Below are positions 1 to 64,000 of a stretch of 64,000 nucleotides of DNA, one piece after another. Position 1 is the stretch's first letter. The number at the start of each line of letters is the position of its first letter. Origin of the DNA: Paracoccaceae bacterium (GTDB taxonomy: Bacteria; Pseudomonadota; Alphaproteobacteria; Rhodobacterales; Rhodobacteraceae); NCBI GenBank assembly GCA_050256375.1, contig JBBWVU010000020.1, forward strand, positions 38,485 through 102,484, read 5' to 3'. The position numbers and the translations under genes were made by a program. The notes under the pieces were generated by a model. It saw only the letters and a program-made list of their open reading frames with translations, was not told the DNA's origin and made no database searches.

Positions 1-285
1 TGCGTCGACTTTGATAGTCATGACGCGCATCACATCTTCGTGCAAACGCATAAGGCGTTCCATTTCCTGAACGGCCGCAGTTGGCGCGTCGGATTTCACG
101 AAGGCATAGTGGCCCTTGCGGTTTTTGTTAACTTTGTAGGCCATAGTTTTAAGGCCCCAGTATTCCTTATCAACGACTTTGCCGCCGTTGTCGGAAAGGA
201 TAGCGCCGAAGTGCTCGATGAGACCTTCAGCTTGCACGTTGGACAAGTCCTGACGCGAAATAAATACGTGCTCGTAGAGCGCCAT
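1..285 (-). CDS. rpsF: 30S ribosomal protein S6 (partial; 3' end runs off the window start)
   Basis: Not in the ORF track. Hand translation from the ATG at 285 gives MALYEHVFISRQDLSNVQAEGLIEHF...KEYWGLKTMAYKVNKNRKGHY...MERLMRLHEDVMRVMTIKVD, a typical alphaproteobacterial S6. Confidence 0.95.
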   Translation of the reverse strand, partial: MALYEHVFISRQDLSNVQAEGLIEHFGAILSDNGGKVVDKEYWGLKTMAYKVNKNRKGHYAFVKSDAPTAAVQEMERLMRLHEDVMRVMTIKVDA

Positions 286-485
286 ATTAGTCACCTATAT
301 TTAGACGTGCTTCAAAATGCGGACATTAAACCCTCCGGCCCGCATACGAGAGGCCACGTGTGAATGGTTCTCGGAGGAATGGCGCCTTATACGCCCGTCA
401 GGCGGAAATGCAAGAGGTGTCCTTGAATGCATTCCTATGTCAGGATAAACGCGAAGCAATGATAAACAATCGAGAGGGCCAGTTC

Positions 486-1400
486 ATGAGCCGAGCATTC
501 GTATTCCCCGGCCAAGGGGCGCAATCTATCGGGATGGGTAAGGCATTCGCCGACGCATATCCAGCGGCCAAGGCGGTATTTCAGGAGGTGGACGAGGCCT
601 TAGGCCAGAACCTGTCCACCCTGATTTGGGAAGGCGACATCGCCGAGCTGACCCTGACTGAAAACGCCCAGCCTGCGTTGATGGCGACATCATTGGCTGC
701 GATGGCGGCGCTGAATGCCGAGGGCGTGCAGATCACGGATGCTGCTTATGTAGCGGGCCATTCTCTCGGCGAATACTCGGCGCTTTGTGCCGCAGGTGTG
801 TTGTCGCTGGCCGACACGGCACGACTGTTGAAAACACGCGGCAAGGCGATGCAAGCAGCGGTTCCGGTTGGCGTTGGTGCAATGGCGGCGTTGCTGGGGC
901 TGGATTTTGCTGGCGCACAGGCCGTGGCCGAAGCGGCAGCGCAGGGCGAGGTTTGTCAGGCTGCGAACGATAACGACCCCGGGCAAGTCGTGGTATCCGG
1001 CCACAAGGCAGCGGTTGAACGTGCATGTGTTCTGGCCAAGGAAGCAGGCGCCAAACGTGCTGTTATTCTTCCGGTAAGCGCCCCTTTCCATTGTTCGTTG
1101 ATGGAGCCTGCAGCCCGTGTCATGGAAACCGCCCTGAACGATGTGACGTTCAGCGCACCAAGTGTTCTTGTTGTCGTTAACGTCACGGCCGAGGCCTGCT
1201 CAGACCCAGGCGAATTACGCGCTCATCTGGTGACGCAGATCACGGGTTCTGTCCGCTGGCGAGAAAGCGTTCAGTTCATGGACACACATGGCGTAACCGA
1301 AATCTGGGAGATCGGCGCAGGCAAAGCCCTGTCCGGCATGATCCGTCGTATCAATCGCGAAATAACATGCAAAGCCATCAACGGCCCTGACAACATATAA
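486..1400 (+). CDS. fabD: Malonyl-CoA:ACP transacylase
   Basis: FVFPGQG N-terminus and GHSLGEY nucleophile motif. Start set at ATG 486 after GAGGG, rather than the ORF-track start at 360. Confidence 0.96.
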   Translation: MSRAFVFPGQGAQSIGMGKAFADAYPAAKAVFQEVDEALGQNLSTLIWEGDIAELTLTENAQPALMATSLAAMAALNAEGVQITDAAYVAGHSLGEYSALCAAGVLSLADTARLLKTRGKAMQAAVPVGVGAMAALLGLDFAGAQAVAEAAAQGEVCQAANDNDPGQVVVSGHKAAVERACVLAKEAGAKRAVILPVSAPFHCSLMEPAARVMETALNDVTFSAPSVLVVVNVTAEACSDPGELRAHLVTQITGSVRWRESVQFMDTHGVTEIWEIGAGKALSGMIRRINREITCKAINGPDNI

Positions 1401-1443
1401 TGTAGGGTGCCTGGCCTCCACGCACCAAAACAGGAGAACACAA

Positions 1444-2181
1444 ATGTTTGATCTAACAGGTAAGTCTGCCCTCGTAACTGGTGCATCTGGCGGTATCGGT
1501 GGGGCAATCGCCCGCAGCCTCCATGCACAAGGCGCAACGGTCACTCTTTCGGGCACGCGCATTGATCCGTTGAACGAACTGGCCGCCGAACTTGGGGACC
1601 GCGCACACGTCGTCACCTGCAACCTTGGTGATCGCGAGGCCGTGGCCGCCCTGCCAAAAGCTGCCATCGAGGCGATGGGCGGGTTGGACATTCTGGTAAA
1701 CAACGCTGGCGTTACAAAAGACAACCTGTTCATGCGTATGAAAGACGACGAATGGGATGCGGTACTGGACATCAACCTGACCTCGACGATGATCCTGATG
1801 CGCGCCGTTATGCGCCCTATGATGAAGGCACGTTGGGGGCGCATCATTAACATTTCGTCAATCGTTGGCGTTACAGGCAATCTAGGGCAGGCGAACTATG
1901 CGGCCTCTAAGGCGGGCGTGATCGGCATGGGCAAATCCGTGGCCCACGAAGTCGCCAGCCGTGGCATCACCGTTAATGCCATCGCACCGGGTTTCATCAC
2001 CACCGCTATGACCGACAAGCTGACCGACGAACAGAAAACCAGCCTGCTGACGGGCGTTCCGATTGGGCGTATGGGCACGTCTGAAGAAATTGCCGCAGCG
2101 GCTGTTTATCTTGCATCAACGGAAGCGGGTTATGTTACAGGTCAGACCTTGCATGTGAACGGTGGCATGGCCATGTTCTGA
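1444..2181 (+). CDS. fabG: 3-oxoacyl-ACP reductase
   Basis: TGASGGIG, NNAG and YAASK SDR motifs; AGGAG RBS; follows fabD. Confidence 0.96.
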   Translation: MFDLTGKSALVTGASGGIGGAIARSLHAQGATVTLSGTRIDPLNELAAELGDRAHVVTCNLGDREAVAALPKAAIEAMGGLDILVNNAGVTKDNLFMRMKDDEWDAVLDINLTSTMILMRAVMRPMMKARWGRIINISSIVGVTGNLGQANYAASKAGVIGMGKSVAHEVASRGITVNAIAPGFITTAMTDKLTDEQKTSLLTGVPIGRMGTSEEIAAAAVYLASTEAGYVTGQTLHVNGGMAMF

Positions 2182-2369
2182 TCAGAGCGGTGCGGTAGAA
2201 ATCATTTGCCAAACCACTTTAGTATGCTATAGCGCGCATCGAGTGATCACCGAAGGCCTGCCTGCGGCGCTCTTGCTGTAATGGCAACCCGAAGCGCCGC
2301 CATAACCGGCAGCAATACAAAATCAGATTATGGCCAACAATGGTCGATTGAAAACCGAGGAATAAAAAC

Positions 2370-2603
2370 ATGAGCGATATCGCAGGCCGCGTTAAAAAAA
2401 TTGTTGTCGAGCACCTGAGCGTAGACGAAGCCAAAGTTACTGAAACTGCTTCGTTCATCGACGATCTGGGCGCAGACAGCCTCGACACAGTCGAGCTGGT
2501 TATGGCTTTTGAAGAAGAGTTCGGCATCGAAATCCCTGACGACGCAGCAGAGACTATCCAGTCCTTCGGCGACGCAGTTAAATTCATCACTGAAAACTCC
2601 TAA
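2370..2603 (+). CDS. acpP: Acyl carrier protein
   Basis: [21 protein letters not shown] phosphopantetheine-site motif. Confidence 0.98.
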
Positions 2604-2628
2604 GTTTTTCACTGATCTCGAATTAGAG

Positions 2629-2653
2629 CGGCGCCCTAAGGGGCGCCGTTTTT
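2629..2653 (+). terminator. Intrinsic terminator after acpP
   Basis: Perfect 8-bp stem CGGCGCCC-taag-GGGCGCCG followed by TTTTT. Confidence 0.85.
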
Positions 2654-2678
2654 CGTTGGAGGGGACGATCTGAATATA

Positions 2679-3197
2679 GTGGAAACCGAACGGCTGATTT
2701 TGCGCCCTCCCGTTGCGGATGACTTGGATGCGTTTGCAAAAATGCGGTCTGATAGCGAGACGTTAAAATACATCCCGATTGATCCGAGTACCCGTGGGCA
2801 AAGCTGGGGCGGCTTGATGCGCAGCGCGGGGTGTTGGGCGCTGACGGGATATGGTCAATGGATGGTGCTGGATAAATCTTCAGACAAGTTTCTTGGTCAC
2901 GTCGGATTTCTTGATGCGATGCGCGACCTTGGTCCGGATTTTGACGCACACCGCGAGGTCGGATGGGTATTCACACTCGAAGCCTCAGGCAAAGGGTTCG
3001 CAACCAAGGCAATGTTGGCGGCGTTGGGCTGGATGGACGGTAAAGCATTCGGCAATAATACAGTCTGTATTATAAGCGCGGATCATAGCGCCTCGATGCG
3101 AGTAGCACAGAAATGCGGCTACACTCTTTTGCGTAAAGCGAAGGATGAGCACGGCGATATTGTTTTGATGACCCGTAATAATACCGCGGCCACTTGA
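2679..3197 (+). CDS. GNAT family N-acetyltransferase (RimJ/RimL-like)
   Basis: ETERLILRP N-terminus, EVGW...GKGFAT motif and N/HxASxRVAxKCG motif. Confidence 0.85.
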   Translation: METERLILRPPVADDLDAFAKMRSDSETLKYIPIDPSTRGQSWGGLMRSAGCWALTGYGQWMVLDKSSDKFLGHVGFLDAMRDLGPDFDAHREVGWVFTLEASGKGFATKAMLAALGWMDGKAFGNNTVCIISADHSASMRVAQKCGYTLLRKAKDEHGDIVLMTRNNTAAT

Positions 3198-3267
3198 TAT
3201 AGAACAAAGATGGATCAAAATGCTCGGAATAGAAGGCCGCTAAACTTATATAACAGGAGGCAGCTTC

Positions 3268-3939
3268 ATGCGCCCGACCGTAACCTGCTTTTCCGACGTC
3301 CTTTGCATCTGGGCCTACGTCTCCCAAATCCGTCTCGATCAGCTTGCCGCCGAATATGGCGAGCGTATCAACATCGAGGAAAAGTTTTGCAGCGTCTTCC
3401 CTGATGCCCGCACCAAGACCTACACATCCTGGAAAGACAACGGCGGTTACGAGGCGATGAATAACGCCTTTCAGAGGGCGGCCAAAAAGTTCCCGCACAT
3501 CTCGGTGCACGAAGATGTCTGGACCAAGGTCCAACCCCGCACCTCCAGCTCCGTCCACCTGTTTCTCAAGGCAATACAATTGCTTGACGGGGGCACACCG
3601 TTTGCTGAGTTGACCTCAACCAAGGCTATCAGCCAGTTCCGCGCAGCTTTTTTCGCCGAAGCACGCGATATCGCCAATTGGAAAGTTCAAGGCGAGATTG
3701 CCGAGGAACTGGGACTGGATGTAGACAATATCAAAGCCAAAATCCATTCATCCGAGGCAGCGGCGGCATTGGATGCTGATCTAAAGCTGGCCGAAAAACT
3801 GGGTGTCAAAGGCAGCCCGACGTTCGTGATGAACGAGGGGCGGCAAATGTTATTCGGCAATGTCGGCTACAAGCTGATCGAAGCGAACGTTGAAGAACTA
3901 TTCCGTGCCCCGAACGCGGATGCTGCAAGCTGGTGCTAA
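3268..3939 (+). CDS. DsbA/FrnE-like thioredoxin-fold protein
   Basis: FSDVLCIWAY in the CxxC position and GVKGSPTFV cis-Pro loop. Confidence 0.7.
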   Translation: MRPTVTCFSDVLCIWAYVSQIRLDQLAAEYGERINIEEKFCSVFPDARTKTYTSWKDNGGYEAMNNAFQRAAKKFPHISVHEDVWTKVQPRTSSSVHLFLKAIQLLDGGTPFAELTSTKAISQFRAAFFAEARDIANWKVQGEIAEELGLDVDNIKAKIHSSEAAAALDADLKLAEKLGVKGSPTFVMNEGRQMLFGNVGYKLIEANVEELFRAPNADAASWC

Positions 3940-3965
3940 AGATGGTGCGCGGTCTCCACGCACGT

Positions 3966-5309
3966 TTACCCGTCGGCCAAGCGCCGCGCTAAAATATTCT
4001 GACGCTCGGTAGTTTTTCGTAAATCGACCCCTTTCAGAATACCGCTTGAAACAACGGCACGTCCCTCGACATACAAATCTCGAACATTAAACGGACCGCA
4101 CAAGATCAACGCTGCCACCGGATCCCACGATCCCGCAACCTCCAGCCCGCTCATATCCCAGACCGCGAAATCGGCCCTCTTGCCGACCTCCAGCGAACCA
4201 AGATCACTGCGGCCCAGCACCTCTGCCCCGCCGCGCGTCGCGATTTCCAACGTTTCACGGGCCGACATCGCATCCGCCCCGTTTTGCACGCGCTGAAGCA
4301 ACAACAACTGCCGCGCTTCGGACAGCAGATGCCCGGCATCGTTGCTAGCCGACCCATCAACCCCTAACGAAACCTTAACACCCGCATCCCGCATCTGGCG
4401 TATAGGCGCGATGCCTGAACCCAACCGGCAATTTGAACAAGGGCAATGCGCCACGCCTGTTTTTGTTCGGGCAAACAGGTCGATCTCAGAACTGTCCAGT
4501 TTCACACAATGCGCGTGCCAAACGTCGTCGCCCGTCCAGCCCAGGTCTTCGGCATACTGGCCGGGGCGTACTCCGAATTTCTCCAACGAATAAGCAATAT
4601 CTTCATCATTCTCGGCCAAATGAGTATGCAACATAACGCCCTTGTCGCGCGCCAACAGGGCCGTATCCCTCATGATCTCGCGTGATACCGAAAACGGCGA
4701 ACACGGTGCCAATCCAACCCGCACCATCGCGCCGTTATTAGTGTCGTGAAACGCATCCACAACACGGATAGAATCCTCAAGAATCGCACTTTCAGTCTCT
4801 ACCAACCAATCGGGCGGCAACCCACCGTCGCTCTCGCCGATCGACATGGAGCCGCGCGTCGGATGGAATCGAATTCCAACAGTTTCCGCCGCATCAATCG
4901 TATCTTCCAGCCGCACGCCGTTTGGATACAAATACAAATGATCCGAAGACATCGTGCAACCCGACAGCGCCAGCTCTGCCAGCCCTACCTGCGCGGAAAC
5001 GAACATCTCTTCCGGACCCATGCGCGACCAGATCGGGTAAAGCGTCTGCAACCACCCGAACAACAGTGCATCTTGCCCGCCGGGCACTACGCGTGTCATC
5101 GTCTGGTACAAATGGTGGTGCGTGTTCACCAGACCGGGCGTCACAATGCAGCCCTTGGCATCCACGACCACGTCAGCGGTTTCGGGTAGCTTGGACCCAA
5201 GCGCCTCGATCACGCCGTCCCGCGCGAACAGGCCGCCACCGGGTATCTCGCAGCGCGTGTCGTCCATCGTCACCAGCACATCTGCGTTTTTCAATAAAAG
5301 AGTGGCCAT
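3966..5309 (-). CDS. 8-oxoguanine deaminase-like amidohydrolase
   Basis: NTHHH metal motif, HTHLAE, HCPCSNCRLGSG and GVDGSASND. The ATG overlaps the LysR stop (TGATG). Confidence 0.85.
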   Translation of the reverse strand: MATLLLKNADVLVTMDDTRCEIPGGGLFARDGVIEALGSKLPETADVVVDAKGCIVTPGLVNTHHHLYQTMTRVVPGGQDALLFGWLQTLYPIWSRMGPEEMFVSAQVGLAELALSGCTMSSDHLYLYPNGVRLEDTIDAAETVGIRFHPTRGSMSIGESDGGLPPDWLVETESAILEDSIRVVDAFHDTNNGAMVRVGLAPCSPFSVSREIMRDTALLARDKGVMLHTHLAENDEDIAYSLEKFGVRPGQYAEDLGWTGDDVWHAHCVKLDSSEIDLFARTKTGVAHCPCSNCRLGSGIAPIRQMRDAGVKVSLGVDGSASNDAGHLLSEARQLLLLQRVQNGADAMSARETLEIATRGGAEVLGRSDLGSLEVGKRADFAVWDMSGLEVAGSWDPVAALILCGPFNVRDLYVEGRAVVSSGILKGVDLRKTTERQNILARRLADG

Positions 5310-6226
5310 CAAGCCTCCATCACTTCGGTAATGCGTTTGCGGATATTTTCGGCCATAAAATCTATAAACAGCCTGACTTTGGGGTCTTGCAGCTGTTTAT
5401 GCGGATAAATAATCGCCAAATTCGTTGTGCTGGGCGGGGTGTCAGGTAAAATTTCGATCAGATCACCGATGGTCAGATGCTCGGCAATTTCAAACCACGG
5501 TTTATTGATAATCCCGTAGCCGCCCAAGGCCCAGTCGGTCAGCACATCACCATCATCGGATTCAAATGGCCCGTGGACCTCTAGTTTGCGAATCCCGACC
5601 TGAGTGTTCAATTCCCAATAATATTGCTTTGAGCCGGGAAAGCGCAGCAGCAGGCAGTCGTGTTTGTCCGACAGCAGATCATTCGGTTTACTCGGCTCGC
5701 CGCGCGCCTCTAGATACGCGGGAGACGCCGCTAACACCCGCCGGCAATCCATGATCCCGCGAATACGAAAGTTCGAATCCGGTAGTTGCCCCAGCTTGAA
5801 CGCAACATCCAGCGCCTCGGTTGTTATATCGACGTTACGATCCGAAAGGCGCAAACGAACGTTAATATCCGGATATTCGTTATGAAACAACGGCACCAGC
5901 GGCGCAATTAACCGCCGCCCGATCCCCAAGGGGGCCGTAACGTGGATCGAGCCTTTGGGATTGTTTGATATTTCGGCGATGGCCGCTTCGGCCTCGTTCA
6001 GCGCTTCGAGCGTTTTCACAGCTCCGCCATAGAAAATCCTGCCTTGCTCGGTTGTGGTAAGTTTGCGGGTAGTGCGGTTGAACAGCCGAACGCCAAGGTG
6101 TTTTTCCAACTCCTTGACCCGATTGCTGGCCACCGCCGGAGACGCTCGCAAATCGCGCCCCGCAGCCGACAAGCTGCCCAGCTCTACGACGCGGACGAAC
6201 ATTTTTATGTTGTTGATATAAGACAT
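5309..6226 (-). CDS. LysR family transcriptional regulator
   Basis: N-terminal HTH (GSLSAAGRDL...LEKHLGVRLFNRTTR) plus substrate-binding domain; divergent from puuD. Confidence 0.93.
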   Translation of the reverse strand: MSYINNIKMFVRVVELGSLSAAGRDLRASPAVASNRVKELEKHLGVRLFNRTTRKLTTTEQGRIFYGGAVKTLEALNEAEAAIAEISNNPKGSIHVTAPLGIGRRLIAPLVPLFHNEYPDINVRLRLSDRNVDITTEALDVAFKLGQLPDSNFRIRGIMDCRRVLAASPAYLEARGEPSKPNDLLSDKHDCLLLRFPGSKQYYWELNTQVGIRKLEVHGPFESDDGDVLTDWALGGYGIINKPWFEIAEHLTIGDLIEILPDTPPSTTNLAIIYPHKQLQDPKVRLFIDFMAENIRKRITEVMEA

Positions 6227-6353
6227 TTCATTCCCCTGACTACTATGGGCAATACGATACCATTATCTATATTATTTTGAAAGTGTGCCGCCGCGAATTG
6301 ACTTACACTGGCAATTGATATCTGGCATCGTGGCGCAAAATCAGGAGAGTGAG

Positions 6354-7589
6354 ATGTATGAATTTGCAATAATCTGGGACTGGCTGGCCTTCGCTGCACG
6401 CTGGGTGCACGTAATCACAGCCATCGCATGGATCGGTTCGTCGTTCTATTTCATAGCGCTCGATCTGGGTTTGCGCAAACACGAGGCCTTGCCTGAAGGT
6501 GCGCACGGCGAGGAATGGCAAGTCCACGGCGGCGGATTTTACCACATCCAGAAATATCTGGTTGCCCCTGCCGCAATGCCCGAACATCTGACTTGGTTCA
6601 AATGGGAAAGCTACGCCACGTGGCTTTCCGGTTTTGTGCTGCTTAGCTTTGTCTATTATGGCGGCGCAGATCTTTATCTTATCGACAAGAACGTTCTAGA
6701 CGTATCCGCGACCGTTGCTATCCTGATCTCGCTTGGGTCTATCTTCGGCGGTTGGTTCATCTATGACGTTATCTGCAAATCGAAATTCGGCGATAACAAC
6801 ACCCGTCTGATGATCCTGCTGTATATCCTGCTGGTCGCCCTCGCTTGGGGCTTTACCCAAGTGTTCACAGGTCGCGCGGCGTTCCTGCACCTTGGCGCGA
6901 TCACTGCAACAATCATGAGCGCGAACGTCTTTATCACCATCATTCCAAACCAGAAAATCGTGGTGGCCGACCTGCTCGCGGGCAAAAAACCGGATCCCAA
7001 ATACGGCAAAATCGCCAAGCAACGCTCGACGCATAATAACTATCTGACCCTTCCAGTTATCTTCCTGATGCTGTCGAACCATCTGCCGTTGGCCTTTGCC
7101 ACCGAATACAACTGGGTCATCGCCAGCCTTGTGTTCCTGATGGGTGTCACTATCCGGCATTACTTCAACTCTAAACATTCCCGCAGTGGGGATCCGACAT
7201 GGACATGGTTGCTTACCGCCGTCATTTTCATCTTGATAATGTGGCTTTCGACGGTGCCCAAAGTTCTGTCTGGCGACCCTGAAGAAATCGCTTACAACGC
7301 TCGCGAGGAACGTCTGATTCTGGCCGAAAACTTCGAGGATGTTCGCAACACAATCCTTGGTCGTTGTTCTATGTGCCACGCCGCCGAGCCTTACTGGGAA
7401 GGTATTCGCGAAGCCCCAAAAGGGGTGATTCTTGAAGAAGACCACCAGATCGTCGCCCTTGCCCGTGAGATATATCTACAAGCAGGGCGCACCCATGCCA
7501 TGCCTCCGGGAAATGTGACGTTCATGGAAGATTCCGAGCGCCGTATGATTTCGTCATGGTACGAAGCTTCCGTGTCTGGCAAATCATGA
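6354..7589 (+). CDS. puuD: Urate hydroxylase PuuD (membrane protein with C-terminal cytochrome c)
   Basis: RWVHVITAIAWIGSSFYF, WQVHGGGFY, RSTHNNY and the heme motif CSMCH; purine-catabolism context. Start at ATG 6354 after AGGAGAG. Confidence 0.85.
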   Translation: MYEFAIIWDWLAFAARWVHVITAIAWIGSSFYFIALDLGLRKHEALPEGAHGEEWQVHGGGFYHIQKYLVAPAAMPEHLTWFKWESYATWLSGFVLLSFVYYGGADLYLIDKNVLDVSATVAILISLGSIFGGWFIYDVICKSKFGDNNTRLMILLYILLVALAWGFTQVFTGRAAFLHLGAITATIMSANVFITIIPNQKIVVADLLAGKKPDPKYGKIAKQRSTHNNYLTLPVIFLMLSNHLPLAFATEYNWVIASLVFLMGVTIRHYFNSKHSRSGDPTWTWLLTAVIFILIMWLSTVPKVLSGDPEEIAYNAREERLILAENFEDVRNTILGRCSMCHAAEPYWEGIREAPKGVILEEDHQIVALAREIYLQAGRTHAMPPGNVTFMEDSERRMISSWYEASVSGKS

Positions 7590-8869
7590 AGAAAATTTTA
7601 AGAGGCCGCGTTGTTAACTTTACCTCAGAACCCGCCAATGCTGACGACCTGTCGGCGGTAACCTATATCGAAGACGGTGGCATCCTGATCGAGGGTGGTG
7701 CGATACTTGCTGCAGCAGAGTTCAGTGATCTGGACACCACGGGCACAGAGGTGATCGACCACCGCCCGAACCTGCTGATGGCCGGTTTTATTGATACCCA
7801 TAATCATTTCCCGCAAATGCAGGTTATTGGGTCATATGGCGCACAGCTGCTGGACTGGCTAAATAATTATACGTTTCCGGCAGAAACTAAATTTGTAGAT
7901 CCTGAACATGCTGAACGCATTGCCGTAAAATACTTCGATGAAATGCTGCGCAATGGAACCACAACACCTGTTGCCTTTTGCTCGGTTCATAAGGCGTCTG
8001 CAGAGGCGTATTTTGCTGAAGCTGAACGTCGCAATATCCGTGCGCTAGGTGGCAAGGTACTTATGGACCGGAACGCGCCCGAAGGTTTGCTCGACACGCC
8101 GCAAAGTGCTTATGACGATACAAACGAATTAATTGCCGAATGGCACAGCAGGGGCAGGGGGCTTTATGTCATCAGCCCGCGTTTTGCAATTACTTCAACG
8201 CCCGAACAATTGGAAATGGCGCAAGCGCTCGTTGCTGAAAACCCGACGTGTTATATGCAAACACATTTGTCGGAAAATCACGACGAGATCGCCTATACCA
8301 TGTCGCTATATCCTGAACACTCTGACTATCTGGGAATATATGAGCATTACGGGTTGTTAGGGCCTCGTGCCTTACTCGGCCACTCGATTCACCTTAGTGA
8401 TCGCGAAAGATCGGTGATGACCGATACAGATTCTGTTGCTGTTTTCTGCCCGACATCCAATCTTTTCATTGGCTCCGGTTTGTTCAATGAAGAGCGCACC
8501 CGCAAAGATGGCATCCGCATTGCGGTGGCAACGGATATAGGTGGCGGCACCAGTTATTCAATGCTGCGAACAATGGGCGAAGCCTATAAGGTCTGCCAGT
8601 TGCAAAACCAGAACCTGCCACCGCTTTACGCATTCTACCTGATGACATTGGGTAATGCGAAGGCACTTGGGCTGGAATCGGATATAGGAAACCTTGATGC
8701 GGGCTCCGAGGCAGACATCGTGGTACTAGATGCATTCGCAACACCGGCGATGGCCTTGCGGATGGAGACGGTTACGACGCTGCCCGAAGAATTGTTTGTT
8801 CTACAAACTCTTGGGGATGACAGATCAATTGCGGAAACTTACGTGGCCGGAGTTGCCGCCAAGCTCTAG
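7586..8869 (+). CDS. guaD: Guanine deaminase
   Basis: GFIDTHNHFPQ, PRFAITST, QTHLSEN, FCPTSNLFIGSG and TDIGGGTS. The ATG overlaps the puuD stop (ATGA). Confidence 0.92.
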   Translation: MKKILRGRVVNFTSEPANADDLSAVTYIEDGGILIEGGAILAAAEFSDLDTTGTEVIDHRPNLLMAGFIDTHNHFPQMQVIGSYGAQLLDWLNNYTFPAETKFVDPEHAERIAVKYFDEMLRNGTTTPVAFCSVHKASAEAYFAEAERRNIRALGGKVLMDRNAPEGLLDTPQSAYDDTNELIAEWHSRGRGLYVISPRFAITSTPEQLEMAQALVAENPTCYMQTHLSENHDEIAYTMSLYPEHSDYLGIYEHYGLLGPRALLGHSIHLSDRERSVMTDTDSVAVFCPTSNLFIGSGLFNEERTRKDGIRIAVATDIGGGTSYSMLRTMGEAYKVCQLQNQNLPPLYAFYLMTLGNAKALGLESDIGNLDAGSEADIVVLDAFATPAMALRMETVTTLPEELFVLQTLGDDRSIAETYVAGVAAKL

Positions 8870-9138
8870 TTTTTAGGGTCTGGCCAGCTTGTCCAAGGAA
8901 ACGGTTTTTCCTCGCTTGCATAGCTCAGGTATTTAGCATTCTGTGCCATCCATAGACTAAGCGCTGCGCCAAAATTAGCCAACTGCTCGTTTGGTTCCTC
9001 GTTTACGAGGGACCAGATAAACTGGATTATTGCAATTATATATAAAGCTGCCTCCGCCAGACCAAAGCAGACAATTAAAACGATCATCGGAAGAAGGCGG
9101 GCCCACCGTGACGGGCGAATTTCTGTGTCAGTGTCCAT
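8866..9138 (-). CDS. DUF4389-like small membrane protein
   Basis: RWARLLPM...QFIW...N.QL.NFG..L...SEEKPFPW pattern; start uncertain (9138 or 9183). Confidence 0.65.
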   Translation of the reverse strand: MDTDTEIRPSRWARLLPMIVLIVCFGLAEAALYIIAIIQFIWSLVNEEPNEQLANFGAALSLWMAQNAKYLSYASEEKPFPWTSWPDPKN

Positions 9139-9296
9139 AACAAATCCCCAGTTTATTTGTGGCATTGTTAATACCATTAACATCTAGTGATTTCTTTCAC
9201 CAACACAAGGTATTGGCTGCAAAAACCAGCATTCACGCGAGGGTTTTTATCAACAGGAGTTGAAATTCTCGGGGACAGTAAGCGCGCCGCAAGATA

Positions 9297-9947
9297 TTAA
9301 CGTGTGGTTTCCGTCATTCGACGACGCACATAAGTGTCGGTCAAATCCAGCATCTCGGTCATGCCGGGATCAAAGAAATGGCCCGCACCCTCGATAACTT
9401 CATGCGTAATCGTAATGCCTTTTTGCTCGTGCAGCTTGTTAACCAGCTCTTCAACAGGTTCCGGCGGCACAACCTTATCCCCGGAGCCATTAATAATCAG
9501 GCCGGAAGCCGGACAAGGTGCAAGGAAGCTGAAATCGTACATATTTGCAGGCGGAGCCACCGAGATGAAGCCGGAAACTTCCGGACGACGCATCAGCAAT
9601 TGCATGCCAATCCATGCACCAAACTGGAACCCGGCAACCCAGCAATGCTTGGCGTTCGGGTTCATGCCTTGCAGATAATTCAGCGCCGCAGCGGCATCAG
9701 ACAATTCACCAATACCTTGGTCATATTCGCCCTGCGAACGACCAATGCCACGGAAATTAAACCTCAAAACCGTAAAACCCATCTTGTGGAAGGTGTAATG
9801 CAGGTTATGCGTCACCTTGTTGTTCATCGTTCCGCCATGCTCGGGATGCGGATGCAAGATGATTGCAATCGGCGCGTCCTTGGCTTTTTGGGGGTGATAA
9901 CGACCTTCAAGCCGACCATCTGGGCCGGCGAAAATTACCTCAGGCAT
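9297..9947 (-). CDS. Alpha/beta hydrolase family protein (conserved next to iscR); nucleophile position is Gln
   Basis: LHPHPEHGGTMNNKV, LRFNFRGIGRSQG, GFQFG in place of GxSxG, downstream D (GSGDKVV) and H (GAGHFF). Confidence 0.85.
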   Translation of the reverse strand: MPEVIFAGPDGRLEGRYHPQKAKDAPIAIILHPHPEHGGTMNNKVTHNLHYTFHKMGFTVLRFNFRGIGRSQGEYDQGIGELSDAAAALNYLQGMNPNAKHCWVAGFQFGAWIGMQLLMRRPEVSGFISVAPPANMYDFSFLAPCPASGLIINGSGDKVVPPEPVEELVNKLHEQKGITITHEVIEGAGHFFDPGMTEMLDLTDTYVRRRMTETTR

Positions 9948-9985
9948 ACAATATCGCTCCTGCGACTAAAGGGTTTGACCGAATG

Positions 9986-10004
9986 CTTGACTTAATCAGT
10001 CAAC
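9986..10004. promoter_or_regulatory. Candidate IscR / iron-Rhodo-type operator
   Basis: Palindrome cTTGAC-ttaatca-GTCAAc about 100 nt upstream of the Rrf2 gene; resembles TTGAC-N7-GTCAA boxes described for rhodobacterial isc-suf promoters. Confidence 0.6.
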
Positions 10005-10025
10005 CAACCTAGAAACATTCTAAAC

Positions 10026-10041
10026 TAAGGGATATCCCTTA
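10026..10041. repeat. Perfect 16-bp palindrome TAAGGGATATCCCTTA
   Basis: Reads identically on both strands; lies between the divergent hydrolase and iscR genes. Confidence 0.8.
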
Positions 10042-10106
10042 ATTACTCGATATGGAAGTAAGCCCTGAGGGGGCTTGCGTCAACCTCTCGTAGATCGGAA
10101 CAGGCC

Positions 10107-10568
10107 ATGAAGCTCAGCACAAAAGGACGTTATGCGATGATTGCGCTGGTCGATATGGCTGATAAGGGCAAAGATAGGTTGATTTCTCTGTCCGAAATAT
10201 CCGAACGTCAAGGGATTTCATTAGCTTATCTGGAGCAGTTGTTCGTAAAGCTGCGTCGTGCCGAGATTGTAGAATCAGTGCGCGGACCAGGTGGTGGCTA
10301 TCGTCTGGCCTCGCCAACAACTGAGATTCGAATTTCAGAGATTCTGTGCGCCGTCGATGAAACCATGGACGCTATGTCGCGCGGTGCGGGGGCCAGTGGT
10401 GGCGATCAGGATACTGACTCGCAGCGGTTGACTGATAAGCTGTGGGAACGTCTGTCCGCCCATGTTTACGTTTTCCTGCACCAAACCCGTCTTAGCGACA
10501 TCACGGGCGACGAGCTTGCCCCATGTCCGGCGGTTCCGGCATTCGTTCATCTGGTGGACGACGAATGA
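10107..10568 (+). CDS. iscR: Rrf2 family regulator IscR (Rhodobacter type)
   Basis: MKLSTKGRYA...YLEQLFVKLRR...SVRGPGGGY; C-terminal PCPAVP; heads the suf operon. Confidence 0.88.
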   Translation: MKLSTKGRYAMIALVDMADKGKDRLISLSEISERQGISLAYLEQLFVKLRRAEIVESVRGPGGGYRLASPTTEIRISEILCAVDETMDAMSRGAGASGGDQDTDSQRLTDKLWERLSAHVYVFLHQTRLSDITGDELAPCPAVPAFVHLVDDE

Positions 10569-11608
10569 GCAGGGTTTACCTAGATTACAACGCGACCACT
10601 CCGCTACGCCCCGAGGCTAAATCGGCGATGGTTGCAGCGATGGAGGTCACGGGAAACCCCTCGTCCGTTCATGCAGAGGGCCGCAAAGCCAAGGCAATTG
10701 TCGAAACTGCCCGTCGCCAGATTTCCGATGCGACGGGGGCCTCCGGTGCCGACATTATTTTTACCTCAAGTGCAACCGAGGCGGCAGCCTTGGCGATGGC
10801 AGGCCAAGGGTATCTGTGCGCAGCCGTCGAGCATGATTGCGTAACTGCGTGGGCATCCGAGGCGTTACACGCCGACAAAAACGGCTATGTACGTGCCGAA
10901 GACCCGAAGAACACCAGCTTGCAACAGGTGAACAGCGAGACGGGTGTCATCCACACGTTGCCCGAGGGCATTGCGCTGTCGGATGTGGTGCAGGCTTTCG
11001 GCAAAATGCCGTATGCGTTTTCGTGGAGCGGGGCGGAGCGTGCGATGATCTCTGGCCACAAATTCGGTGCTCCCAAGGGTGTGGGCGCGTTAATCATTCG
11101 TAAAGGTATCGAGGTTGACGCCCGCCTTAAAGGGGGCGGCCAGGAAATGGGCCGCCGTTCCGGTACGGAGAACGTTGTAGGAATTGCTGGCATGGGCGCT
11201 GCGGCTGCTGCGGCTGCTCGGGATGTAGATGCTGGCCTATGGGGTGCGGTTGCAGACACGCGCGACTGGCTGGAAGGGTGTTTGGCCGACGCGGCCGGTG
11301 ACATCCAGATTTTCGCGCGGGACGTTGATCGCCTGCCCAATACCTCTTATTTCGCGGTTTCCGGCTGGAAGGGTGAAACGCAGGTTATGCAGATGGATTT
11401 GGCTGGCTTTGCGGTCTCGGCAGGCTCGGCTTGCTCAAGCGGCAAGGTTGTTGGCAGCAAAGTCCTGAAAGCGATGGGTTACGACGATGATACCGCCAGC
11501 AGTGCGATACGCATTTCGATGGGATTAGAGACAACGCGCGAGGAAGTAAAACGCTTCGCCGACACATGGATAGAACACTACCGCCGTTACAAACAGCGCG
11601 CGGCTTGA
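10565..11608 (+). CDS. iscS: Cysteine desulfurase, IscS/NifS type
   Basis: [15 protein letters not shown] (PLP lysine) and GSACSSG catalytic Cys; ATGA overlap with iscR. Confidence 0.9.
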
Positions 11609-11625
11609 ATAAAAGGAGAAAGCCA

Positions 11626-13134
11626 ATGGATGCTTTAGAGGATGTAGTTAAGGAAGGTGTTGACGCCGAAACCGTTGAGGCGGTGAAAGGTGTTGCCGAA
11701 AAGTACAAGTACGGCTTCGAGACCGAGATCGAGACGGAATACGCGCCGCTTGGACTAAACGAGGACATTGTGCGCCTGATCTCAGGTAAAAACGATGAAC
11801 CGGAGTGGTTGCTGGAATGGCGCCTTGATGCGTATCGCCGTTGGTTGCTCCTGGAGGAGCCGGACTGGGCGATGGTCGATTACCCAAAGATAAACTTTCA
11901 GGACATCTATTACTACGCCCAACCCGCCAGCATGAAGGAAAAGCCGAAGTCTTTGGACGAGGTCGACCCTAAGTTGCTGGAAACTTACGCGAAGCTTGGT
12001 ATTCCGTTGAAGGAACAGGCGTTACTTGCAGGTGTTGAAATGCCTGAAGGCGAACGCAAGGTTGCTGTGGACGCGGTATTTGATTCCGTTTCGGTGGGGA
12101 CGACTTTCAAGGAAGAGCTCGGCAAAGCTGGCGTAATCTTCTGTTCGTTCTCGGAGGCCGTAAAGGACCACCCTGAACTTGTCCGCAAGTATCTGGCTTC
12201 GGTTGTTCCAATCTCGGACAACTATTACGCGACGCTGAACAGTGCGGTGTTCTCGGACGGCTCGTTCGTTTATATCCCCGAAGGTGTGAAATGCCCTATG
12301 GAACTGTCCACGTATTTTCGCATCAACGCGGAAAATACAGGCCAGTTTGAACGCACGCTGATTATTGCGGAAAAAGGCTCGAAAGTTTCGTATCTTGAGG
12401 GCTGCACGGCCCCACAACGCGACACCAACCAGCTTCACGCTGCTGTGGTCGAGATTGTGATCATGGAAGACGCAGACGTTAAGTATTCCACGGTGCAAAA
12501 TTGGTATCCGGGTGACGAAAACGGCGTTGGCGGCATTTACAATTTCGTAACCAAACGAGCTGATTGTCGTGGTGATCGGGCCAAGGTTATGTGGACGCAG
12601 GTTGAAACGGGTTCTGCGGTGACGTGGAAATACCCGTCGTGCATTTTGCGCGGCGATGATTCACAGGGCGAGTTCTACTCGATCGCGATCGCCAACAACT
12701 ACCAACAGGCCGACACGGGCACCAAGATGATCCATCTGGGCAAACGCACAAAGTCGCGGATTGTATCCAAGGGGATTTCGGCGGGGCATGCGCAGAACAC
12801 GTACCGCGGGCTGGTCACGATGCACCCACGGGCGAAGAACTCGCGCAATTATACCCAATGCGACAGCTTGCTGATCGGCAACAAATGCGGGGCGCACACG
12901 GTGCCGTACATTGAAGTTAAGAACAACTCCTCGCGTGTTGAACATGAAGCAACGACATCCAAGGTGGACGACGAGCAATTGTTCTACTGCCTGCAACGCG
13001 GCGTTGGCGAGGAAGAGGCGGTTGCCCTGATCGTAAACGGATTCGTTAAGGAAGTGTTGCAATCTCTGCCAATGGAATTCGCAATGGAAGCGCAAAAACT
13101 TGTAGCGATCTCTCTTGAGGGGTCGGTGGGCTAA
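11626..13134 (+). CDS. sufB: Fe-S cluster assembly protein SufB
   Basis: [26 protein letters not shown] and EHEATTS; AAGGAG RBS before ATG 11626. Confidence 0.97.
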
Positions 13135-13187
13135 GGCTCGTCAATGAATTTAGACGGCCGAGCGCCGCATACTAAGGACTGAACAAA

Positions 13188-13943
13188 ATGTTGAATATCA
13201 AGAACCTGAAAGCCTCGCTTGAGGACGAAGATAAACAAATCCTTAAAGGTATCGATCTGGATATCGGACCAGGTGAAGTGCACGCTATCATGGGACCTAA
13301 CGGTTCCGGTAAGTCGACCCTAGCCTATGTGCTTTCGGGCAAGGGTGGGTATGTAGTGGACGAAGGCTCGGCCACGCTCGACGCGACCGATTTACTGGAC
13401 ATGGAGCCAGAGGAACGCGCCGCTGCTGGGCTTTTCCTTGCGTTCCAGTATCCGGTCGAAATTCCCGGCGTTGGCAACATGACGTTCCTTCGCACGGCCC
13501 TTAACTCACAACGCAAAATGCGTGGCGAGGAGGAGCTGAACGCGGCGGAATTCCTCAAACTCGTGCGTGCCGAAGCCAAAAAGCTGAAGATTGACGCAGA
13601 CATGCTTAAGCGTCCGGTTAACGTTGGCTTCTCGGGTGGCGAGAAGAAGCGTAATGAAATTCTGCAAATGGCGATGCTTGCGCCAAAGATGTGCATTCTG
13701 GATGAAACGGATTCCGGTCTGGATGTCGATGCGATGAAACTTGTGGCCGAGGGCGTGAACGCGATGCGCGACGGCAAACGCTCGTTCCTTGTTATCACCC
13801 ATTACCAACGCCTGCTGGATCACATCAAGCCGGACGTGGTGCATATAATGGCAGATGGCAAAATTATCAAAAGCGGTGGGCCGGAACTGGCGCTTGAGGT
13901 CGAAAACAACGGCTATGCTGATCTGCTGAACGAGGTGGCGTAA
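13188..13943 (+). CDS. sufC: Fe-S cluster assembly ATPase SufC
   Basis: GPNGSGKST, FQYPVEIPGV, FSGGEKKRNE and LDETDSGLD. Confidence 0.97.
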   Translation: MLNIKNLKASLEDEDKQILKGIDLDIGPGEVHAIMGPNGSGKSTLAYVLSGKGGYVVDEGSATLDATDLLDMEPEERAAAGLFLAFQYPVEIPGVGNMTFLRTALNSQRKMRGEEELNAAEFLKLVRAEAKKLKIDADMLKRPVNVGFSGGEKKRNEILQMAMLAPKMCILDETDSGLDVDAMKLVAEGVNAMRDGKRSFLVITHYQRLLDHIKPDVVHIMADGKIIKSGGPELALEVENNGYADLLNEVA

Positions 13944-15229
13944 TGGCGCTTGCTGCAAACAAAGTGGACGCAACCGAGGCGTTGATTGCCGCCTATCCTG
14001 CGCCTGACGGCGAGGGGAAATGGGCGTCTGATGCACGTGCGCGGGCATTGGCTACGCTGCGGGCAAACGGTGCACCGGTTCGACGGGACGAGTATTGGAA
14101 ATTCACTGATCCTGCGCGATTGCTGGAGCCTGTGAAACCTGCTGCGATGCTGACCACCGACGAAGCGCCCGTTTTTGGCGATGTCGACAAACTGCTTGTG
14201 GTCTTTGTGGACGGTATTCTGAATGCCGAACTGTCGGATGATCTGACGATGGAGGGTTTCGAGATCGAAACACTTGCATCCGCCATGTCGAAAGACATCC
14301 ACTGGGCGAGCGACATTTACGGTGCGTTAGAGGCCAACGGCCAGAACCCCGTTTCGCGCCCGTTGGCGGCATTGAACACTGCCCGCGCTACTGAAGGTCT
14401 GGTGATCCGAGTGACTGGCAAAGCTGCGAAATCCATCGCGCTGCGCTATGTGCGCACGTCTGATGCGGCAGATGTGATGGTGCACACTATTTTCAAGCTT
14501 GAAAAAGGTGCGGACGTCACGTTGCTGGAAAATGGTCCGGCGGCGGCGCGGTTCAACTCTTGCCTTGAGGTCGAGATTGCTGACGGTGCGGCCTTCCACC
14601 ATGTGCGTGCTCAGGGACGGGACCATGAACGTCTGGCCGCGACTCATATGTTTGTGCGTCTTGGAAACGAAAGCCGTTTCAAAAGTTTCACGCTGACCGT
14701 TAACGGTGCGTTAACCCGCAACGAGGCCGTGATCGAGTTCACCGGCGACGATGCGTTTGCCACAGTTTCCGGCGCAAGTGCTGGCGACGGGGTGTTTCAT
14801 CACGACGACACGGTGTTTGTGACCCATGATGCGTTGAATTGCGAAAGCCGTCAGGTTTTCAAAAAAGTTCTGCGGAATGGCGCGACGGGCGTGTTTCAGG
14901 GAAAGATCCTTGTGCATTCCCACGCGCAGAAAACGGACGGTTACCAGATTGCTCAAGGCCTGTTGTTGGACGACGACTGTACGTTCCTTGCTAAACCCGA
15001 GTTGGAGATTTACGCCGACGATGTGATCTGCTCGCATGGGTCCACCTGTGGGGCGGTCGATGAAGCGGCGTTGTTCTATCTGACTTCGCGCGGCGTCCCC
15101 AAGGCGCAGGCGCAGGATATGCTGGTGTTGGCGTTCATGGACGAAAGCATTCAGGAAATTGAGGACGGGGCATTGGCCGACGACATCCGCGGCCGACTTG
15201 CTGGCTGGATGGAACGGCATAGGGACTGA
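13943..15229 (+). CDS. sufD: Fe-S cluster assembly protein SufD
   Basis: EYWKFTD, QKTDGYQ, KPELEIYADDVICSHG and LFYLTSRGVP. Confidence 0.95.
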   Translation: MALAANKVDATEALIAAYPAPDGEGKWASDARARALATLRANGAPVRRDEYWKFTDPARLLEPVKPAAMLTTDEAPVFGDVDKLLVVFVDGILNAELSDDLTMEGFEIETLASAMSKDIHWASDIYGALEANGQNPVSRPLAALNTARATEGLVIRVTGKAAKSIALRYVRTSDAADVMVHTIFKLEKGADVTLLENGPAAARFNSCLEVEIADGAAFHHVRAQGRDHERLAATHMFVRLGNESRFKSFTLTVNGALTRNEAVIEFTGDDAFATVSGASAGDGVFHHDDTVFVTHDALNCESRQVFKKVLRNGATGVFQGKILVHSHAQKTDGYQIAQGLLLDDDCTFLAKPELEIYADDVICSHGSTCGAVDEAALFYLTSRGVPKAQAQDMLVLAFMDESIQEIEDGALADDIRGRLAGWMERHRD

Positions 15230-15230
15230 T

Positions 15231-15827
15231 ATGGGCTTTCTAGGCAGCGGGTTCCTACCCGAAATCATTAACGCATATGGCGGTCTTCGGCCCTCCATGC
15301 GCAAACAAATGGACAAAAACCCGGGCGAAGAGGGTCTGTTGGCGCTGCTGGTCTTCGGCTGCTTCGTGATCTTCCTCAGCTTTTTGCCGCGCTTGTTTGC
15401 GACCGACCTGTCGCAAACGCCAGACCAAAGCATGGCCGCCGGAATCATCATGTGGTTCTTCGTGGTAATGTTCTTTATGCCGCTGGTCCTTTACGGAGTC
15501 GCATGGGCCTCGCACCTGATCGCCAAGCCTTTCGGGGCGACCAACGGCAATAAAGCCGCGCGCCACGCCCTTTTCTGGGCACTTTCCGTCGTTAGTCCGG
15601 TGTTAATTACCAAAGCCATGCTTTCAAGTGTTTTCATCCAGATTGGTGGGGATACCGGCACGCTTTTATTGGGCGGTTTAAACGTGGTTTTGATCCTCGC
15701 AATCCTGCGAATTTGGGGCGCAATGTTGGCAGAAGCCAAGGAATTCAGCAGTGCTATGCGGGTTTCTGGCGTCATAGCCATTGTTTTTGCAGGAATTTTC
15801 GGAATTATCTTTATTGCAGCGATATAG
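15231..15827 (+). CDS. Yip1-family membrane protein (copy 1)
   Basis: Multiple hydrophobic helices and an R.ALFW motif; position after sufD is typical of rhodobacterial suf operons. Confidence 0.7.
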   Translation: MGFLGSGFLPEIINAYGGLRPSMRKQMDKNPGEEGLLALLVFGCFVIFLSFLPRLFATDLSQTPDQSMAAGIIMWFFVVMFFMPLVLYGVAWASHLIAKPFGATNGNKAARHALFWALSVVSPVLITKAMLSSVFIQIGGDTGTLLLGGLNVVLILAILRIWGAMLAEAKEFSSAMRVSGVIAIVFAGIFGIIFIAAI

Positions 15828-15908
15828 CGTAATATAGCCCAAGTCCTGCCCCATTTCGGTCAAACTTGTGAACCATCTTGGTCTTAACTCAAAAACAAGG
15901 ATTTGATC

Positions 15909-16553
15909 ATGGTGAGCATTAATATGACAGACATTAGCAACGAAGCAGCAAACCTGCGCCCCAGCGTTTCTGTTCGTATCGCCTAATCCTTATTTGATAT
16001 GAAATCAACAACAGAAGAGCTGTTGGCTGAACGCCCCTCCGAGGTGCGCCTGTTGTTGTTTGTGTTGCTCTCGGACATGATTTTTACCCTTTCGTGGGCC
16101 CTCAAAACAGTTATCGCCCCTACTGCGGGCGCGGCCACCTTGATGGCGGCTGATATCGCCCTGTGGTTGATGGTTGCGCTGATGCTGCGGGCCACGACGA
16201 TTTACGCCTTGGCACTGGTGATAGGTGTTGTTGTGAAACTCGCGGGCGGCAAAGCTAGCCTGCATGAAACGCGCGTTGGTGTTATCTGGGGCGTTTTTGT
16301 TGCCGCACCAGTCGGTCTCGTGATCTCGGAATTAGCAGTGCTTATCAATGAATTTTAAGGCAACGTGCCATTCCTGCAAAACGATGCTGTCCAGATGCTT
16401 CCATATTGGCTGGGCGTTGTGCCTTTCGTTTGGTTTGTTGCCAAAGGCGCTGCGGCCGCAAATAGGATCGAGAACGTAGTTCCGATTTTCGGGGCAATGT
16501 CGGCCATCGCCGTCGCATTGGCCATGGGTATCAGATATCTGGCGCTAGTTTAA
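15909..16553 (+). pseudogene. Yip1-family membrane protein (copy 2) interrupted by two in-frame TAA codons (15984-15986 and 16356-16358)
   Basis: One continuous 215-codon frame. SVSVRIA*SLFDMKSTTEELLAERPSE aligns with copy 3 SFAARIVDAWKDMPASTRRLIDEHPSE, and INEF*GNVPFL aligns with MASMEDTLPFL. Confidence 0.8.
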
Positions 16554-16711
16554 ATATATCTCTATATACAGGACCAGATACCACAACAGGTTTTTGGTCC
16601 TGACATTACGATTACAGTGCCACTTCCGTTCCCCGTATTTGTGTAAATCCAAATTAATTAATAATACAAATCCAATTTGATATATAATTTCTAAAAGGGG
16701 CTGCAATTACC

Positions 16712-17377
16712 ATGGTCACAGATCCAGAAAATACGAAGTTCAAAGCCGGATACGGGGTTTACCAGTCTGATCAAGCCAGCTTTGCAGCGCGTATTGTAGA
16801 CGCATGGAAAGACATGCCCGCCTCAACGCGCCGCCTGATAGACGAACACCCGTCCGAAGCCCGGCTTTTGTTTTTTGTGCTACTGTCCGACCTAATTTTC
16901 TTCCTGTCGTTCTCAGTAAAAATAGTCGTCAGCCCGACGTCCATTGCGGAAAGCGCACTGCCCGACGATGTTGCATTGTTGCTTGTCATTGCACTTTTGC
17001 TTCGTACCGCGATTATTTATGTGTTCTCCATGGTTCTGGGTGTGGTACTGCGCGCCTTTGGTGGCACCGGCAGCCTGAAAGACACGCGCGCGGGCGTGTT
17101 CTGGGGTTCATTCGTATCCGCCCCGTTCGAGGTGCTGGCCGCGATACTGACAGTTGGCATGGCTTCGATGGAGGATACACTGCCCTTCCTTTCCAGCGAG
17201 ACGTTATCTTTGGCCCCATTATGGCTGGGATTGCTGCCATATATCTGGTTCGTCTCGGCAGGTGCCACTTCGGCACATGGATTCAAACGTTTTACCCCAT
17301 TATTTGCAGCTCTTTCGCTGCTATGTATTGTAGGTATGTTCTGGGCACTATATCTAAGGGCAAACGGAGTAATCTGA
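16712..17377 (+). CDS. Yip1-family membrane protein (copy 3)
   Basis: HPSEARLLFFVLLSD...TRAGVFWG; clear paralog of copy 2. Confidence 0.75.
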   Translation: MVTDPENTKFKAGYGVYQSDQASFAARIVDAWKDMPASTRRLIDEHPSEARLLFFVLLSDLIFFLSFSVKIVVSPTSIAESALPDDVALLLVIALLLRTAIIYVFSMVLGVVLRAFGGTGSLKDTRAGVFWGSFVSAPFEVLAAILTVGMASMEDTLPFLSSETLSLAPLWLGLLPYIWFVSAGATSAHGFKRFTPLFAALSLLCIVGMFWALYLRANGVI

Positions 17378-17971
17378 ATGCCTAAATCACTATTTGCTTT
17401 GGTTCGGGAGAGTATCTTCCAGCCACGCGTCGCTGCCCGATATATTGCGAACGTTAGCCCGTCCTCGGAAGTTGTATTTCTGGGGGCGCTTTTGCTGGCT
17501 GTTGCCAGCGTTCTATCGCAATACCTAATGTTCGGTTTTGTAAGCCGCGCGCTAATCGATGACTGGACTATGACTTTCAATATGCCGTTTATAGACGTGG
17601 CATTCCAGTTCATCCGTATATTTGTGATCGCGCAGGTGACAGTGTTTCTGGCTAAAAGAATTAGTTTCGACGTCCAGCTTTTTGACGTCGTAAAGGTCTT
17701 TGTTTGGTACAATCTGATACTACAGTTATTGTTTGGACTTACGATTCTAGTGATGTTGATGTTTGGGCTTATTGGCTTGCTCATCATCCTGTTCACGGCC
17801 TTCTGGGCGCCGTATGCTGCCGCTCTGTTCTGGTCCGAGTTGTTTGATACTAAAAAATTGTTTCTGGGATTTGCCATCGCGGTGGTGGCATTCCTTATAG
17901 CAAGCGCTATATCAGCTGTTGTGGCAGGATTTCTTGGCCTGCCAGTTATGGAGATAATCCCGAATGTATGA
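17378..17971 (+). CDS. Yip1-family membrane protein (copy 4)
   Basis: Hydrophobic, QPRVAAR N-terminal motif; abuts copy 3 and overlaps the sufS start. Confidence 0.65.
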   Translation: MPKSLFALVRESIFQPRVAARYIANVSPSSEVVFLGALLLAVASVLSQYLMFGFVSRALIDDWTMTFNMPFIDVAFQFIRIFVIAQVTVFLAKRISFDVQLFDVVKVFVWYNLILQLLFGLTILVMLMFGLIGLLIILFTAFWAPYAAALFWSELFDTKKLFLGFAIAVVAFLIASAISAVVAGFLGLPVMEIIPNV

Positions 17972-19184
17972 CGTTAATGAAATCCGCCAGGAATTCCCGA
18001 TCCTGTCGCGCAAAGTCCATGGAAAACCGCTGGTTTATCTGGATAACGGTGCATCTGCGCAAAAGCCTCAGGTGGTGATCGATGCGGTTACGCGTGGTTA
18101 CTCCGAAGAATACGCGAACGTGCATCGCGGGCTACATTACCTGTCAAACCTTGCCACCGACAAATACGAGGCCGTACGCGGGATTGTGCAGAAGTTTCTG
18201 GGCGCTGAACGTGAAGAAGAAATCCTTTTCACATCCGGCTCGACCGAGGGTCTAAACCTTGTCTCATACGGTTGGGCGGTTCCCAACCTGAAAGAGGGCG
18301 ACGAGATTATTCTGTCGGTGATGGAGCATCACGCAAACATCGTGCCGTGGCATTTTCTGCGTGAACGCATGGGCGTCGTGCTGAAATGGGTGGACATAGC
18401 GGACGACGGCTCGCTTGATCCACAGGCTGTGATTGACGCGATTTCGCCCAAGACGAAAATGATTGCGATTACCCATATGTCCAACGTGCTGGGCACGGTT
18501 GTCGACATCAAACCGATCATCAAGGCGGCCCATGATAAAAGGGTTGTCGTGTGTGTCGACGGCTCGCAATCAACGGTGCATATGCCGGTGAATGTTGCTG
18601 ATCTGGATGCGGACTTCTATGTGATCACGGGGCATAAGCTCTATGGCCCGTCGGGTTCCGGCGCGATCTATATAAAGTCAGAACGCCAAGCCGAAATGCG
18701 CCCTTTCATGGGCGGTGGCGATATGATCGGTGATGTGACCAAGGACGTGATCACCTACAACACGCCTCCGCATAAATTCGAGGCTGGCACCCCCGCGATC
18801 GTTCAGATCATCGGCATGGGCGTGGCGTTGGAATATATGATGGACATCGGCATGGAGAACATCGCGGCCCACGAGGCGGCTTTGTTTACCTACGCAAACG
18901 AGCGTCTGCGCGGGCTGAACTACATCAACATTCAGGGCAACGCACCGGGCAAGGGCGCGATATTCTCGTTAACCATGGACGGCGCCGCGCACGCGCATGA
19001 TATTTCCACTATTGTGGACCGCAAAGGCGTGGCGATCAGGGCAGGCCACCATTGTGCGCAACCCTTGATGCATCATATGGGCGTTACGGCGACCGTTCGC
19101 GCATCCTTCGGGATGTATAACACGGTTGAAGAGGTTGATGTGTTGGTCGATGCGTTGGAATTGTGTCACGAGTTGCTGGGGTAA
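17964..19184 (+). CDS. sufS: Cysteine desulfurase SufS
   Basis: YLDNGASAQKP, EHHANIVPW, TGHKLYGP and RAGHHCAQP. Confidence 0.96.
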   Translation: MYDVNEIRQEFPILSRKVHGKPLVYLDNGASAQKPQVVIDAVTRGYSEEYANVHRGLHYLSNLATDKYEAVRGIVQKFLGAEREEEILFTSGSTEGLNLVSYGWAVPNLKEGDEIILSVMEHHANIVPWHFLRERMGVVLKWVDIADDGSLDPQAVIDAISPKTKMIAITHMSNVLGTVVDIKPIIKAAHDKRVVVCVDGSQSTVHMPVNVADLDADFYVITGHKLYGPSGSGAIYIKSERQAEMRPFMGGGDMIGDVTKDVITYNTPPHKFEAGTPAIVQIIGMGVALEYMMDIGMENIAAHEAALFTYANERLRGLNYINIQGNAPGKGAIFSLTMDGAAHAHDISTIVDRKGVAIRAGHHCAQPLMHHMGVTATVRASFGMYNTVEEVDVLVDALELCHELLG

Positions 19185-19210
19185 GAGGTGGGTGATTCAC
19201 CCATTGTTCC

Positions 19211-20806
19211 CTATACCTGCATTTCCTTTGTCGCCGTCAACGTAACATCTGGATAATCCCGTTCCACTCTATCAATGTCCCATTGCAGGCGGGTCAGGTA
19301 GACGGGATCGCCGTCGTGGTCCTCGGCCATGTGGCCCATATTGGCTTTGACGAAACCTTCCACCGCGTCGCGGGATCCCGAGACCCAACGTGCCGATGTG
19401 AACTGTGTCGGCTCGAACCGAACAGGTAGGCCGTATTCGATCTCTATCCGTGACGCGAGTACTTCGAATTGCAACGGGCCGACCACGCCGACAATAAAAC
19501 CGGAACCGATGGAGGGTTTGAACAGTTTCGCAGCCCCTTCCTCGGCAAACTGGTTCAGTGCTTTTTCCAGATGTTTCGCTTTCAGCGGGTCGCCAGCGCG
19601 AACGTTCTGCAACAGTTCCGGCGCAAACGACGGGATACCGGTAAAACGGATATTCTCGCCCTCGGTCAGGCTGTCACCTATGCGCAACTGGCCGTGGTTG
19701 GGGATGCCGATAATGTCGCCGGCCCAGGCGTCTTCGGTTACCGCGCGATCGTTCGCAAGGAACATCATAGGGTTGGAGATCGCCATCTGTTTGCCGGAAC
19801 GGACGTGCTTTAATTTCATCCCGCGCTTGAAGTGGCCGGAACACAGGCGCACGAACGCAATCCGGTCGCGGTGCTTGGGGTCCATATTCGCCTGAACCTT
19901 AAAGACAAAACCTGAAACCTTCGTTTCGGCTGGGTCCACTTCGCGCGGCGTGCCCGGACGCACCTGCGGTGGCGGGCCGAATGTCGCGATGCCGTCCATC
20001 AGTTCTTGCACGCCAAACGAGTTGATCGCCGAACCGAACCAGATCGGCGTCATCGTCCCGTCCAGAAACGCTTGCCGGTCGAATTTCGGCAGCAATTCAC
20101 GCACCATTTCGACCTCTTCGTGCAATGTCGCTAGCAACTCGGCAGGCACATGCTTTTCAATTGCGGGGTCGTCCAGCCCGTCAATCTGGATGCTGTCAGC
20201 CTTCACATTCCGGTCGGCACGGTCCATCAAGATAATACGGTCGTTGAATATATCGTAGGTGCCAATGAATTCCCGCCCGATGCCGATCGGCCATGAGGCA
20301 GGACACACATCAATCGCCAGATTTTCCTGAATTTCGTCAATGATATCAAAGGTGTCACGACTTTCACGGTCCATCTTGTTACAGAACGTCACAATAGGAA
20401 GGTCACGTAGGCGGCAGACCTCGAACAGTTTCTGCGTCTGGCTTTCCACACCCTTCGCGCCGTCAATTACCATAATAGCAGCATCAACAGCGGTCAAAGT
20501 CCGATATGTATCCTCGGAGAAATCCGAGTGGCCCGGCGTGTCCACTAAATTGAACCAGAATTCGCGAAACTCGAATGACATGGCAGAGGCGGAAACTGAG
20601 ATCCCGCGATCCTTTTCCATTTGCATGAAGTCTGAACGCGAACGGCGTGCATCGCCTTTAGCCCGCACCTGTCCCGCCATCTGGATAGCACCGCCAAACA
20701 GAAGGAATTTCTCGGTCAACGTCGTTTTACCAGCGTCGGGATGCGAGATAATCGCAAAGGTCCGGCGGCGTGCTATTTCGGGGTGTGTTTGGGCATTATC
20801 TAACAT
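19211..20806 (-). CDS. prfC: Peptide chain release factor 3
   Basis: RRRTFAIISHPDAGKTT, DTPGHSDFSEDTYRTL and NKMD. Confidence 0.97.
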   Translation of the reverse strand: MLDNAQTHPEIARRRTFAIISHPDAGKTTLTEKFLLFGGAIQMAGQVRAKGDARRSRSDFMQMEKDRGISVSASAMSFEFREFWFNLVDTPGHSDFSEDTYRTLTAVDAAIMVIDGAKGVESQTQKLFEVCRLRDLPIVTFCNKMDRESRDTFDIIDEIQENLAIDVCPASWPIGIGREFIGTYDIFNDRIILMDRADRNVKADSIQIDGLDDPAIEKHVPAELLATLHEEVEMVRELLPKFDRQAFLDGTMTPIWFGSAINSFGVQELMDGIATFGPPPQVRPGTPREVDPAETKVSGFVFKVQANMDPKHRDRIAFVRLCSGHFKRGMKLKHVRSGKQMAISNPMMFLANDRAVTEDAWAGDIIGIPNHGQLRIGDSLTEGENIRFTGIPSFAPELLQNVRAGDPLKAKHLEKALNQFAEEGAAKLFKPSIGSGFIVGVVGPLQFEVLASRIEIEYGLPVRFEPTQFTSARWVSGSRDAVEGFVKANMGHMAEDHDGDPVYLTRLQWDIDRVERDYPDVTLTATKEMQV

Positions 20807-20911
20807 GCCCGCGATATAGGGCAGGGCGCGGTAAAGAGCAAGATTTCAGTTGGCGGGGTCTTCCGATTTTGTTAGTATCCCGCGATACAAAGGTTAATTC
20901 AGGAGCAGATT

Positions 20912-21241
20912 ATGATTAATTTTAAAAATGGTGGCGTTATCATTATCGCGACCACATTTCTGTTACAGGCTTGTGCGTCCACGACCCCCGAATATTTTCA
21001 GGAAGTTGACGTGATCGCAACGCAGGCCGCCGAGGATATGATTGTCGAGGTACAGGCGTGCAACTCGACCACGTTGCAGTGGATGGTGGGTCAATCCCAA
21101 ACAATTATTGCAGCAGTTGAAATCACCGGGCCAGTGCGGATTATCGGTGTGGGTCAGGTGGTCACTATGGATTACGATCCTTTCAGAACAAACTTTTATC
21201 TCGATGTGGCTGACCGCATCACCCGCGTAACCTGCGGTTAA
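20912..21241 (+). CDS. Lipoprotein, peptidase inhibitor I78 family
   Basis: Lipobox LQAC and C-terminal VTMDY...R.N..LD....ITRVTCG. Confidence 0.75.
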   Translation: MINFKNGGVIIIATTFLLQACASTTPEYFQEVDVIATQAAEDMIVEVQACNSTTLQWMVGQSQTIIAAVEITGPVRIIGVGQVVTMDYDPFRTNFYLDVADRITRVTCG

Positions 21242-21256
21242 CTTAAGGAAAAGACT

Positions 21257-22036
21257 ATGGATTTAGGGATCAAGGGCAAAACTGCCATCGTGTGCGCGGC
21301 CTCCAAAGGGTTGGGGCGCGGTTGTGCCGAGGCTTTGGCCGAGGCAGGCGTTAACCTTGTTATCAACGCACGCACCGAAGGCCCGCTGATTGAGGCGGCG
21401 CAGGAGATTGCGACTAAATATGGTGTCTCGGTTACACCGATCGCTTGCGATATTACCACTGCCGAAGGGCAAGCGTTGGTTTTGGCGGCTTGTCCAAACC
21501 CTGACATTCTGGTGAACAACGCTGGTGGCCCCCCTCCGGGGATGTGGTCTGACTGGGATCGTGAAGATTTCATTAAGGCGCTGGATGCCAATATGCTAAC
21601 ACCGATTGCCCTGATGAAGGCAGTTTTGCCAAGCATGATGGAAAAGGGCTGGGGACGGATCGTTAACATCACCTCGCAATCTGTGAAATCACCGATTCCT
21701 GTTCTGGGATTATCGAACGCCGCACGTGCTGGATTGACCGGATATGTCGGCGGCACCAGCCGTCAGGTTGCGCCAAGTGGTGTGACGATAAACAATCTGC
21801 AACCGGGCATCCATGCAACGGACCGGGCGGTCAGTCTGGATAAGGGCGTTTCCGATGCACAAGGCATCACTATGGACGAGGCTGCCACCCAACGCATGGC
21901 CACCATTCCTGCACGCCGTTACGGCACTTCGACTGAATTCGGCGCGACCTGTGCATTCTTGTGTTCGCAGCATGCGGGCTTTATTGTCGGGCAAAACATC
22001 TTGTTGGACGGCGGGGCCGTGAACACGACGATGTAA
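21257..22036 (+). CDS. SDR family oxidoreductase
   Basis: CAASKGLG, NNAGGPPPG and LSNAAR. Confidence 0.88.
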   Translation: MDLGIKGKTAIVCAASKGLGRGCAEALAEAGVNLVINARTEGPLIEAAQEIATKYGVSVTPIACDITTAEGQALVLAACPNPDILVNNAGGPPPGMWSDWDREDFIKALDANMLTPIALMKAVLPSMMEKGWGRIVNITSQSVKSPIPVLGLSNAARAGLTGYVGGTSRQVAPSGVTINNLQPGIHATDRAVSLDKGVSDAQGITMDEAATQRMATIPARRYGTSTEFGATCAFLCSQHAGFIVGQNILLDGGAVNTTM

Positions 22037-22126
22037 CGATTGCGTAACTACACGATATTGTAATTTGTGAAGCAGCAAAGCCCACGATAATACTTGGGTA
22101 TCATTTACTATGAGGCAGACAACTCA

Positions 22127-23173
22127 ATGAAACACGAAGTCGTTCAGGATTATTATGGTAAGGTTTTGCAAAGGTCCGAAGACCTGCAGACCAACGCCTG
22201 TTGCACACCAGAAGATATGCCCGGCTACCTCAAGGCGGTTCTTTCGAAAATCCATGACGATGTTCTGGCGCGATATTACGGCTGCGGGCTGGTGGCGCCG
22301 CAGGATCTGACGGGGATGCGTGTCCTCGATCTAGGTAGCGGCTCGGGGCGCGATGTTTATGCGTTGGCAGGGCTAGTCGGCCCGGAGGGATACGTTGTTG
22401 GAGTCGATATGACAGACGAGCAGCTCGACGTTGCCCGCCGCCACGTTGATTTTCACGCCGATGCTTTTGGTTATGCCGCCCCGAACGTAGAGTTCCACAA
22501 GGGTTACATTGAAAAACTCGATGAACTGGGACTTGAGGATGGTAGTTTCGACATCATCATATCGAATTGCGTAATCAACCTGTCCCCCGACAAAGAAGCG
22601 GTTCTGCGCGAGGTTTACCGCCTGCTTAAACCGGGCGGCGAGATGTATTTCTCGGACGTTTACTCCGACCGCCGCGTACCGAACGAATTGCTGGACGATC
22701 CGGTACTGTATGGCGAATGTTTAAGCGGGGCACTTTACTGGAACGATTTCGAGAATTTGGCGAAGAAAACGGGTTTCAATGATCCACGGTTGGTCGAAGA
22801 CCGGGTGCTGACCATAGAAAACCCCGATATGGAACAAAAATTGGCGGGTATCGGGTTCTATTCCGCCACGTACCGCCTGTTTAAGCTGGAAGGGTTGGAG
22901 CCAACTTGCGAAGATTACGGGCACTCGGCCAAATATAAAGGTACAATGGAAAACGCGCCCGAGTTCTTCGATCTCGATAAGGGGCACCGCTTTGATATCG
23001 GGGCGGATCATCCGGTCTGTGGCAACACTTATCTGATGCTCGCTGATAGTCGTTTCGCGGTGCATTTCGAATTCACCGGCTCGTTTGACACGCATCGTGG
23101 CCTGTTCGAGGGCTGTGGCAGCGCCATTCCATTTGGGCAGGATTCCAGCGCTGGCGGTTCAAGTTGCTGCTAG
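22127..23173 (+). CDS. arsM: Arsenite methyltransferase-like (ArsM/AS3MT family) SAM-dependent methyltransferase
   Basis: TNACC, RYYGCG, LDLGSGSGRD, ISNCVINL and YGECLSGAL, matching the conserved Cys positions of As(III) methyltransferases. Confidence 0.7.
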   Translation: MKHEVVQDYYGKVLQRSEDLQTNACCTPEDMPGYLKAVLSKIHDDVLARYYGCGLVAPQDLTGMRVLDLGSGSGRDVYALAGLVGPEGYVVGVDMTDEQLDVARRHVDFHADAFGYAAPNVEFHKGYIEKLDELGLEDGSFDIIISNCVINLSPDKEAVLREVYRLLKPGGEMYFSDVYSDRRVPNELLDDPVLYGECLSGALYWNDFENLAKKTGFNDPRLVEDRVLTIENPDMEQKLAGIGFYSATYRLFKLEGLEPTCEDYGHSAKYKGTMENAPEFFDLDKGHRFDIGADHPVCGNTYLMLADSRFAVHFEFTGSFDTHRGLFEGCGSAIPFGQDSSAGGSSCC

Positions 23174-23240
23174 CAAGGGTTGCCCCAGCGTGATCCTGTT
23201 GCTAATACCCGATTAAAACTATCGGATACATGGCAGGAGC

Positions 23241-24335
23241 TTGCGTTTGAGCCAAACCGCTAAACTCGTTCTTGAGGACATTACCCGCACGTTCGACGGT
23301 CGAAAGGTCGTGGATGAGTTGTCAATCAGTTTGCAGCCGGGGCAAGTGACGTGCTTGCTTGGTCCCTCGGGGTGTGGCAAATCCACGACGCTGCGGATTG
23401 CGGCGGGTGTGGATCGTCAAGACGGCGGGCGGGTGTTGTTGGATGGGCAGGTGATCTCGGATAACCAGCACCATTTGCCACCGGAAAAACGCTCGATTGG
23501 GCTGATGTTTCAGGATTTCGCCCTTTTCCCCCATCTTACGGTTGCCCAGAACGTTGCCTTCGGGCTGAAAGGCTCGGGTAAGGAACCCGCGGTCACAGCG
23601 ATGCTGGAACGTGTCGGGCTGATCAACTACGGCGACAAGTATCCACACCTGCTGTCAGGAGGCGAGCAACAGCGTGTTGCGCTGGCGCGCGCATTGGCGC
23701 CCAAGCCGAACGTAATGCTAATGGACGAGCCGTTCAGCGGCCTGGACAACCGTCTGCGTGACGGTATCCGTGATGAAACCCTGCATATCCTGAAAGAGGA
23801 AGGCACCTCGGTGTTGCTGGTCACACACGAACCCGAGGAAGCGATGCGGATGGCTGACCAGATTGCATTGATGCGCGGCGGTAAAATCGTGCAGATCGGC
23901 GCGCCCTACAACATTTACAACAACCCTAAAGACCGTGAGGCGGCGGCGTTTTTCTCGGATGTAAACGTAATTTTGGGCGTGGCCGAGAATTTCCAGACGC
24001 AAACTCCGTTTGGCCTGTTTTTCACGCCAGCCTTGCAGGATCGCACCGATGTCGAGATTGTTATTCGCCCGCAGCACTTAAAAATCGACTTTGACCGCAA
24101 CGGCACTGGTCCGAATGAAACGTCCACCGATGGTGTTCCGGCGCGCGGCGTGGTTCAACGAGCGCGGTTCCTTGGTAACGAAAGTCTGGTTGAATTGCGG
24201 ATGGATTACGACGATTCTACTCTCACAGCCGCAATCCCGGGGGTATTCTTGCCCAAAGACGGCACGCCTTTATGGTTGTCCATGCGTCGGGATCGCTGTT
24301 TTGTTTTCCCATGTGCAAAGCAAAAATTCGCCTGA
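23241..24335 (+). CDS. ABC transporter ATP-binding protein (FbpC/PotA-like)
   Basis: GPSGCGKST, LSGGEQQRVALARAL and DEPFS; TTG start. Confidence 0.88.
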   Translation: MRLSQTAKLVLEDITRTFDGRKVVDELSISLQPGQVTCLLGPSGCGKSTTLRIAAGVDRQDGGRVLLDGQVISDNQHHLPPEKRSIGLMFQDFALFPHLTVAQNVAFGLKGSGKEPAVTAMLERVGLINYGDKYPHLLSGGEQQRVALARALAPKPNVMLMDEPFSGLDNRLRDGIRDETLHILKEEGTSVLLVTHEPEEAMRMADQIALMRGGKIVQIGAPYNIYNNPKDREAAAFFSDVNVILGVAENFQTQTPFGLFFTPALQDRTDVEIVIRPQHLKIDFDRNGTGPNETSTDGVPARGVVQRARFLGNESLVELRMDYDDSTLTAAIPGVFLPKDGTPLWLSMRRDRCFVFPCAKQKFA

Positions 24336-24466
24336 AAACCTGCGACATCTTCAAATTTCGGGTCGGATTGCTTATTTGGGGTTTGTATACCTGTGTGATA
24401 GTTAATAAAAGCAGTGCGAACAGAACATAACCGGAGCTAACCGGAAAATCTTAAGGGAGCATTAAA

Positions 24467-24682
24467 ATGCTGAATAACATTGGCCTTCCAGGCCTTCTAC
24501 TTATCGCCGTTGTGGTGCTGGTTCTTTTCGGCCGCGGCAAGATTTCGTCCCTGATGGGCGAAGTTGGCAAAGGAATCACCAGCTTTAAGCGCGGCGTTTC
24601 CGAAGGCAAGGACGAGCTTGAAAAAGCGGCTTCCGAAGAAGCTGTTGACGTGACACCTACGGCTGAAAAAGACGAAGCCTGA
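24467..24682 (+). CDS. tatA: Twin-arginine translocase subunit TatA
   Basis: N-terminal TM, LFGRGKI and FKRG. Confidence 0.95.
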
Positions 24683-24703
24683 TTTAACCAGAAGGCTTAG
24701 TCC

Positions 24704-25321
24704 ATGTTTGATATTGGCTTTTCCGAGCTAATGGTGATTGGTGTTGTGTCGCTGATCGTTGTCGGCCCCAAGGATCTACCGGGCATGTTCCGTACTGTTG
24801 GACGGTATGTGGGCAAAGCCAAATCTATGGCTCGCGAGTTCCAGCGCTCGATGGAGGATGCGGCCGACGCGTCCGGCATGTCGGATATCACCGCTGATTT
24901 TAAAAATATGGCGAGCGGGTTGGATGACGTCAAAGATATAATGAATCCGGTCGGGGCGGGCACGAAAAAAGTTAAAGACAAATTTAACAAAATTTTGGAT
25001 GCCAAAGATACTGGCGTTCCGTTGAGAGACGAGGACGAAGATCCCGAGGCGGCGGCTGATAAAGAATTCGCTACCGATTTGGTAGATGATGATCCGGACA
25101 CCGCGATTGTAGAAATCGTCGAGGATGCGCCGAAGCCAAAGGCCAAATCGAAGGGTAAGGCCGCGGCAAAGCCTAAGGCGAAAACTGCGGCCAAGCCCAA
25201 GGCGAAGGCGACTGCAAAGCCTAAAGCGGCAGCAATACCGAAAACTGCTGCCAAGCCGAAGCCGAAACCCAAGGCTAAGCCCAAAGCCAAATCTATATCC
25301 AGTGAAAGTTCGCAGACATGA
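24704..25321 (+). CDS. tatB: Twin-arginine translocase subunit TatB with Lys/Ala/Pro-rich tail
   Basis: MFDIGFSELMVIGVVSLIVVGPKDLP. Confidence 0.95.
   Translation: MFDIGFSELMVIGVVSLIVVGPKDLPGMFRTVGRYVGKAKSMAREFQRSMEDAADASGMSDITADFKNMASGLDDVKDIMNPVGAGTKKVKDKFNKILDAKDTGVPLRDEDEDPEAAADKEFATDLVDDDPDTAIVEIVEDAPKPKAKSKGKAAAKPKAKTAAKPKAKATAKPKAAAIPKTAAKPKPKPKAKPKAKSISSESSQT
25130..25291 (+). repeat. Degenerate (A/T)AKPKAK peptide repeats in the TatB C-terminus
   Basis: PKPKAKSKGKAAAKPKAKTAAKPKAKATAKPKAAAIPKTAAKPKPKPKAKPKAK. Confidence 0.85.
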
Positions 25322-26277
25322 GTGATAGCGAGACGGAAATCGAAGAATCCACCGCCCCGTTGATCGAACACCTGACGGAATTGCGCACGCGGATTATCCG
25401 CTCTGTGATCGCATTCCTTGTCGGTATGGTAATTTGCTTCCCGTTCGCCGAACAAATCCTGTCGTTTCTGGCGGAACCAATGGCCGACATCATGCGCGCG
25501 CGCGGCGAGGAACCGCAGCTGTTTTTCGACGCCCCGCAAGACGCCTTTTTCGCCTATGTAAAAATAGCGGTGCTGTTCGGGTTCGCCCTGACCTCGCCTT
25601 ATATCGGTATGCAAATGTGGCGTTTCGTGGCGCCGGGTCTTTATAAGACCGAACGTGGCGCATTTTTGCCATTCCTGATTGCCTCGCCCGTGCTGTTCAT
25701 CGCAGGTGGAGCGTTCGCCTATTACGTTGTGATGCCGCTGGCGATGAACTTCTTCCTTGGTTTCGGTAACGTTATCCCGATGCTGTCGAGCATGCTTGGC
25801 CTTGGCGGTGAGGCTGCGCCGGACACAGAGATTGTCGAAAACGGTCTGAAGGTGTTCTATTTTGGTTCGATCAAGGAATATCTGGCGCTAGCGATCAAAT
25901 TCATTGTGGCCTTTGGAATCTGCTTCCAGCTTCCTGTTCTGCTGACCCTGATGGGTAAGGCGGGGCTGGTCTCGGCTGCGGGTCTGAAATCGGTTCGGAA
26001 ATACGCTATGGTTGCCATTCTGGTACTGGCTGCGATTGTTACGCCTCCGGATGTCATCACTCAGGGTATTTTGTTTGTAGTAGTTTACGGCCTTTACGAA
26101 GTCTCGATTGTGCTCGTGAAAATCGTCGAAAAGAAACGTGAAGAACGTCTGCGGGCCGAAGGGTATTACGACGACGAAGATGAAGCTGAAGAAGCTGCGA
26201 AGAAATCGGAAAGCAGTGACGACGACGCAGAAGAAGTCGATCCACTGTTGGTTGAATTCGACGAGGATGACGACTAA
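25318..26277 (+). CDS. tatC: Twin-arginine translocase subunit TatC
   Basis: APLIEHLTELRTR, FVAPGLY.TE, FQLPV and TPPD. Confidence 0.96.
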   Translation: MSDSETEIEESTAPLIEHLTELRTRIIRSVIAFLVGMVICFPFAEQILSFLAEPMADIMRARGEEPQLFFDAPQDAFFAYVKIAVLFGFALTSPYIGMQMWRFVAPGLYKTERGAFLPFLIASPVLFIAGGAFAYYVVMPLAMNFFLGFGNVIPMLSSMLGLGGEAAPDTEIVENGLKVFYFGSIKEYLALAIKFIVAFGICFQLPVLLTLMGKAGLVSAAGLKSVRKYAMVAILVLAAIVTPPDVITQGILFVVVYGLYEVSIVLVKIVEKKREERLRAEGYYDDEDEAEEAAKKSESSDDDAEEVDPLLVEFDEDDD

Positions 26278-27110
26278 TGGATCCGACAGAACGGATTGCA
26301 CAGGCGCTTGAGCGTATAAGCCCGGCGCCCGTTCCAGCACCTGATTTCAGCGTCGCTGAAGCGTTTGTTTGGCATTGTGAACCGGACCGCCTTGAATCTG
26401 TGCATCAAGTGAACCGCGTCGAAATCGGCCTTTTGGTCGGGATTGATCGTTCGCGTGACACGCTGCTGACTAATACTTTGCAATTTGCAAACGGCAAACC
26501 TGCGAACAACGCCCTGCTGTGGGGAGCGCGCGGCACGGGGAAATCCTCGTTGGTCAAGGCAGCACATGCCGAAGTAGTTAAGCAGGCCAAAGACCTGAAA
26601 CTAATCGAAATACAGCGGGAAGACTTGCCCTCGATTGGTCGGCTTTTGAACCTTCTGCGTGGGTTGGAATTGCGTTTCCTGCTGTTTTGCGACGACCTGT
26701 CGTTTGACCATGACGACAGCCATTACAAATCGCTTAAGGCGGTTCTGGATGGCGGGATCGAGGGGCGGCCAGACAATGTATTGTTCTATGCTACATCGAA
26801 CCGCCGCCACCTGATGCCCCGCGACATGATCGAGAACGAGCGCTCTACAGCGATTAGCCCCTCCGAGGCTGTCGAAGAAAAAGTCTCGCTGTCGGATCGT
26901 TTCGGTCTGTGGCTGGGCTTCCACCCCTGCGATCAAGTCCAGTATCTGGCGATGATCCGCGGATATTGCGACGCTTTGGGGATCAAGATTTCAGATGAAG
27001 ACCTGCGGGCAGAAGCGATAGAGTGGCAACAGACGCGTGGCAGCCGATCGGGGCGAGTGGCGTGGCAATACGTGACCGATCTGGCAGGGCGCAGGGGCGT
27101 TACGATTTAG
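26277..27110 (+). CDS. DUF815 family AAA+ ATP-binding protein
   Basis: WGARGTGKSS, FCDDLSF, YATSNRRHL and SLSDRFGLWLGF. Confidence 0.85.
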   Translation: MDPTERIAQALERISPAPVPAPDFSVAEAFVWHCEPDRLESVHQVNRVEIGLLVGIDRSRDTLLTNTLQFANGKPANNALLWGARGTGKSSLVKAAHAEVVKQAKDLKLIEIQREDLPSIGRLLNLLRGLELRFLLFCDDLSFDHDDSHYKSLKAVLDGGIEGRPDNVLFYATSNRRHLMPRDMIENERSTAISPSEAVEEKVSLSDRFGLWLGFHPCDQVQYLAMIRGYCDALGIKISDEDLRAEAIEWQQTRGSRSGRVAWQYVTDLAGRRGVTI

Positions 27111-28366
27111 GGTTTCGCGGCTAATGCCAAACCATCTACCACCGCTGTAAATACCGCCGATGTGTGAAACGTGGCGTTGGGGAACGCTTCGGTTGACGCA
27201 TTGTTAACGAATTCCATCAAACTGGAGCCGCCCACAAAAACCACATCGGTGATATCGTCCGCGCAACATCTGCTCATGCTTAACGTTTTGTTAATGCCAT
27301 CGACGATCTTGGTACTGTGCGGGGTCATCATCTGGTTCAGGGCCGCGTGCGATATTGCTATACTTGCGTCTTTTTCAATCAGGCCAAGATCAACAATTGA
27401 TGGCGCGGCCAACGACCGGTTTGCAGCGATCTTGGCGCTTTCGGCCAGCATCGACAACTCGTGGCCCAGTTCGAATTCCAGCACCTGAAGCAGACGTTTG
27501 AAGGGCGCGCGGTTCAAGGCGTGGCGTTGTAGATCACGGGCGAGGCGGCGGATGTCGGCGCTGTACATAAACGGGATTTTCTCCCATGTGGCCAGATCGT
27601 TGAACAGCGAAACCGGGGCCGTCGCCGTGCCACTGCCAAAGTCACGGCGCAAAGGTGCGTCTTTGCCAAGCAGAGGCATGAAATGGCGCACATTCAAAGT
27701 TTTATCGAAATCTGTACCGCCTAGTCGTTCACCGTGGGTGGCGAGGAATTGGACAGGAGTGGCTGCGTTCGGGATCGCGCGAAAAATTGAGAAATCCGAG
27801 GTTCCCCCGCCAATATCGACGATCAGGCCCAGCGATTTGGCACGATCCAGAACATTGTTGGCTAGGGCGGCGGCCTCCGGTTCGAACATGAATTCCACAT
27901 GGTTGAATCCGGCGCGGGTGTAGCATTCGCGAAGGTCGATCTCGGCTTGCTTGTCCTTGACTGGGTCATCGTGAAAATGCACAGGACGGCCAGATAGAAC
28001 GCGGTCGAATATTCGGCCTTCGACGGCTTCGGCCCGTGATTTCAATTGCGCCAGAAAACCGGCGATAATATCAAGAAAATCCAGATGTTGCCCCATAAAA
28101 TACCGCTTTTCGCGCATCAGGGATGTTCCAAGCACCCGCTTAAGCGAGCGCATGTAGCGCCCCTCGGCCCCGTCCGTCAGACAGGTGTTCGCCTTAGTAC
28201 CGATGTGAATTTCGTCGCGTGCAAAGTCAAAGAATATCGCGGTCGGTAGCGTGTCGGAGCCTTGCTCCATCGCCAAACGCCTGACTTTTCCGTCAACCAA
28301 CGTCGCCACCGCCGAGTTCGAAGTGCCAAAATCGATACCCAGCATATTATGTTGATCGTTAACCAT
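27107..28366 (-). CDS. Hsp70 family protein (YegD-like)
   Basis: GIDFGTSNS, EPEAAAL, DIGGGTSDF and FVGGSS; about 420 aa with no canonical substrate-binding domain. Confidence 0.85.
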   Translation of the reverse strand: MVNDQHNMLGIDFGTSNSAVATLVDGKVRRLAMEQGSDTLPTAIFFDFARDEIHIGTKANTCLTDGAEGRYMRSLKRVLGTSLMREKRYFMGQHLDFLDIIAGFLAQLKSRAEAVEGRIFDRVLSGRPVHFHDDPVKDKQAEIDLRECYTRAGFNHVEFMFEPEAAALANNVLDRAKSLGLIVDIGGGTSDFSIFRAIPNAATPVQFLATHGERLGGTDFDKTLNVRHFMPLLGKDAPLRRDFGSGTATAPVSLFNDLATWEKIPFMYSADIRRLARDLQRHALNRAPFKRLLQVLEFELGHELSMLAESAKIAANRSLAAPSIVDLGLIEKDASIAISHAALNQMMTPHSTKIVDGINKTLSMSRCCADDITDVVFVGGSSLMEFVNNASTEAFPNATFHTSAVFTAVVDGLALAAKP

Positions 28367-28452
28367 TTGCTAACCCTTTGGAGACGCGGAAAGGTTGGGC
28401 ATATAGCCCAGCTTTCGACGCCTTACAAACGCGAGGGATACAATACGTTAAC

Positions 28453-29526
28453 CTATTGGAAATAAGGGGTTGGATCGACGCTGTCGGTGCCTCTACGGAT
28501 TTCGAAGTGCATCGTTGCTGGATCACCAGCGGCGACTACACCGATTACCTGCCCGCGTTTCACCGCGTCACCTTTGGCGACCGCGACTTTATCAACGCGG
28601 CCATAGATCGTCAGGATGTCGTTTGCATGGCGCACCAGAACGATGGTTCCCAGCCCGCCGGTAGACGTAGAGACCAGCGCGATCACGCCGTCAGCTGCCA
28701 CATGAACTTCGGTTCCGGCGGGGGCTGCGTAATCAATACCGTCATTCTTGCCCGGACCAGATTGCGGGTTGTATGGCCTTGAAACTGTGCCATCAACAGG
28801 CTTGACGAAACCGGTGCTTGATGCCGCCGGAGCCGTCTGTGCCACAGGGGCCGGAGCAGTAGGGGTCGGCGTTGCAATCGGTGTGACCGAAGGGGCGACG
28901 GGCTCGGTTGTCGTGCGCGAAGTGTCGGGCACTGGAATGATAAGTTCTTGCCCGATACGAACGCCAAGGTCTGCGCCAAGGCCGTTCCACGATGCGAGCG
29001 CCGTAACCGAAACATTGTAAAGCCGCGCGATGGAATAGGCGGAATCGCCCGCCTCTACGCGGTGGCGCAGGGGTTCATCGGGGCGGCCCAAAGACGGTTC
29101 AGTAACTTCGATCGCACCGCCGGTCGCGTTGTCGATTGCGGTAATCGCAAGGTCCGGCGTCCAACCCGAGGGGCTGTTGACGACCGTTCCGCCAACATTG
29201 TGTGGTATCGCCAGAACTTCACCAACGCGTGGTGTGTAAAAGGTGCTTAGGCCGTTGTGACGCGCAAGTTCTGCGGGCGACATTCCGATGCGCTCAGCCA
29301 TTGTAGTGACCGTATCGCCGGTGCGTGCGATCATAACTTGATAGGTTTCATAGGTGATAATGCCACGCGAATCTGGCAACGGGCGGTCTATCACGGGCGC
29401 AGTTCGGGTGTTAAACCCGAAATCGGGCATGCTGAATTCGGGGATTTCAATTCCTTCACAGGCCGTCAGAAATCCTGCCAGCAGCAAAACCGCGGCAAAC
29501 CGTGTGCGTCTATAAATGTAATTCAT
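28453..29526 (-). CDS. nlpD: LysM / M23 peptidase lipoprotein (NlpD-like)
   Basis: Lipobox LTAC, two LysM-like segments, and an M23 domain with NDGID and HFEIR; follows pcm. Confidence 0.8.
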   Translation of the reverse strand: MNYIYRRTRFAAVLLLAGFLTACEGIEIPEFSMPDFGFNTRTAPVIDRPLPDSRGIITYETYQVMIARTGDTVTTMAERIGMSPAELARHNGLSTFYTPRVGEVLAIPHNVGGTVVNSPSGWTPDLAITAIDNATGGAIEVTEPSLGRPDEPLRHRVEAGDSAYSIARLYNVSVTALASWNGLGADLGVRIGQELIIPVPDTSRTTTEPVAPSVTPIATPTPTAPAPVAQTAPAASSTGFVKPVDGTVSRPYNPQSGPGKNDGIDYAAPAGTEVHVAADGVIALVSTSTGGLGTIVLVRHANDILTIYGRVDKVAVAKGDAVKRGQVIGVVAAGDPATMHFEIRRGTDSVDPTPYFQ

Positions 29527-29564
29527 AACAATACCTATGCTCGTTAACCTAAATAAGGTGTGCC

Positions 29565-30212
29565 TCAATCTTCCGAGTCCTTTGCTATTCCTTCCAATAA
29601 GGGAACGAAGCGGACTTCTCCCAGCTCGGTATATTCCAAGCCGTTGTCGGTTTTTACCACTTTTATCATCGCTTGCACAGTGTCCGTCTGACCAACAGGT
29701 AAAACCATGATTCCGTTGGGCTTTAGCTGTGCCAGAAGGTTCGCAGGAGGGTCTTCCGCGGCGGCTGTTAGCAGAATTCGATCAAAGGGTGCTTGTTCGG
29801 GTAAACCAAGTGATCCGTCACCCGTTACAACGGTAATATTGCCCAGATCAAGCTGCTGGAACACCGCGCGTGCGGCGCGCGCCAAGGGGCGATGGCGCTC
29901 GATCGTATAGACGCGGCGCGCCAGTTTCGACAAGATAGCGGCCTGATACCCGGAACCTGTTCCGATCTCTAACACCTTGCAACGACTGTGTAATGCCAGT
30001 TCTTCGGTCATTTTGGCGACTATCGAGGGCTGGCTGATCGTTTGTCCGCGCGCAATTGGCAGCGGGCGGTTTTCATAAGCACGTTCCTTGAAAATACCTT
30101 CCAGGAACGCATCACGCGGCGTTGCTTCCATCGCGGCAAGAACGGCGGAATCCGTGATGCCTCGGGACCGAAGCATCAGGATGAACTGCATACGTTGTTC
30201 GTTCAGATCCAT
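29565..30212 (-). CDS. pcm: Protein-L-isoaspartate O-methyltransferase
   Basis: [17 protein letters not shown] and VRFVPL. Confidence 0.95.
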
Positions 30213-30215
30213 AGG

Positions 30216-30998
30216 CTAGAACAACTCCGCAATGTCGGAAACCAGATCATGCGCCGTCATATCCGCGCGCAGCGGGGTGACGGTGATCCAACCTTCGGCG
30301 GCTTCTCGCGCATCTGTGCCTGCATCGGCGCTGGTATTCTGACTGTTGGCAAAAATCCATAAATAACGACGACCATTGGGTGCAACCTGCGGCTTTACCC
30401 CGAACGAGCCGTCAGGGCGGTGGCCTTGCACAACGGCTTTGACGCCTTTGATATCTGCGGCCGGAACCGCTGGAAAGTTGATGTTGTAAAATACGCCATA
30501 GGGCTGGTCATGCCACTTCCCATCGTCCAGAAGGCGGCGGCAGATTTCGCTACCCCGCTTGCGGGCGGCCTCGAACGGATCTTCGGACTTGGCGCTTTGC
30601 GGGCTGTAATATTGCGACATGGAGATGGCCTTGAAGCCCTGCAGCGTGGCCTCAATCGCGCCGCCTATGGTGCCGGAATACAGCACCTCTTCGGCGACGT
30701 TATGTCCACGGTTAACACCGGAAAGAACTAGATCTGGCGGCGTGTCTTTGAGGACATCGAATAGTCCTGCAAGCACGCAATCCGCCGGAGATCCCTCGAC
30801 CGCATAGCGCCGCTCGCCCATCTTGGTCAACAACATGGGGTGGATGTAGGATATGCAATGCGAAACGCCAGATTGTTCATACGCAGGAGCTACAATCCAG
30901 ACTTCGCCGTCGGGGCCAGCAAGATCATTGGCGATGGCTTCGAGAACGGCCAAACCGGGCGCTGAAATTCCGTCGTCGTTAGTGATTAAAATACGCAT
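30216..30998 (-). CDS. surE: 5'/3'-nucleotidase SurE
   Basis: ILITNDDG, SGVNRG, YSGT and ITVTPL. Confidence 0.96.
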   Translation of the reverse strand: MRILITNDDGISAPGLAVLEAIANDLAGPDGEVWIVAPAYEQSGVSHCISYIHPMLLTKMGERRYAVEGSPADCVLAGLFDVLKDTPPDLVLSGVNRGHNVAEEVLYSGTIGGAIEATLQGFKAISMSQYYSPQSAKSEDPFEAARKRGSEICRRLLDDGKWHDQPYGVFYNINFPAVPAADIKGVKAVVQGHRPDGSFGVKPQVAPNGRRYLWIFANSQNTSADAGTDAREAAEGWITVTPLRADMTAHDLVSDIAELF

Positions 30999-31186
30999 AT
31001 TGCAGACCTTTTCTAGGTGTTCCCCGTCTTTCTAGAGGCCAGAGTCCGCCGCTTCAAGCGAAACCGGATTGCCGCGCGGTTTCACCGATAGGTCGCATTT
31101 TGACGGCAAACGGATGGTTTTGCAATTTCATCGGACGGCGCAGTGAAATAAGGTGTCCGTAGCAGTTAATTTTTTGGTATCTCCCG

Positions 31187-31990
31187 ATGTTCAAAGTTGT
31201 GAAAATTCTCGTGACACTTGTATTGCTGTCCAGTTCCGCCTGGGGCGGAGAGCGGTATGTTCTGCTGCAATCGACGACTTCGACGCAGAACTCGGGGTTA
31301 TACGAATATCTGCTGCCGATATTCACGGCACAAACCGGCATCGAAGTGCGGGTCGTGGCCGTTGGTACGGGGCAGGCCATTCGTAATTCGTCGAACGGCG
31401 ATGCTGATGTTTTGTTAGTGCATGCGAAATCCGCTGAGGAAGCGTTCGTCGCCTCGGGTAATGGAGTGAAGCGGTTTGATCTGATGTATAATGATTTCGT
31501 CATCATCGGGCATGAAAGTGACCCTTTGGGATTGTCGGATATGGCCGATCTTGGCGCGGCATTAACGATGTTGGCACAGGGGGATGCTACGTTTGTGTCT
31601 CGAGGTGATGACTCTGGTACCCACAAGATGGAACAAAAGCTGTGGGAGGTGGTTGGGCAGGCACCTGCGCCCTCAGCATGGTATCGCGAGACGGGCGCGG
31701 GGATGGGCGCGACTCTGCGCATGGCGGTCGAAATGCTGGGTTATGCTTTGACGGATCGCGCCACGTGGATTTCGTATGCAGACAAGTCCGACATGCGAAT
31801 TGTGTTTGAGGATGCCGATGCTTTGTTAAACCAATACGGCATCATCGCCGTTAATCCGGCGCGGCACCCGCATGTAAATGCGTTCGCGGCGGGCATTTTC
31901 ATTGCGTGGATGCTGGGCGCGCAGGGGCAGGCGTTAATCGGTGCTTATACGCTGGATGGGCAACAGTTGTTTTACCCTAATGCCGAGTGA
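31187..31990 (+). CDS. tupA: Tungstate ABC transporter substrate-binding protein TupA
   Basis: Signal peptide, STTSTQNSGL (TTTS-like tungstate motif), VGTGQA, SRGDDSGTH and DRATW. Confidence 0.8.
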   Translation: MFKVVKILVTLVLLSSSAWGGERYVLLQSTTSTQNSGLYEYLLPIFTAQTGIEVRVVAVGTGQAIRNSSNGDADVLLVHAKSAEEAFVASGNGVKRFDLMYNDFVIIGHESDPLGLSDMADLGAALTMLAQGDATFVSRGDDSGTHKMEQKLWEVVGQAPAPSAWYRETGAGMGATLRMAVEMLGYALTDRATWISYADKSDMRIVFEDADALLNQYGIIAVNPARHPHVNAFAAGIFIAWMLGAQGQALIGAYTLDGQQLFYPNAE

Positions 31991-32447
31991 TCTTGCACTG
32001 ATAACAATTATTGCGGGCCGAGCGGACGTGGATATAGGCAACTTCAGGGTCTGAAAAAATGGACTGAGCGGCGGCGATCATTTTCTCGGGCGTTACGATT
32101 TTGCCAGTGCCGTATACAATCCGGTCGTCGTTGCCATAGCCTTTGATCAAGTAATCTGGCGAGGTTTTCAGGATCGGTGGTAGTTCCGTTGATGGTTCAA
32201 CTCGGGCGCACTCACCAGCACACAGAAAAATTAGACCAACTTCGGCATATGGCTGATCGGACGGGAAAGGGCGGTAAGAAAGTATTAACATTCCGGCATT
32301 TTCTGGGGTATCGGACAGACAGTGCCGGCACGGTGTGCCTTGACCGTCGGATATGGAGAGTTCGGCTGGTTGGCCGTAGAAATCCGGTGCACCAGATTGC
32401 AGCGCGAGGATTTCGGGGGTCGGAAGGGGATGGAATAAAACTGACAT
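31977..32447 (-). CDS. DUF1203 domain protein
   Basis: PCRHCL, YRPF...PYAE.G.IF and HVRSARNNCYQC. Confidence 0.8.
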   Translation of the reverse strand: MSVLFHPLPTPEILALQSGAPDFYGQPAELSISDGQGTPCRHCLSDTPENAGMLILSYRPFPSDQPYAEVGLIFLCAGECARVEPSTELPPILKTSPDYLIKGYGNDDRIVYGTGKIVTPEKMIAAAQSIFSDPEVAYIHVRSARNNCYQCKITRH

Positions 32448-32510
32448 GATGGCTCCTTTCGTTAGGAACCTAATGGCGGGCCGCGTCTATCGCGACCCGT
32501 TTTTTGCGCT

Positions 32511-33800
32511 TTACGCCAGTGTGCCGTTTGCCGTGATCACAGTTTTGCTGCCCATATACGATTGCAAAACCGTCGGAATGTTGATCGAGCCGTCTTCTTG
32601 CTGATAGTTCTCGACCACTGCAATCAACGTGCGGCCAATCGCAAGGCCCGAGCCGTTTAACGTGTGCAAGAACTCGGGTTTGCCGCCATCTGGGCGGAAA
32701 CGGGCGTTCATGCGACGCGCCTGAAAATCCCCTGCGATCGAACAACTGGAGATTTCACGATAGGTGTTTTGCCCCGGCAACCACGCCTCGATGTCGAAAG
32801 TCTGGCGCATGCCAAATCCCGTATCACCAGTGCAAAGGATTAATGTGCGGAACGGGATTTCCAGCGCTTCTAAAATGCCTTCGGCGCACCCCAGCATCCG
32901 TTGCAGCTCGGCGGCGGATTCATCTGGACGGGCGATGGTGACCATTTCGACTTTTTCGAACTGGTGTTGGCGCAGCATCCCTGATGTGTCACGCCCGGCC
33001 GAACCGGCTTCGGAGCGAAAACACTGGGTGTGGGCGACCATACGGCGCGGCAGCGTTGCCTCGTTAACGATCTCGCCTGCTACCATGTTGGTCAGCGGAA
33101 CCTCGGCGGTTGGGATCAACCACCAGCCGTTCTCAGTGCGATAACTGTCTTCGGCGAACTTGGGCAACTGGCCTGTGCCATACATGGCCTCGTCGCGCAC
33201 CAGAACCGGCACCCACATTTCGGAAAGGTCGTTTTTATCGATATGCGTATCCAGCATGAACTGCGCCAAAGCGCGGTGCAGGCGAACCATTGCACCGCTA
33301 AGAACCACAAAACGCGAGCCGGACAGCTTGGCCGCTCTCTCGAAATCAAGGCCGGCCGCGGCACCCGCAATTTCGTAATGCTCTTTAGCATCAAAGGCGA
33401 AATTACGGATAGCGCCGCTTTTTCGAACTTCAACATTGTCATCTTCGGTGGCACCGTCTGGTGTGTCATCTGCTGGAATATTGGGGATGGTCTTGAGAAC
33501 ATCGTTAAGATGTTTTTCTTCTTCCTTAGCCTGTGTTTGCAATTCAGCAATTTCTACCTTTTTGGCAGCCACTTCTGCTCGAAGTCTCTCAAATGCTTCG
33601 TTGTCGCCTTGTGCTTTTGCAGCTCCAACCATCTTAGAAATTAGATTTTGCTCGGCTTTTCGAGTCTCGGCAGTATGAATTGCCAAACGCCGAGCGCTGT
33701 CAAAAATTAAAATGGTATCGGACATGGCGGGCAGACCCCGACGGGCAAGGCCAGCGTCAAAAGCTTCGGGGTTTTCGCGGATCAGTCGGATGTCATGCAT
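32511..33800 (-). CDS. serS: Seryl-tRNA synthetase
   Basis: [44 protein letters not shown] and TLNGSGLA. Confidence 0.98.
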
Positions 33801-33922
33801 TGGAACGCTCGTTGGTTAAAGGTGTTTTCGGGAGTTATGCAATAAACTTGGCGCGGGATAAAGGGCGTAGTGCGTTCGGGCCTGAGGTGGGCATGTGGAC
33901 CATTTCCTGAATTTTACGCACG

Positions 33923-33953
33923 AAAAAAGAGGCGTTCGGTTTTCACCGCGCCT
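33923..33953 (-). terminator. Intrinsic terminator on the minus strand, upstream of serS
   Basis: Minus strand AGGCG-CGGT-GAAA-ACCG-AA-CGCCT-C-TTTTTT (GAAA tetraloop, U tract). Confidence 0.75.
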
Positions 33954-34221
33954 TTACATCAAATATGACTGTGATTGGCCATTTGGGCCGTGGTTTCGGG
34001 TTATCCGGTTTAAAAATCGCCCTGTGCCGACCGAGGTCAGGTCTACCGCGCTAGATTATTTTGTGCCATTCCCAAGCCACGTTTCTGCCAAATGCTGCTT
34101 GTCCGGCAGCGCAACGAATGGGTCTGTTGTTTAGGATTTTGCTGCTTGAAATATGCAGCGGTAAATTCAAATGCTCTAGCGCGATAAACCAGTGGACTTC
34201 TTAACCCCGCTTCGCTCAGTA
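33923..34221 (-). ncRNA. Candidate ~300-nt small RNA
   Basis: No convincing ORF in the minus-strand frames; bounded by a CtrA box and -10 element upstream and a terminator downstream; 9-bp long-range helix and a repeated 9-mer inside. Confidence 0.4.
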
Positions 34222-34259
34222 CGAATCGTTATACGGGAAATTGGTTAAGGAAGGGTTAA
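34222..34259 (-). promoter_or_regulatory. CtrA-type box TTAA-N7-TTAAC with downstream TATAAC and a CGATTCG (GANTC) site
   Basis: Minus strand TTAACCCTTCCTTAACC-aatttcccg-TATAAC-GATTCG; box at 34244-34259, -10-like element at 34228-34233. Confidence 0.65.
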
Positions 34260-34645
34260 GTCGGGTTGAATTCCGGACATTTTTTGCACCAACGTCGATC
34301 GCAGATCATGCATGGCCATCAGGATCGTTTGAGCATTGTCGGTGACTTGGGTGTCAGTCGCACCCGACTGCAGCCATTGCGCTGCGGCGTTCATTTTGGT
34401 GACCAAATTGTCGATGCGAGCGGTATCGCGCGCCGATTGGATAGCGGTTTGATCCGTGTGCTATGCAGCGATTTCAGTCAATTCCGCCTCGTTCGGGGTT
34501 TGCTTGCCAAAAGGTTTCACATCGCCATTGGGCTTCAACACAGCGATTTGTTGCATGTCCAGTCGCGCGTGATCACCTTGGGCGGTTCGGAAAACGGCGG
34601 CTCCGTTACCCTTGCGGCGGAAATATAGGTTAGGGCGGTTTAACA

Positions 34646-34646
<1 letters not shown>
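34245..34646 (-). pseudogene. Conserved Rhodobacterales hypothetical protein with an in-frame TAG at 34461-34463
   Basis: MLNRPNLYFRRKGNGAAVFR...EIAA*HTDQ...AAQWLQSGATD...ILMAMHDLRSTLV; the frame stays open for about 70 codons past the TAG. The ATG is coupled to the aminotransferase stop (TGATG). Confidence 0.65.
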
Positions 34647-35848
<1,202 letters not shown>

Positions 35849-35931
35849 TTAGGGACTCCGGTATTTGGTTGCGGGTTGTAGGTTGCACAAATCCGCGATT
35901 GTGTGCAAACCGTAATTCGAAGGAGAACCCA

Positions 35932-36192
35932 ATGATCGAGACAGCCGAAAACCGGATCAAACGCCTGCAAATGCGAAGCTGGCGGCGTGGAACCAAAGAG
36001 ATGGACATGATTCTGGGGCCGTACTCCGACACCGAGATCACCGGATTGTCGCCAGAAGCGCTGGAATTATACGAGGCGCTGTTGGTTGAAAACGATCAGG
36101 ATCTGTATGTCTGGATGTCGCGACAGGCTGCGGCACCGGCCGAACACGCGGAAATTGTCGAAATAATTCAGAATTTTCATAAAATTGCCTAA
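35932..36192 (+). CDS. sdhE: Succinate dehydrogenase assembly factor SdhE
   Basis: RSWRRGTKEMD and ENDQDLY.W. Confidence 0.88.
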   Translation: MIETAENRIKRLQMRSWRRGTKEMDMILGPYSDTEITGLSPEALELYEALLVENDQDLYVWMSRQAAAPAEHAEIVEIIQNFHKIA

Positions 36193-36194
36193 AG

Positions 36195-36217
36195 TTTTCC
36201 GAACTAATTTCGGAAAA
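36195..36217. repeat. Perfect 9-bp inverted repeat TTTTCCGAA-ctaat-TTCGGAAAA
   Basis: Directly visible between sdhE and the MarR gene. Confidence 0.8.
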
Positions 36218-36282
36218 TTAACCCCTTGTTGTGATTCGTAGTGTCAAATCCAGTGCATTAGAAATGTATTGGAGGCCGAATT

Positions 36283-36780
36283 ATGAATATGCAGACGGCT
36301 GTTTACAGCCAGGAAGCGCCAGACAACCTGTCAGTTTATTTGGACACGCTTGGGCGGCTGGAACGGCTGCACCGCTTGTTGCTGGATGTAGTAAAGGACG
36401 AATCCGAGCGCCTGGGGCTGCTGGATATAAACTCGGTTCAGGGTTTATTGCTGTTTAACATTGGCGAACAAGAGGTGACGGCGGGCGAATTGAAGTCGCG
36501 CGGCTACTATCAGGGCTCGAATGTGTCTTATAACTCAAAAAAACTAGTTGAATCCGGTTATATGCACCATGAAAAATGCGCGGTGGACCGCCGTTCGGTG
36601 CGCGTCCGGCTAACAGGTAAAGGGCGAAAAATTCGTGAGGCACTGTCAGAAATGTTTGCACGCCAAGCGATCGGGCTGGTGTCCGGCGCGGCGCCGAATC
36701 TCGAATCTTTAGACGAGGTTAACGGACATTTGTAGCTGGTTGAAAGATATTGGGCAGACCAAATTCGATACATATATTAG
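36283..36780 (+). pseudogene. LdtR-like MarR family regulator with a premature TAG at 36733-36735
   Basis: LERLHRLLLDVVKDE...GYYQGSNVSYN.KKL...DRRSVRVRL. After the TAG the frame continues LVERYWADQIRYIY*, the C-terminus I recall for this family. Confidence 0.7.
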
Positions 36781-36913
36781 GACATGTTGTCTCGATCGCG
36801 CAGAATTTACTTGTGTGGGCTGACAAAATCCGGCATTCCTGCGTCGATTTTGTAAGGGGTAGCGTGATGCGGTTTTCACGTATACAGTAATGCGAATATG
36901 TATGGAGCCCGCG

Positions 36914-38137
36914 ATGAACTACGATGCCCAACTGGATACAGCCTTGAACGCCTTGCATGAAGAAGGGCGCTATCGTGTGTTCACTGACATCTGTCGCGAG
37001 AATGGTGCATTTCCTAAGGCAGTCTGGACGCGTCCCGATGGTTCCAAGAAAGACATTACGGTTTGGTGTGGCAATGATTATCTGGGCATGGGGCAAAACC
37101 CTGTGGTTCTGGATGCAATGCAAAACGTTTTGCGCGTTGCAGGGGCAGGGTCCGGCGGTACGCGGAATATCTCGGGCACGACGGTTTTTCATAAAGAACT
37201 AGAAGCCGAACTGGCGGATTTGCACCAGAAAGAAACGGCACTGGTTTTCACATCGGCTTATATTGCAAACCAGGCTACCCTGTCGGTGTTGCCAAAGCTG
37301 TTCCCCGATCTGGTGATATTCTCGGACGAATTTAACCATGCTTCGATGATCGAAGGTGTGCGCCACGGGCGCGGCGAAAAACATATTTGGCGTCACAACG
37401 ATCTGGACCATCTACGCGAGCTGTTGGAATCGGTTGATAAGGATCGCCCAAAACTGATCGCGTTCGAGTCGATTTATTCCATGGACGGAGATTTCGGCCC
37501 GATAGAAGCCGTGTGTGATCTGGCTGATGAATTCAACGCGCTGACGTATATTGACGAAGTTCACGCCGTAGGCATGTACGGCCCGTGCGGCGGCGGCGTT
37601 GCCGAACGTGATGGTTTGATGGACCGGATCGACATCATTAACGGGACGCTGGCGAAGGCTTACGGGGTTATGGGCGGGTATATCGCGACCTCGGCCAAAA
37701 TGGCGGATGCTGTACGTTCTTACGCGCCCGGATTTATTTTCACGACATCTCTGCCGCCTGCGATTGCGGCGGGTGCGGCGGCCTCGGTTCGGTATCTGAA
37801 GGAACATCAAGAGCTGCGCGACGCCCAGCAAGATGCGGCTAAGGTGTTGAAGTTACGTCTGAAAGCTATGGGGCTCCCGGTGATGGACAACGTCAGTCAC
37901 ATCGTTCCGGTGCTGGTTGCGGATCCGGTGAAATGCAAAAGCCTGTCGGACCGATTGCTAAACGATTTTGGAATTTATGTGCAGCCAATTAACTTTCCAA
38001 CTGTACCTCGCGGAACCGAGCGCCTGCGGTTTACACCTTCGCCCGTGCATACTGCGAAGATGACCGACGAGCTTGTCCGCGCCCTAGATTCGCTATGGCA
38101 ACACTGCGAGCTGAACCGCGCCGAACTGAGCGCGTAG
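36914..38137 (+). CDS. hemA: 5-aminolevulinate synthase
   Basis: [33 protein letters not shown] and RLRFTPSP. Confidence 0.96.
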
Positions 38138-38312
38138 GCGTAAACCTGCCTAGTCGCTAAGCGGCATCCGCACAGTCGCAGGCATAGGTTAATTTTTTCT
38201 GCACAAAGTCACAAAAAGGTGATACAAATTTGCCATTAAGACTATGGAGCCCTTGCGGTTTTGTGGTGGTGGGGTAAAGACGCCCGAGGCAACGATAATT
38301 ACAAGCAGGCAC

Positions 38313-39479
38313 ATGAGCAACACGCCCTCAGATACAGTTCTTGGCGGTTTCGACTCTTTCGAGCGAAAACTGGGTGATGAATTGCGCGGTGAGCGGGCGA
38401 CACTGGGTAAGTCACTGCTGGATGTTCAGCGTGAGTTGCGCGTAAAGGCTGCCTATATTTCAGCCATCGAAAATTGTGACTTTTCGGTTTTTCCTAATAC
38501 CAGTTTCGTAGCCGGATATGTGCGGTCCTATGCGCGGTATCTGGGGTTGGACGCCGAGGTTACGTTTTCTCGTTTCTGTGTCGAGGCCCGCTTTCAAAGC
38601 GCCAGCGTGAAACTGGGTGGGACGCCTGCCAAAAAGGCAAAGAAATCGAATAGTGATTCGATAACGGATCCGCAATCCTGGACCCCGAATATGCCCGGTA
38701 ACGGGGTTGATGGCCGCACCGGAAGTGCGGGCGCAACCGTTGCAGCGGCAGGTCCGGCATTGGTGCTGGCGGCAGTTATCGCGGTGTTGGGATACGGCGC
38801 CTGGTTCGTATTACAAGATATTCAACGGGTCGAGTTTGCCCCGATCGAAGATAATCCGATGGTCGCGTTTGAGCCGGAAAACCTTGGTGGCGCTACGTTT
38901 AACAGTGGCGACGGCTTCCTCGCAACAGGAATAGATTTGGCCGCCGATCCGTCGATTTTGTATTCACGACGAGAACTGGATATCCCGGTGGTTAAACCGC
39001 GTGACGGACCTATTTTTGCGATCAATCCAGATTTAGAAATTGACCCAGTCGACGCGATCAACGTGGCAGAACTGGTCGAAACAGAGGTGACCGAAGTTAC
39101 CGCGGGTGCCCCGAAAGTCAGTGAAACCCCCTATGTGCCAAGCGTCAGCATTGTTGCTGTGCAAGAGGCGTGGGTGCGGGTTTATCAAGAAAACGGGACT
39201 ATCCTGTTCGAGAAAATCTTAGCTGCGGGCGAGCAATACTTGCTGCCGGGCGATGCTACGGTATCGTATTTAAGGGCTGGTAACGCGACTTCTGTTTACG
39301 TGATGATCGACGACGCGGCTTATGGACCGCTTAGCGCGACGGACAGTGTCGTGCGTGACATTGCTTTGCTGCCAACGGCAGTGGCTGGAAATATGGCCCA
39401 AGTGGCTAACCCCTCGGTTGCGCTACAAGTAGCGGCCGAGGCTTGGCGTAGTTTGAATGTGGCGCGGTTGAACCAATAG
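38313..39479 (+). CDS. rodZ: Cytoskeleton protein RodZ (HTH, TM, DUF4115-like domain)
   Basis: LGDELRGERA...GYVRSYARYLGLD, a single TM, then AWVRV...LRAGNA; upstream of ispG. Confidence 0.8.
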   Translation: MSNTPSDTVLGGFDSFERKLGDELRGERATLGKSLLDVQRELRVKAAYISAIENCDFSVFPNTSFVAGYVRSYARYLGLDAEVTFSRFCVEARFQSASVKLGGTPAKKAKKSNSDSITDPQSWTPNMPGNGVDGRTGSAGATVAAAGPALVLAAVIAVLGYGAWFVLQDIQRVEFAPIEDNPMVAFEPENLGGATFNSGDGFLATGIDLAADPSILYSRRELDIPVVKPRDGPIFAINPDLEIDPVDAINVAELVETEVTEVTAGAPKVSETPYVPSVSIVAVQEAWVRVYQENGTILFEKILAAGEQYLLPGDATVSYLRAGNATSVYVMIDDAAYGPLSATDSVVRDIALLPTAVAGNMAQVANPSVALQVAAEAWRSLNVARLNQ

Positions 39480-39563
39480 CAACCCTGCATTGTTTTGGGT
39501 GACATTGACCGTCATCAGCCTTATCTATTCGTTAAGATTCATTGTTTAAACTGGAAGTCACAC

Positions 39564-40694
39564 ATGTCGCACAACCCGATCCGCCCTTGGCGCGATATTG
39601 ATCGTCGAAAAAGCCGTGTAATTCATGTTGGAAACGTGCCGGTTGGTGGTGATTCTCCGATTACGGTGCAGACGATGACCAATACTTTAACGTCCGATCC
39701 CGCCGCGACAATCGCACAGATTCAAGAATGTGCCGAAGCGGGCGCGGATATCATTCGTGTGTCCTGTCCTGATACAGATTCCACTGCCGCGATGGCGGAA
39801 ATCGTGAAAGCCAGCCCGGTACCAATCGTAGCTGACATCCATTTCCATTATAAGCGCGCGATTGAGGCAGCCGAGGCGGGCGTTGCGTGTTTGCGGATCA
39901 ACCCCGGCAATATCGGTTCACCTGAACGGGTGCGCGAGGTTATCAAGGCTGCGAAGGACCACGGCTGTGCAATCCGGATTGGAGTGAATGCGGGTTCGCT
40001 GGAAAAACACTTGATGGATAAATACGGCGAACCTTGCCCCGATGCGATGATCGAAAGCGGTATGGACCACATCCGAATTCTTGAGGATAACGATTTTCAG
40101 AACTATAAAATTTCATTGAAGGCCTCGGATGTCTTCATGACGGCGGCTGCGTATCAAGGGTTGGCTGACATGACTGATGCGCCGATACATCTTGGGGTAA
40201 CCGAGGCCGGCGGGCTGGTTTCCGGCACCGTAAAATCTGCAATCGGGCTTGGGAACCTGTTGTGGATGGGGATAGGCGACACTATTCGTGTGTCGCTGTC
40301 GGCTGATCCGGTCGAAGAAGTTAAAGCGGGGTTTGAAATCCTGAAATCGCTAGGGCTGCGGCATCGTGGTGTAAATATTATCTCGTGCCCATCCTGTGCA
40401 CGTCAGGGGTTTGACGTGATAAAAGTGGTCGCTGAACTGGAAAACCGTTTGGCGCATATTCACACACCTGTAAGCCTGTCGATTATCGGCTGCGTCGTTA
40501 ACGGCCCGGGCGAGGCATTGATGACCGATGTAGGATTTACGGGCGGCGGTGCTGGTTCCGGCATGGTATATTTGGCTGGTAAACAAGATCATAAACGCGG
40601 TAATGCAGGGATGATTGACCATATAGTCGAGATGGTTGAAGCCAGAGCAGAACAGATTGAAGCAGAGCAGGAGGTTGCGGATAACGCAACGTAA
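39564..40694 (+). CDS. ispG: 4-hydroxy-3-methylbut-2-en-1-yl diphosphate synthase
   Basis: [26 protein letters not shown] and GCVVNGPGE. Confidence 0.97.
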
Positions 40695-40701
40695 GCTTTT
40701 T

Positions 40702-41190
40702 ATGATCCGAATGGCGATTTTCTTGGTATTTTTAACTTTTGCAGGTACTGGCGGGCTTTTTTATTATGTCCTGAACGTCGAACATGACCCCGCAATATGG
40801 CATGTGGATCCCTTGAGCGAACCACAATCAGTTAAACCAAATAGTTTCCGCATGGCACCTCCGGCATTGACCGAAGAATTCGTAGATTCTCCGTCTCCGG
40901 TTTACACGGTTAATCCGACCCTTATGGCCAAAGCGTTTGACGACTTTGTGCTGAGCCAGTCCAAGACGTTACGAATCGCGGGCTCGCCCGATGAAGGTTG
41001 GATGACGTATGTGCAACTAAGCCCCAGCCTGAATTTGCCGGACTACATTTCGGTCAAGTTTATCGATTTGAACGGTGGAAAATCGACGGTCGTTGTCTAT
41101 TCGCGCTCGCGGTTCGGGTATGACGACATGGGCGTGAACGGCGAACGTGTGATGTCTTGGGTTGGCACCTTGCGGTCGTTTGAACAGTAA
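40702..41190 (+). CDS. DUF1499 domain protein
   Basis: N-terminal [22 protein letters not shown] and [17 protein letters not shown]. Confidence 0.75.
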
Positions 41191-41203
41191 AGTTGGCGTT
41201 GAA

Positions 41204-42259
41204 ATGATTGCATCTGAAAAACTGGAAATGATCCGGCAGCGGTTCGCTTTTATAGAGGCTAAACTGTCCGGCGGGGCTGAAGCCAGCGAGTTGGCATCGC
41301 TGGGGCGCGAATACGCCGAGTTGAAACCGGTAGTCAAGCAGATCGACGCGTATCAAAGCTATCTTGAAGCGCAGATCGACGCGACCGCGATGCTTGACGA
41401 TCCCGAAATGCGTGATTTGGCGCAGGAAGAATTGCAAGATATTAGAGAAAAATTGCCCAAAGCCGAGCGCGCGATAACGCTGGCCCTGATCCCTAAAGAC
41501 GAAGCTGACGTTCGTCCGGCCATACTTGAAATTCGAGCTGGTACGGGTGGTGACGAGGCGGCGCTGTTTGCCGGAGATTTATTGCGGATGTATCAGAGGT
41601 TCTGCGAGGACCGTGGCTGGAAGTTCGAGATTGTTGAAGAGGCATCCTCGGATGTGGGTGGCTATAAAGAGGTGATCGTTAACGTCAAAGGCGAGAGCGT
41701 TTTTGCCGTGATGAAGTTCGAATCCGGCGTTCACCGCGTGCAGCGTGTGCCGACGACGGAATCGGGGGGGCGGATTCACACCTCAGCCGCGACGGTCGCG
41801 GTTTTGCCCGAGGCTGAGGATGTGGACATTGATATTCCTGCCACCGACATTCGGATTGATACGATGCGCGCGTCCGGGTCTGGCGGGCAGCATGTGAATA
41901 CGACGGATTCCGCAGTACGGATTACCCACCTGCCAACCGGGATTATGGTAACTTCGTCCGAGAAATCACAGCATGTTAACCGTGTTAAGGCGATGAATGT
42001 GTTGCGCACGAGGTTGTATGACCTGGAGCGTCAAAAGGTTGACGATGAACGATCTGCGGCGCGCAAAGGGCAGATTGGCTCGGGGGATCGATCTGAGCGG
42101 ATACGGACCTATAATTATCCGCAGGGGCGGGTGACGGATCACCGCATTAACCTGACGCTTTATAAACTGGATCAGATCATGCAGGGCGATTTAGACGAGC
42201 TTATCGAAGCGTTAACGGCAGCAGATCAAGCTGAGAAATTAGCGGAGTTGGACCCATGA
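41204..42259 (+). CDS. prfA: Peptide chain release factor 1
   Basis: [16 protein letters not shown] (PxT motif), GSGGQHVN and RTYNYPQ. Confidence 0.97.
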
Positions 42260-43092
42260 GTGTGACTGTTAACGAGGCGTTAAACACTGCTGCCAAATGG
42301 TTAACGGATGCTGGCATTCAGGCCGCTGACGTTGATGCGCGGATTTTGTTGGCTTATGCCATGGAATGCGAACCGTCGCGGTTGTTGTTGATGGGCGACG
42401 ACGAAGTACATCCAAACACTTTCCGCACTTTCGACGACTTGCTTGCCAAACGTGAAAAGTTCCAACCCGTAAGCCAGATTATTGGCGGTCGCGAGTTCTG
42501 GGGACGCTGGTTCAACGTTACGCAAGATGTGCTGGACCCACGCCCTGAAACGGAATCGTTGATCGAAAAGGCGCTGGAAAGCAACCCGCGCCAACGGGTT
42601 CTGGATCTTGGAACCGGCACTGGAATTCTGGCGATTACGCTGGCTGCCGAATGGCTCGAGACGCGTGTTATCGCAGTCGACATCAGTAGCGAGGCGATTG
42701 CTGTAGCCAAAACGAACGCCGCCGCTCATGACGTTTCGGAGCGCGTTAACCTTATAGTCTCGAATTGGTTTGACGCTGTTGCCGGGCAGTTCGACCTGAT
42801 CGTTTCCAACCCACCGTATATTGCTGCTGCCGAAATGAGTGGCCTGTCGCCGGATGTTCGTAACTGGGAGCCGTTTTTGGCGCTGACACCCGGGGGCGAC
42901 GGGCTGGATTCGTATCGCATTATTGCGGGCTCTTTGGATAAGTTTTTGGCGAGTGACGGTCTGGCGATATTTGAAATTGGACATACACAGGGGGCGGATG
43001 TTCTGAAAATCTTTGCGAACGCAGGATTCGATGATGTGGCGGTTTCGCAAGATTTGGGTGGTAAGGACCGTGTTGTTACGGTGAAAAACTAG
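42256..43092 (+). CDS. prmC: Release factor glutamine methyltransferase
   Basis: PRPETE, DLGTGTG and SNPPY. Confidence 0.95.
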
Positions 43093-43311
43093 GTAAATCA
43101 GCGTTTCAGCAAGATTTTAGCTGAATAGCGGCTTTTCCCCCTTGTTTTCGTGGCATTGCACGGTGTAAATTAGGCCATCCACCCGAGATTGAGCCATGAT
43201 AGCTCTCTCGTTGAGAGTGGGAACGTTAACCCTATATTGGGACTTTCACGCGAAACTGGCGGCGCAACATTGCGCATACCTATAACTCCCATAATTTGGA
43301 AATACGAGATC

Positions 43312-43860
43312 ATGAGACCTTCAAACAAACTCCGCTCGCGGAACAAGAATAATAACCGTCGGAATAACAACAATTCTAGCAACGTGGTTAACCGCGTGCT
43401 TGACAGCGCCGGCCCCGACGGGCGCGTGCGCGGAACCCCGCAGCAGATAATCGAAAAATATCGCGGCTTGGCGCATGATGCATTAATGGCCGACGACCGG
43501 GTAGCAGCTGAAAGCTTTCAGCAACACGCCGAGCATTACAGCCGTTTGCTAAGCGTCGCGCAGAGGCAAGCCGAGCAACGCCAAGCTGAACAGCAGGCGC
43601 GGCAGGCTGAACAGCAAGCCCGTCAAGTCGAACAACAAGCGCGGCAGGCCAAGCAACAGCAGCATGAAAATCAGGATAAATCGGATAACCAGCAGCCGGA
43701 GTCTGGTTTTGTCGAAGTTTCCGCAGAGCAGCCTGATGTAGCGGATAACTTGGTCACGACACCGGAAAGCAAACAGCGACGTCAGCGTCGCAAACCGGAA
43801 TCGGAAGTCGTTTCTGAAGATGCTGATCCGGCGACGGAAGACCAACCACAGACTCTTTGA
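43312..43860 (+). CDS. DUF4167 domain protein
   Basis: LDSAGPDGRVRGTPQQIIEKY..LA.DA....DRVAAESFQQHAEHY. Confidence 0.85.
   Translation: MRPSNKLRSRNKNNNRRNNNNSSNVVNRVLDSAGPDGRVRGTPQQIIEKYRGLAHDALMADDRVAAESFQQHAEHYSRLLSVAQRQAEQRQAEQQARQAEQQARQVEQQARQAKQQQHENQDKSDNQQPESGFVEVSAEQPDVADNLVTTPESKQRRQRRKPESEVVSEDADPATEDQPQTL
43588..43650 (+). repeat. Three tandem 21-nt units encoding EQQARQ(A/V)
   Basis: EQQARQA-EQQARQV-EQQARQA, with different synonymous codons in each unit. Confidence 0.85.
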
Positions 43861-44706
43861 TTACCTCGGGTAGAGGATGCGGCTAAGGCGGCAGAATTCC
43901 TCGACCGAGACTTGTTCGGCCCTTGTAGTCGGGTCAATGTCGGCTGCGCGGATGCGCTCCTCGACGTCTTTCCCTAGCGATTTCAGACTGGCCCGCAGCA
44001 TCTTGCGGCGTTGACCGAAGGCAAGTGAAACGGTGCGTGACAGGTCTTTGGCATCGGCGGGAAAACGTGGTTTGTCCAGCCGTTCCAGATGCACGACAGC
44101 CGATGTGACTTTTGGTGGCGGCGTGAAGGCTTGCGGGGAAATTGCGAATGCAAGCTTTGCTTCGGTTCGCCATTGCGCCAGCACAGATAGGCGGCCATAG
44201 GCCTTGCTGCCCGGTTCGGCGACGATGCGCTGTGCGACTTCTTTTTGAAACATTAGCGTTAGGCTTTGCCAGTAGGGTGGCCATTTCGGTGGGGTGAGCC
44301 AGCGGATTAGAAGTTCAGTTCCGACGTTGTAGGGCAGGTTTGCAACAACGCGGATCGGGGCGGTTAGGTGCGGTAACGGGTCAACTTCCAACGCGTTCCC
44401 TTCGATCACGGTCAGTCGGCCGGGGTAGGCAGTGGACACTTGATCCAGTATCGCGAGACAGCGATTGTCCATTTCGATAGCGACCACATTCCGTGCGCCT
44501 TCCATCAACAATGCGCGGGTCAGGCCACCTGGGCCTGGGCCGATTTCCAGCACATCACATGCGCTTAGGTCTCCTGCACGCCGCGCAATTTTTGATGTCA
44601 GGTTCAAATCCATAAGGAAGTTCTGACCCAGAGCTTTGCGCGCGCTTAACCCGTGTTCGGCGATAACTTCGCGAAGCGGTGGCAGGCCGTCTTGGACCGT
44701 TTTCAT
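43861..44706 (-). CDS. rsmA: 16S rRNA dimethyltransferase
   Basis: [22 protein letters not shown] and FTPPPKVTS. Confidence 0.96.
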
Positions 44707-45695
44707 GTGGTTCCCCTGTGTCGTGCCATCTTGAGAGCGGTGCGCAATGCTTCTGTTAGGGAAAGCGCGTCTGCGCGGTTTTGGCCAACAATATCAAACG
44801 CCGTGCCATGATCCGGCGAAGTTCGGATGAATGGCAGACCGAGTGTCGTGTTAACGCCAGCAGAAAAATTTAGCGTTTTAATCGGGATCAGCGCTTGGTC
44901 ATGATACATGCACAGCGCCAAATCATAACGTTCGCGGGCCGCAGCGTGAAACATGGTGTCGGCAGACATGGGACCAAGGAGGGTCATGCCTTCGGCACGC
45001 AGTTTGTCCAACGTAGGCGAGATAAAGTCGATTTCCTCGGACCCCATCGCGCCGTATTCGCCCGCGTGGGGGTTAAGCCCTGCAACAGCAATCCGCGGGG
45101 CGGGAATGCCAAGATCGTCGATCATCGCCGTGTGGGTGACGCGGATGGTTTGTTCCAGTAGATCAGCGGTCAGAATTTCATGTATTTGATTAACCGCGAT
45201 GTGAATCGTCACAGGAACCACACGCAACTCGGGGGCGCTTAGCATCATCACAGGGCGTGTGACGTTCGCTAGGCTGGCCAAATATTCTGTGTGGCCCGGA
45301 AAGGCAAAACCCGCACCCTCTTGCAGGGCCCTTTTATGGATCGGGTTAGTAGTCAAGGCGCAGGCTTGACCCGAAGTAGTCAGCCGCATGGCACGTTCAA
45401 TCATCGCAACAACTTCGGCGGCGTTCTGTGCGCTTGGCACGCCTGCGTTCACAGGGGCGGGCAACGGGTGATCCAGAATGGGCACCGCGGCAGGCATCGC
45501 CGCGGCGGCTTGATCGGGGGTCGTGATGATCTTGATCGGAGTACCGGACTGATTGGCGAGAGATTGCATATGCGCGGCGTCGGCAATCAGGAAAAACGGT
45601 AATTCATCGCGCAGCGTTTGCCACGCCTTCAACGATATCTCGCCACCAATTCCAGCCGGTTCCCCAAGCGTCAGGGCGACTGGTTTCATGTTCAT
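44703..45695 (-). CDS. pdxA: 4-hydroxythreonine-4-phosphate dehydrogenase
   Basis: [26 protein letters not shown] and RTSPDHGTA. Confidence 0.96.
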
Positions 45696-46897
45696 CGTTT
45701 CTCGATTATGGCTGTGCGTCGAAGCTCCAGAAGATAGCCTTCAGCCAGTTTTGTCAGTTTTTGGCCGAATAACCCGTTGGTAATCTGAGTCTGGACTTCC
45801 TGCGCCAGATCCGTTGTGCGATTACACAACTGGATAAGCAGCACGCTGTCACCGTTGGTGATAATCTCGCTTTTGCCAGCCATTAGGCGGGCCAGTGATA
45901 CAGAGATGTCCGCTGGAACGCTATCAACGGATGTTGGACCAAACATGCCGCTAAGTGGCCCGAAGTTCGCGGCTGACGAAGTTCCGGTGCTGCATTCATC
46001 CAAGCCGCTTTGCATGGCGGTTGCACGGGCGACGGCATTGGTCTGGCCTGCAAAATCCAAAATAGTGTATTCAACAGAGACTGTTTTTTGTAGCGCGCTT
46101 GATACGGTTTTTGAGGCGACTACCTTCAAGATGATAATGCCGGTCGAGATGCGGATAGGGTCCGATACCTGCCCGGACCCGAGGCCGATAACTTTTGCGG
46201 CGATCGCTGATGGCAGGCGTTCGGGGGCCAGCCAACCGATTTGTCCACCATTGGCCGCCGTTTGTGAGCGACTGAAACGTGTGACCGCGTCTTTAAAATT
46301 GGCGCCACTGTTCAGGTCGCGGGCCAGACGGTCGGCAAAGGCGATGGTGGCTTCTTCGCCACGCTCTGCGAAGGGTAGGGCGATTTCGGCCAACAGGATC
46401 GTCGTCTGTGTGACCGCAGCGGCAATGTTCACGGCGTTATCCAGATCGACGCTCGTGGGATTGGCGGCCTGACGGAATCGGCGCTGAACCAGATCACGCC
46501 ACAGCAGTTGAACCTCGAAAAAGTCTTCATAAGCTTGGCGCGAAACACCACGAGCGCGGGCTTTGGCCCACAATGCCTGGGCTGTCGTGTTTTGATTTGC
46601 GGCTAAGTTAGCCAACCCGCGTGCAAGGGCTGCGCTGTCGAGGGACAGGCCGATAATGCTCGCGGCGCGTAGTTTAAGGCGGTCCTCGATAAGTTGATCC
46701 GTTGCTTCTTGCTGGATGTTTGGTGACTGTATGCCCAATCCGCGCAGAAGTTTGGCCCGTTCGCTGATGTCGAAATGGGTAATTATTGAATCGTTAACCG
46801 AATAGGCGGCCGAGTACGGGTTGGCAGCATACGCTGTGGAAACCCACGCACAAAAAACTAATGTTACGGCCAGCGTCCAATTTAAAGTTTTACCCAT
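45692..46897 (-). CDS. surA: SurA-like peptidylprolyl isomerase/chaperone
   Basis: Signal peptide, parvulin-like segment (FS...A.NGGQIGW); position between lptD and pdxA. Confidence 0.82.
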   Translation of the reverse strand: MGKTLNWTLAVTLVFCAWVSTAYAANPYSAAYSVNDSIITHFDISERAKLLRGLGIQSPNIQQEATDQLIEDRLKLRAASIIGLSLDSAALARGLANLAANQNTTAQALWAKARARGVSRQAYEDFFEVQLLWRDLVQRRFRQAANPTSVDLDNAVNIAAAVTQTTILLAEIALPFAERGEEATIAFADRLARDLNSGANFKDAVTRFSRSQTAANGGQIGWLAPERLPSAIAAKVIGLGSGQVSDPIRISTGIIILKVVASKTVSSALQKTVSVEYTILDFAGQTNAVARATAMQSGLDECSTGTSSAANFGPLSGMFGPTSVDSVPADISVSLARLMAGKSEIITNGDSVLLIQLCNRTTDLAQEVQTQITNGLFGQKLTKLAEGYLLELRRTAIIEKR

Positions 46898-46920
46898 TAT
46901 CTTAACCTCGTAATAACACT

Positions 46921-49089
46921 CTAGTATGCACATCGTGCGGCAGGCCACTCAGTCGTCGACGTTCCCCCGAATCCGGCCAGTTGCAGCGTCAGATTTATAT
47001 CGGTCGACGGGACTACGTTATTCGAAGAAGTGAAGCGGCGCGAGAGGGAAACCCCGATTTCTATGCATTCGTTGCCATAAGTAGCGCCGAATCCGGCGGA
47101 AACGTCAAGGTTTTCCAGTAGATCGCGCTTCCAGTTGAAATCGAGCGCCCAGTTCGGGGCAATCCGATACTGGACATCAATCGTTCCCTCGCCGCGCTCG
47201 GCGGAGGCAAGGGCTAGTATGTCTGCGGCAAGGTATATGGCCGTTCCGCTAACACCCCACTTGCCGAAAGAAGTCGAAAACTGTGTGTCGCTTCGTTTAA
47301 AATTGAGCTTGTCATCGAACAGAAATCGCCCGATTACGTTGAAGTCAGGTGCGGATTCAAAGCTGATTGCACCCAAGATGTCAGAGGTTGAACCGCCCAG
47401 CAAAGTATCGTCAGCGAAAAGGTCCAATGGTTCCGAGCGGACAATTAAACCGCCTGCAAGACCCAGAGACCAACCGTTGTTGTCGTAAACCGTATACGTC
47501 GCACCAATGTTGGCACGGTATCCGGTTTCGGTCACGTTGCGACCCGGAAATCGATTCAGATCGAACAAGTTTGTGTCGTCGAATTCCGCTTGCTGGCTGT
47601 CTTCGTTAGGCACAGGGTCGTTAAAGGCGGGATCGGCGGTGAACAACAACTGGACTATTGGCTCGAAAATATGTCGGGCGTTTGGCGTAGTTTTGGCTAG
47701 GGGCCAGCGGATGTTGGCCCCGACGGACGGATGCGCGCTGATTAGGATGGTTTCTGGAAAAACGACGCTGTTCCAAACGCGGTAAATATCGGCGTCAATA
47801 TTGACGAACCCCGAAGCCCGCAGTCCCAATGGCAGGTTTAGTTCCACGCGGTAGTCCAGCCCTGCACCGACGCGCAACACATCCTCGCCCAGTTTGCGAG
47901 ACAGGCCGACCAGACTGATTTCATACCCGAATTCCCCCCCTAACACAGGGTCGGATCGATATCCGCGATAATTGAATTCAGGCAATACTAGCGGAATCGT
48001 GTCGTTGTTTTCGCTATCTCGCAGGCTGAACATATGCGCTGCCACAAGCGAGACGTATCCTCGATCGCGATATCGACTGAAGCTTAGTTCGTTAATCAGG
48101 CGGTCGGTGTTATTGTAGTTATATTGACGCAGAAAACCGTTATCGCTGATCGCGGTGGCCCCGAACGAAAGGGTGACGTTGTCAAACACTTCAAAAACAC
48201 CGTCTACCTTCAGGAACCCACGCCCGAAATCGTTGAATTCGTCGCGAATCGCCAGCGCACCGAACGCTTCGAACATGCCGTTGGCGAAACGATGTCGGTA
48301 TTCAGCATCAACTACTGTGGCCCCATCAAAATTCAGCGTAGGCGTGATGGTCACATCGGCATGATGCCCCAAGACCAGATAATACGGTAATTTGACACCG
48401 TCGCCAAAATATTCCGATGACAAAATCACAGGGTTAAGAAATCCTGTAGCGCGGCGCACCGACGCGTCTGGAATTCGCATATATGGAAGGTAGAAAACCG
48501 GTTGGCCGAAGATTTCGATAGTGGCGCTGCGAAAGTGAATTTGTTTGTTTTGCTCGTCGCGAATGACCTGCTTTGCCCTGATTTGCCAAGCCGGGACGGG
48601 GCGCTCGGCACATATCTGGCAGGCGCTGGCTACAACGTTATTCAGAGTGTCGAACCGTCCCTTGGTGCGCTCGTATTCGGTCGCCGTAAGTTGCATCTGC
48701 CCTGCCAGTAACAATCGCGCCCCGCGCACAAGACCTGTTTGAAGGTCGGTGGAAAGGTCGGCGAAATCAGCCAAGACGACCGTGCCACTGGCATCTGTAA
48801 TAACGATGGGTCCCTCGGCCGTGATCTGTCCAAGGCGCGAATCGTAGATGATGCTACTGGCGCTAAGGACGGTATCCCCGAAGAATATATGCACATTTCC
48901 GGTTGCGGTCAGAACTCCGGTGCTTTGGTTCAAATTGATGGTATCGGCTAACAAGCTGATGGGGTAGTCTGGTTGGCCAACCGCCATTTGCGGTAAGAAG
49001 CCGCAGGCGAACAGCAACATCAGGGTAGTTACGCGGACTCTAAGAAAGTTGGTAAATTTGCGGACAGACCTGCGCATTATATTAGCCAT
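46921..49089 (-). CDS. lptD: LPS assembly protein LptD
   Basis: OstA-like N-terminus, ASACQIC, P.WQIRA, FYLPY and FDLNRFPG; start codon uncertain (49077 or 49089). Confidence 0.9.
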   Translation of the reverse strand: MANIMRRSVRKFTNFLRVRVTTLMLLFACGFLPQMAVGQPDYPISLLADTINLNQSTGVLTATGNVHIFFGDTVLSASSIIYDSRLGQITAEGPIVITDASGTVVLADFADLSTDLQTGLVRGARLLLAGQMQLTATEYERTKGRFDTLNNVVASACQICAERPVPAWQIRAKQVIRDEQNKQIHFRSATIEIFGQPVFYLPYMRIPDASVRRATGFLNPVILSSEYFGDGVKLPYYLVLGHHADVTITPTLNFDGATVVDAEYRHRFANGMFEAFGALAIRDEFNDFGRGFLKVDGVFEVFDNVTLSFGATAISDNGFLRQYNYNNTDRLINELSFSRYRDRGYVSLVAAHMFSLRDSENNDTIPLVLPEFNYRGYRSDPVLGGEFGYEISLVGLSRKLGEDVLRVGAGLDYRVELNLPLGLRASGFVNIDADIYRVWNSVVFPETILISAHPSVGANIRWPLAKTTPNARHIFEPIVQLLFTADPAFNDPVPNEDSQQAEFDDTNLFDLNRFPGRNVTETGYRANIGATYTVYDNNGWSLGLAGGLIVRSEPLDLFADDTLLGGSTSDILGAISFESAPDFNVIGRFLFDDKLNFKRSDTQFSTSFGKWGVSGTAIYLAADILALASAERGEGTIDVQYRIAPNWALDFNWKRDLLENLDVSAGFGATYGNECIEIGVSLSRRFTSSNNVVPSTDINLTLQLAGFGGTSTTEWPAARCAY

Positions 49090-50182
49090 CCTCCAGATGC
49101 AGCACAAACGCCAGAGCAAACAAAGCGGCAGCCAGAGGTGGTGCCCATGCCGCCAGCAAAATCGGCACTTCTTGCGCTTGTCCGAGCGATTCGGCAACGT
49201 TTGTTATCGCGAAAAGCACGAATCCGGAAACCACCGCCAACAATGCCATAACGCCTGCATGTCCAAATCGGGCATGGCGTAGCGAGAATGCAGAGCCGAT
49301 CATCATCATTGCGACCAACATTAAAGGAGTTGCATATTGCGACTGTAAAAAGACCCGATGCCGCACGGCCGAGAATCCGGATGCGTCCAGCTGCCCGATA
49401 AACGCGGGAAGGTTCCAGACCGAGATTGTTTTAGGGGCAGCGAAACTGCTGAGGATGCGATCGCTTGTCAGGTCCGTTGGCAGTACGATTTCCTCGAATG
49501 GGCGGATATCGATGTTTTCGAACAGGTTCTTGTCCAAAAATCGCCATTGGGTTGCGTTTAATAGTTTCCAGGCACCGGGTTGCAGGATGGCGCGGCTTGC
49601 CTCGATCCGGCGTACAAGGTCGCCTTGGGTCGAGAATTCGTGGAACCGGACGCCATATAAAACTTCGCCACTTAGGCTGGAGTTGCGGGCTTGAATGATG
49701 AAATTGCTGTTTGCACCGGTCTGACGCAGCCATAGCCCCTCGCGAGAGATCGACAGCAGGTTGCCGTCGCTGCCCGTGTATTCGGTGCGTATTTCAGCCG
49801 CTTTACGAATTGTGGCGGCGATAATCGGATTAAACGCCGCGACCGCTACCACGCCCATCAGCAGTGTAACCAGTGTCGGTGCCATCAACATTTTCAAGGC
49901 AGAAATCCCCGATGCGCGGACTATCACCAGTTCGCTAGATCGGGACATGCCGAGGAACGTGAACATACTGCCCAGCAACACTACAAGCGGAAAAGTTGCG
50001 AACATTGCGTCGGGTAGGGTGACGGATATCAACTGGATGTATGTTTTGACATCGGCCTCGCGCCCTGAAAAAAACCGGGTCACGTCGGTGACGATTATTA
50101 ACAACAGCAACGCTGTCAGTGCGATCTGAACCCTTAACACATTCAGGAAAAACCTTCTGGCGATGTAGGAATATAACGTCAT
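49082..50182 (-). CDS. lptG: LPS export ABC permease LptG
   Basis: YIARRF, SRSSELVIVRASGIS and GLWLRQ; ATGA overlap with lptF. Confidence 0.9.
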   Translation of the reverse strand: MTLYSYIARRFFLNVLRVQIALTALLLLIIVTDVTRFFSGREADVKTYIQLISVTLPDAMFATFPLVVLLGSMFTFLGMSRSSELVIVRASGISALKMLMAPTLVTLLMGVVAVAAFNPIIAATIRKAAEIRTEYTGSDGNLLSISREGLWLRQTGANSNFIIQARNSSLSGEVLYGVRFHEFSTQGDLVRRIEASRAILQPGAWKLLNATQWRFLDKNLFENIDIRPFEEIVLPTDLTSDRILSSFAAPKTISVWNLPAFIGQLDASGFSAVRHRVFLQSQYATPLMLVAMMMIGSAFSLRHARFGHAGVMALLAVVSGFVLFAITNVAESLGQAQEVPILLAAWAPPLAAALFALAFVLHLEDG

Positions 50183-51303
50183 GCCACCACCACCGGAACT
50201 TGGCGCAAGTTGCGTTTTACCCGATTTCTGGTCAATGCAGTCAAACTGAGGATCATGCAAATCAGTGCCGGTGCATACGCGACAAGATACATGTCAGGAT
50301 TGGTGCTGACCCACGTCTTTATGGTTAACGTCGTGCCGAGCAAGAAAATTCCAGACGCGCCAGTAAGCGAGATCCGCAATCCCAATCCTGTGCGCCTATA
50401 ATTGGCAGTCATCAACATGGAAAACGCATATAGCGGTAACACCAGTCCCATCAGGGGGAGCGCCAAGCGCAAATGTGCTTCGGCAAAGTATACGCCTGCG
50501 CTAAGAGCTCCACCATCTGCAATAATTTGTTCGGGGTCGAGCAATTCCGAGATGTAATACTCGGACGGGACGCGAATGCGATTACGGGTTTGCGCAACGA
50601 TTGAGCTTAAGTCGAAGACGAACTGGTCGAACTCGATGATATTTAGGATTGTATTCGACACCGAGTAGCGCTGTATTATACCTTGATTCATTACTAACCG
50701 TAGTTCGTTATTGTCCTGAAGCAACAATGCTTGTTTTGCAGAATACGTTACGGGTTGCGCCGAATCACGCTGATCGTTCAGAAAAATCCCCTCGATTTCG
50801 CCCGCTTTACTGGAGTCCTTGATGTAAATAGTCACGCCTGCAACCGGATGAATAAATTGTTTTTCGCGCAACAACGACATCAACGAATCTTCGCGCACCT
50901 CGGCTATCCGGTTTGCAAGGCGTGTGGTCGATCGAGGCATCAGGGCTATAATCAAAACGAACATCGCCAACATCATGATTGTTCCAACGGCAACCGTAGC
51001 GCGGATAATACGAGTAGGCGAGAGACCCGAGGACAAAATTACCGCCATCTCGGATTCGCCAAACAGGCGGTTCACAGTGAATAAAGTCGAAACGAATACC
51101 GCTACGGGCAGCACTACGGTAAGCACGTTTGGCAGGATCAACGCGGCAAATTCCAAAAAAATCACACCAGAGTGGCCATTGTCGATAATGATTTCCATTA
51201 GTGGCAACGTTTGGGTCAACCAGATGATTCCGGCCAACGCCAGCGAAAAAAACCCGAACGAGCCGAGCTGTTGCATAAACAAATATCGATCAAGCCGGTT
51301 CAC
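50179..51303 (-). CDS. lptF: LPS export ABC permease LptF
   Basis: RLDRYLF, NRLFGESEMAV..SSGLSP; GTG start inferred. Confidence 0.88.
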   Translation of the reverse strand: MNRLDRYLFMQQLGSFGFFSLALAGIIWLTQTLPLMEIIIDNGHSGVIFLEFAALILPNVLTVVLPVAVFVSTLFTVNRLFGESEMAVILSSGLSPTRIIRATVAVGTIMMLAMFVLIIALMPRSTTRLANRIAEVREDSLMSLLREKQFIHPVAGVTIYIKDSSKAGEIEGIFLNDQRDSAQPVTYSAKQALLLQDNNELRLVMNQGIIQRYSVSNTILNIIEFDQFVFDLSSIVAQTRNRIRVPSEYYISELLDPEQIIADGGALSAGVYFAEAHLRLALPLMGLVLPLYAFSMLMTANYRRTGLGLRISLTGASGIFLLGTTLTIKTWVSTNPDMYLVAYAPALICMILSLTALTRNRVKRNLRQVPVVVA

Positions 51304-51436
51304 GAGTCGTTTTATCCCTAAAGTTCGGTACAGCTTACCTAATCCGGCGTATTTCGTCACCCCCAACTGGTCAAGGGGATGTTATCGGGATAGGACTGTA
51401 TACAGCAAGATTCTGCCAGTTTTTTAGGAATATAAT

Positions 51437-52903
51437 ATGACTACACCCATCAGCATTAATTTCATCGAATCCAATATCGACGCCATCGCAAGCATCAATG
51501 GCAAGTTGGCCGTTCTGGTCAGCCCTGACGGCAAGATCGATACTTTGGCGCGGCGTGTGAACCGTCTTTCCAAAGGGGCGGTTGCGCGGTTCGCCGAAAG
51601 CGCTGCCTTTGCTAAGCTCGAAAATGGTGCTGGTGTTGCCTTGGCTTATCCAGCGGGAATGGTGGCTGAGGGTGTTATCGTTGTCAAACTGCCTAAATGC
51701 CCAACCGTTGTCGAGGCACGTAAGGCGGGTGCGACAATGGCTACCTACAAGGGCACGGGCGCATTGAGCGTTCTAGCCGCGAGCAATCCCAAGGCCGCTG
51801 ATATTTCCTATGGTCTGGCGTTGCGGGCGTACGACTTTATCGCGCATAAAACTGCCGATACCGACGACATTCAACCTGCCTCGATGATGGTCACCAATCC
51901 CGAGGGCGTCGCCGCCGAGGCGAGCCCAATGGCGGCACTGACCGAAGGTGTGTTCTTTACCCGCGATCTAATTAACGAACCGTCCAACATCCTGACAACA
52001 AACGATTTCGCCGCGCGTTTGGCGGCGATGCAGGAACTTGGCCTAGAGGTTGAGATTCTCGAGGAAGACGAACTGGCGAAGCTGGGCATGCGGACGCTTT
52101 TGGCTGTGGGGCAGGGTTCGACCAGCCCTTCCAAAGTTGTGGTGATGCGCTGGAACGGTGGTGGAGACGAGGCGCCCTTCGCGCTAGTTGGCAAGGGAGT
52201 TGTGTTCGACACAGGCGGTATTTCCATCAAGCCTTCGGCTGGCATGGAAGATATGACCATGGATATGGGCGGCGCTGGCGTCGTTTCGGGCGTTATGCGG
52301 GCCTTGGCGCTGCGCGGTGCAAAGGCCAACGTTGTTGGGGTTGTCGGGTTGGTTGAGAATATGCCGGACGGCGATGCGATGCGCCCCGGCGATGTGGTGC
52401 GATCCATGAAGGGTGATACGATTGAAATCAACAATACCGACGCTGAAGGGCGCTTGGTTTTGGCTGATATTCTTTGGTATACGCAGGAACGCTTTTCGCC
52501 TGTGGGCATGATTAACCTTGCGACGTTAACGGGTGCGATCATCATCGGTCTGGGGCATGACAACGCTGGTGTGTTCTCGAATAACGACGCACTTTGTGGC
52601 GACTTCCTTAAGGCAGCCGCGACTGAAAACGAGGGCGCATGGCGCATGCCGCTGTCGGCCGCTTACGACAAACTTTTGAAATCGCGGACGGCGGATATGA
52701 AGAACTCGTGTGGGCGGGCTGCTGGTGCGACGACTGCGGCGCAGTTCCTGCAACGGTTTGTTAAGAAAGATATGCCGTGGATTCACCTTGATATTGCCGG
52801 TGTAGCTTTGCTGACCGGAGACAGCGATTACGCCCCGAAAGGCGCGACTGGCTGGGGTGTTCGTTCGCTTGATCGTCTTATTCGCGATAAATACGAGGGC
52901 TGA
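51437..52903 (+). CDS. pepA: Leucyl aminopeptidase (M17)
   Basis: VGKGVVFDTGG, DMGGA and NTDAEGRL. Confidence 0.95.
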   Translation: MTTPISINFIESNIDAIASINGKLAVLVSPDGKIDTLARRVNRLSKGAVARFAESAAFAKLENGAGVALAYPAGMVAEGVIVVKLPKCPTVVEARKAGATMATYKGTGALSVLAASNPKAADISYGLALRAYDFIAHKTADTDDIQPASMMVTNPEGVAAEASPMAALTEGVFFTRDLINEPSNILTTNDFAARLAAMQELGLEVEILEEDELAKLGMRTLLAVGQGSTSPSKVVVMRWNGGGDEAPFALVGKGVVFDTGGISIKPSAGMEDMTMDMGGAGVVSGVMRALALRGAKANVVGVVGLVENMPDGDAMRPGDVVRSMKGDTIEINNTDAEGRLVLADILWYTQERFSPVGMINLATLTGAIIIGLGHDNAGVFSNNDALCGDFLKAAATENEGAWRMPLSAAYDKLLKSRTADMKNSCGRAAGATTAAQFLQRFVKKDMPWIHLDIAGVALLTGDSDYAPKGATGWGVRSLDRLIRDKYEG

Positions 52904-52906
52904 TCT

Positions 52907-53356
52907 GTGGCTGAAGTCCTCTTTTACCATTTGACCCAAACCCCGCTGGAACGCACTTTGCCTGAGCTTTTGGAAAAGTCGTTGCAACGCGGGTGGCGGG
53001 TGTTGGTAAAGGGGGGCGATGCTGATCGGCTGACTTTTCTAGATGGGGTACTTTGGACGTATCGCGACAATTCATTTTTACCTCATGGTGTCGCGGGTGA
53101 GGGGGCAGAACATCAACCAATTTACCTGACTGTTGATGATGATGAACCAAACAATGCTAATGTTTTGTTCTTGGTCGATGATGCCAGCTATCCGTTTGAC
53201 AAAATGAACGAATTTGACCGTGTTTGTTTGTTTTTCGATGGCAATGACCCAAATGCGGTATCGGCTGCGCGCGCAAACTGGACTGCCGTCGCCGAAGCGA
53301 AACTGCCAGCTAAATATTGGGCGCAAGAAGATGGGCGCTGGACGCAAAAGAAATAA
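52907..53356 (+). CDS. holC: DNA polymerase III subunit chi
   Basis: VLFYHL, LWTY...SFLPHG and R..W; follows pepA. Confidence 0.92.
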   Translation: MAEVLFYHLTQTPLERTLPELLEKSLQRGWRVLVKGGDADRLTFLDGVLWTYRDNSFLPHGVAGEGAEHQPIYLTVDDDEPNNANVLFLVDDASYPFDKMNEFDRVCLFFDGNDPNAVSAARANWTAVAEAKLPAKYWAQEDGRWTQKK

Positions 53357-53376
53357 ACGCGAGCACCGACAGCCCC

Positions 53377-53952
53377 TTAGGGATAAAGAAATAAGGTGTC
53401 TTCGATGATTTCTAACCGCGGAAATCGCCGCAAGTAGGCCATGCCAAGCAACGAAATGTCCATTTGGCCTTCCGACACGTATACGCGCAAATTTCTATCA
53501 ATCTGGTTTGAGAATTCAAGCGTATCAAGCGTTGTTTGCGCTGTTCGAACTGCGCCATTGGCCGTCTCAGCTATACCAATATACCTTAGGCTATCAAGGT
53601 CAATACCGGCGTTCTTCGCGTCCTGTGTGTTTAGGACGATATCGGTTGCACCTGTATCAATTACAAACAAAACACGCGCTCCATTTACCCGCATATCGGC
53701 GTAAAAATGCCCGTCACTTGAGCGCATTACACTGATTGCGTCCACCGACACAACACCTTGGCTAGGAAATAACTGTCGTTGAATTTGGTCTTTGAAGCCA
53801 TAAACAATAACGGCTGCCATGAATATCAGGAACCAGATCAACATTTGTTGCAGCATCGCGCCCATGCGTCCGCGATAGGCACGCAATACAAACGAGCCAA
53901 TGAAAAATCCTAGAATGGCATAGTAAACGAAATATGCGATTTCACCTGACAC
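53377..53952 (-). CDS. Clan AA aspartic protease (TIGR02281-like) with N-terminal TMs
   Basis: DGHFY, FVIDTGAT, TANG and SLLGM. Confidence 0.85.
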   Translation of the reverse strand: MSGEIAYFVYYAILGFFIGSFVLRAYRGRMGAMLQQMLIWFLIFMAAVIVYGFKDQIQRQLFPSQGVVSVDAISVMRSSDGHFYADMRVNGARVLFVIDTGATDIVLNTQDAKNAGIDLDSLRYIGIAETANGAVRTAQTTLDTLEFSNQIDRNLRVYVSEGQMDISLLGMAYLRRFPRLEIIEDTLFLYP

Positions 53953-54575
53953 TATAAACCCAACAAGCCGTAATCCCGCAGGCCATCCAGCACAAATTGT
54001 ACGGAAAGCGCCGCTAGGAACATACCCATTAGGCGGGTAATTAGGTTATTACCTGTTTGACCCAAAGCACGTTCCAGCATTCCGCTCGTCATGAACATCA
54101 GGAACACTAGGGCAAGAACAAGCAGCATAACCAAATGGACCATTATCTGACTCGCAACATCACCCGAGTATTGCCCCGTAAGCAGAATAATTGTGGTCAT
54201 TGATCCGGGGCCACCAATAAGAGGCATAGCAAGCGGGAATATCGCTGGATCAGTGCCATCATCACCTTCGGCGGTTTTTTCACGACGTGGGGTGCGTTTT
54301 TCGAATAACATTTCTATGGCCGTCAGAAACAACAGGATGCCCCCTGATATTCGGAACGCTGGCATACCTATACCGACTTTGTTCAGAATGAACTCACCTG
54401 CGAACCCGAAAAAGGCCAGCAGCCCAGCTGCTGTCAATATTGCGCGAATAGCAATGCTACGTCGTTGCTTCGCAGTTTTACCTGCTGTCAAAACGACGAA
54501 CAAAGGGGTCAAGCCGATAGGATCAATAATAACGATTAACGTTACAAAGGCAGACAATAGCAGTTCAATTTCCAT
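53952..54575 (-). CDS. MarC family membrane protein
   Basis: IIDPIG, FRISGGILLF, FPLAMPLIGGPG and RLMGMFLAALSVQF. Confidence 0.9.
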   Translation of the reverse strand: MEIELLLSAFVTLIVIIDPIGLTPLFVVLTAGKTAKQRRSIAIRAILTAAGLLAFFGFAGEFILNKVGIGMPAFRISGGILLFLTAIEMLFEKRTPRREKTAEGDDGTDPAIFPLAMPLIGGPGSMTTIILLTGQYSGDVASQIMVHLVMLLVLALVFLMFMTSGMLERALGQTGNNLITRLMGMFLAALSVQFVLDGLRDYGLLGL

Positions 54576-56419
54576 TATCCACGCGCCTCCAGTTTTTCCA
54601 GTGAAACCATCCAAAGTCCCTCTGCACGTTCCAACCCTTCGGTCACTTCGACGTGTTTTTTCTGCCACATACTGATCGCGGCGGCCTCGCCGTCATAAAA
54701 TCCGGGTTCGGCCATTTTCTGGTCCAATTTATTGCGCATTTCTTGCAATTTTACGACTCGCTCTTCGCAAGAAGCAACTTCGAGCTTCAGCTTTTCTTTA
54801 GGAACCTTTTTGACCTTACCATTTTTCTGCTTTTTCTTTTCCGACTTAGGCAACCCGCCGCGTTCGGACAAAAGCATTTTACGATAGGCGTCCATGTCCT
54901 CGGTGTACGGCGTCACGTTGCCGTCTTTAACCAGCCACAAGCGGTCAGCCACCAATTCCACCAGCGATTGGTCATGGCTGACGAGGATTACGGCACCCGT
55001 GTATTCGGTCAACGCGGCTACCAAAGCCTCGCGAGACTGGATATCAAGGTGGTTTGTTGGCTCATCGAGGATAATCATATGCGGTGCGTCAATCGTTGCA
55101 ATCAGCAGCGACAACCGTGCTTTTTGCCCACCTGATAGCCGACCAACTTTGGTTTCGACAATATCCGAACTCATACCACCCGCCGCTAACCGCGAACGAA
55201 TGCGACCAGGTAATTCTTTCGGACGCAGGCGTTGAATATGCTGAATAGGCGTGTCGTCCAGCTCAAGTTCATCGACTTGATGTTGTGCGAAAAATCCGAC
55301 CCGCAGCTTGGAGGACGCATATTTGTTGCCCGACATAACCGTCAACCGATCCGCCAACAGCTTCGCAAACGTCGATTTTCCCTGCCCGTTAGCTCCTAGC
55401 AGTGCGATGCGGTCGTCTTGGTCAATCCGCAGGTCCAGATTACGTAATACAACTTTGCCGTCATAGCCGACACTGGCGTTTTCAAGGCGAATAATCGGTG
55501 GGCTTAACTCTTCAGGTTCTGGGAAGTTGAACGGGGTGACATGATCGCCAACAATCGGCGCGAGAGTCCCCATCCGTTCCAGCGCCTTGATCCGGCTCTG
55601 CGCCTGCTTGGCCTTGCTGGCCTTGTAGCGGAAACGGTCGATATAAGATTGCATATGCTCGCGCTGCGCATCCTGCTTTTTCTTCTGCGCGACCATCTGT
55701 TCCAGTTTCGCACGACGGGTGTTTTCGAACGTGTCGTAATTGCCCGTATAAAGCGTCAGTTTCTGTTGGTCCAAATGCAGAATTTGCGTCACAGAACGGT
55801 TCAACAACGCCTTATCGTGACTGATGATCAGTACGGTGTGCGGATACCGTGTCAGATAGTTTTCCAGCCAAATAGAACCCTCAAGGTCCAGATAGTTGGT
55901 CGGCTCATCTAGCAACAAGAAATCGGGCTGCGAGAACAACACAGCTGCTAACGCCACGCGCATCCGCCAACCGCCTGAAAAATCCGAGCAAGGTTGCTGT
56001 TGTGCTTCACTATCAAAACCAAGACCGTGCAGAATGCTGGCGGCACGCGCTTCGGCCGAATGCGCCTCGATGTCAGCAAGGCGCATATAGATGTCGGAAA
56101 TGCGGGTAGGGTCCGTAGCAGTATCGGCCTCGGCCAACAATTCCGTGCGCTCAACATCCGCAGCAAGAACCACAGAGATCAGGCTTTCTGGCCCCGAGGG
56201 AACCTCCTGCGCGATACCACCAATACGCGCCCCGCGCGGGATCTCGATCTCGCCTTCATCCAAAACCCATTCACCACGGATCAACTTGAAAAGTGTTGTT
56301 TTACCCGCACCATTCCGACCCACAATCCCGACCTTATGGCCAGAGGGGATAGTAACAGTCGAGCTGTCGATAAGTTTGCGACCCTCAAGGGTGAACGATA
56401 TGTTTTTAATGGCTAGCAT
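54575..56419 (-). CDS. ABC-F family ATP-binding protein
   Basis: Two NBDs (GRNGAGKTT and GANGQGKST), FSGGWRMR, LDEPTN twice; no TM segments. Confidence 0.92.
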   Translation of the reverse strand: MLAIKNISFTLEGRKLIDSSTVTIPSGHKVGIVGRNGAGKTTLFKLIRGEWVLDEGEIEIPRGARIGGIAQEVPSGPESLISVVLAADVERTELLAEADTATDPTRISDIYMRLADIEAHSAEARAASILHGLGFDSEAQQQPCSDFSGGWRMRVALAAVLFSQPDFLLLDEPTNYLDLEGSIWLENYLTRYPHTVLIISHDKALLNRSVTQILHLDQQKLTLYTGNYDTFENTRRAKLEQMVAQKKKQDAQREHMQSYIDRFRYKASKAKQAQSRIKALERMGTLAPIVGDHVTPFNFPEPEELSPPIIRLENASVGYDGKVVLRNLDLRIDQDDRIALLGANGQGKSTFAKLLADRLTVMSGNKYASSKLRVGFFAQHQVDELELDDTPIQHIQRLRPKELPGRIRSRLAAGGMSSDIVETKVGRLSGGQKARLSLLIATIDAPHMIILDEPTNHLDIQSREALVAALTEYTGAVILVSHDQSLVELVADRLWLVKDGNVTPYTEDMDAYRKMLLSERGGLPKSEKKKQKNGKVKKVPKEKLKLEVASCEERVVKLQEMRNKLDQKMAEPGFYDGEAAAISMWQKKHVEVTEGLERAEGLWMVSLEKLEARG

Positions 56420-56543
56420 GGGCGGGTATTTCGCCGTTCTGCGCGGCCGAGTCAATGGCCCAGAATAATTAGCCCTTCACAGACGCCAAACCCCATGATA
56501 GGTGCGCGCCAGATACATCACAAACATTCCAAAGGACATCAAA

Positions 56544-56966
56544 ATGGCTATTCAACGCACATTCTCAATCATCAAACCAGACGCCACAAAACGTAACCTG
56601 ACTGGCGCAATCGCGGCCAAGTTCGAAGCCGCGGGCCTGCGCATCGTTGCATCCAAGCGCATCCAGATGACACTGGCGCAAGCCGAAACATTCTACGGCG
56701 TGCATTCCGAACGTCCATTCTTTGGCGAACTTTGCGAATTCATGATCTCCGAGCCTATCGTTGTTCAGGTTCTGGAAGGCGAAGACGCAATCGCGAAAAA
56801 CCGCGAAGTCATGGGCGCAACCGATCCTGCCGACGCCGACGAGGGCACAATTCGTAAAGAATTCGCACTTTCCATCGGTGAAAACTCGGTTCACGGCTCC
56901 GACGCACCAGAAACAGCTGCCGAAGAAATCGCGTTCTTCTTTTCCGGTCTTGAACTGGTTGGCTAA
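56544..56966 (+). CDS. ndk: Nucleoside diphosphate kinase
   Basis: [10 protein letters not shown] and NSVHGSD. Confidence 0.97.
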
Positions 56967-57301
56967 TCCGGCGCTCTAACGCCAAGTTTATCAAGGGCTG
57001 CTTCAATATCGGAGCGGCCCGTTTTCTTTGCGCCAAGGGTTTCTGCAACCATCAGATCGAATTTCTTACGCAAGTTCGACTTTTCAACGCCCTGACAAGC
57101 ATTCCACGGGCGGCCCTGTAGGCCCATGACCAGCGCGTAATATCCAATGAAATGCGGACGCGTACCGTTTTCAAGCACCAGACGATATCCTTCATCGGCA
57201 CCTAGTTCGCGAAGTTGCTCTGCAGAATTCACGCCTGCACTGGCGAATATGGCTTCGGTCGAAGGTCCAAGATTGCGAATGGCGGAAACGGGTTCGGTCA
57301 T
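56963..57301 (-). CDS. TfoX/Sxy C-terminal-like small protein
   Basis: IRNLGP...AG......LRELGA.E.Y...[21 protein letters not shown]. Confidence 0.7.
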
Positions 57302-57341
57302 GATACCTCTTTATAACAAGAAAATAGTATCAAGTGAGATT

Positions 57342-58403
57342 TCAGGTCAAGCCAGCCCGATTTAACGCATCATCGAATGTCTGCGCTGCGTTAAGCCATT
57401 CTTCACCATGCGGATAGGTCAGCAGGGATTTAACCATCTGTGAAGAGAAATCTTCGCTAGCCTCGCGTGGAAGCAATGAGGGTAAATTGTCGATCGCCGT
57501 CAATTCCATTTCTTCGCGAATACCGTTTTTACCTAGCGATACAAACGGAGCATCCCAACCTGTCGGTGCATTATAAATCGGCAAAGGATTGAAATCACTG
57601 AAGGGGTCACATGACACGTCAGAGATCATTTGAATGAAATTCAACGGGTTGGAAATGTCGTCAACCATTAACAACTGTAAACCGGGACCGGTCATTAACA
57701 CACAGTTAACCAACAAATCGTGCGCCATCAACGCTGGCTTATCCAGATTTCGCGTTTCCGCCATATCCCATTCGGTTACCTCAAATCCAGCCAGTTTTAA
57801 CGCCTCGATAGCACCAGAGCCGGAACGCCCCTTTGCCCCGGTCACTACCGCGCGACGTGGCTTCATGCAGGTGCTCGACAGATTCCGCAAAATATCCTCA
57901 ACCTCACCGCGCGTCTCAAAGCTAATAACGCCGACCTCCGGTCCCGCAACTCCGTTCCAACGCGCCAACAAACGCCAAGCCGCCAATGCTGCACCCATCC
58001 ACCCAGCCCAATATCCAAATGCCGCAACCCGTCTCTCTTCTTTGGTTAAATACTCAATATCGTAAAGCTGTCCACCACCGCGATGAAAACGTTTGATCTC
58101 GGCCTCCCAGCCGGTTTGGTCTTTAAAAATATGTGCAAAATGTATGAATCGAGCATTAAGATCAACGGGTTCCTCCGGCAGTTCCTTCAGTCCTAGCACT
58201 GTCGCGTCAGTGACCGTCAACCAAGCCCCCGCGTTAACCAGTTCGCAACCAACGGCCGCGTATTCGGAATCGATAAAAACCCGTTTATCGCTCCGCTCGA
58301 CCGAAATTTCAAACCCTGCATTGAGCAAAGTTTTCGCATCTTTCGGGGTCACAGCTGTGCGCCGCTCGGTTGCGCGGGCTTCGTCTCGGAGGATAAATTT
58401 CAT
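57342..58403 (-). CDS. Saccharopine dehydrogenase (NAD+, lysine-forming, Lys1-like)
   Basis: LRDE....ERRT, GLKELP, HFAH, YDIEYL, RVAAFG.WAG, DVSCD and AIDNLPSLLPREASEDFS. Confidence 0.78.
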   Translation of the reverse strand: MKFILRDEARATERRTAVTPKDAKTLLNAGFEISVERSDKRVFIDSEYAAVGCELVNAGAWLTVTDATVLGLKELPEEPVDLNARFIHFAHIFKDQTGWEAEIKRFHRGGGQLYDIEYLTKEERRVAAFGYWAGWMGAALAAWRLLARWNGVAGPEVGVISFETRGEVEDILRNLSSTCMKPRRAVVTGAKGRSGSGAIEALKLAGFEVTEWDMAETRNLDKPALMAHDLLVNCVLMTGPGLQLLMVDDISNPLNFIQMISDVSCDPFSDFNPLPIYNAPTGWDAPFVSLGKNGIREEMELTAIDNLPSLLPREASEDFSSQMVKSLLTYPHGEEWLNAAQTFDDALNRAGLT

Positions 58404-58412
58404 CGTGCGTCC

Positions 58413-59009
58413 TTAGGAAAACAGGCTGACTTTCATGTCGTCGTTATCCGCAAACTTACGCAACATCGCAGGGTAGAGTCTATGCTCCATCGGTAATAAT
58501 CTTTTAGCCAGATCGTCGGCAGTATCACCCGCCAAAACAGGAATAACCGCCTGGCCTAATATCGGCCCGCCATCCAGTTCGGCCGTGACTTGGTGAACCG
58601 AACACCCGTGAACGACCATCCCCGCATCAAGCGCACGCTGGTGCGTATGCAGTCCAGTAAAAAGCGGTAGGATCGAGGGGTGAATGTTCAACATCCTGTC
58701 TCGCCATTTCTCAATAAAATTCGGTGTCAAAATTCGCATAAATCCAGCCAAACAGATTATGTCAGGGTTCGCTTTCAACAAGGCCGCATGTAAATCAGCT
58801 TCGAATCCTGCGCGATCACCTTTGTACGGGCGATGGTCAACCACAGCTGTCGCAATTCCCATATTAGTTGCTTTGGCCAATCCGCCCGCGTTAGGATTGT
58901 TTGACAAAACGAGCACCGCCTTGGCAGGATGCGCTGCATCCATATCCCGCGCCAGCGCCACCATGTTCGAGCCACCACCAGAAATCAGAATGGCGACTCT
59001 TTTTTTCAT
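58413..59009 (-). CDS. purN: Phosphoribosylglycinamide formyltransferase
   Basis: [24 protein letters not shown] and DGGPI. Confidence 0.96.
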
Positions 59010-60052
59010 GCCAGCGTGCCCGAAAACGTAACGCTGTCGCCCTTAACGACCGTGCCCATATTGAACACTGTCTCGCCGTTTTCTTCGAATATCGCTTGCA
59101 ACGCTTCGACGCGGTCTGGTGCAACCACGGCGATCATGCCGATGCCGCAGTTGAAAGTCTTCAGCAGCTCGCTTTGTGCCATGCCAGCCTGATCCACTAG
59201 CCATTTAATGACAGGCGGTAAGTTCCAAGCAGTCAAATCAATGTCAGCACCAAGCCCCTCGGGCAATGCGCGCGGCAGGTTTTCAGTCAGGCCACCGCCG
59301 GTGATATGCGCTAAAGCATGCAATCCACCAGCGCGGTAAGCCGCAAGGCCCGAACGCACGTAAAGCTTGGTCGGGGCCAGTAAAGATTCGCCCAACGAAC
59401 CATCTCCAAACGGGCAGGACGCGTTCCATGCAAGGCCGGAGTTCTCAACAATTTTGCGCACCAGCGAGTAACCGTTCGAATGCACGCCGCTTGACGCCAA
59501 GCCCAGTAGAACGTCGCCGTCGGCCACGCCAGCAGGTAGCATCGCCCCGCGTTCCATCGCACCGACCGAGAAACCCGCTAGGTCGAAATCGCCCTTGGCA
59601 TACATCCCCGGCATTTCGGCGGTCTCGCCACCAACCAATGCAGAATTCGACAGGCGACACCCCTCGGCGATCCCCTCTACCACAGTCGCGGCCTCGTTAA
59701 TATCCAGTTTACCTGTTGCGAAGTAATCGAGGAAGAACAGAGGCTCCGCACCCTGACAAACAAGGTCGTTCACACACATCGCCACTAGATCAATGCCAAC
59801 TGTGGAAAGGATACCCGTATCAATCGCGATTCGCAGCTTTGTGCCTACACCGTCAGTCGCTGCAACCAGAATTGGGTCTTTATAGCCAGCGGCCTTAAGG
59901 TCGAACATCGCACCGAAACCGCCCAAACCGTCCATAACACCGGAACGGTTGGTGCTTGCAGCGGCGGGCTTGATCCGCTCCACCAGCGCGTTGCCTGCAT
60001 CAATATCAACACCTGCGTCGGCATAGGTTAGGCCATTGGGTCGGTCGGACAT
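59006..60052 (-). CDS. purM: Phosphoribosylaminoimidazole synthetase
   Basis: [30 protein letters not shown] and FNCGIG. Confidence 0.97.
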
Positions 60053-60158
60053 ATCACGCTCCTGCACTGCATCAATTTGGGCATGCTTTACCCCAGCAAT
60101 AAACAAAAGGGAAGCCACTTGACCCCCCTAAATCATCCGCGTATTGAGTGCCACAGGC

Positions 60159-60235
60159 GGGCCTGTAGCTCAGTTGGTTAGAGCAGAGCGCTCATAACGC
60201 TTTTGTCGCAGGTTCAAGTCCTGCCGGGCCTACCA
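60159..60235 (+). tRNA. tRNA with CAT anticodon (probably tRNA-Ile2/lysidine type; elongator Met not excluded)
   Basis: 77 nt: GGGCCTG acceptor stem, D arm TAGCTCAGTTGGTTAGAGC, anticodon arm GAGCG-CTCATAA-CGCTT, T loop GGTTCAAGTCC and encoded CCA. G1:U72 pairing argues against initiator tRNA. Confidence 0.93.
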
Positions 60236-60239
60236 AAAA

Positions 60240-61358
60240 TCATTCCAACGCTGAAATCATCATCCGTCGATCGAAGCTGACGCTTTTTATCAGGGCAAAA
60301 GCGTCTTGCCTAACTTCCAGCCCTAATTCGGCCACCGCCTGCCGCGTGATCCTTGCCCGCAAGCTTTGGAACCCAACGGTAAAAATGATCTCGGCGAAGG
60401 CTGTGTTCGGTTCGACCTTGATCTCGGAAATAGTGGCAGCGATGGTATTCCGGATGCTGATCCCCTCGGGGCGTTTTACGGCGATGGCCACGTCACGAGC
60501 GCGAACGCGTAAGCGGATGCGGTCACCGATGTTCAGCGAGGCTACCATGGGCATGCGCAACACTTCGTCCTCGAATTTCAGTGTTGTGATTTGGAATTCT
60601 ACGTCTTGTCCGATAACCGTCACTTGCAAAAAACTGCCTGCTTCGAATTTTCCGGTGAAGTCGTGCATTTCTTGCGTATCAAATATCTCGGGGATGGGGC
60701 CGCGGGCGCTGACACGGCCGTTTGGCGAAAGCAGGATGACCTCGTCAGCCAGTCGCGCTACTTCGCCGATGGCATGGCTGACGAAAATCACCGGAACGCC
60801 GAACTCGCGCGGGATTTTGTCTAGAAACGGCAACAGCTCGGCCTTGCGGCGTATGTCGAGGGCCGACAGCGGTTCGTCCAGCAACAACAGTTCCGGTTGA
60901 GTCAAAAGAGTTCGACCTAAAGCCACGCGTTGTTTTTCGCCGCCTGATAATGTCGAGGGATGGGATGTTAACAATTTGGCAAGGTCTAGTGCCTCGACAA
61001 CCCGTTCCATTGTGATCGGGATAGCAACCTTGCGGCAGCGTTTGTTGGCAAAGGACAGATTGCCCGAAACGTTGAGGTGCGGGAACAAGCGGTCGTCCTG
61101 AAATACCATTCCGACGGAGCGTTGATGGGGGGGGCGGAAGATTCCGGATTTTGTGTCGGTCCAAATTTCTCCGTTGAATTCCACGAATAAATTACCGCGT
61201 GTCTCAAGGCCTGCGATTACCCGTAACAGGGTGCTTTTACCACTGCCACTTGGCCCGAATAAGGCTGTGGTGCCTGTCAGGGGTACGATTTCGTTAACGT
61301 TAATTGTGTGACCGGCAAAGGGAAGTTTTGCCCGAATTATAAGCGATTTACCCGACAT
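60240..61358 (-). CDS. modC: Molybdate ABC transporter ATP-binding protein
   Basis: GPSGSGKST, LSGGEKQRVALGR, LDEPLS and C-terminal TOBE-like segment (SIRN...FALIKSV). Confidence 0.92.
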   Translation of the reverse strand: MSGKSLIIRAKLPFAGHTINVNEIVPLTGTTALFGPSGSGKSTLLRVIAGLETRGNLFVEFNGEIWTDTKSGIFRPPHQRSVGMVFQDDRLFPHLNVSGNLSFANKRCRKVAIPITMERVVEALDLAKLLTSHPSTLSGGEKQRVALGRTLLTQPELLLLDEPLSALDIRRKAELLPFLDKIPREFGVPVIFVSHAIGEVARLADEVILLSPNGRVSARGPIPEIFDTQEMHDFTGKFEAGSFLQVTVIGQDVEFQITTLKFEDEVLRMPMVASLNIGDRIRLRVRARDVAIAVKRPEGISIRNTIAATISEIKVEPNTAFAEIIFTVGFQSLRARITRQAVAELGLEVRQDAFALIKSVSFDRRMMISALE

Positions 61359-62022
61359 GAACGGCCAGCTTCCGGTTCATCGAATAGACCGCGAGAAGAA
61401 CGATGAACGAGAATATCATCAACCCGCCAGCCAGTTGATGCGCCTGCGCGTATTGTAATGTTTCCACGTGCTCATAAATGGCAATCGAGATCACTTTGGT
61501 CTGGCCGGGGATATTGCCGCCAACCATCAAAACCACACCGAATTCGCCGATTGTGTGGGTAAAACTGAGGACGATCGCGGTTAGAAAGCCGCGTCGGGCC
61601 AACGGCACGGCAACTGTAAAGAAAGCGTTAATTGGCGAGGCGCGGAGCGTTGCAGCGGCCTCCATCGGGGCGCGGCCTATGGCTTGGAAGGCGGTTTGTA
61701 ATGGTTGCACCATGAATGGTAAGGAGTAGAACATCGACGCGATGACCAGTCCGGTGAACGAAAATGTTAGCGTTTCGCCCGTAATGTCGACCCAGAATCG
61801 TCCGATTGTTGAAGTTGGGCTAAGAAGGATCAGGAAATAAAACCCGATGACGGTTGGGGGCAAAACGATGGGTAGGGCGGTCAGCGCCTCGACGAACGGG
61901 CGCGCTTTGGCGGTGGTATTGGCCAGCCACCACGCCAGCGGTGTGCCCAGCAGTAACAGAAAAATTGTCGTCGTTCCGGCGAGCTGGATTGTTAACCATA
62001 AAGGGGAAAGGTCCACCATCAT
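61348..62022 (-). CDS. modB: Molybdate ABC transporter permease
   Basis: LPIVLPPTVIGF, EAAATL and GEFGVVLMVGGNIPG.T. Confidence 0.95.
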   Translation of the reverse strand: MMVDLSPLWLTIQLAGTTTIFLLLLGTPLAWWLANTTAKARPFVEALTALPIVLPPTVIGFYFLILLSPTSTIGRFWVDITGETLTFSFTGLVIASMFYSLPFMVQPLQTAFQAIGRAPMEAAATLRASPINAFFTVAVPLARRGFLTAIVLSFTHTIGEFGVVLMVGGNIPGQTKVISIAIYEHVETLQYAQAHQLAGGLMIFSFIVLLAVYSMNRKLAVHVG

Positions 62023-62777
62023 TCCACCCCGTATCCGTGGGAACGGATGATCGTTTGCGCGGTTTTGCCTTGCAGATAGGCCAAGAATGCGACGGCAGCC
62101 GGGTTATCCTTGCCGCGCATTGTCAGAACGGCATCTTGGTGGATCTGTGCGTAGGTGTCTGTGGGAATGGGCAGGTAGCTGCCAACCTCGTTACGTGGGC
62201 TAATGGCATAGGCAAGCGCGACGACGCCAAGCTCGGCGTTTCCGCTGGCTACAAGGGCGTGGGCTTGTCCGATATTTTCCCCCATTACGATCCGGTTTTG
62301 CACTGCTCTCAACAAGTTAAGGGCCGTTAATGCTTCGATAGCAGCTATACCGTAGGGGGCAAGTTTAGGGTTTGCAATTGCGAGATGGCGGAAGGGGTTG
62401 GTTAACGTTTCGATAATTTCCTCGCCAATTCGCGAGGGGTCCGCAGAAAACAAGACTATCTGGCCCGTGGCAAATGTGAAACGGCTGTTTTCTATTGCTT
62501 TCCCGTTTTCAACCAAGAGAGCGGGGCGGGCTTGGTCGGCCGCTAGAAACGCATCAAACGGCGCACCGTTAACGATTTGTGCGTACAGTTTACCTGTTGA
62601 ACCAGTGACAATAGTTAACTCGTGATTAACGCCCGATTCAAAATCCGAAACAAGCACGTCCACAACTTCGGAAAAATTCGTGGCGACCGCAATCAGTGCT
62701 GTTTCAGCCGCAACCGTTTGTGGTGCAACGACCAACGCCCATATGCAAAGTATTCGTGCTGTCCGGCTCATTTTCAT
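62019..62777 (-). CDS. modA: Molybdate ABC transporter substrate-binding protein
   Basis: Signal peptide, AVATNF, GSTGKLYAQI.NGAPFD, IANPKLAPYG and GENIGQ. Confidence 0.93.
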   Translation of the reverse strand: MKMSRTARILCIWALVVAPQTVAAETALIAVATNFSEVVDVLVSDFESGVNHELTIVTGSTGKLYAQIVNGAPFDAFLAADQARPALLVENGKAIENSRFTFATGQIVLFSADPSRIGEEIIETLTNPFRHLAIANPKLAPYGIAAIEALTALNLLRAVQNRIVMGENIGQAHALVASGNAELGVVALAYAISPRNEVGSYLPIPTDTYAQIHQDAVLTMRGKDNPAAVAFLAYLQGKTAQTIIRSHGYGVE

Positions 62778-62800
62778 TTACTCATCGGGCCTGTTAACGA

Positions 62801-62828
62801 AACGTTATGCAATAGGAATTACAACTCC
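62801..62828. promoter_or_regulatory. Weak ModE/Mop-type Mo-box candidate
   Basis: aaCGTTATgca-atagga-atTACAACt has the spacing of CGxTATATA-N6-TATATAACG but several mismatches; sits upstream of modA. Confidence 0.35.
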
Positions 62829-62929
62829 ATTGCGCGAATGACAATTATTAAGCGCATCGTGTCGTTTTTTGGCTAGGAGCGGCGGAGCACTGGTGTATCC
62901 TTTGGGCGAATTATGTTTAGGGAAACACT

Positions 62930-64000
62930 ATGACTGCTTTAGACCAACGAAAAGGTGTCTGGAAATCCGGTAAGGGTAAAGGACGTCGCACACCCAAGGG
63001 GCGGCAACTGGATGATGTTGCGTGGGGCGAGATTGCGCAACTTTTGGGTGCCCGCCCGCGCCAGCGAGATCTGTTAATAGAATATTTACACCTTGTTCAG
63101 GACAAGTTTGGCCATCTGTCTGCCCAGCATTTGCGCGCTTTGGCCGAGGAAATGTCATTGTCGATGGCCGAAGTGTACGAGGTTGCCAGCTTCTACGCCC
63201 ATTTTGATATCGTTAAGGAGGGCGAAACTGCCCCACCTTCGTTAACAATTCGTGTATGCGATTCCCTTTCTTGCGAATTAGCGGGTGCAGAGACGCTGTT
63301 AGCCGATTTGGCCGAAAATTATTCGGCGGGTGAAGTTCGCATATTACGCGCGCCTTGTATGGGCCGTTGCGACACAGCTCCGGTGTTAGAGATCGGCCAC
63401 CATCATATCGACCACGCGGATGTCGCAAAGGTCGAGGTTGCGGTTGTGGCGAATGATATTCACCCCCATGTGCCCACCTATGATTCCTCTGGTGTCACGC
63501 TCGATGTTTATGACCAAATGATTAATGGCACGCTTTCGATTGACGACATTCAGGCAACCGTCGCGGCGTCCGGCCTTCGTGGTCTTGGCGGTGCAGGGTT
63601 CCCGACTGCAAAAAAATGGGGTTTCGTGCGCGCTGAATCCGGGCCTCGATACTTGGCAGTGAATGCCGACGAAGGAGAACCGGGGACATTCAAAGACCGC
63701 TATTATCTAGAACGGGAACCGCTGCTTTTCCTTGAAGGCACGTTGATCGCCGCACGGGTCATCGAGGCTGGAAAATGTTTCATCTATCTACGTGACGAAT
63801 ATCCCGCAGCGCGCAAAATCTTGCAAACCGAGATCGCAAATCTTGAGCAATCAGGCACGATCCCCGTTGGGTTTATCGACTTGCGACGAGGTGCGGGTGC
63901 GTACATCTGCGGCGAAGAAAGCGCGATGATAGAAAGCATCGAGGGTAAGCGTGGCCTTCCGCGCCACCGTCCACCTTTCGTGGCCCAAAACGGCATTTTT
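62930..64000 (+). CDS. NAD-dependent formate dehydrogenase beta subunit (NuoE-NuoF fusion), partial
   Basis: Not in the ORF track. Hand translation from ATG 62930 gives MTALDQRKGVWKSGKGKGR..., CDSLSC and CMGRCD (2Fe-2S), SGLRGLGGAGFP, NADEGEPGTFKDR and GAGAYICGEE; open to the window end. Confidence 0.85.
   Translation, partial: MTALDQRKGVWKSGKGKGRRTPKGRQLDDVAWGEIAQLLGARPRQRDLLIEYLHLVQDKFGHLSAQHLRALAEEMSLSMAEVYEVASFYAHFDIVKEGETAPPSLTIRVCDSLSCELAGAETLLADLAENYSAGEVRILRAPCMGRCDTAPVLEIGHHHIDHADVAKVEVAVVANDIHPHVPTYDSSGVTLDVYDQMINGTLSIDDIQATVAASGLRGLGGAGFPTAKKWGFVRAESGPRYLAVNADEGEPGTFKDRYYLEREPLLFLEGTLIAARVIEAGKCFIYLRDEYPAARKILQTEIANLEQSGTIPVGFIDLRRGAGAYICGEESAMIESIEGKRGLPRHRPPFVAQNGIF

Follow-up and report, generated by a model that had tools for sequence, protein, structure and literature searches.

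What does the spacer between aspC and serS encode on the minus strand of the stretch of DNA analysed here (64,000 nucleotides, hereafter the window)? An earlier note, made from the letters alone, had claimed that it hides a CtrA-driven small RNA of about 300 nt upstream of serS. All the motifs on which this claim was built (the CtrA box, TATAAC, CGATTCG, the hairpin with its U-run, the 9-bp helix and the pair of CAAGCAGCA copies) were found where the note had placed them. The RNA unit occupies 33923-34220 on the minus strand, is preceded by a promoter of about 40 nt, and is one of seven paralogous units in the source genome. Its features are listed below; promoter positions are counted from the A of ACUGAGCGA, the start being placed where conservation begins.

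33923-34220, minus strand: predicted non-coding RNA of 298 nt, beginning with the A of ACUGAGCGA and ending with the U-run
34244-34259, minus strand: CtrA-type box TTAA-N7-TTAAC (TTAA-CCCTTCC-TTAAC), at about -39 to -24 from the predicted start
34228-34234, minus strand: -10 element GTATAAC (TATAAC at 34233-34228, the G at 34234)
34223-34227, minus strand: GANTC (GATTC) site of the CcrM type within CGATTCG (34228-34222), between the -10 element and the start
34211-34220, minus strand: near-invariant 5' end ACUGAGCGAA, candidate seed or strand of a closing helix
34192-34210, minus strand: hairpin P1, 85% of cells paired, 3 of 5 pairs changed on both sides
34175-34191, minus strand: 5' strand of the long-range helix P2, including the TCTAGCGCG marked in the earlier note
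34039-34055, minus strand: 3' strand of the long-range helix P2
34141-34159, minus strand: hairpin P3, GCUGC / GCAGC in the window and GUUGC / GCAAC in most copies
34081-34115, minus strand: helix P4 around hairpin P5, with 99% (P4) and 87% (P5) of cells paired
33998-34022, minus strand: hairpin P7 with the conserved loop UUAAACC, 8 of 8 pairs with double-sided changes
33977-33989, minus strand: hairpin P8, 4 of 4 pairs covarying, e.g. CG/UA/GC 22:13:11
33953-33976, minus strand: single-stranded spacer, CCUC(C/U)CCGAG in most copies and AAUCACAG in the window copy
33923-33952, minus strand: intrinsic terminator, a bulged GC-rich hairpin followed by a U-run, -12.4 kcal/mol

The 309-nt interval is predicted to fold better than 100 out of 100 shuffled sequences (z = -3.0). 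The 9-bp helix formed by 34175-34183 and 34047-34055 belongs to a 17-bp helix of the minimum-free-energy fold and makes up its core. The two CAAGCAGCA copies, which in the RNA sense lie at 34148-34140 and 34101-34093, are the 3' strands of the similar hairpins P3 and P5. The terminator hairpin reads GGCGCGGU-GAAA-ACCGAACGCC (33952-33931 on the minus strand) and is followed by UCUUUUUU, which ends at 33923. The earlier note had seen neither a convincing open reading frame nor a known RNA family in this interval, and it was right on both points: no sense-strand open reading frame is longer than 39 amino acids, and a scan of the window against Rfam 15 gave no relevant match at E-values up to 10.

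A BLASTN search of relatives with the aspC-serS spacer as the query showed that the RNA is not the single hidden small RNA that had been envisaged, it is a member of a gene family. The window segment at about 33904-34264 is a dispersed repeat, the extent of which is exactly that of the interval singled out in the earlier note, and the flanking DNA is not repeated. With nhmmer and a covariance model, seven copies were located in the 2.93-Mb source genome: two on contig C73 and one each on C20 (the window copy), C39, C7, C15 and C62. The flanks of all seven are unrelated to one another. In boundary alignments of 20 and later 47 copies, taken from 17 genomes, conservation starts about 40 nt upstream of the invariant ACUGAGCGA and stops a few bases past the U-run of the terminator, as expected for a gene that is copied together with its promoter and terminator.

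The covariance model of the family, R1, comprises 284 positions and 57 pairs; the window RNA matches it over the full length with 219.8 bits. After re-alignment of 55 copies to R1, 91.2% of the pair cells in the eight helices were canonical, compared with 36-42% when the 3' partners were slid by 1-3 columns, and double-sided changes were seen in 36 of the 57 pairs (slid controls: 11-16). Column shuffling, repeated 500 times, never reached any of the observed measures, and in a second set of 55 distinct metagenome sequences 91.1% of cells were paired, with 31 of 57 pairs changed on both sides. Helix P2 (17 pairs, 93% of cells paired) has nine pairs with double-sided changes, e.g. UA/CG 29:21 and AU/GC 36:11; P3 is paired in 99% of cells, with UA to CG swaps in 7 and 3 sequences, and GC/AU and CG/UA swaps are present in P4/P5. 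Some subfamilies carry GNRA loops on P1, the loop of P7 reads UUAAACC or CUAACCC with a nearly invariant A and C, and the terminator, paired in 94% of cells and with double-sided changes in 5 of its 8 pairs, has a conserved U-run. Frequent G·U pairs fix the transcribed strand. Within the stems the sequence itself is conserved as well, namely GGUUUAUCGCGC and, each occurring twice, CGUUGC and GCAACA. The 5' end, of which positions 1-9 are at least 90% conserved among 47 copies, has two possible internal partners: a CUCAG-like segment inside the P2 domain (34072-34076, pairing in 94% of cells) and, directly after P2, a segment similar to CUCGGUCAG (34027-34035, 83% of cells), the latter with some GAGG/CCUC versus GAGA/UCUC covariation.

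No open reading frame is conserved in the family: the longest per copy varies from 0 to 77 amino acids, no frame is common to the copies, and six copies have no open reading frame of at least 20 amino acids. When seven divergent copies were compared with Rfam, the only match was MmgR/suhB in one copy (20 bits against a gathering threshold of 41), which was dismissed because it aligns with the terminator alone. Judged from these sequence comparisons, we are dealing with a family of structured non-coding RNA genes with an intrinsic terminator. The strong compensatory changes across the alignment, together with the conserved promoter block described below, thus support what the earlier note had proposed, namely a separate gene of about 300 nt for a structured RNA, equipped with a CtrA-type promoter and a terminator of its own.

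The distribution of the family is narrow. R1 finds 1-12 copies per genome in 18 of the 19 genomes (species) of the genus, about 135 in total. The sole genome of the genus without a copy, even in a laxer search, is G010 (2 contigs, 99% complete), which offers a natural comparison for what the RNA family is needed for. No match was obtained with R1 in 150 other genera of the bacterial family under stricter filters, nor in the four nearest genera under laxer ones. A pattern scan of 185,579 species genomes gave true matches only in Rhodobacteraceae, Paracoccaceae or Rhodobacterales assemblies, nearly all of them metagenome-assembled genomes (MAGs), and the genus itself is known almost only from MAGs. 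The metagenome matches include contigs labelled as marine-sediment or sediment metagenomes, most of the matches carrying accession-style names, and a search of the metagenomes for transcript-like contigs returned only DNA contigs longer than 1 kb. As far as these searches reach, the RNA family is restricted to one apparently uncultured marine Rhodobacteraceae genus. In MAGs, the copies are often found at contig ends or no more than a few hundred bases away from them (L029, L035, L036, L044, L048, L052, L054, L056, L058), which fits assembly breaks at a multicopy repeat, so that copy numbers from draft genomes are lower bounds. A shorter subfamily of about 245 nt is represented in the source genome by G000:C73:255346-255592 (plus strand) and G000:C62:24933-25173 (minus strand). 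It is more divergent, starts with GCUGG(G/A)CAGGAC and is without hairpin P3; the box, the -10 element, P2, the C/U-rich motif and the terminator are kept. One genome of the genus, G012, seems to hold this subfamily only.

Chance does not explain a unit that is found at seven unrelated loci, numbers about 135 in the genus, keeps its boundaries and shows compensatory changes; the question becomes whether it is an autonomous gene. In the window the RNA shares its strand with aspC, which lies upstream, and with serS, which lies downstream, and no terminator is found between the upstream open reading frame and the RNA, so that read-through is possible; the interval could then be merely the 3' untranslated region of the aspC-orf operon, or a cis-acting leader or attenuator of serS. 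We find this explanation hardly credible. The unit and its promoter recur at six other unrelated loci, five of which face a convergent gene (the downstream gene is convergent at 5 and co-oriented at 2 of the 7 copies), an aminoacyl-tRNA synthetase gene follows at the window copy only, neither a T-box nor any other leader model gives a match, and a strong terminator separates the RNA from serS. The neighbours of the copies are likewise unrelated, ordinary housekeeping genes (APH kinase, GNAT acetyltransferase, UvrD, DUF1127 protein, U32 peptidase, EamA transporter, serine dehydratase, thiamin pyrophosphokinase, ABC ATPase and M3 peptidase), and no linkage to a tRNA was found. A cis leader or T-box of serS was rejected on account of these contexts, i.e. 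the five convergent genes and the unrelated neighbours, and of the Rfam result; the adjacency to serS, mentioned in the earlier note, is incidental.

The same dispersal is what a non-autonomous, MITE-like mobile repeat with incidental promoter- and terminator-like ends would produce: the sequence is multicopy, varies from 0 to 12 copies per genome, often sits at MAG contig ends and occupies variable intergenic islets. Several observations nevertheless make such an origin very improbable. The copy alignments show neither terminal inverted repeats nor target duplications, the paralogs are 66-86% identical and not near-identical, the compensatory changes keep RNA helices on one strand, and plasmid and phage collections gave no match to the family. 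Moreover, five copies of the closest species correspond best to particular copies of the source genome, the flanks having been compared for two of them, which makes recent movement unlikely. A clean empty site was not found in the relatives; the orthologous loci hold other genes, with the RNA in variable islets. On this comparison the RNA genes look stably inherited and not actively mobile.

The window copy itself departs from the family in two respects. The C/U-rich CCUC(C/U)CCGAG, which is kept in the C39 paralog and in the ortholog of the closest species, is absent from it, and its helix P4 has one G·A mismatch, a C-to-A change at 34081-34085 (GAAAC; GCAAC in the family) that breaks one pair. 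Because of the lost motif and the mismatch, the window copy may be drifting, either diverging in function or decaying. Two neighbouring genes also deserve mention. Between aspC and the RNA, at 34245-34646 on the minus strand, open reading frames of 61 and 53 amino acids constitute one conserved hypothetical gene of about 133 amino acids, split by an in-frame TAG at 34463-34461, where relatives have Trp and an intact open reading frame of 132-140 amino acids. The last five codons and the stop of this gene fall inside the CtrA box, and in the closest species, too, the ortholog seems to be broken. Elsewhere in the source genome, a 70-amino-acid DUF1127 gene (G000:C7:8155-8367; L083:1928-2140, minus strand) lies 142 nt upstream of the C7 RNA copy in the same orientation; this adjacency occurs at one of the seven copies only and recalls the Rhodobacter DUF1127-CcsR arrangement.

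What would drive the transcription of this RNA? TTAAC occupies -28 to -24 in 43 of 47 family copies and in 43 of 50 metagenome copies, and the right half-site takes the form of the 8-mer TTAACCAT/A in 33 of 47 (TTAACCAT in 23 copies, TTAACCAA in 10). The left half-site, 11 nt upstream, is degenerate, mostly T-N-(A/C)-A, with an exact TTAA in 7 of 47. The CtrA box described in the earlier note is indeed perfect in the window, but a full perfect box is found in only 5 of 47 copies, three copies of the source genome (G000) and the counterparts of the closest species among them; the signal of the family is the right half-site. The -10 element is TATAA(C/G) in 37 of 47 family copies and in 36 of the 50 from metagenomes, with a G at -14 in 45 of 47. 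The box ends 23 nt (TTAAC) or 24 nt (TTAA) before the A of ACUGAGCGA, a purine. In the CtrA-activated fla2 promoters of R. sphaeroides, which were mapped by 5'-RACE and mutagenesis, the end of the box is 23-24 nt from the start, the right element is at -27/-28 and there is an invariant A at -11 (PMC6180460). From this architecture, the RNA promoter is likely to be activated by CtrA.

The regulators invoked for such a promoter are encoded in the source genome. The ctrA gene (G000:C22:84810-85553) matches NF045991 with 399 bits against a cut-off of 350, and its own promoter (C22:85578) contains the box followed 11 nt later by TATAGT, one nucleotide more than in the RNA copies. A GcrA domain was found with 157.5 bits, as was a single CcrM-like methylase, aligned over its full length with 632 bits, short of the cut-off of 830 that was tuned on Caulobacter. 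The earlier note had also read the CGATTCG of the window as a CcrM site in a context used by GcrA. The site is there, but GANTC occurs in only 18 of 47 copies (16 of 50 metagenome copies) and in two registers, so that the link to GcrA is weak: control by GcrA and CcrM is possible without being a feature of the family. Throughout the genome TTAA-N7-TTAAC occurs at 189 sites, compared with 11-19 in shuffled sequences (about 12-fold over-representation); 106 of the sites are in coding sequence and 83 in the non-coding 12% of the genome. The CtrA box alone is therefore not rare, and what goes beyond chance is the combination of promoter, RNA and terminator into one unit. An 8-fold excess of the box was noted inside genes, many of the boxes are palindromic GTTAAC-N6-GTTAAC, and boxes precede ctrA, MopJ-like, FliG-like, radC, DalA-like lipoprotein, ptsN and tolC genes (e.g. 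C44:28207, C39:208816). This occurrence of the box suggests a large CtrA regulon in the source genome.

Two further explanations accept the RNA family as such and concern either its promoter or its mode of action. The promoter may be real and yet under the control of another factor, or a plain sigma-70 promoter with an unusual upstream element, in which case something other than CtrA reads the TTTGTTAACCATT block. As only the right half-site is well conserved and the left half is degenerate, another factor that recognises TTAACCAT is conceivable; besides, TTAA-rich motifs are abundant even in coding sequence, and a genome-wide positional link between the box and -10-like hexamers could not be demonstrated, strong -10 elements being too few. 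We regard this explanation as distinctly unlikely, given that TTAACCAT is, as cited in PMC6180460, the ungapped CtrA motif reported for Caulobacter, and that the distance from box to start equals that of measured CtrA promoters. In addition, the left half retains its T..A and is perfect in copies with a weak right half (those from metagenomes with TTTACC on the right have a perfect TTAAC on the left), and the ctrA promoter shows a similar layout apart from the extra nucleotide before its -10 element. The other explanation retains the family and its CtrA-type promoter and takes the RNA for a structured RNA that binds or sequesters a protein, similar to 6S, Y-RNA or CsrB or forming part of a ribonucleoprotein. 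At 250-300 nt the RNA is big for a small RNA that works by pairing, it has eight helices with a multi-branch core, and many stem positions in P2, P3 and P4 are conserved in sequence as well as in pairing; this size and conservation fit a protein-bound RNA at least as well. The invariant 5' end with its two alternative internal partners points the same way, as does the lack of a coherent set of mRNA targets in duplex scans. We still consider a protein-binding role rather unlikely: no protein-binding motif is repeated, no protein gene is consistently linked, and there is no similarity to 6S or any other Rfam model. A CsrA sponge in particular was rejected, the GGA motifs being few and not conserved.

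Having weighed these alternatives, we consider it probable that the window unit is a 298-nt structured RNA gene, driven by CtrA and acting in trans as a riboregulator, which is one of seven paralogs and confined to its genus. The CckA-ChpT-CtrA relay in Rhodobacterales drives motility, gene-transfer-agent production and late-growth programmes. In the proposed mechanism, each copy forms a complete transcription unit of its own: a CtrA-type site with a strong right half (TTAACCAT/A) at -28 and a GTATAA -10 element precede the start at ACUGAGCGA, which is followed by eight helices and the terminator. Phosphorylated CtrA would bind the box over the -35 region and recruit RNA polymerase, the RNA would be made while the relay is on, and the transcript would end at its own intrinsic terminator. 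It would then act in trans as a riboregulator, probably by pairing with mRNAs through conserved segments that lie exposed, namely its 5' end, the loop of P7 and the C/U-rich stretch ahead of the terminator, and Hfq would probably assist this pairing. Transcription, CtrA dependence and action in trans are what we infer from the conserved sequence and its arrangement. As each copy has a CtrA-type promoter and a terminator of its own, the family probably links CtrA to control at the RNA level.

Among modes of action, a riboregulator that pairs with the assistance of Hfq is favoured; an hfq gene is encoded in the source genome, and a U-tailed terminator and conserved unpaired segments are present. 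Target prediction by duplex energies, in which five conserved segments were compared with 2779 translation-initiation regions, revealed no functional theme, the best matches being DUF2064, a peroxiredoxin, YbjN, a phosphatase, glycosyltransferases, an ABC ATPase and an Mrp/Nuo subunit. A bolder reading, which we think unlikely, is that these RNAs are not ordinary pairing small RNAs at all. Large structured RNAs would here have expanded into a class specific to this lineage, with up to 12 RNA genes in a genome of 2-3 Mb, whose members form a ribonucleoprotein or act as a two-conformation switch, the invariant 5' end being able to pair either within the P2 domain or outside it; the class would be an output arm dedicated to the CtrA phosphorelay.

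In Alphaproteobacteria, the cell cycle, motility and gene-transfer agents are all under the master regulator CtrA. To the best of our knowledge, hardly anything has been reported on its outputs at the post-transcriptional level, and this holds above all for marine Rhodobacteraceae. A covariation-supported RNA family with a well-defined CtrA-type promoter is suited to submission to Rfam, could be used as a marker of CtrA activity in metatranscriptomes of Rhodobacteraceae from marine sediment and the subsurface, and provides a test case for how a regulatory RNA gene can multiply in small genomes, reaching a dozen copies. The finding is of limited value, since the genus seems to be uncultured and the function is deduced.

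Families of sibling small RNAs are known in Alphaproteobacteria, e.g. CcsR1-4 and the 'cuckoo' RNAs. The CcsR RNAs are short, arranged in tandem, cut from the DUF1127 mRNA and RpoH-dependent, and they carry CCUCCUCCC in their loops. The family described here resembles CcsR1-4 and the 'cuckoo' RNAs in having several paralogs per genome, a C/U-rich stretch like an anti-Shine-Dalgarno sequence and one copy downstream of a DUF1127 gene. Unlike the CcsR RNAs, its members are dispersed, have their own CtrA-type promoters, are about 3-4 times longer and contain at most one C/U-rich stretch, and no Rfam match of the family copies to the CcsR or 'cuckoo' families was found.

With regard to the promoter, the closest parallel drawn here is that of the R. 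(Cereibacter) sphaeroides fla2 promoters, in which the box covers the -35 region and stops 23-24 nt short of the start, with the right element at about -27/-28, the -10 element has an A near -11/-12 and the start is a purine (PMC6180460). Those promoters, however, drive operons of flagellar proteins, whereas the promoters of the family would drive a non-coding RNA and in most copies keep well only the right half-site and its CCAT extension. Small RNAs have also been tied to the circuit of CtrA, DnaA and GcrA in Sinorhizobium meliloti: EcpR1 and GspR act in trans, are induced by stress and work upstream, on cell-cycle mRNAs (PMC4414408, PMC5928217). No sequence or structure similarity to them was found via Rfam and, in contrast to both, the RNA of the family appears to be an output of CtrA. 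In R. capsulatus, small RNAs with CtrA-dependent abundance were found by RNA-seq; as described in the available text of that report, they are lineage-specific, single-copy and about 60-90 nt long, and no CtrA box is given for them there (PMC5546546). The family shares with them that it consists of lineage-specific Rhodobacterales small RNAs, and is set apart, going by that description, by its length of 250-300 nt, multiple copies, high degree of structure and defined box. Thus, as CtrA-dependent small RNAs of R. capsulatus and sibling small RNA families of Alphaproteobacteria have been reported, the RNA genes found here constitute a new small RNA family of a general kind that is already known, unusual in its length, structural complexity, copy number in small genomes and very clear promoter.
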